Source: Geosiphon pyriformis uo1 (lineage: Eukaryota > Fungi > Glomeromycota). From it: 35,172 nucleotides of DNA. Shown piece after piece: positions 1-35,172 of this stretch (within the stretch, counting starts at the first letter, position 1; the number at the start of each line of letters is the position of its first letter). The stretch lies in assembly GCA_016748015.1 (NCBI GenBank), contig JAAOMT010000262.1, forward strand, positions 4,079-39,250, in the 5' to 3' direction. Under the pieces are notes generated by a model that was not told the DNA's origin, made no database searches, and saw only the letters and a program-made list of their open reading frames with translations. Both the position numbers and the translations under genes were made by a program.

Positions 1-651
1 CTTGATTTTCTAATCCAGGCATGATAGCATGCTCATAATGTGGTGTCTTTCTACAAAGGCACCCTTGACTATTTTTAAAATCATTACTATACAATCGAAT
101 ATGGCCATTTCCTAAAGAGGGTCCCTACGTGCCAACAAATTTGCTAAGTTTAGCATTTTCAGCTTTACCATCTCCAAGGAAAAAATAATACTTCCTTCTT
201 TCTATATATATTTCTTTTGAGAATGCCAAGATTGTGGGTTATAGTCGCCAATAAGCTAACCAGTTCCTTTCATTTTGATTAAACCTTCTCATCAAGTTTT
301 CTCTTTTTATTTGCTTCCAGGGATGATTTAGAGGTATTTTTTTTCTCTTTGGTATCGAATTCTCGGTCTTTAAATCAAGGTGTTTCTTCTTGTTGCTTCC
401 TACCCACCTATCCACTTCAACATCCGACTTTCTTTTCCTAAAGTCATCAATATTTAATTTTCAGTTGCTGTTATTTAACGTATTAAAAAATTTGATATGA
501 AATATTACCTGTATCCTTTCGATGGCTTAATATCAGCTGTTGATTTTACACAATGAGCCTCAATTTCAATAAGGTCGCTGTTGTCAATAAAAACAACTGG
601 CTCTAAAGATAAGGGTTTAGGAGATACTCTACTGGAAGAGAAAGAAGCCAT
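1..651 (-). pseudogene. Decayed spliced ORF of unknown function, runs off the window edge (possibly transposon-derived)
   Basis: ATG at 651, exon 651-509, GT..AG intron 508-438, then an in-frame continuation (MASFSSSRVSPKPLSLEPVVFIDNSDLIEIEAHCVKSTADIKPSKGYR|KRKSDVEVDRW...NWLAYWRL*PTILAFSKEIYIERRKYYFFLGDGKAENAKLSKFVGT*GPSLGNGHIRLYSNDFKNSQGCLCRKTPHYEH...) with two in-frame stops. A TATA-like motif lies about 105 nt upstream (753-759). Confidence 0.45.
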
Positions 652-689
652 GGAATCCAGGTACTCGATTGAAGATTTGAGGTATGACT

Positions 690-1070
690 ACTTATTTACA
701 ACAAAAGTCCTTGCTTCTTCCTGTCCTTCCTCTCGCTCTCTCTCTTCGTTCCTATATAAGGTGAGTTTCGCTGGGTACTGTACTTGTTTAAAAGTTAAAA
801 CGTTAAAAAATAAAAAAAAAGTTTTTTTCGGAAGGATTTTTTAAGATTATTGTGGGTCACCTCTATAATTATCTTGGACTTGTCGCGTGCACATTTTTTT
901 TCTTAAACAATAACAAATACAAACTCTATCATGTGACATTACTCATATATACTTGTTTTTTTTATAGATGACTTATTTACAACAAAAGTCCTTCGTTCTT
1001 CCTTCCTGTCCTTCCTTTCGCTCTCTCTCTTTGTTTATGTGTAACTTTTTCAAAGTGAGTTTTACTGGAA
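690..1070. repeat. Imperfect direct duplication of a ~90-bp pyrimidine-rich segment
   Basis: acttatttacaacaaaagtcctt...cttcctgtccttcct.tcgctctctctctt...gtgagttt occurs at ~690-770 and again at ~971-1062. Confidence 0.8.
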
Positions 1071-2340
1071 GGTCTATCAGATTTTTAATAAAAGTTGGCT
1101 GTGGTCTTCTTAATGATAGAAAATAAATGCTTTTAACAAACCCTTTGTGGCACACCAGATGATGGAATATCTATTAGGTTCTCAATAAAAGTTGGCTGTG
1201 GTTTTCTAAATGATAGAAAAAGAATGTTTCTAACAAATCTTTTGCAGAACACCAAATGATTAAAGGTCTATTAAGTGCTCAACAAAAGTTGGTTGTGGTT
1301 TTCTAAACAATAAAAGAGGAATGTTTTCAACAAATCTTTTATAATACACCAGATAATTGAAGATTTATCAGGCGCTCAATAAAAGTTGGGTGTGGTTTTT
1401 TAAACAATAGAAAAAAAATGTTTTCAACAAACTTCTTGCAACACACCGGATAATAAAAGATCTATTAAGTGCTTAATAAAAGTTGGCATGATCTTCTAAA
1501 CAATAGAAGAGGAATGATTTTAACAAACTTCTTATGGCTTATTAGATAATTAAAAGTCAATCAAGTGTTCAATAAAGTTGGCTGTGGTTTTTTAAATGAT
1601 AAAAGAGAAAAGTTTTCAATAAATTTTTTGCAATACACCAGATAATGGAAGATTTATTAGATGCTTAATAAAAGTTGGCTGTAATCTTCTAAATAAAAAA
1701 AAATGTTTTTAACAAATCTTTTGCAGCATACCAAATATTAAAAAATTTATTAGGTACTTAATAAAAGCTGGTTGTAATTTTCTAAATAATAGAAAAAAAA
1801 TATTGTTAATAGATTCTTTATAGCATATTAAATAATTGAAGGTTTATTAGATGCTTAATAAAAGTTGGTCATAGTTTTTTATGTTCAATAAAAGTTGGTC
1901 GTGGTTTTTTAAATAATAAAAGAGAAATATTTTCAACAAATTTTTTGTGGTATATCAGATAATAGAAGATCTATCAAGTGCTTAACAAAAGTTAACTGTA
2001 GTTTTCTTAATAATAGAAGAGAAATCTTTTTAACAAACTTTTTATAATATATTAAATAATAAAAAGATTAATAAAAGTTGATCATAGTTTTTTTAACAAT
2101 AGAAAAAAAATGTTTTCAACAAATCTCTTATAACATACTAGATGATTAAAGATTTATCAGATGTTTAAATAAAAGTCGGCTATAGTCTTCTTAACAATAA
2201 AAAAGAAATGTTTTTAACAAATTTTGTACAACACATTAGATAATAGAAAATCGATCAGATATTCAATAAAAGTTGGCTGTGGTTTTTTTATTAATAGAAA
2301 AAAAATGTTGCTAACAGATTTTTGTGGCACACCAGATGAC
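1067..2340. repeat. Degenerate tandem array, unit ~97 bp, about 13 copies
   Basis: The anchor aataaaagttggctgtgg recurs at about 1087, 1184, 1281, 1378, 1475, 1571, 1667, 1760, 1857 (short partial unit), 1887, 1984, 2070, 2168 and 2265. The whole unit is repeated; differences are mostly C>T and G>A. Confidence 0.9.
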
Positions 2341-3088
2341 AAAAAGTTTAAACAGTATTAAACTAAAAGTTTATTGTATATTGTTATTACTTACTGATGG
2401 ATAGATTTCAATTTGACTAACTTATTTTTATTATTTTTGATTTTCAAAGAATTGCAACGCTGGCCAGTCAATCAATAATGTACCGGGTAATTTTTTACAT
2501 AAAGGACCATATTTCAGGGTGAATAAGTTACTTTTTTTGAACTTTCAACTCATAAAAAATACTTTTAAAATGACACCAATTTGGTAAGATTGATCGAAAT
2601 TCAAAAACTTGGCAAAAAGCAATCTTTGATTAAAAATTAATATACTAAATTTTAAATCTTGTAAATTTAATAAAAAATTTGATATTTTTTCAATGGAAAC
2701 GAAAATATCTAAAAAACTAAATACTATTTGGATTTTTTTACGCTATTTCGATTGAAAATTTCATATATAATCTAATAATTTCTCTAAAAAGCTCAAAATA
2801 ATAATCTCAAAACTTCTCATACGTTTTTTCCCAATTTTACAAAGCGTACTAACTAAACTATCTGAACATCCGTCAAAAGAAATTTTAACTAACCTTTTGA
2901 TTGGGTATCTTGCACGAACGGTATGACATGCATTATATGCGCCAAGATGAAAAATTGTGTTGGGAATAATAAAATCGAAACAAAAGAAATGCCAATTTTT
3001 TATATTGTTACATATGTAACTGTATTGTAGATTTCGAATATTAGACTCATTATGTAATGTGAAATTTCTCGTTCGAAAATAGGTTTGT

Positions 3089-3166
3089 CTATTGGTCAAA
3101 TTTAAATGGTATTTTGTTAAAATTTATCATTCCTAGTACCCTGGATATTTTACTGTACCCCAAAAT
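3089..3166 (-). CDS. Possible C-terminal fragment of the Sel1-kinase gene, cut by a gap
   Basis: ILGYSKISRVLGMINFNKIPFKFDQ* next to the gap. SRVL loosely resembles the YTSRLL tail of glomeromycotan kinases; it lies downstream on the same strand. Confidence 0.25.
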   Translation of the reverse strand: MLGYSKISRVLGMINFNKIPFKFDQ

Positions 3167-4160
3167 NNNNNNNNNNNNNNNNNNNNNNNNNNNNNNNNNN
3201 NNNNNNNNNNNNNNNNNNNNNNNNNNNNNNNNNNNNNNNNNNNNNNNNNNNNNNNNNNNNNNNNNNNNNNNNNNNNNNNNNNNNNNNNNNNNNNNNNNNN
3301 NNNNNNNNNNNNNNNNNNNNNNNNNNNNNNNNNNNNNNNNNNNNNNNNNNNNNNNNNNNNNNNNNNNNNNNNNNNNNNNNNNNNNNNNNNNNNNNNNNNN
3401 NNNNNNNNNNNNNNNNNNNNNNNNNNNNNNNNNNNNNNNNNNNNNNNNNNNNNNNNNNNNNNNNNNNNNNNNNNNNNNNNNNNNNNNNNNNNNNNNNNNN
3501 NNNNNNNNNNNNNNNNNNNNNNNNNNNNNNNNNNNNNNNNNNNNNNNNNNNNNNNNNNNNNNNNNNNNNNNNNNNNNNNNNNNNNNNNNNNNNNNNNNNN
3601 NNNNNNNNNNNNNNNNNNNNNNNNNNNNNNNNNNNNNNNNNNNNNNNNNNNNNNNNNNNNNNNNNNNNNNNNNNNNNNNNNNNNNNNNNNNNNNNNNNNN
3701 NNNNNNNNNNNNNNNNNNNNNNNNNNNNNNNNNNNNNNNNNNNNNNNNNNNNNNNNNNNNNNNNNNNNNNNNNNNNNNNNNNNNNNNNNNNNNNNNNNNN
3801 NNNNNNNNNNNNNNNNNNNNNNNNNNNNNNNNNNNNNNNNNNNNNNNNNNNNNNNNNNNNNNNNNNNNNNNNNNNNNNNNNNNNNNNNNNNNNNNNNNNN
3901 NNNNNNNNNNNNNNNNNNNNNNNNNNNNNNNNNNNNNNNNNNNNNNNNNNNNNNNNNNNNNNNNNNNNNNNNNNNNNNNNNNNNNNNNNNNNNNNNNNNN
4001 NNNNNNNNNNNNNNNNNNNNNNNNNNNNNNNNNNNNNNNNNNNNNNNNNNNNNNNNNNNNNNNNNNNNNNNNNNNNNNNNNNNNNNNNNNNNNNNNNNNN
4101 NNNNNNNNNNNNNNNNNNNNNNNNNNNNNNNNNNNNNNNNNNNNNNNNNNNNNNNNNNNN

Positions 4161-4867
4161 ATCAGGAAAATCACTTTGATAAATTAAGTTAATGGTCTCT
4201 CCTGCTTTCGAATAAATTTCAAATGCCTTTTCTAAATTTTTTGTGGTTCCCCATCCGTTTTGATAGCACTATCCAAGATTGTATTGTACATTTTGATTTC
4301 CCATCTTTGTTGCTTTTAAATAGAATTCAAATGCTGCTGCGAGATTTTTCCTTGTTCCCCATCCATTTCGATAATACATTCCAATATTATTTTGTGGACT
4401 CAGATTTATTACTTTTTCCAGATGATTCATTGTTTCTAGCCCATTTGGAAAATAAGTGCTAAGTATGTTTTGTGCAACTAAACTTCCCGCCTCTACTGCT
4501 TTTGAATAGAGTTGAAATGCTTTTTCCAAGTTTTTCGTTGTTCCTTCTCCATTTTGATAACAAACTCCAAGATTGTATTGTGCATCTGTATTACCCGCCT
4601 CTGCTGCTTTTGAATAGAGTTGAAATCCTTTTTCCGAGTTTTTCGTTGTTCCTTCTCCATTTTGATAACAAACTCCAAGATTGACTTGTGCATTTGTATT
4701 ACCCGCCTCTACTGCTTTTGAATAGAGTTGAAATGCTTTTTCCAATTTTTCGTTGTTCCTTCTCCATTTTGATAACAAACTCCAAGATCGTATTGTGCAT
4801 TTGTATTACCCGCCTCTACTGCCTTTGAATAGAGTTGAAATGCTTTTTCCAAGTTTTTCGTTGTTCC
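4161..4867 (-). pseudogene. Sel1-like repeat segment of a second, disrupted Sel1-kinase paralog
   Basis: 36-aa Sel1 repeats ([33 protein letters not shown]). Paralogous to 5308-5900 but diverged; 1-nt deletion near 4746 (ttccaatttttcg vs ttccaagtttttcg) and TGG>TAG stop at 4269-4271. Confidence 0.7.
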
Positions 4868-4887
4868 NNNNNNNNNNNNNNNNNNNN

Positions 4888-6255
4888 ACATGCTCTGGTA
4901 CTTTCAGAAATATACTGTGTATGCTCTATATAATGATTAATATTAATATTTCCACTGTTCCATGTTCCATGCATTTTTGATAATCGTGATGATTCACAAG
5001 ATTTACACCAAAGTGGATCTTTTAATGTGCGATAGCATTCTGGACATTTCGGCAAGCCTGCTTCAAAAATATTATCATTACTTTTATCAGCATCACAAAA
5101 TGGACATATAGGAGATCCACCAATGATTATACCCATGTTACCACATTTAAGACACTTGAATTCATCTGAAAGCTGGTCAAAAAAAGCTTCGAAATCCAAG
5201 AACTCTCCTTTAGAATTACCCTGGTATTTTAAACCTCGATTTTGTAATTGCAAAATGAAACGTTCTAGGTCATTTTGATCCTGTAAAGTGAGGTCAAGGC
5301 CAATCAAATCAGGAAAATGATTTTGATAAATTATGTTATTTGTCTGTCCTGCTTTCGAATAGATTTCAAATGCCTTTTCTAGGTTTTTTGAGATTCCCCA
5401 TCCATTTTGATAGCACCATCCAAGGTTGTATTGTTCATTTTGATTTCCCACCTCTACTGCTTTTAAATAGAATTCAAATTCTGCTACGAGATTTCTCGCT
5501 GTTCCCCATCCATTTCGATAATACATTCCAATATTGTAATGTGGACTCCGATTTCCTACTTTTCCCAAATCATTCATTGTTTCTAGCCCATTTGAATTAT
5601 AAGTGCTAAGATTGATTTGTGCAACTAAACTTCCCGCCTCTACTGCTTTTGAATAGAGTTGAAATCCTTTTTCCAAGTTTTTCGTTGTTCCTTCTCCATT
5701 TTGATAACACCATCCAAGATTGAATTGTGCATTTGTATTACCCGCCTCTGCTGCTTTTGAATAGAGTTGAAATGCTTTTTCCAAGTTTTTCGTTGTTCCT
5801 TCTCCATTTTGATAACAAACTCCAAGATTGACTTGTGCATTTGTATTACCCGCCTCTGCTGCTTTTGAATAGAGTTGAAATGCTTTTTCCAAGTTTTTCG
5901 TTGTTCCCCATCCATTTCCATAACAACGACCTAAAAATAATTGTCCAAAAGAATCTTTTGCATTCGCTGCTTTATGAAATTCTATAAATGCTTTTCTTGG
6001 ATTGGGGATAGTTCCAATCCCATGTTCTAAAGAAAAGCCAATTAAAACATGGTCTATTGAACGCTTTGAATTTTTATTATTCAAGCACTCGAATAAATCT
6101 TTAGCTGTTTTCTGATTTTGTTCAAGATATTTTTTCACGAATTCAGCAACTTTTGAATAAGGATTAATCAGACCACTTTCTTCTATAAGAATCAATGCCC
6201 CTTCAACCCAGTCAATGGGTGAATTTACGTTTTCAATTGATGAAGTTGAAGACAT
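4888..6255 (-). CDS. N-terminal part of a Sel1-repeat / zinc-ribbon / tyrosine-kinase-like protein kinase, truncated by a gap
   Basis: Open frame MSSTSSIENV..., several Sel1 repeats, CxxC...CxxC (CLKC..CPFC), then CPEC..WCKSC..WNSGNININHYIEHTQ, matching the C..C....WC..C...WTSGN..ID..IQ..Q segment that precedes the kinase domain in Glomeromycota kinases. Confidence 0.8.
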
Positions 6256-6305
6256 GATTTTAAGCAATAAAATGGATTATCAAACNNNNNNNNNNNNNNN
6301 NNNNN

Positions 6306-6907
6306 ATAACAAACTCCAAGATCGTATTGTGCATTTGTATTACCCGCCTCTACTGCCTTTGAATAGAGTTGAAATGCTTTTTCCAAGTTTTTCGTTGTTC
6401 CCGATCCATTTTTATAACAAAATCCAAGATTGACTTGTGCATTTGTATTACCCGCCTCTGCTGCTTTTGAATAGAGTTGAAATGCTTTTTCCAAGTTTTT
6501 CGTTGTTCCTTCTCCATTTCGATAACAAAATCCAAGATTGACTTGTGCATCTGTATTACCCGCCTCTGCTGCTTTTGAATAGAGTTGAAATCCTTTTTCC
6601 AAGTTTTTCCTTGTTCCCGATCCATTTTGATAACACCATCCAAGATTGACTTGTGCATTTGTATTACCCGCCTCTACTGCTTTTGAATAGAGTTGAAATG
6701 CTTTTTCCAAGTTTTTCGTTGTTCCTTCTCCATTTTGATAACAAACTCCAAGATCGTATTGTGCATTTGTATTACCCGCCTCTACTGCCTTTGAATAGAG
6801 TTGAAATGCTTTTTCCAAGTTTTTCGTTGTTCCCGATCCATTTTTATAACAAAATCCAAGATTGACTTGTGCATTTGTATTACCCGCCTCTGCTGCTTTT
6901 GAATAGA
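6306..6907 (-). repeat. Coding array of near-identical 108-bp Sel1 repeat units (about 5.5 units), bounded by gaps
   Basis: Open frame [36 protein letters not shown]... repeating every 108 nt. Confidence 0.9.
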
Positions 6908-7707
6908 NNNNNNNNNNNNNNNNNNNNNNNNNNNNNNNNNNNNNNNNNNNNNNNNNNNNNNNNNNNNNNNNNNNNNNNNNNNNNNNNNNNNNNNNNNNNN
7001 NNNNNNNNNNNNNNNNNNNNNNNNNNNNNNNNNNNNNNNNNNNNNNNNNNNNNNNNNNNNNNNNNNNNNNNNNNNNNNNNNNNNNNNNNNNNNNNNNNNN
7101 NNNNNNNNNNNNNNNNNNNNNNNNNNNNNNNNNNNNNNNNNNNNNNNNNNNNNNNNNNNNNNNNNNNNNNNNNNNNNNNNNNNNNNNNNNNNNNNNNNNN
7201 NNNNNNNNNNNNNNNNNNNNNNNNNNNNNNNNNNNNNNNNNNNNNNNNNNNNNNNNNNNNNNNNNNNNNNNNNNNNNNNNNNNNNNNNNNNNNNNNNNNN
7301 NNNNNNNNNNNNNNNNNNNNNNNNNNNNNNNNNNNNNNNNNNNNNNNNNNNNNNNNNNNNNNNNNNNNNNNNNNNNNNNNNNNNNNNNNNNNNNNNNNNN
7401 NNNNNNNNNNNNNNNNNNNNNNNNNNNNNNNNNNNNNNNNNNNNNNNNNNNNNNNNNNNNNNNNNNNNNNNNNNNNNNNNNNNNNNNNNNNNNNNNNNNN
7501 NNNNNNNNNNNNNNNNNNNNNNNNNNNNNNNNNNNNNNNNNNNNNNNNNNNNNNNNNNNNNNNNNNNNNNNNNNNNNNNNNNNNNNNNNNNNNNNNNNNN
7601 NNNNNNNNNNNNNNNNNNNNNNNNNNNNNNNNNNNNNNNNNNNNNNNNNNNNNNNNNNNNNNNNNNNNNNNNNNNNNNNNNNNNNNNNNNNNNNNNNNNN
7701 NNNNNNN

Positions 7708-8007
7708 TTCATCGGTTGTAACGTCTCTTGTGATTCCATAACATTCAAGAATATATTTGCAAGAGGCACACTTAAGATGAGCAATAAACTATTTCAATGG
7801 ATTTTTTAGTGTTAGAAAAAGAAATGAGAATAATAAAAATCTAAAAAATTTATTAAACCAAATTACCTCAATTGAATTGACATATTCCATTTTTCGACTA
7901 TTTTTAAGACATTTTAAAGCTACTCTCGTGACCCCACTTCGCTCATACTTTTGATTTTTCTTGTCCCAAAAGAGAATTCTGCCTTTCTCCCATCTGCCTT
8001 CTTTAAC
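7708..8007 (-). CDS. Protein kinase N-lobe fragment (TKL/Pkinase_Tyr-like), two exons
   Basis: Exon 8007-7867 VKEGRWEKGRILFWDKKNQKYERSGVTRVALKCLKNSRKMEYVNSIE (subdomain II VALK), GT..AG intron 7866-7789, exon 7788-7708 FIAHLKCASCKYILECYGITRDVTTDE (YGITRD motif typical of this kinase family). Confidence 0.8.
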
Positions 8008-8027
8008 NNNNNNNNNNNNNNNNNNNN

Positions 8028-8394
8028 ACAACATATTTATAATTTTATAGTAATTTTCTAAATTTTCTGTTAAGCTTTTAATACTTTGTTGGTCCTCTTT
8101 GTGCTATAATTATTGCTTGAATACGTCGAGGCATACTATCAACTAATTTTATAATCGTTGATTTAGGAATTGCTTTCCAAGCTTTTTTAACATACTTACC
8201 AAGTTTTTTAAGAGTAGTTGGCGGTTTTTCTTTTTTACGAATATTACATTTTACTATAGCCCATAAATTTTCAATTGGATTGAGATCTGGACTTTGAGGA
8301 GGCCAAGAAAGAATACGTAACTTGTTTTTGCTATGAAATTCTTTGGCAGTTTTTGATCGATGAGGGGTAGCATTATCTTCTTGAAACCATCCAT
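8028..8394 (-). mobile_element. Duplicate of the 3' part of the Tc1 transposase plus a little downstream sequence (probably assembly overlap)
   Basis: 8071-8394 reads identically to 8687-9010; the two are separated only by an N gap. Confidence 0.75.
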
Positions 8395-8686
8395 NNNNNN
8401 NNNNNNNNNNNNNNNNNNNNNNNNNNNNNNNNNNNNNNNNNNNNNNNNNNNNNNNNNNNNNNNNNNNNNNNNNNNNNNNNNNNNNNNNNNNNNNNNNNNN
8501 NNNNNNNNNNNNNNNNNNNNNNNNNNNNNNNNNNNNNNNNNNNNNNNNNNNNNNNNNNNNNNNNNNNNNNNNNNNNNNNNNNNNNNNNNNNNNNNNNNNN
8601 NNNNNNNNNNNNNNNNNNNNNNNNNNNNNNNNNNNNNNNNNNNNNNNNNNNNNNNNNNNNNNNNNNNNNNNNNNNNNNNNNNNNNN

Positions 8687-9981
8687 TTAAGCTTTTAATA
8701 CTTTGTTGGTCCTCTTTGTGCTATAATTATTGCTTGAATACGTCGAGGCATACTATCAACTAATTTTATAATCGTTGATTTAGGAATTGCTTTCCAAGCT
8801 TTTTTAACATACTTACCAAGTTTTTTAAGAGTAGTTGGCGGTTTTTCTTTTTTACGAATATTACATTTTACTATAGCCCATAAATTTTCAATTGGATTGA
8901 GATCTGGACTTTGAGGAGGCCAAGAAAGAATACGTAACTTGTTTTTGCTATGAAATTCTTTGGCAGTTTTTGATCGATGAGGGGTAGCATTATCTTCTTG
9001 AAACCATCCATTGTTTTTAGAAAACATGCATTGTAAAATTGATAAGGCATAATGGTTAAGAATTTCAACATGTCTAGTATCATTTACCATTTGATATAAT
9101 GGTACAATTGGTCCAATGTTTTGTCATGAAAAACAAGCCCAATACATTCGACTTGGACTATGTTTGACTGTTGCTGATACACAAGACAATTGCCATTCTT
9201 CAGATGGTTCACGCCATACTTTACAAGATCGATTGTGTTGAAATTGAGAGAAAGTTGATTTGTCACTCCATAATACTCTTGCCCATTTTCGATTTGTCCA
9301 ATTTTGATGTTTAATACACCAAGCAAGACATGCTGCTATATTTGCTGGTGAGATTAAAGGTTTCCTTCTTGCATAACAATTTCATAATCCAACCGATTTA
9401 AGAGCATGCCAAAGAGTTCTAAGAGAAATAGTTTGCTTTGTTTTTCATTTCCAAAGAGTTCATATATTTGCAATACATAAACGACAATTTTTTCTATTAA
9501 GTATTACTAAACGTTTAAGTCGGCAATATTTTTGGTGAGTAAATAAACATGGATGTCCTGAATGAGGTCTTGAATCAATTGAACCAGTTTCTTTAAATCG
9601 TTTTATTGTATCCGAAACTGTTGTCAAGCTGCAATTAACTATGTTGGCAATATCACAATATTTCTTGCCATGCTGGTGTAATAAGCATATAGTATTACAT
9701 TGAGCAATCATTAATTCTTTTTTTGCTTCCATTTTGTTTTAATAAAAACGATGAAAAAATCTTATATGCATGTTACATTTCATTTTTATAAAAAAATGAG
9801 TATGAATAAAATTGATTATGCGCGTCGCGAAAAAACATTATACACGCGTGTTTAAAAAATAAAAAACGCGTAATTAAATAATTAACTAACTTAATTTAGT
9901 AATAAACTTGTGCTTTTTTAATTATTCAAGCATGTGGAATGTTACTCCAAAGTTTGTTTGGAAACTTTTGGACACCCTCTG
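8687..9981 (-). mobile_element. Tc1/mariner DNA transposon (DD34E), inactivated
   Basis: Terminus TA|CAGAGGGTGTCCAAAAGTTT at 9983-9962 on the minus strand is a Tc1-type TIR next to TA. Transposase frame is 9732-8695. The other TIR is not visible. Confidence 0.92.
8695..9732 (-). pseudogene. Tc1 transposase pseudogene (HTH + DDE_3)
   Basis: One 346-codon frame with four in-frame TGA stops (~9460, ~9445, ~9382, ~9125). Motifs SGHP (for SGRP), RKPL, WSDKS (for WSDES), FQEDNATPH and WPPQSPDLNPIENLW, with 34 residues between the second D and the E. Confidence 0.92.
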
Positions 9982-9983
9982 TA

Positions 9984-12294
9984 GATAACAGAAATCTCAT
10001 CTCCTCTACCTCCACACTTCTGCAAAGTGAGTACCTTTTTTCATTGTTTTGTACCTGAATTTAATTGAAATTAAAATTGTTGTTTTTTCTTTCTAAATAT
10101 AATCAATGAAAACTCAGATTTAATGGACAAGGGGTTTAAGGAAACACCATACAAAGATGATCTCAGTGTCTTGAAGTGCTTTGTAAAACATCTTGACAAC
10201 TGTGCAGACGGGTGGAGAAGTGCTCAAGATTATAGATATGATGCGCCATATACTGTTCTCTTTCAAGGATCTGGGACTGGGAAGTCTAGAATTCTCCATC
10301 AGCTCGCTCAACATCGCTTTGTTTTATACTTATGCTTTCATGAAAATTTTAGTTTGGGAGTTCCACCCACAACAAAACATATTCGCGATTTCTTTCTTAA
10401 ACAGAAGAGAAATAACATGATTAATATAGTTGCATTTTTCTATAGTTGTATAGAATTTCTTGACGGAAAAAGCATTGAAGATTGGAACAATCAACTGCGA
10501 TCTGACAATTTTGAATACAATACTATAAACAACACTATATCATTAGTGAAATCCTGAGAAAAAAGCTTTACTAAGTTCAATTATTGGAGTCAAGTGGAAA
10601 AATTTTGTATAAAAAAAATTGCAGAAATTTGGAACAAGGTTGCGCTCCATTTATCAAAAACTGCCAAAACAAAGGCAAAACTTATATTCGCGTTTGATGA
10701 ATCACAGTCTTTGTTAGGGAGATTAACTGTAAGAAAAAGTACACCGTTTATCCAAACTCGCCGAGCTTTACGTTGTCTTTCTCTAGGAATTTTTGCCATA
10801 TTCGCCGACATCACTTCGAACCTTTCTGACTTTGTGCCATTAGTATCTCTGGATCCTCCTAAAGTTTTTGCTATATTCGCTAATACCATTCCAGACCTCC
10901 CTGGCTTTGGGTGATCAACAATTAGGAATCTCTCGGCTTGATTATGTGAACAAATTTTTAAACCTTTCCCATCATTTTATTTATGGCTACGTTTGATTTA
11001 TTTGCCAAAACAAACTCAAACTCAAATCAAATATTGAGCTTAAAAGAACTGTTTGCACTAGGACAATCTTTGTGGGGTGCGGTTTTGAACAGTGATGCCA
11101 AAATCAAAGAACTTTTGGAACTAGCAGAACAAAAACTCTTAGGCAGAGGTATAACCATTGATGATTGACTTAAAAATACACCTTTAGCTTCTGCTCTTGC
11201 TGTTTTGTCTTCTCATGTCTCACTTGATGTCACGGCTGAGTCTCGCATTGCTTTGGAACTAGGTTTCTGGATTCATGGGAATATGCGTTTATGTGTCAAA
11301 TGATCGACATCGACTATTGGCATTCTATCTGTCTGAACCGATACTTGCTGAGGCTGCAGCATCGCTTATGCGAGATGAAAAAGTGTTCAGAAAACTACTC
11401 GACTTTCTACTAAATACATTACACACTGCGTACGTAGAACCTGGCTATTGTGGAGAGTTGGTTGCTCATCTACTTTTAATGATCGCTTGGGACTATGCTA
11501 ATAGAAATAGAGAAATATTGTTATCATACTTGGAAAAATTAGGATATTCGAGGGAGTTTGTTTCATGGCCAATTAGAGTGAAAGAGTTTTTGATATCACT
11601 TTTTGGCCAAGAGAGCTATGACAATCGTATTCAAAATTTCCCTTAAAAGTTGGTTGATGGTTTACTTGCATTTACACACTTCATTCCACTTACTTACATC
11701 CCAAACCAGACACAATTGAGAACTTTCTTCATTCGCTTTGCAGCTGTCATATGTAAATGTGACCAAGCAGGGGTTGACTTGATACTTCCAGTTTTGTTGG
11801 ATTGGGATGGATCTAGTTCTATATCAGTTGATTCAATGTCTTACTTTCTAGTTCAAATCAAGAATTGGAATCAGTTTTTTGATGATGATTCTTCTGCATC
11901 AGTCACAAGTAGACTCTCAGAGAAATATGTCTTCAAAGATAGAATTATAGGGAAAATACTCAATCCTTACCTGTCTCTATATCTTCAGTTGAGTGCTCCA
12001 AATTCAGAATTGCAATCACTTCATTTCTACAGCTTGCCAAGTTTTAACACAAAACCAATAAAGAGGGCACAACTTGAAACATGTGGGAAACAATACTATC
12101 TATATGCACTTGGGTTAGATAAATCTGTATATCATTGTCTGTATAAATGGAGTAATGATGATATTGGTGTATTAAAATGGCTTTTGTGTGCATGGCCTGA
12201 TCTTGTGAATCTGGTCACACATTTAACTAGTGAGTTACAATTGCGATCAATAATGCCACTTGGTATGAAGAATAAAAAAATTCAATTTTTTTAA
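9984..12294 (+). pseudogene. Crinkler-type P-loop NTPase plus PD-(D/E)xK-like nuclease pseudogene, 5' part missing
   Basis: Exon 9984-10026 and intron 10027-10097 (gtgagt..cag) splice in frame. Walker A QGSGTGKS, Walker B FAFDES, then SEPILAEAA, GELVAHLLL..AWD, FTHFI and GVDLILPV...SYFLVQIKN. Stops at 10555, 10912, 11166 and 11644, plus two frameshifts. Confidence 0.75.
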
Positions 12295-12559
12295 TTAAAG
12301 AATATGACACCCATGTAACAAGTAGCACAGCTATACCCTAGCCTTTCAATGAAAATTGCACATATCGAGGTCTTTTTTTAATTGATTAGTGTTTAAATGA
12401 AGTCGAGTTAATTATTAGAATAGATTTTTTAGTAAACTAATCAAACTGAGAATCATATTCAATGAAATAATTTTTGTTCGAACCACTTTAGATCCTTAAA
12501 AACAAGTTTTTTGCTGACATTAAAATTAAAAAAAATTTCAAAGGTGAGATCTTTTTCTT

Positions 12560-13340
12560 TCTATACAGACAGCCAGAAAGCACACTTGCTTTCACTCCAT
12601 AGCAAACATAGGTCATTGTGAGAATGCTGTAGAGCCCTTTATTAATTTAACTATTAATGAGTTATTTATGTGTGTTTTTTTTGCATCCCTTTTGTCAAAT
12701 ATATTCTTGTCTAATAATCTAAACAAATTCTTTTAAATTTGGAGAAGTCTAAATTTATTCAACAATAACAGACTTTCTACTAGTTTCTTGTGCCTCAAGA
12801 ATTTTCTTATCAATCAGATATAATTATAAAATTAGAAATTTGATAAGAGTAATAGGATGCTTGCTTAGAGACATGATTATTTTAATCCAATCACTAATGG
12901 GTGATAAAATGGAGCTGTTAATAACCTTGAAAATGTGATTTTTCACTTTATCATAATTATTAAATTTAACAATTAATATGAGGGATATACATTTTATTCA
13001 TGATTATAGATGCCTTAAACTCTTGTGCAAGACAAGAGATCCCAAGAATATTAGAATTGCAAGAAAGTGAAAGTACTGAAACAAAGCTTATTGAAAAGAA
13101 TTGAATATGAAATTGTGTTGATATGCTTTGTCGTTTATAGAATTGGACTACATTTGAATCAAAAATATCTACTTTTAGTTTTCGTTTATCTTTATATTTA
13201 GACCTGCTCCAATTGAATCTAAGTAGTCTTTCACGAGTAAAAATTCCAACCCTAATCTTTACAATGTTCAAATAATTCCAACGTCTCAAATAATAAAACC
13301 CTTTGAAAGCTATAATTGATACATTAGGCTTTCCCCTAGT
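12560..13340 (-). pseudogene. Highly degraded class-3 lipase-like relic
   Basis: Fragments in the expected order but different frames: IIAFKG (cf. IVVRG), SRLLTAPFYHPL..WI (cf. PRLPP..YTH..ENWI), and a last-exon-like HND..C (cf. HNGPY..C). Confidence 0.35.
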
Positions 13341-15198
13341 AAAAAATTACTATTTGAGACAAAATTTATTATCAAGCCTAAATATATTCCATTAATAATG
13401 ATTCATTTTAATCGTGGTCTCTCAATAAATTTTTGCCTTCAATCAAAATTTTATAGGCTTTTTAAAATATCATAAATTGGAATATATTTAAAGATCATAA
13501 ATTCATCAAATTTATTTGTTAACAAAATCTATTTATTTTAGTGGATAATAAATGGTTAAATTGATTGCTTTACACAAAATAAATTAATTTAAAAAGAATT
13601 TTATTTACAACATTATAAAAAAATTTAAAAAGAATAATTGACAAAATTGATGTAGAACATGTTGACCCTTAATGTTTAAGAAATTTTATAAAAACTTTTT
13701 AAATACGACAAGATAGTTAATAAAATAATTAAGATTCCAATTTATATTCCTAAAATAATAAAATACATTATTAACAAAATTGCAGAAGAAGATTTATATA
13801 ATTTATAAAGTAATATAGATTTAATGAGCATAATAAAAAACATTATAGTAAAATGAAATATAAAAAAAATACAATAAATTTAAAAGAAATTGGAAAGTAA
13901 CAATATAATTTATGAATAAAATTTAAAAAACATTAAAGATGTAATCTAATTATTATTATTTGAATTTTCAATCTTAATTGATTTTATTTACATTATTAAA
14001 CTTACTTAACTATTTATTTTTTTCCTTTCTGCTAGCTAAATATTCAAGAGCTATCTTTTATACAAATAAATACTTGTCAACATTTATATTTTCCCAAAAA
14101 CACAAAATTTTGATGCCATTTCCCTAACATGGAAGCATATAGAAATATTATCATCAAAGCTTTATTCTATAATTAGTTAAAGAATTGCATTTTATATAAT
14201 TTATACATATATAAATAAAATCTTTTTTACTTAAAGATCTTAATCTAAAACCTCCATTGATTGTGGCAACAGATATTTTTATCCTTTTATTTATCCAAAG
14301 AAACTTTTTATCTTTTGGATATTTCTTGTTAACTCAAATTAATATCATTGTATAAAGTGATATATCAATATTAATTCAAAATTTTAAATTTATATTTTAG
14401 AGTTATTTAACAAAAACTTTTGAATTAATGTTCTATCACACGAAAATAAATAGGGAAGTTGTTTAAAGAAATATTCCTACGCTAAAATACTTGAGGAACC
14501 ATAAATAATCGTAATCTTAATCATAACACATATGTGAAAGTACGATTGTTCCATCTTGTTGGACCATATATATTTTTTAATCTTTGTAAATTCTTTCTAA
14601 ATCAATCGAGTATACTGTTTGATTCATTGATTTTGATAATGAATAAATTAAATAATCAAAAAATATTTTTACAAAGTTTTCTTAAGTTAAAGTTCCTAAT
14701 ATTTTATAATAAAAATTCAATAAAATTAATAATTTAGCAAAAATCATATATTATTATGATAAACTTGAAAATAACAATAATATAAAATTTCATGTATATT
14801 TTCAAATTATAAAATTCTCAAGAGATAAAATTAAAACAATAAATAACACTTATAAAAAACCAATTTTTACTCAATACGTTTGTCTCTTCATTTTATATAT
14901 CATTTATTTTTTGAGATATTTATCTTTGATTTTTAGCTCATTTATATTATTTTTGTATACAATTTAAGGTTTGATTTACATATATGCACATGGATTAAAG
15001 TAGTCAATTAATTAGAAGAAAATTTCCGAGATTGATAAACCAAATTAATCATAAAAATGGTAAATCTCATAAAAAGATTCTTATTGCGTTAAATAATTTT
15101 CTCTTCCTAAATTATTTTTTATGATGTTAAAGTCCTACAAGGTTTTATACAGCTATTAAATAATTCAAAACATTATTTTAAGAGGTTTAGTTATTAGA

Positions 15199-16552
15199 AT
15201 GGACTTAAAATCAACACTTTATACCAAAATATGGTTAGAAAGTCGTATATCTCAGTTCTACTTTATTATTTTTCTTTTTGTATTAAGATTTGTCTGGATA
15301 ATTATACCATGGACATGGAATTTCACTCAACATTCCGGCAATATTTCAGAATCAGCTCATTCAAAGCTTATTCTAGCAGGAAGTGATTCCCAAGAAAATT
15401 CTATGGCCCAACAAATGAAAGTTTTATCAGAGCCAAATTTAAAAAGCAAATATTTTTTTACCGAAACAAATATTTCATTACCATTAAATTTCTTGAATTT
15501 TAATAATGACAACAAGGGCAAAAAATATTCTTTCCTTAAAAGAAATTCAAAATTCCCTTATAAATATATAGAACAATTCACGTTTTTTGCTGGAGGTTCA
15601 TATTGTCTTAATCAAGTCAATGCTATTGGGCCAGGAATTTATGGTATTTTTATTTGAAAATTACCAAATATAATATTCAAAATAATTTTGTCCTAATAGA
15701 AAAATTTTGACCCTACTGCAGCAGGTTTTCTTATTGTTAATAACGCGATAATTATCGTAGTAAGAGGTGAACCATTAGGAAATGAGGAATACTGGAGAAC
15801 ACGGCAAAATATCTTGGTCCCTTATTCTCAGATTGATGGAGTAAAAATTGACCAAGAGTTTAAGATACGTTTTGAGAGCATAAAAAAGAAATTTGAAAGG
15901 TTTCATCATAGTCAACTTAGAAATGAAGCTATTGAATATGTTATTGGAATTGGACATGGTTCGGGTGGTGGTAAGAAGCTTATAAAATTTTTTACAATAA
16001 AATACATTGAATTTTTTTTATATCAATACTAAATCGATACTTGGAAATTTCAGTATATGTTTTGCTTGGAATGCTAGAATTAATAGCACTCAACATTAAA
16101 CAAAAATTAAATGTTTTTACTTATGGACAACCTCGTGTTGGCAATCGCCAATTTGCATATTATGTGAATTCACTTGTCAATAAGATTACAATTCATCGGA
16201 TCACTAATATGGATGATTATGTTCCAAGACTACCACCAAGGGTTTCCAAATCACTTTACACTCACACGCTTCTGGAAAATTGGATTGAAGATGATTGCTT
16301 ATGTACTACCCAAAAAGTATTTGCTTGTGCAGGATCAAAAATAAAAAATTTTTTCGAAGAGAGCCCGGTATTTATTTCTAATTGTTTCTCCCTAAAATTT
16401 AAAGAGTTATTTATTTTAATCATCTTCATCTTCATTTTTTATAGGAATGTAACAACCAATACACAACCAGTAATTATGCTGCGCATAATGGACCTTATGT
16501 TGGGATGATGATGCAATGTCCAACTCAAAATTTTCCATGGATGACTCTTTAG
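15199..16552 (+). CDS. Class-3 lipase-fold protein with an N-terminal hydrophobic segment; nucleophile Ser replaced (GHGSGG)
   Basis: Exons 15199-15643, 15722-15970, 16054-16367 and 16445-16552 joined by GT-AG introns in a continuous frame. Motifs SYC, IVVRG, GIGHGSGG, TYGQPRVGN, RITNMDDYVPRLPP, YTH..ENWI and HNGPY. Confidence 0.85.
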
Positions 16553-17679
16553 TATGAGAGTATTGTACAGTGTATGACTATAAAATTAACATAGTTTTTG
16601 GAAAATAATTTTTGGATTATTACAGAATCTTTTATAATTTGGTTAAAATAATTTGCAATGTGATTATTTTTCATTTTTGATACAAACAACATTTTTTAGA
16701 TAATCTAAGATACAAAATCAAAATTATTTTTTATTAACAAGTTATATGTGTAAAAATTATTATTATATAAATTATTTATCAATGGAATTTACTGTATTAA
16801 TATAAGTTTTGAATTGATTTAATTGACTAAAATTGAATCAAAAAAATATTAACTTTTAATTAAGTTTGTAGTTGAGGTTGAAAAATTTTCCAGAATTTTA
16901 TCACTGGACAGAATTTCTCTCAAAAACAAATTGAAAGAGTGTGTGGACGAAGTTTCTGATTCATTTTTTTATTTTTGCAAATTTTTAAAACAGAAACCAG
17001 GTGTACCTACTTTAATGCAGCGATTTTGTAGACCATATATCCTTCTTTTTACAATTCATATATTCAAGGGCCTATTTTTTGAGAAATTCCGAGGCTTTGA
17101 AATAAAAGAAGCTAATTAACAATGTTGAATAAGATGAAAAAAATTTAATTCATTCATATTTAGAGAAGTCTTTAAATGTTTACATTTATGTTTAGGTCCT
17201 TTCCTTTGCTGACTGATCCAGTCATAATTAACTGAACACAACAAAAATTTAAAATTTTCATTATTATTTTATTTAAATAGTAGCAAAAGAAATATTATTA
17301 GTTAGTTTAAAAAATATTTTATTTAATTTTAGCTGCCTACAATTTTTCAATGGCGAAATATTCGAATTTAGCCATTTTTTGTCTTCAGTTTCTTCTGTGA
17401 GCAACTATGTGTGGAAATTACGATGAGTTTATCAACCTCATAGTGTGAAAAACTTGTGATGAAGCCCTCAAGACAAAAATTCTTTTGAAAATCAATGTAA
17501 ATATTCCTTTTTGGATTAGCCAGGAAATTCTTACTTATATAAACTTATTCTTCTTCAAATCTGAATATGAAAGTACGGTTTTAGATTTACAACAGTTTTA
17601 ATTAATGAATTTCAAATTTCTTTCCATATGGAATTTATAAAATAATGTATCTTTATGCATATATTACTTTCAACATAAA

Positions 17680-18105
17680 CTTCCAGGGATTCATTAAAAG
17701 TGTCATAACAACAGTAAACTTTATCATTTCCATCGTTAACACGACAATTGCAACCTGATTCAATCCACATTTATAAAGGAGGGTGTAGAAATAAACTCCT
17801 TTGTTGAATAAGTGGTAGCTGTGTGTAACTCATTCATTAATTTCCAAATAAATTATGTAGATTGAGTATTCCAATTATGAGGTTGCCAAAAAGTGTGTAC
17901 AATATATTCTAATATCATATCGATATCTAGGGAAAAATCTAATTCAAAAACCTCCACACATTTCATCGAATACTATTCATAATACCAAATGAGAATTTTT
18001 TAGAATCTTCTAAAACTGGCTCGATTTTTCACATTAATCTTCACTCAAAAAGTTATAGGAAAATCTGCCTTAAAAGAAATCATGATGATTTGTTGGTCGT
18101 GACCT
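17680..18105 (-). pseudogene. Degraded class-3 lipase paralog
   Basis: Frame-broken fragments IIMISFKA, VHTFWQPHNWNTQST*FI and QLPLIQQRSLFLHPPL*MWIESGCNCRVNDGNDKVYCCYDTFNESL align with TYGQPRVGNRQFAYYV and RLPPRVSKSLYTHTLLENWIEDDCLC..KVFAC...EESP of the neighbouring gene. Confidence 0.7.
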
Positions 18106-20014
18106 TTGAAAATTAGTTCAGCTTTGACTAAAAAATAATGATTTTCAATGTTTTCCCCAATTAAACAAGTTTTTGTCAAAGAAAAAAGGAAATATATTTA
18201 AATTTACAAGAAAAAGCTTTTATCTTTTGATTCTGTAAAGCAATAAGTGGCTTTTTGAAAAATCATTCTCAAAATAATTGGAAATCTAGTTAAGAAAAAT
18301 TTATATATATCAAAGTGGAAAAGAATAAATAAATTGTCAAGGTAATGATGTAGTTTCAATATAAAAAATTTGTTCCATTTTTTAAAATATATATTCTAAA
18401 ATAACTCGAAGAGAAATATTGCTAAAACTGGATGGTAAAAGTTATTGATTCCTCGATAGCGTATTAGCTTTTTTGCTAAAAGACAATCGATAACTGTAAA
18501 CTGAGTTTCATATTTTATAAACATTTGATTGCATTTTTACCAACAATATTTTAATGAGATGAGGAAATCTGATTATTAGCCAACGAAAATATTTAGAGAC
18601 TGAAATAGTTAAATAATTACTTAATTACATAGTAGAATTATCATTTCAGTGAACCAAAAAATAGTCGAATTCAGCATAAATAAATGTCGATTACTCATTT
18701 AAACATAGATAAATTTACCTTCAAAAACATCAGAATAAAACAAAATGTTTTAAATTAGTGATCTTTTATCATTTCATTTGAAATCTATTTTTCCCTATGT
18801 TTATACCATAAAAGATTTTTTTGTTAATTTATTAAAAATATCTTCTTATTTTTTATTTGGTTATTATTTTAAGGTATATATACAGTATATGTTCTAAAAT
18901 TTATGGTTTTCTTATAAGTGAATTTTGATGATTGTAATTATTTTAGTCTAAAAAATATTGATTGAAATTTTCTAACTTGTTTTGTTGTAAGAATTCTAAA
19001 TTTTCTGATAATTTGTTTTTAGTTTCTTAATTAAAAAATTAATATATAGATGTATGTAAATGTTCAATTGTTACAAAGTTTAAAATATTCTGTGATTTTA
19101 TTATACATATAATTACACTTATGGCTTTTTACATAATAAGATAATAAATTAAATAACTAATAATTTAATAATCAATAAAAAATTAAATTGTTAATTATAA
19201 TAATATTAAGTTAATAACAAAAATTCAAAAATATTTTTATAATATTTTTAGTTTAGATTTCTATTGGTAAAAACGTAATTTTATGGTTTTTTGAGATCTC
19301 TTTTTATTTTTTAAAAATACCCAAGTTTTTTTTTGATATTTATTTTTTTAGGCCATTATCAAAACAAACTATTTTAAAAAAATTAAAGTAATTTTTTTTA
19401 ATATTTTATTTTTTTAAATTTAAAAAAAAACAAACAAAACAAACCAAAACAAAATAATAATAATAATAATAATAATTAGTTTTTAATTTAATTTACATTG
19501 ATTTATTAAGTTAATTATTAAATTTTAGTTTAAATAAAAATTTGAATTAGGTTTTTAACCAAAAAACAAATTATTAAGAAAATAAAAAAATTACATATTA
19601 AAAATATTTTTTTTAGAATTTAACTGTAGAAAAATTTGAATTAATTAACTTGGTACAATATATTTAATTTTAAGTTTATAATTTTTAAATGTTTAAATAA
19701 TATTTACTTGAAACTTATTAAACTTGAATAAATTAAATAATTTTTGTAATATTTAATATTAAATTATAAAAACAGATATATATATAAACAAAAACATATA
19801 TAAATTTAAATTAGATAAATATATAATTTTATTAATATATATATATTTTTTAACCAAATTTAAAACATAAGCATAAAGCAATTTTTTAATATAAAAAACT
19901 TTTTCATACTTTTATTAGACACAATAAAAACAAGAGTATAATCAAAATGATTAAATATTTTTACAAAAATAATTTTTTATTATTCTTTAATTATGATATC
20001 ATCTTTTTTAGTTG

Positions 20015-20015
<1 letters not shown>

Positions 20016-20060
<45 letters not shown>
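20016..20060. repeat. (ATT)n microsatellite
   Basis: About 15 perfect ATT units. Confidence 0.95.
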
Positions 20061-21267
20061 TCAATCTTATAACTATAACTTCAAATTATATTTATTATTA
20101 TTTTTATTTATTCGTTTTTTTTTAATTAATTATCTTTCTAATTAAATAATTATTTTAATTATTCTTTTAGTCAATTATTCATTTAGTAATTACTTTTTTT
20201 ATTATTTTTTCTTATTAATATTAAAAATTGCAATATTTTAACATAATTTTCATAGTATATTAGAATTTATTAATAATTATATATATTAATATTTTTTCTA
20301 TTAACAATTTCTTTTTTTTTATTTATTTATTTAATTAACACCAATTACCAAACTTCAATTTTTACATTTCTTAATCTTGTTTTCTCTTGTTTTAATTAAA
20401 ACTTTATTAGTTTATTTTAATAAAAAATTTTCCACCTTTTAACATATATCATAAATAAATGTTTTTATTATTATTGTAATATTAAAATCATGCATTTATA
20501 TTATTATTATAATAAAAACTAATTTTATTTTGGTATGTATAAAATTTTTTGATTGTATAAACAATTTTTTTAAATACTTGTCGGTTAGGATTATGAACCC
20601 AAATCTCGCTTAATTAATTTTGACAAATCTTTCATCTATCATATCCGGAATTGATTAACTAAATGATAAGCGAATTTAGGATTCACAAAAAATTCCAGCT
20701 TTTTTTTTCTTTTCTATCGGGAAAAAACAAGGTTTAGATATTAAGATTTTTTCTTTCCAACTATTTTATGGAAAGAATCTCATTGTGTTATATAATCATT
20801 TGCAAATGGTATTTACTTTTTGGGAACTATCGGAACAAACCTATCCCATTTTTAAAAAAGACTAATATTTGTGACCAGTGGCTTTAAATAACATGAACAT
20901 AAACAAAGACAAGTTAAAAGCAGGAATGACATAATTGTGTTCATATAATCAGCAGATAACCTCCTCACGGAATAGAACCCCTTGACCTAGTTTGAGAATT
21001 GTTCTCGTTGATCGTCACCTTCTATCATTATTTTTGACATTAAATAAATAAATAAATAAATTGTGTTATTGTTTGTAGTCGAAATTGCTGAAACTTGAGA
21101 AATAATCGGGAATCAAAACGAGCCTTCGATATTTACCCGTCGTGAATAAGAAAAAGCATCAAAAAAAAGGAAAATCTTGAAACAGATTTTTTTTCATTCT
21201 TATCAAAGCCTCTTGAACAAATTACTTGAATTTTGTTGACACTGATCGAATATCTTTGAGAAAAAAA

Positions 21268-22365
21268 ATGGTCAGGCAACTATTATCCACGACTAACCAG
21301 CCTACAACAAACTCAAATGTATTCTCTACAGTCTTTGATCATTGGAAGGATTATGATATCGATACCAGATGGAAGATTTGTGGAGTTCGGCTTCCACGAT
21401 TTCCACGGTTCAGATATCTTGGAATTTATGTCTCGGGTGGATTGGTATTTATTTATTTATTTTTTCTTTCCTTGATCTTTCAAAAAGATAGAATTTTAGG
21501 TTTTATTCAAATTTTAATACTCTAAATTTATGTTAATATATTGACATTTACACCTTTTAATTAAAAGTTCGCATTAGGATGGTGGGCTTTTATTGACGCC
21601 ATTATTTACGCTAAAATAACACAAATCTCACATTCAATAATTGTTCAAGACTGGATTAGTGGTGTGCTTAGCACTCTTGGAATGATAATGTAAGTCTTTT
21701 TTTATGAATATTTTTTTATTTTTTATATTTTTGGAAAAAAAAGTATCATATTTCAAATTTGCGGCTTAAAACATGATGATATAATCGATAGGAATTTTTG
21801 GTTTTCTCCATGTAATTCTAAATTCTATTCAGGACTATTTGAAAATTAATTAATGATATTTTTAGTGTAAATTCAATCAATAAAAAATGCCTTACGGAAA
21901 CAGTACATTTGTATTCGGGCTCTAACGTTAATCTCTGGAAAGCCAGACTAGCTCTATTTATGGGATTCGTTTTAATGGCGAGTGGTGTATGTTGGTCCGC
22001 GGTAAGAAAGATTTGTTCTTTTTATCAAAATTTGTGAATTTTAAATTTGAATTTTTTGTATTTTTATGATTAAATATCTCCTCAAAAATCGATATTTTTC
22101 CTAGACCAATTTTGTATTGAATTATCTACTCCCAAAAATGCCTATGCAAATTTGGTATTTTGGATTAACGATGCTGATTCAGAATTTGGCTATCATGCTA
22201 AGGTATGGATTTTTTTTTCATTTTGTTCCTTCGAAATTATAATCTATAGATATTGAAGAAAAAAAAATTGAAAATTTAATTCCATTCAAATCGTTTTCTA
22301 GTACGATCGTTTTGTGGTTATCGAGTACTATTGACAATAATTACAAGCCTGTTTATCTTTTATGA
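21268..22365 (+). CDS. VPS68: Vacuolar protein sorting 68 / UPF0220 (TMEM50) family membrane protein
   Basis: Exons 21268-21444, 21568-21689, 21866-22001, 22105-22202 and 22302-22365. Motifs GIYVSGGLFALGWWAFIDA, DWISGVLSTLGMIIVNSI, WKARLALFMGFVLMA and QNLAIMLSTIVLW. Confidence 0.9.
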
Positions 22366-23603
22366 GCTCGAGATGTGTTAAACGGGTGCTTCTATTAGAA
22401 ATTATCATTTAATATCTATTTATTCCATTATTTAATTATTTACATTAATCAATTATTATAAAAATTAATCTATAATCAAATCTCGTCATCGATCATAAGC
22501 AAAATGGAAGGAAGAAAGGAAGAAAGGAAGAAAAGATGGATTTTCTTTGTGATTATTTCTTAATGAATCCCTTTGCTTTTACACAAAAGAACGCTTGTCA
22601 AATATTCGATACAGATTCGTGAAATCTGAAATGAATTGAAAGAATAAGTTACAAACAAAGACTTTTTTCGTTAATAATATTCAAATTTCTTAGATTTCAA
22701 ATTAACAGGGGAACGCTTTTTATCGTTTGAATTGAGAATTGAAAACCAGAATTTGGGTAAATTAATTAATTAAAAAAATAGTTTAAACCACAGATAGATT
22801 AGTCTAATATTTTAGCTAAAAAATAGATATATATATATATATATATCTATTTATTTTTTTAATCAAAAATCGCTTTTATTTTTTTTTTCTAAAGGTATAT
22901 TACTTCAAAAAATAATTCATCAACCAAAAAAATATATTTTGATAAATGTATCTATAAAATCTAATGGAAATAAATTTAAAAATATATAAAAAAATGATAA
23001 AATTTTTATCATTGGATAATAATAAAATTTTTCTTTGATCCAAAAAGGCCTTTACAACCTTCTTATTTACATTTATATTACTCACATAACCGGTCTTTGG
23101 ATATAAAAAAAAACCATTTATAATAAAATGTTCAATAAGAAATTATCTTATAATTTTTATGTATAACAAAAGGTGCTCATCTTGTCGATATCATTTTTAT
23201 TTACCAATCATCTATAATGCTCTTTTGTCCTGATCGAAAAGAAATTCTAGTAATTACATGGGAATCTTATAAAAATGAATTTTTGCTTTGAAAAGATAAA
23301 AGTTCTTTGAGTCTTTTGAAAATTTTCAAGTTTAAGAATATTCAAATCAAAGGGTAACAATCTTTTTTGACGCGGCTAGCAAGTTTAAATCTATTGCTAA
23401 TTTTTTAATTATTTATCCATATCAAAATTATGAATGGGTTTTTCACTATTAAAAAACATTCGAATCTACATGATTTTCATTAACATTTTTGATATTACAT
23501 GTACTAAATATATATTCTAATAATCATACATTGGGATTTTCTAATTAAAGCCAAAAAATAAAGTTTCAAAATATTATTAAAGAAATAAAAAATAAAAAGT
23601 ATT

Positions 23604-24172
23604 TTAAACGTAACCAGCAGATTCCACTCCCAATAACTTTGAGGTTTTAGCAGAAATAGTTGTGCTAGTGAACCAAAAATATTCATTCGCATATGTACAC
23701 TTTTTTATTGTACCATTCGTATATTCCTGCACGCAGGCATCTTTTATGTTTCTATATCGAGGAGAGAGTATTTGATTGAAAAATCCAGCGACATCGAATG
23801 AATACATTTTGGTGTCATTATTTGCTTTTTGAAAATCTTCTGCGGCGGTTGCGAGAAGTCTATCATGTTGTTCAATTTTATTTCTCAAACTGTCAAGTTT
23901 AGCTGGTGAGAGATTATCACGGTAATGAGGTATTATGTAAATTTGTGGTAGGTTAGGTACGAGGATATTTCGAATGCCTTTAAGATAGAACGATTGCCAA
24001 ACACGTGGGAAAACGCTGACAACAGTTTCCGGATCGGCATCAAAATCCGTAGTATAGTCGTTTTGGCCTGTTAACCATGCCTAATTATTGAGATTTCAAT
24101 GAAAAATTAACAAAGTTAAAAACAAAGAATTCAGAGAAAAAAAGTTTCTACTATTAAAGAATTCATAAATTA

Positions 24173-24240
<68 letters not shown>

Positions 24241-24990
24241 TACTACTCCTAATGTTTGATCCAGGCTTGTAGTGTTTTGAAATTGTGAAAATTGTTCTGC
24301 TTGTTGAAGTAAGCCAGGAACTGGATATTCTGTTGCCGGTGGTGGACTGGCATAACCTTTTTTGTTAAGAACAATTAATAAAATGAAGTAGAATTAAGAT
24401 TTTGAATAATGATATTAAATTCAGAAAATATTTTCGTTAATTAATTAGTTACCTTGAATATAGGAACTACTGAGAATTTTTTAAAGAAAGATAAAACAAA
24501 AGATTAGAATAAAAGAAAAATAATGATACAATGGCTTAAAAAGGACCGTTGCTTACTCTGAAGTGGCACCATAATAAGCGTAATCAAAAAGTTTCGCCTG
24601 AAAATTATTTGCCAAATGTTCAACCCAAGCACGTCCGTCGTTGTAATGTCCAAGGTAGTAGAGTGCTGGTGGTGTAGGATAATTTTGATTTGATAATGCA
24701 TTCGCGTTTCCATTATCTGATTAAATTAAATTAAATTAAATTAAATGTATATATATATGAGAGATCAAAATTACTTAATTTTGATTAGGTTAAAAAACAA
24801 AGATGAGAAAGAAAGAAAGAATGAATGAATGAATAAAGGAAATTTCTGTACCACTCCAACCATCACCCAAAACCACAATTTGATTATATTTGGTAGTTGG
24901 TGCTGCCAATGATTTCGTTACAAATAAGGATGATGCTAGAAAAGTATACCCAACGACACCAAAAGTTTCTTTGACGATAGAAAACTTCAT
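23604..24990 (-). CDS. Probably secreted SGNH/GDSL (CE16-like) esterase-fold protein, predicted catalytically inactive
   Basis: Exons 24990-24852, 24716-24557, 24469-24453, 24356-24244 and 24080-23604 form an uninterrupted frame. Signal-peptide-like start; block I VVLGDGWSDNGN, GHYNDGRAWVEHL, block II DYAYYGATSD, VPGLLQQ, block III TGQNDY, GIRNILVPNLP, block V YFWFTSTTIS. Confidence 0.85.
24175..24237. repeat. (TTA)n microsatellite inside intron 4 of the SGNH gene
   Basis: About 20 perfect units starting right after the splice donor. Confidence 0.95.
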
Positions 24991-25726
24991 CTCTTCAAAT
25001 TTTCTCTTATTCTCAAATTAATAGGATTCCAAATTTTCGAATTATGTGAACAATAATTTTGACTGAATAATTGAGAAGAAGGAGAAGAGGGAAGGGAGGA
25101 AGGAAGGTTTTATATAAATAAACAGATTATAAATAATTGATATCTAAATTCATATCGAAATCACTCAAAAGGAAATGTTTGTTTTAATTTCATTCATGCA
25201 ACATTTTTTTTCAAAGATTTTATCCTTGCTCCTTTTAAAAATCGCAATGGCCAACGAGAAACGATTTTCATTTTCCCCTTCTATCCACTAATGCCAAGAT
25301 ATTTTTTTTCTAGAAAAGAAAATAAAATGGAAAATTATAAAGTTCGTCTTAGCCAATATTGGATACAATTTTATTCAAAGAAATAAAATTTCCAAACATT
25401 CTCAAAAGAAAGGTTGGTTTCGGAATCCTGTGGTGGGCATTTTTTTTTTAATATTAATGCACAAAAAATTATTCTTTGAGAATCTTGTTTTTTTCTATCT
25501 GACCAGGTTAATAATTAATTAGGGAATAATTAAATTAATTCAAATTTTTTATTCATTCATTCATTCAGATTTATTAATATATATTTATATTGAAATTGTT
25601 TTCTCCCTTAAGAATATCCGTTGATCATTAAAGAAGCTTGCTTAGCATGAATTTTTGAAAGATCGATCAGTGACTTTGAAAATATTTTTCCAAATTTGGG
25701 TATCTTGTGCCAAGCCTTTATCCTAA

Positions 25727-25733
25727 ACTAACC

Positions 25734-25771
<38 letters not shown>

Positions 25772-25791
25772 TTAACTAACTAACAACTAAC
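25727..25791. repeat. (CTAA)n microsatellite
   Basis: Tetranucleotide run with a few interruptions. Confidence 0.9.
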
Positions 25792-26126
25792 GAAGAAATC
25801 AAGAGCAGCAAATATTTATTTTTGTGATCCCTTTTTTTCTGTCGATTCTTACGCAGAAGTAACTCGTAGAATTCATGCGCCTCAAAAGCCGAAAATAGTT
25901 ATCATAATAAAATTTTGATAATTTCTTTTCAAAAAGTAATTCTTTTTGCCTCGAATAATCAATAAATGGTGATAAATACTTCTTTGCTTCAAAAAAAAAA
26001 AAGTAAATTCTAATGGGCGATCATGAACATTTTGAGAACATAGAATGTAACAATAGATTTTTAAACCTCGTTGAAATAAATTCTACAGCGAAATGTTAAA
26101 TTTATCATTGCCAAAAGTTACATAAT

Positions 26127-26186
26127 TTGCTTGCTTACTTGCTTGCTTGTTTTTTTGTTTGTTTGTTTGTTTGTTTGTTTGTTTGT
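26127..26186. repeat. (TTGC)n/(TTTG)n compound microsatellite
   Basis: Directly visible in the sequence. Confidence 0.9.
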
Positions 26187-26516
26187 TTTTTTGTCGTTTA
26201 ATAGAATTCTTCTCTTAATTAACTGGACGAGGCATAGTTTTGGATTTTCTTTATCGCAAAAAAAAAAAAAAGTTTTCGAATTTAAACATAACCTTTCTTG
26301 TGGACAAGTCAATTAACGAATTAACTTTTTTTAATATCGTACCATCTTTAAGCCTACCAATCAATGTTATTTTTAATAGAGATGAAGATTTTTTTTAGTT
26401 ATATCCCGAGTTGTATTTTAAAAAACACAATTTCAGGTGTTGAAACTTGTAAAACACATCCCAGACTATAACTTATATGCCCACACCAGGTGCACTGAAG
26501 TTTTATGCATCTCTAT

Positions 26517-26555
26517 GATGTATGAATTTATGTATGATGTACGTATGTATGTATG

Positions 26556-26588
<33 letters not shown>

Positions 26589-26653
26589 GTATGTATGCAT
26601 GCAAAAGAAGTTCGTTCAAGAATTGATTCTATCAAAGAACTTGATTATCATCA

Positions 26654-26712
<59 letters not shown>

Positions 26713-26732
26713 GTTATTGTTATTATTGTTAT
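26517..26732. repeat. (TATG)n/(TA)n and (ATT)n/(ATTGTT)n compound microsatellites
   Basis: Directly visible; they explain the poly-I and poly-Y ORFs in the ORF track. Confidence 0.9.
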
Positions 26733-27543
26733 TTGCAAGAAAACTATATTTATATTTAAATTTCAAGCTTAATAAAACTTGGACAAAAAAAAAATTCTTT
26801 TAAGAAATTATATTTTTTAAAATCAATAATATAGAATATACAAACTAAAAAAATTTATTTTAAATATATTGATGCATTTTTTTTCATTATTAACTTTTTG
26901 TAAAATTTAAATCCAAAATCTAAACTTTTTTTTAAAAACCAAAATTTCAATTTATATAATTAATATATATATAATTTTGGTAATTTCTTTATCATGATTA
27001 AATATAACTTGTTAAAATTTTTATTATCAAATTTAATCTTTTTATTATAATTATTATAAAATTGATTGTCACATGATTATATATAAAAATTTATGTATCC
27101 ATAATAATATCACCTTTCACAGTTCCATTTAAAGAAAGTTCAACCAAAAATATAGTGTTTCAAACACTTAAAAATCAAATTAGTGGAAAAAATCCTTGTT
27201 TTCTGATTGCGCTTAAAACCTTGTTTCACAAATACAATAATTTTTTAATATTAATTGCCCAAAAAAGTTTTTCTGAATAGATGCCCTTAAAAGGTGGATT
27301 TAATGGAAAATAATTTTTAATTTTTAATCAACACAAAGAGGGTTTTCAAACTATAATATTTTAAATGGGAAAGAAACTATTTTTTACTAATCATTCACTA
27401 AAAAGCTAGGCCTTTAAAAAAGATAGACATATTATAAAAAGAAATTAATCAAAATTCTTAAATTCTAATAAATAATTATAGCTCATTATAATGAATCAGC
27501 CTCAACTTATTTCCTTGCAGCAAGTGACTATTAGTTGCCATAT

Positions 27544-28028
27544 TAGGCATCCTATAACAAAACCAGACAAAGTGAACATGAGAATAAAAAATCTCCTTCT
27601 TTACCATAATCATTCATCTCGAATGGAGTCACGACTGAATGGAGTGCGTTTGCAAGGTTATACCTTGTGTGATTGGCATCGCGACGAAAAGGAAAGTGGT
27701 TGGTGGTCAGACGAGAGGATGATGAAGGCCCCGGAAAGAGCAATGTTCACCGCCGCGTTTGCATTTCTTCCTCTTGTGGTGTGGTTGATCCTCCTTGCTG
27801 GGCACCGGGGATGAACGCATTCGACGGCCCCAACGTTATGCCCAGCTCTGAGGTAAAAGTAATATTTCCTATATGACTAATTCCAGCTATCTAGGTGACA
27901 GCCGGGATAACAGCAATGGTATTTTGAGTGCTGGGAGGAAGCCAGCGAAAAGATAAAGATAATGCCTTTTCAATTATCAAAGCAACGATTGCTTGTGTTC
28001 ACTTTGTCTGGTTTTTTGCAGCACGTCC
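27544..28028 (-). mobile_element. Non-autonomous TIR element carrying a Fanzor/TnpB-like C-terminal remnant
   Basis: Perfect 20-bp inverted repeats AAAACCAGACAAAGTGAACA (27559-27578) and TGTTCACTTTGTCTGGTTTT (27996-28015), extending outward imperfectly by ~14 nt. The interior is markedly GC-richer than the flanks. Confidence 0.75.
27552..27837 (-). pseudogene. Fanzor1-like nuclease C-terminal fragment (zinc-finger half plus RuvC-III)
   Basis: Frame starting at 27837 reads NVGAVECVHPRCPARRINHTTRGRNANAAVNIALSGAFIILSSDHQPL, then a frameshift, then PFRRDANHTRYNL... This resembles the GAVECxxxxC....RD.NAA.NI...G.......LPPF.R ending I recall for fungal Fanzor1 proteins. The catalytic D reads N. 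Confidence 0.7.
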
Positions 28029-28259
28029 CATAAAAGTGATGAATGAAAAGTTAATCATATTTCCCATTATATTATTGATAAATGAAATAAAGTGTTAAAT
28101 ATACATAGAGGACAAAGAGGAAAAAACACAAGGATAAAAATATCGATCCTAGCATTTTTAGTTAGAAAATAAATCTTCATTTATCTTTGATTAATAAAAA
28201 GAATTTTTATTCGACATAATGGACTATTATTTTAAAAGTTCCATTTAAATGGAACTCAA

Positions 28260-29235
28260 ATTATTCGTTTCCTAGCGTTAAAGTGGTTATAGGCTTTTCG
28301 AACACAGTAACAAATAAAGACAGTATTATATAAATGTTATCATAGGCGAAGGTGTTTTGATGGTAAATAACCTAGTTGAAAATAATAATTATAAAAAGAT
28401 ATTTCTTTTAATAAGGCTAAATCTTTTGAAATGAACCCTGAATTACAAATTGTGGAATATCCTCAATGAAGATCTTCCACTTAGTCCCCCAGCTTAAGCA
28501 CACTGGGAATATTAATAGCACTACCCCAGAAGATTGAATCTTCAACTCTTTTGGAAATTGGGGCGCTAAAAGAGTTAAAGTTGGCGTACTTCGAGTATCG
28601 GCAGCGGGCTTTGCATATTGCCGAAACCATAAAGCAGATGCTAACCTCACTGGTTATAATATATGTTGCTAACCCAGTGTTAAAAAGAAAAGGTATAGCT
28701 AGAAAAATAATACTGTTCAAAAATAGAATATATTAAGTCTGTTTGTTCTTTTGAATTTTCAATAAAAATTCGAACCTTAATAGTAATTATTACCTCAGTA
28801 AGTATAAAAATCTTAATTTTTTGCAATGAAAATGATATCCAATATCGAAAATAGAAATTGATGCAAGCGAAACAAACGCAAGATTTTAAAACATTAAAAT
28901 AATATTTTAATAAAATCAAGTTACCCTCCTCATTTTTCCTTTTACTTACAACATATGGTACCATTAAAATAATTGAAATTCTTTGGAGTACAATTGACTC
29001 AAGTTTCTTCTCGTCCCAAAGATTGACTGAATCGAGAAAATTAATAGTTCAACGCACAAATATATATGAATTTTATGAAACTAAAAACTAAAAAGAAAGG
29101 CTTACATGTAACTTTATACCCGAAATTCTCATTTAAAAGTGTGGTATGTGAATAAATTATGGAAGGAGTTAACCATTTAATCTTCATCATTATATCTTTA
29201 TTAAAGGTAAGGTCATTCGCAACTTTAATGAACAA
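28260..29235 (-). pseudogene. C-terminal multi-TM remnant of a Glomeromycota kelch/galactose-oxidase-associated membrane protein
   Basis: Frame-broken fragments TTLLNENFGYKVT, NLWDEKK, RKNEEGN, SIIFLAIPFLFNTGLATYIITSE, WFRQYAK, FSAPISKRVEDSIFWGSAIN and IFIEDIPQFVIQ. No N-terminal domain is visible. Confidence 0.65.
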
Positions 29236-31336
29236 ATTTCGATTTGAAATATTTTTCTAGGCTTCTGAATCTCATTTATTGATGTGACTCCCTTTTAAAA
29301 AAAAGTTGATCTTCAATTGTTTTGAGATTTTTCACGAGCAAAAGTCCTATTAAGGGGTGGCTTATAATCAATACATACCATTTATGTAATTTGCTTAGAT
29401 AGCAACATTCGAAACCTTCTAACAGAAAAATAAATAATAACCAATCTCATGTACATGAATGTATGTTTTCTCGTCGTTCTAAAGCATTCAATCGAAATCA
29501 ACAAATGAATAAATTGATCATCTAAAACAAATTTCCTTGAAAGCAAAAAGTTAAAAATATATATCCATGTATTCCCTTAATGGCTTATCCGGTTGATTAA
29601 ATACGCCTTTTAGTACATGTACTTCATTTTTGTAAAAAAAGAAATATTTTTGTTGGTAAATGAAATTTTGTCGAATCAAATGTTTTTATTTTCACGCATC
29701 CCCCAATGGAATTATGTGGGAATGAATGGGAAACTTTCATAAGATAGAATTTACAAAACATTAAAAATGCAAATGATTGTGAAACGAAACAAATATGTTT
29801 TGCAAGCGATTTCTAATCATATTTATATTAACGGAATAGAGCTTGGAAAAATAAAATTCCCAGGTTTTTTTGTTAATTAAAACACAATTATGAATGAACT
29901 ATTTTTTTTTCTTATTTTTCTAGAAATATTATTAACTCCTTTGAAAAAGAACTCGTTTTAAAATTATATATGATTAAAATGGAATCCAGAATACTCTTGG
30001 AGTTTTTTAAATCAATTTTTTTTTACTAAATTATTTTATTCAATAAAATTTATAAAAGGCCAATGATTTTTTCATTTTATGAATTATAAATGATAAAACA
30101 ACCAAATTAAATATATCAAATGCAAAATTTAATTAAAAAAATATAATTTAAAAGATAAAATAATAATGATATAATTAGATGATAATAAGAAAATATATAA
30201 TAAAATAAATCTTTTTTTGATAAAAATTACTGAAAATAAAAACAATAAATGATATTATTTTAATTTGGTAATTTATTCAAATTAAATTTTAATCTTATAT
30301 ATATATGTATTATGAATATTTATAAATAATTTAAAAATTAATTAAGCAAATATAAATATCCATTTTTTTTTACTATTTAGATCATTTTCAATGATAATCT
30401 TAGTACAAAAGTTTTGTAAATTTAAAGATTCAATATATGTAATATTTTAAAAATTGTAAAATAAATATAACCAATATTATACTCTTTAAAAAAATTAAAA
30501 TTCTATATTACTGATTTAATAATATAAAATCTGTCATCTAAGATTATTAATCATATAATTTTTTAAATGAAATTATGTTATCATCTTTTGATAGTATCAT
30601 AAACCAATAAAAAATTGATATTGATCCGAACAAAATTTAAATCTCCTTCAGAGAAACATAATAAAACCTAATTACCAAAGTTGAAATCCAAAGGTTAATT
30701 CAATACTAGTAGTCCTAAATAAGGAAAACATATTTATAATTTAATTTCGGACAAGTTTGAAGTCCCTGAAAGGTATCTACAATATTACTTCTCAAATAAT
30801 TTCTAAATTCTTTAGAGGAAAAATCGAGCTTGATTTTTTCTGTTGCTTTTAGGAAACATATTTCAAGCTAAAAAATCAAGACATAAAGTACTAGGAATGA
30901 CCCAGATTACTTATTTGTTAGATATCTCATTATCGATGATGAGATTTGAGATTTGAGATTAACCAATGAACACTGAAATATTTTATCTTTTAAATGGTCA
31001 TTGATTAGTTCTTAACGAGAACCACGGAATAAATGAGAATGGTCCAATTAGAAAGAAATATGTAAATGAGACTGCTGTTTCATTTTATTTATTACCAACT
31101 ATTTGATTAATTAAAAAACATCCCTTAGTTAAAGATCAACTTCTTTATTCGCATCAAATATATCTACTATTTTGCTTGTTCCTTCAATTTATATTTCTCC
31201 AAAGCCATTGATATTCTATCAAAATTTGTGTAAATAATGCAAAAAAATAGAGACTAAAAGAGTGATCTAAATTAACTTTCCACGCACGATTGATAATGAC
31301 AGCTCGAAACCTGAGTGTGATTAATTGAATCCTGTC

Positions 31337-32005
31337 TCACAAAAGATCATCCCAAGTCTCATTGAAATAAGCATCTTCTTCGCTAGATTGATCAGGCTCG
31401 CTGTCATCTATATCAATTGCTTCACATTTTTCCATGCATTCTTTGAGATATAAATCGTTAGGTTATGTTTGAAAGTTCAAAGATTAAAGATTAAATTCTA
31501 TATTCATACCACGGCATCTTGCTTTTTCGGCGTTCCTACGTTGAGCCTAGGAAATTTCAAATGAGTAAGGTTCTTTTTTGAAAATTTCGAATTTCCAATG
31601 CCTAAAAATAAGAATTTAATGTAGTATATAGGTAGAAATTTTATCAACATATACCTTGGCAAACTTATCGAGTGGCATAGTCCTAGTGCACAACATGCAA
31701 GTTAAAGTCGAGTTTTGTTGAGGAGTGCACTGCTTGCACATTGTATGGTGTCTCTTAACACTCTTGCCGTGAGAAGCGTAGACTTTTCCAATGATATATA
31801 TTTTAAAAGAAGCATCAAATAAGTTAAAATAGTCTCAATTTTACTTACGGTTATGAATTTTATCCAAGGCCTTTGTTACTTGAGTTTTAGAGAACGAATG
31901 AATGCGCTTTTCTTGTTGACATCCATAACAAAACAAAGTTCCAGGGACTTTTTGGGGTTGCTTGTTTGCAGCGAAAGTCGAGTGTTTGTTCCCATAAGTG
32001 GCCAT
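31337..32005 (-). CDS. stc1: Stc1-domain zinc-finger protein (about 141 aa) with an acidic tail
   Basis: Exons 32005-31849, 31782-31655, 31546-31510 and 31440-31337 give MATYGNK...LFCYGCQQEKRIHSFSKTQVTK...MCKQCTPQQNSTLTCMLCTRTMPLDKFAKAQRRNAEKARCRECMEKCEAIDIDDSEPDQSSEEDAYFNETWDDLL*: four CxxC pairs with FSKxQ and FAKAQRR motifs. Confidence 0.85.
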
Positions 32006-35000
32006 GAATTTGAAAATTTGGGAATTCTTTGTTCCTTTAAAGAAACTTTAAAATAGCTATAGTTTGAAATGTGCCTCAATTCAGAGCCCCAATGGGTGTT
32101 GGTTGTGGAAGAGCAAAGGGTCTCACCTAGTTAGTTAAATTTTAGATGATATAATATATTCGTAAGTTAACGATCACTGATTCATCTGAAAAATCAATCG
32201 TTCTCAACGAATCACGTCCCATCTAATAGAGATCGAGAAAGATAGCAATTTAGGATTCTCTGTGCTGAATATAAATTTTCGCCACTGTCCCGAAGCTCTA
32301 GATTGAATAGAAAAACTTGGCATTTGAAATTCGATCAATGAGATTGCAAATTTTTGAAATGGTACTCATTTGTGCCTCCACTCAATAAAATGGTGTTTGG
32401 TTGATTTTAATCTGCAATTGGAAGAAGTCATCTTGGAAAAAGGAAATACTTGTAGGCATTGAATGAGGTATTTGTAAGAGATTGCTTCAGCTGTAACAAT
32501 ATTGTTTTGTCAAGATCCTGTTAATTAAGATAAAACTTCCAAGACAAAAGAACATACACATATATTCTCTACTCCTAACAAAGACTTTTAATAAACATTT
32601 TTTTGGAAAAGGGAAGGTTTTTTAACAAAATAATAATACTTTAAAGTTATTACTTAAATACTGAATGATTATTTGCAAGTTTTTAACTTTAAATATAATA
32701 AATTTGAAATATAGCAAAAAATTTAATGTATTTTTACCATATTTTAAATATTAACTTTGAAAGAAAATAAGACTTTTAACTAATAACAAAACAATATTAA
32801 TCAATTCAAATTAAAATTAATTTGAATAAAATAAATAAAACATAATTTTTAAATAAGCAGATTGGCTTTCAATATAATTTAACAATTAAACAATTTCAAA
32901 AATTAGCCGATTTTAAACTTAAAATGAATTATTATTTAAATTATTTGTATTTTTAATATAGTTTGAAATTTTTAAATTTCAAAATTTATTAGCCTTAAAA
33001 TTAAAAAATTGAAAAAATATTAAAAATATTAATTAAACATATACAATAACAATCATTGTTTTCACAAATTATTAAAAATTTTCAATGTTTATTTGTTAAT
33101 AAAAATTAATTCAGTATATTTTTAATAAATCGACATTATTCTTGTCAATTATACAATTTCTTTTACATTTCATTAATTTTACAAACTATGAATTATATAA
33201 AAAAATAAATTTCCAAGAAACTTAAATATTTTTAATAATATTTTAGGTAAAAACTTGAAAATTTAGTTATATTATTAATTATTATACTTATTTCTATCTA
33301 TTTATTATAAAATTTGTTTATTTATAATAATATGTAATTATTTATAACTTATAATATTATTGAAAAGTTTAAATATTTTTTGCATAATTTTCAAACTTCT
33401 GTTAATTATCCATATTTTTAATTTGTTAGACAAAGATATATATTATTAATTAAAATTTTTTCTTCAAATATCAAAATTAATAAATATTAAATATTAAATA
33501 TATAACAAATTTTTCGATATTTTGTTAATTTAATAATTTAAAATAATTTTTTTAAATATCTAAATTGTTAATTGCAAACATATTTTTTGAAATATGAATT
33601 TATTTAATCACTTGACTCAAAGATAAACCATTTAATTTTAACTTAAATATAAATGTTTTAATTATCAAATATCTTTTTTTAAGTCAATTTATCAAATATA
33701 AATATTTTTCACAAGATTTTTAGTTACTCTGTTTAGATGTTCCAAAAAAATATAAATATTAATCAGAGTGAAATTTTTTAAACATGCAGGTAAAACTTAT
33801 GCTAACTATATTAATTATAAATTATATGCAATTCAAAATTGTGTTTTGTTTTATTTTCAAAGAAATTATAATTATGATTATTTATTTGCACAAAATGAAA
33901 TAAAAGTCTGTAGGTTTTTTTTTAAGAATAGAATAAGAGTTCCGAAATTCTGTTTGCAAATACGGAGAAAGATTAATTGAAGTTATCACAATTGTGAATT
34001 GAATCTTTATACAAAATTCCAATTTCCTTTGTAATTTTCTTAATCTATCCCTGAATTTGTCTGTTCAACGCTTAAAATTAAATTATTCAATTAGTCAAGT
34101 TTGGAACAAAGAATGATCAATAATAGCAGCTCAAAAGGTGCTTCAACATTACATATGGAGATACTTTCAAAAACTATGGGATATTTTCAATGTAGATAGG
34201 AATTGTCTATTTTTGACTTCTTTCATTGTATATTTTTTGCTTAATTGCATTTTCATTATTAATGTTTAGCACGAGAGTTAAAGAAAAGTTCTGCGGTTAA
34301 TGAATTAATTGTTCGGCTGCAATTATTTGTTATACAGTTTTTAATAAGTTTTTATTTCTATGAAATCCGGAGCCATTCTTGTACATTTGTACATGAAAAA
34401 TTTCAACCATATGGTGATTCATACCAAATTCTCTGTGGAGTAAACTGAGGTCACAAGATTTATTTACATGATATGCATTACATAGCTTTTCTCAATGGCT
34501 GAATGGAATATTTATTTTAATGGCTTTTACATTCTTTAATGTTTTCAAGAAAAAAAAATTTCTTTAATTTAAAAATCTAATTTGAGGGTTTTTTTTTAAT
34601 TTCGGAACTCTGAAGAGCGTTAAAATTTTGCTCTAAGAACCAGCTTTATTTTCTATACATCAATATTTTGTAAACTAAATTCAGGAAACTCAAATAAAAT
34701 CATTTTTGATCCCCCGAGGTGTTTGCTTTCTTAATAATTGAGAGAATACAAATATTTTTTAAATTGACCTGAAATAAAACCCCGATTGGAAAATAGAGAA
34801 AAATTGTAAAACCTGACTGGCGAGTACAAATCCCGAAAATTTTAAAAGAGAAACTTTCTACGCATATTAAAAAGTACTATTAGTGGTACAAGTTTTAATC
34901 GATTTAGGAAAATTATTTAAGGAAAGGTTGGTTGGATATCTATGATAGAATAGCTTTAATTAACTATTGTGTATTGTAATATTCATATACTTAATGGCAA

Positions 35001-35172
35001 ATGGTAAATTGATAGAAACTTTATTTATTATTACATGAAAACTATCTCATGTTCAGATCTAAAGAATTTTCGGAGTTGTAAATGCCGACGGCAACCGAAA
35101 AATTTCATCATTGTGTAGGATGGATCATCAGGAATTTTCTATTCACAACACATAAGGAATATATTTTTTTTT

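Follow-up and report, generated by a model that had tools for sequence, protein, structure and literature searches.

A decayed ghost-type mini-transposon in Geosiphon pyriformis, probably derived from a Fanzor1-carrying element

In Spizellomyces punctatus, the ghost Spu-1 loci comprise about 550 nt between inverted repeats and give rise to omega-RNAs that are functional with SpuFz1, and no transposase has been found for Spu-1 (Saito 2023, PMC10432273). The existence of ghost Fanzor loci in a chytrid, on which the preliminary description of the locus studied here relied, is documented in the same paper (PMC10432273). In the Fanzor1 elements of insect viruses, both the terminal repeat and the duplication belong to the scaffold (bioRxiv 2023.08.09.552727). 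We have analyzed a locus of similar design in the window, a stretch of 35,172 nucleotides from a contig of the glomeromycotan fungus Geosiphon pyriformis. The 492-bp copy located there is a fungal counterpart of the ghost Fanzor elements, and no signs of activity were found for it. In our assessment it is very probably a dead copy, at positions 27541-28032, of a non-autonomous, ORF-less mini-transposon (ghost- or MITE-like) that arose by internal deletion from a Fanzor1-carrying transposon.

The window is AT-rich, and its genes include Sel1 repeats and a class-3 lipase, which fit a glomeromycotan host. The GC content is 0.446 in the 500-nt bin 27501-28000, as compared to about 0.21-0.30 around it and about 25% in the genome as a whole, so that the mini-element stands out as a GC-rich island. 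The island and the perfect 20-nt inverted repeats at 27559-27578 and 27996-28015, both pointed out in the preliminary description, are real; the limits were placed there at 27544-28028, and since the repeats extend over 39-41 nt in an alignment of 12 copies, they have been corrected to 27541-28032. The minus strand is the sense strand of the Fanzor remnant and defines the 5' and 3' ends below. The following features were assigned, all on the minus strand:

27541..28032, minus strand: whole mini-element, 492 bp (from a MAFFT alignment of 12 copies; the BLAST limits are 27540-28035).
27541..27579, minus strand: 3' terminal inverted repeat (Fanzor sense), which holds the perfect core 27559-27578.
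27541..27660, minus strand: putative remnant of the omega-RNA scaffold region (ORF tail, 3' UTR and repeat), by analogy with SpuFz1.
27607..27845, minus strand: remnant of the 3' end of the Fanzor ORF, about the last 80 codons (profile A1 against protein P0001, E 4e-37).
27742..27768, minus strand: RuvC-III motif RNANAAVNI, with an Asn codon (27763-27765) at the position of the catalytic Asp.
27802..27819, minus strand: second cysteine pair of the zinc finger, ECVHPRC, which aligns with ...GAVECVHPRCP... of proteins P0001 and P0007.
27846..27994, minus strand: 5' half, mini-element-specific and non-coding, present at 22 genomic places, all of them mini-element copies.
27995..28032, minus strand: 5' terminal inverted repeat (Fanzor sense), which holds the perfect core 27996-28015.

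The 485-bp stretch between the earlier limits yielded at least 55 DNA matches in its own genome (128 Mb, 792 contigs), with 70-94% identity and nearly all of them 300-540 bp long, and the mini-element is thus not a chance arrangement. A 25-nt core of the repeat, allowing for up to three mismatches, occurred 153 times in the genome, as compared to 0 times for the reversed control. Longer copies with Fanzor coding sequence (L061-L065) were also recovered, so that the search of the genome suggested earlier found both siblings and longer relatives. We estimate the size of the family in the 128-Mb genome to about 20-25 fairly complete copies, in addition to fragments, with the 5' half located at 22 places and the 3' half at 40-55 places, and with frames that are short and broken. 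The majority consensus of 12 copies aligned with their flanks (MAFFT) is 555 bp long, with a GC content of 0.47, 23 CpG dinucleotides and terminal inverted repeats of 39-41 nt, starting TATGGGGCGTGCTGCAAC. Individual copies are 88-95% identical to the consensus (a divergence of about 5-12%) and their frame is not conserved; for the window copy the identity amounts to 94.7%, and its alignment to the consensus has 63 gap columns. The outer part of its 3' repeat has decayed, chiefly by G>A and C>T changes. The same 3' repeat also terminates the long Fanzor copies L061-L064, the metagenome sequences L067 and L074 and the Jimgerdemannia sequence L070.

The alignment of the copies settled the ends of the element, as had been expected of it, and left two candidates for the target-site duplication. 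Most copies have TTTA|TA at their 5' flank, in which TTTA is a candidate TAM, and TA follows the 3' end in about half of the copies. A duplication of either TA or TATA is compatible with these flanks, each being palindromic and inseparable from the repeat; the window copy is flanked by TT and TG. The family resembles MITEs in that it is multi-copy, has no coding capacity of its own and has repeats in common with a larger coding element.

The preliminary description had also noted the C-terminus of a Fanzor/TnpB protein on the minus strand, and this assignment held up in profile searches (A1 and A3) and in a structural comparison of a parental protein, as described below. The minus-strand translation of positions 27661-27840 starts with HNVGAVECVHPRCPARRINHTTRGRNANAAVNIALSG, and a second, neighbouring minus-strand frame gives HFPFRRDANHTRYNLAN, also read as PFRRDANHTRYNLAN. 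Sibling copies translate to ECVHPRCPARRINHTTRGRDANAAVNIALSG and, further on, to PPFRRDANHTRYNLANELLSVVTPELVPRDSIRDE followed by a stop codon, also given as ECVHPRCPARRINHTTRGRDANAAVNIALSGASIILSSDHQPLPPFRRDANHTRYNLANELLSVVTPELVPRDSIRDE before the stop. The motif ECVHPRC aligns with CTNPNC of SpuFz1 as well as with the metagenome proteins. Neither the 60-aa peptide from the window nor the peptides of alignment A1 had a relevant match in Pfam, the former having no match at all.

The window copy is itself decayed. The RuvC-III motif reads RNANAAVNI, with Asn in place of the catalytic Asp, as compared to RDANAAVNI in the siblings and RDANAAVNI or RDANAAANI in the parents, and of the complete RuvC fold and the full zinc finger only the RuvC-III motif and the second cysteine pair have been kept. 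The ORF remnant is broken by deletions of 2 nt and 22 nt. Two deletions are private to the window copy, one of 22 nt at about 27630/27631 and another of about 27 nt at about 27591/27592; in comparison with the family, it additionally lacks 11 nt near 27862 and the 2 nt in the ORF remnant. Publicly available reads from this organism were assembled into a contig that corresponds to positions 27300-27723 with zero differences, which confirms the flank and shows that both 3'-side deletions are real. The window copy is a relic without functional consequence.

To identify the parent family, a profile built from the sibling-copy peptides (A1) was searched against 1.84 billion representative proteins. 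In total, 52 proteins were found, of which the best was P0001, a protein of 198 aa from a soil metagenome contig (E 4e-37); the proteins retrieved with the family profile include Geosiphon pyriformis entries identical to translated copies from the genome studied here. The contig of P0001 (L067; 2,235 bp, with a GC content of 0.45) contains a single frame of about 650 codons with two stops, in which GTDPG (RuvC-I), NEYNTSKTCPFC, ECVHPRCP and RGRDANAAANIALSG precede the stop codon, a 3' UTR of about 55 nt and the terminal repeat. Over its last 337 bp, repeat included, L067 shows 85% identity to a mini-element copy. Jimgerdemannia flammicorona has a full-length but decayed copy in which this 3' end recurs (L070; 79-83% identity), and fragments were found in Entrophospora, Ambispora, Funneliformis and Morchella.

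Another metagenome sequence, L074, contains two ORFs, of 571 and 447 aa, with one stop codon between them, and both L067 and L074 carry the parental motifs GTDPG, NEYNTSKxCxFC and ECVHPxC. The stop in L074 is located in a 75-nt GTAAGA...ATAG interval, which is also present in L067 and is most simply explained as an intron. Removal of the GT...AG interval was checked by a script for an open frame, and the ORF pieces were searched separately. Since the stop lies within this intron-like interval, an essentially intact Fanzor1-type gene of about 1,000 aa probably exists in some soil fungus.

The assignment to Fanzor1 was examined with a profile of 19 sequences (A3) against the PDB, in which SpuFz1 from Spizellomyces (8gkh) was recovered with an E-value of 5.5e-6, along with Cas12f (2e-3), PpFz1 from Parasitella (3.5e-3) and the mimivirus TnpB-like protein L79. 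The profile check proposed in the preliminary description was thus positive at the level of the family. Searches of the PDB with profile A1, P0001 and the N-terminal part of L067 returned nothing relevant, and Pfam PF07282 matched the proteins of the parent family only below the threshold. The AlphaFold (AF2) model of the C-terminal 447 aa of L074 has a pLDDT of 69.7, with a core above 85. Its top hits in Foldseek were SpuFz, PpFz and GtFz (E 4e-6 to 2e-3), and only Cas12, Fanzor2 and TnpB proteins came thereafter. By sequence and predicted structure, the parent family is similar to Fanzor1/TnpB proteins.

We compared the mini-element to the longer copies. The long decayed copies in Geosiphon (L061-L065) read NEYNTSKICSYCF, followed by ECVHPRCPARR and RGRD.NAA.NI, and the 3' UTR and 3' repeat of these copies are also those of the mini-element. 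The homology sets in near position 27824 at the DNA level against the long copies, and at about residue 115 of P0001 at the protein level. Given these onsets and the common 3' UTR and repeat, the 3' half, about 300 bp long, corresponds in order and orientation to the end of a Fanzor element. The 5' half of about 160 bp had no match in the long Fanzor copies, in L067, in L070 or in L073-L075, and a Smith-Waterman comparison with the sequence upstream of L070 scored no better than shuffles. The long Geosiphon copies and L070/L069 likewise yielded no 5' repeat, with none located within 4 kb of L070. A full-length Fanzor element flanked by both repeats was not among the sequences recovered; L067, L073 and L074 end at contig ends. 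A solo 5' fragment on contig C439 (L066) had no Fanzor-like coding sequence downstream. The proposal that this is an internally deleted Fanzor transposon that kept both ends is therefore upheld for the repeats and the 3' end, which is colinear with the long copies, and not for the 5' half, which matches mini-element copies only and no longer element.

We propose that a Fanzor1 transposon with terminal inverted repeats lost nearly the whole of its interior and thereby gave rise to the mini-element family. The two repeats of about 40 nt would have been retained, together with about 160 bp beside the 5' repeat and a 3'-terminal segment of about 300 bp. This segment comprises about 80 Fanzor codons, which cover the C-terminal tail, RuvC-III and half of the zinc finger, as well as the 3' UTR and the 3' repeat. 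As judged by analogy with ghost Spu-1, the retained 3' part may once have encoded the scaffold of an omega-RNA, in which case the scaffold of each copy would have been paired with its own flank as a guide for as long as an active Fanzor was present. In the window copy, this capacity would have been lost.

The repeats also occur in another context. In the Geosiphon genome, occurrences of the repeat pair in plus and minus orientation 3.7-8.5 kb apart, far above the chance expectation, and no Fanzor matches were found inside the large intervals between paired repeats. DUF7869, a widespread eukaryotic domain to which no function has been assigned, has 35 matches in the genome; at least 17 are located within 5 kb of a listed repeat, and four of them lie inside plus/minus repeat pairs (C648:282813-289984, C633:293675-302244, C702:46156-53983 and C618:6528-12867). 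Between the end of the domain and the right repeat there are 1,980 bp on C633 and 1,983 bp on C702, and open frames above 1,000 aa are present at some of the DUF7869 loci. In the metagenome sequence L073, 6 bp separate a repeat-like 21-mer from the start of a DUF7869 gene, which has a Fanzor gene of the present family as its neighbour. In the Ambispora sequence L075, a 42-nt repeat, which matches the family majority consensus and is 95% identical to the repeat of the sibling copy L002, is located 2.6 kb upstream of a DUF7869 gene and in the same orientation, with a second, diverged repeat-like stretch directly before the gene. PF09820, which adjoins DUF7869 in Ambispora, was also considered as a partner and was set aside, as it had no link to the elements in the Geosiphon genome.

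From the coordinates in Geosiphon and the two foreign contigs, we infer that DUF7869 elements of 5-8.5 kb are the autonomous partners of the mini-element family. The DUF7869 consensus contains DDE-like motifs (...QDEA..., CDNAGGQNKNN and PGHTKFKCD) and weakly matches DDE_Tnp_ISAZ013 in Pfam (E 0.053), which makes the protein a candidate for the mobilising transposase. An AF2 model of the protein had a pLDDT of 50.7, which is too poor for use of the fold, and the Geosiphon DUF7869 protein P0170 was not located on a contig. The mini-element family would have been moved in trans by the transposase of these DDE-like elements with the same repeats.

Three alternative explanations need to be weighed against the internal-deletion origin of a now dead element. 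The mini-element might be a chimera, in which a short derivative of a DUF7869 transposon, consisting of the repeats and the 5' half, picked up a piece of a Fanzor element nearby. The lack of a counterpart to the 5' half in any Fanzor-bearing sequence examined would be explained in this way, as would the occurrence of the repeats in DUF7869 elements and the adjoining DUF7869 and Fanzor elements in L073. However, the passage from the Fanzor ORF through the 3' UTR to the 3' repeat is unbroken, exactly as in the long Fanzor copies, for which reason at least the 3' end must be native to the Fanzor element, and the 5' half is absent also where the large elements lie; we consider a chimeric origin unlikely. 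That the locus is not selfish DNA and instead serves a host gene, either as an exon or as a regulatory module, is brought to mind by the Geosiphon bZIP gene model P0004, in which the last 60 residues come from a sibling copy. With short and broken frames in the window, AT-rich and non-coding surroundings, and copies about 5-12% away from the consensus with no conservation of frame, this explanation is scarcely credible.

The remaining alternative is an active ghost locus, from which a minus-strand scaffold ending at 27541 and a guide from the flank would arm an intact Fanzor elsewhere in the genome. Ghost Spu-1 omega-RNAs work with SpuFz1 (PMC10432273), and the parts to which Fanzor1 omega-RNAs map, namely the ORF tail, the 3' UTR and the repeat, have been retained in the family. 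These parts are strikingly conserved between fungi: the identity at third codon positions is 0.83/0.79 in the last 29 codons, as compared to about 0.5-0.75 upstream (from small numbers), and two stem-loops are common to L067 and L070. There are, moreover, at least 118 matches to PF07282 in the genome. These matches are, however, from other Fanzor families, and the top loci were rejected as parents on that account and for their lack of long open frames, no frame above 272 aa being found at the best 20 loci, a test that is limited by introns. Every copy of the cognate Fanzor found in the Geosiphon genome is broken. The N-terminal 343 aa of L067 matched 11 genomic places, with 8-14 stops except for one short fragment with a single stop; P0001 matched 40 places, with 3-6 stops in the long matches, and the matches without any stop are short remnants of mini-elements. 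In the window copy, both conserved stem-loops have lost their 3' arms to the private deletions. Folding z-scores were -0.91 for the 3' end in the window, -0.08 for L067 and -1.47 for L070, with no excess of stability over shuffles. RNAalifold identified 0 compensatory pairs among the mini-element copies and a weak consensus when other fungi were added, the covariation obtained by explicit pair counting was 0.089 as compared to 0.084 for shuffles (133 of 500 shuffles were as high), and the whole window had no match in Rfam. Among the Geosiphon copies, the putative omega-RNA region shows no extra conservation and diverges at least as fast as the rest (0.113 substitutions per site in the 3' UTR and 0.161 in the 3' repeat, as compared to 0.060 in the 5' half). 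An active locus is thus very improbable, and the earlier suggestion that it could supply guides in trans to intact Fanzors is not supported in view of the broken cognates, the deleted stem-loop arms and the lack of significant structure and of additional conservation. Setting the conservation between fungi against the null results of the structure tests and the deletions, we consider it plausible, by analogy, that omega-RNA coding was an ancestral property of the family that has been lost in the window copy. The preferred reading remains a dead internal-deletion derivative.

To our knowledge, previous descriptions of ghost Fanzor loci are limited to a chytrid and to a few protists and animals, and our search of the literature retrieved no paper that ties Fanzor to MITEs, Glomeromycota or DUF7869. 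The ghost architecture is now extended to an early-diverging relative of the arbuscular mycorrhizal fungi, and the ghost family is tied to a lineage of long Fanzor1 proteins (about 1,000 aa) with probably intact genes in soil metagenomes. Two leads are worth following, namely the DUF7869 partner and the broad distribution of the present Fanzor lineage across soil fungi, which may have spread horizontally. The carrier is the more useful one: as no transposase was found for Spu-1, the DUF7869 family provides a concrete candidate for the mover of repeat-bounded Fanzor elements, and a trio of transposase element, Fanzor element and ghost would be tractable for testing the role of Fanzor for transposons. 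As a tentative proposal, of which we are doubtful, such a trio may be spreading among soil fungi (Glomeromycota, Endogonales and Morchella), composed of a transposon of 5-8.5 kb with a DDE-like DUF7869 transposase, a passenger element with the same repeats and a Fanzor1 of about 1,000 aa, and omega-RNA-keeping ghosts of about 555 bp, and in the active system RNA-guided cleavage of its empty site would protect or re-copy every ghost. If true, DUF7869 would thereby gain a function, and for repeat-bounded Fanzor1 elements a transposase partner would be named for the first time.

In comparison with MITEs, the Geosiphon element is likewise short, non-coding, repeat-bounded and multi-copy, with repeats common to a larger protein-coding element. 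It differs in its modest copy number (tens), in an interior that stems from the gene for a passenger nuclease rather than from a transposase gene, and in a putative duplication (TA or TATA) that is inseparable from the palindromic ends of the repeats.

The closest counterpart is ghost Spu-1, which is also ORF-less, multi-copy and about 550 nt long from repeat to repeat, with inverted repeats like those of the Fanzor locus and with the region beside the 3' repeat, the site of the omega-RNA, retained. The Geosiphon family corresponds to this description with its 555-bp consensus, Fanzor-like repeats of 39-41 nt and no Fanzor ORF. Unlike ghost Spu-1, the Geosiphon element retains about 80 Fanzor codons; its repeats are longer (39-41 nt as compared to 30 nt), and so is the parent Fanzor (about 1,000 aa as compared to about 630 aa). 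In Spizellomyces the omega-RNAs are functional, whereas in Geosiphon omega-RNA coding is putative, the cognate Fanzor copies found in the genome are all defective, and the mini-element copies decay neutrally, with an omega-RNA region that is not additionally conserved. A candidate transposase-bearing partner with the same repeats is present in Geosiphon, in contrast to Spu-1.

SPu-1 and other Fanzor1 transposons (Bao & Jurka 2013, PMC3627910; Jiang et al. 2023, PMC10530073; Yoon et al. 2023, bioRxiv 2023.08.09.552727) are similar to the Geosiphon family in being non-autonomous elements with a single Fanzor1 gene and inverted repeats, for which a TA-type duplication is possible and the omega-RNA or reRNA overlaps the 3' end of the ORF and the repeat, the last of these by analogy in Geosiphon. 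The element in the window is a deletion derivative only. Finally, the listed carriers of Fanzor1 are Mariner, Helitron, Sola, MuDr, IS4-like, hAT and CMC elements, whereas the carrier in this family is apparently an uncharacterised DUF7869 element.

The 3' ~340 bp of the Fanzor element, including its non-coding parts, are 75-85% identical between sources, as seen when L067, L069, L070, L071, L072 and L074 are compared with the consensus of the mini-element, the sources being soil metagenome contigs as well as Geosiphon, Jimgerdemannia (Endogonales), Entrophospora, Ambispora and Morchella (Ascomycota). The GC content of the Fanzor element is ~0.47, as compared to ~0.25 in the host. This similarity, which extends to non-coding parts, and the difference in GC content suggest that the element has either spread horizontally or been under strong constraint at the nucleotide level. 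GC values of 0.000 in the composition profile at window positions 3500-4000 and 7000-7500 are due to runs of N, which also occupy L064:1-1060 in the Geosiphon genome; these are sequence that was masked or withheld, and are not biological.

Two of the metagenome copies, L074 and L067, contain at one common position a 75-nt interval that starts with GTAAGA or GTAATA and ends with ATAG, and the only in-frame stop that they have in common falls inside it:

L074:705-3764, Fanzor1 gene with the 75-nt interval
L067:959-1033, the 75-nt interval

The interval is probably an intron, and the gene in L074 is thus probably an intact Fanzor1 gene of ~1,000 aa. Relics of other Fanzor families are numerous in the Geosiphon genome (at least 118 places), L041 (C710:847503-850658) being one of them; an example of what such relics read is ...VVSIDPGIHTPFT...NEAYTSKTCSWCG...DRDENGA.... 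Open frames at the 20 best relic loci in this genome do not exceed 272 aa.

A mini-element copy at C784:167906-168127 (locus L014) in the same genome translates to the last ~60 residues (...RINRITRERDANAAVNIALLG...FIQDE) of P0004, a gene model for a bZIP/Aft1-like transcription factor of 716 aa (KAG9284042.1). This C-terminal end represents either exonisation of the mini-element or a chimeric gene prediction.

Outside the window, DUF7869 (PF25273) genes are enclosed in elements of 5-8.5 kb that share their terminal repeats with the mini-element:

C633:293675-302244, repeat-bounded DUF7869 element, Geosiphon
C702:46156-53983, repeat-bounded DUF7869 element, Geosiphon
C648:282813-289984, repeat-bounded DUF7869 element, Geosiphon
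C618:6528-12867, repeat-bounded DUF7869 element, Geosiphon
L073:880-2690, DUF7869 and repeat locus, metagenome contig
L075:5359-9610, DUF7869 and repeat locus, Ambispora contig

A DUF7869 protein, P0142, is also annotated in a MAG of 'Candidatus Moeniiplasma glomeromycotorum', an endobacterium of Glomeromycota, and could be contaminating host DNA or a transfer from the fungus. Open frames at some DUF7869 genes exceed 1,000 aa. Because the repeats are shared, and because DUF7869 contains DDE-like motifs and weakly matches the ISAzo13-type transposase domain, the 5-8.5 kb elements are a candidate autonomous transposon, with transposase as the candidate function of DUF7869.
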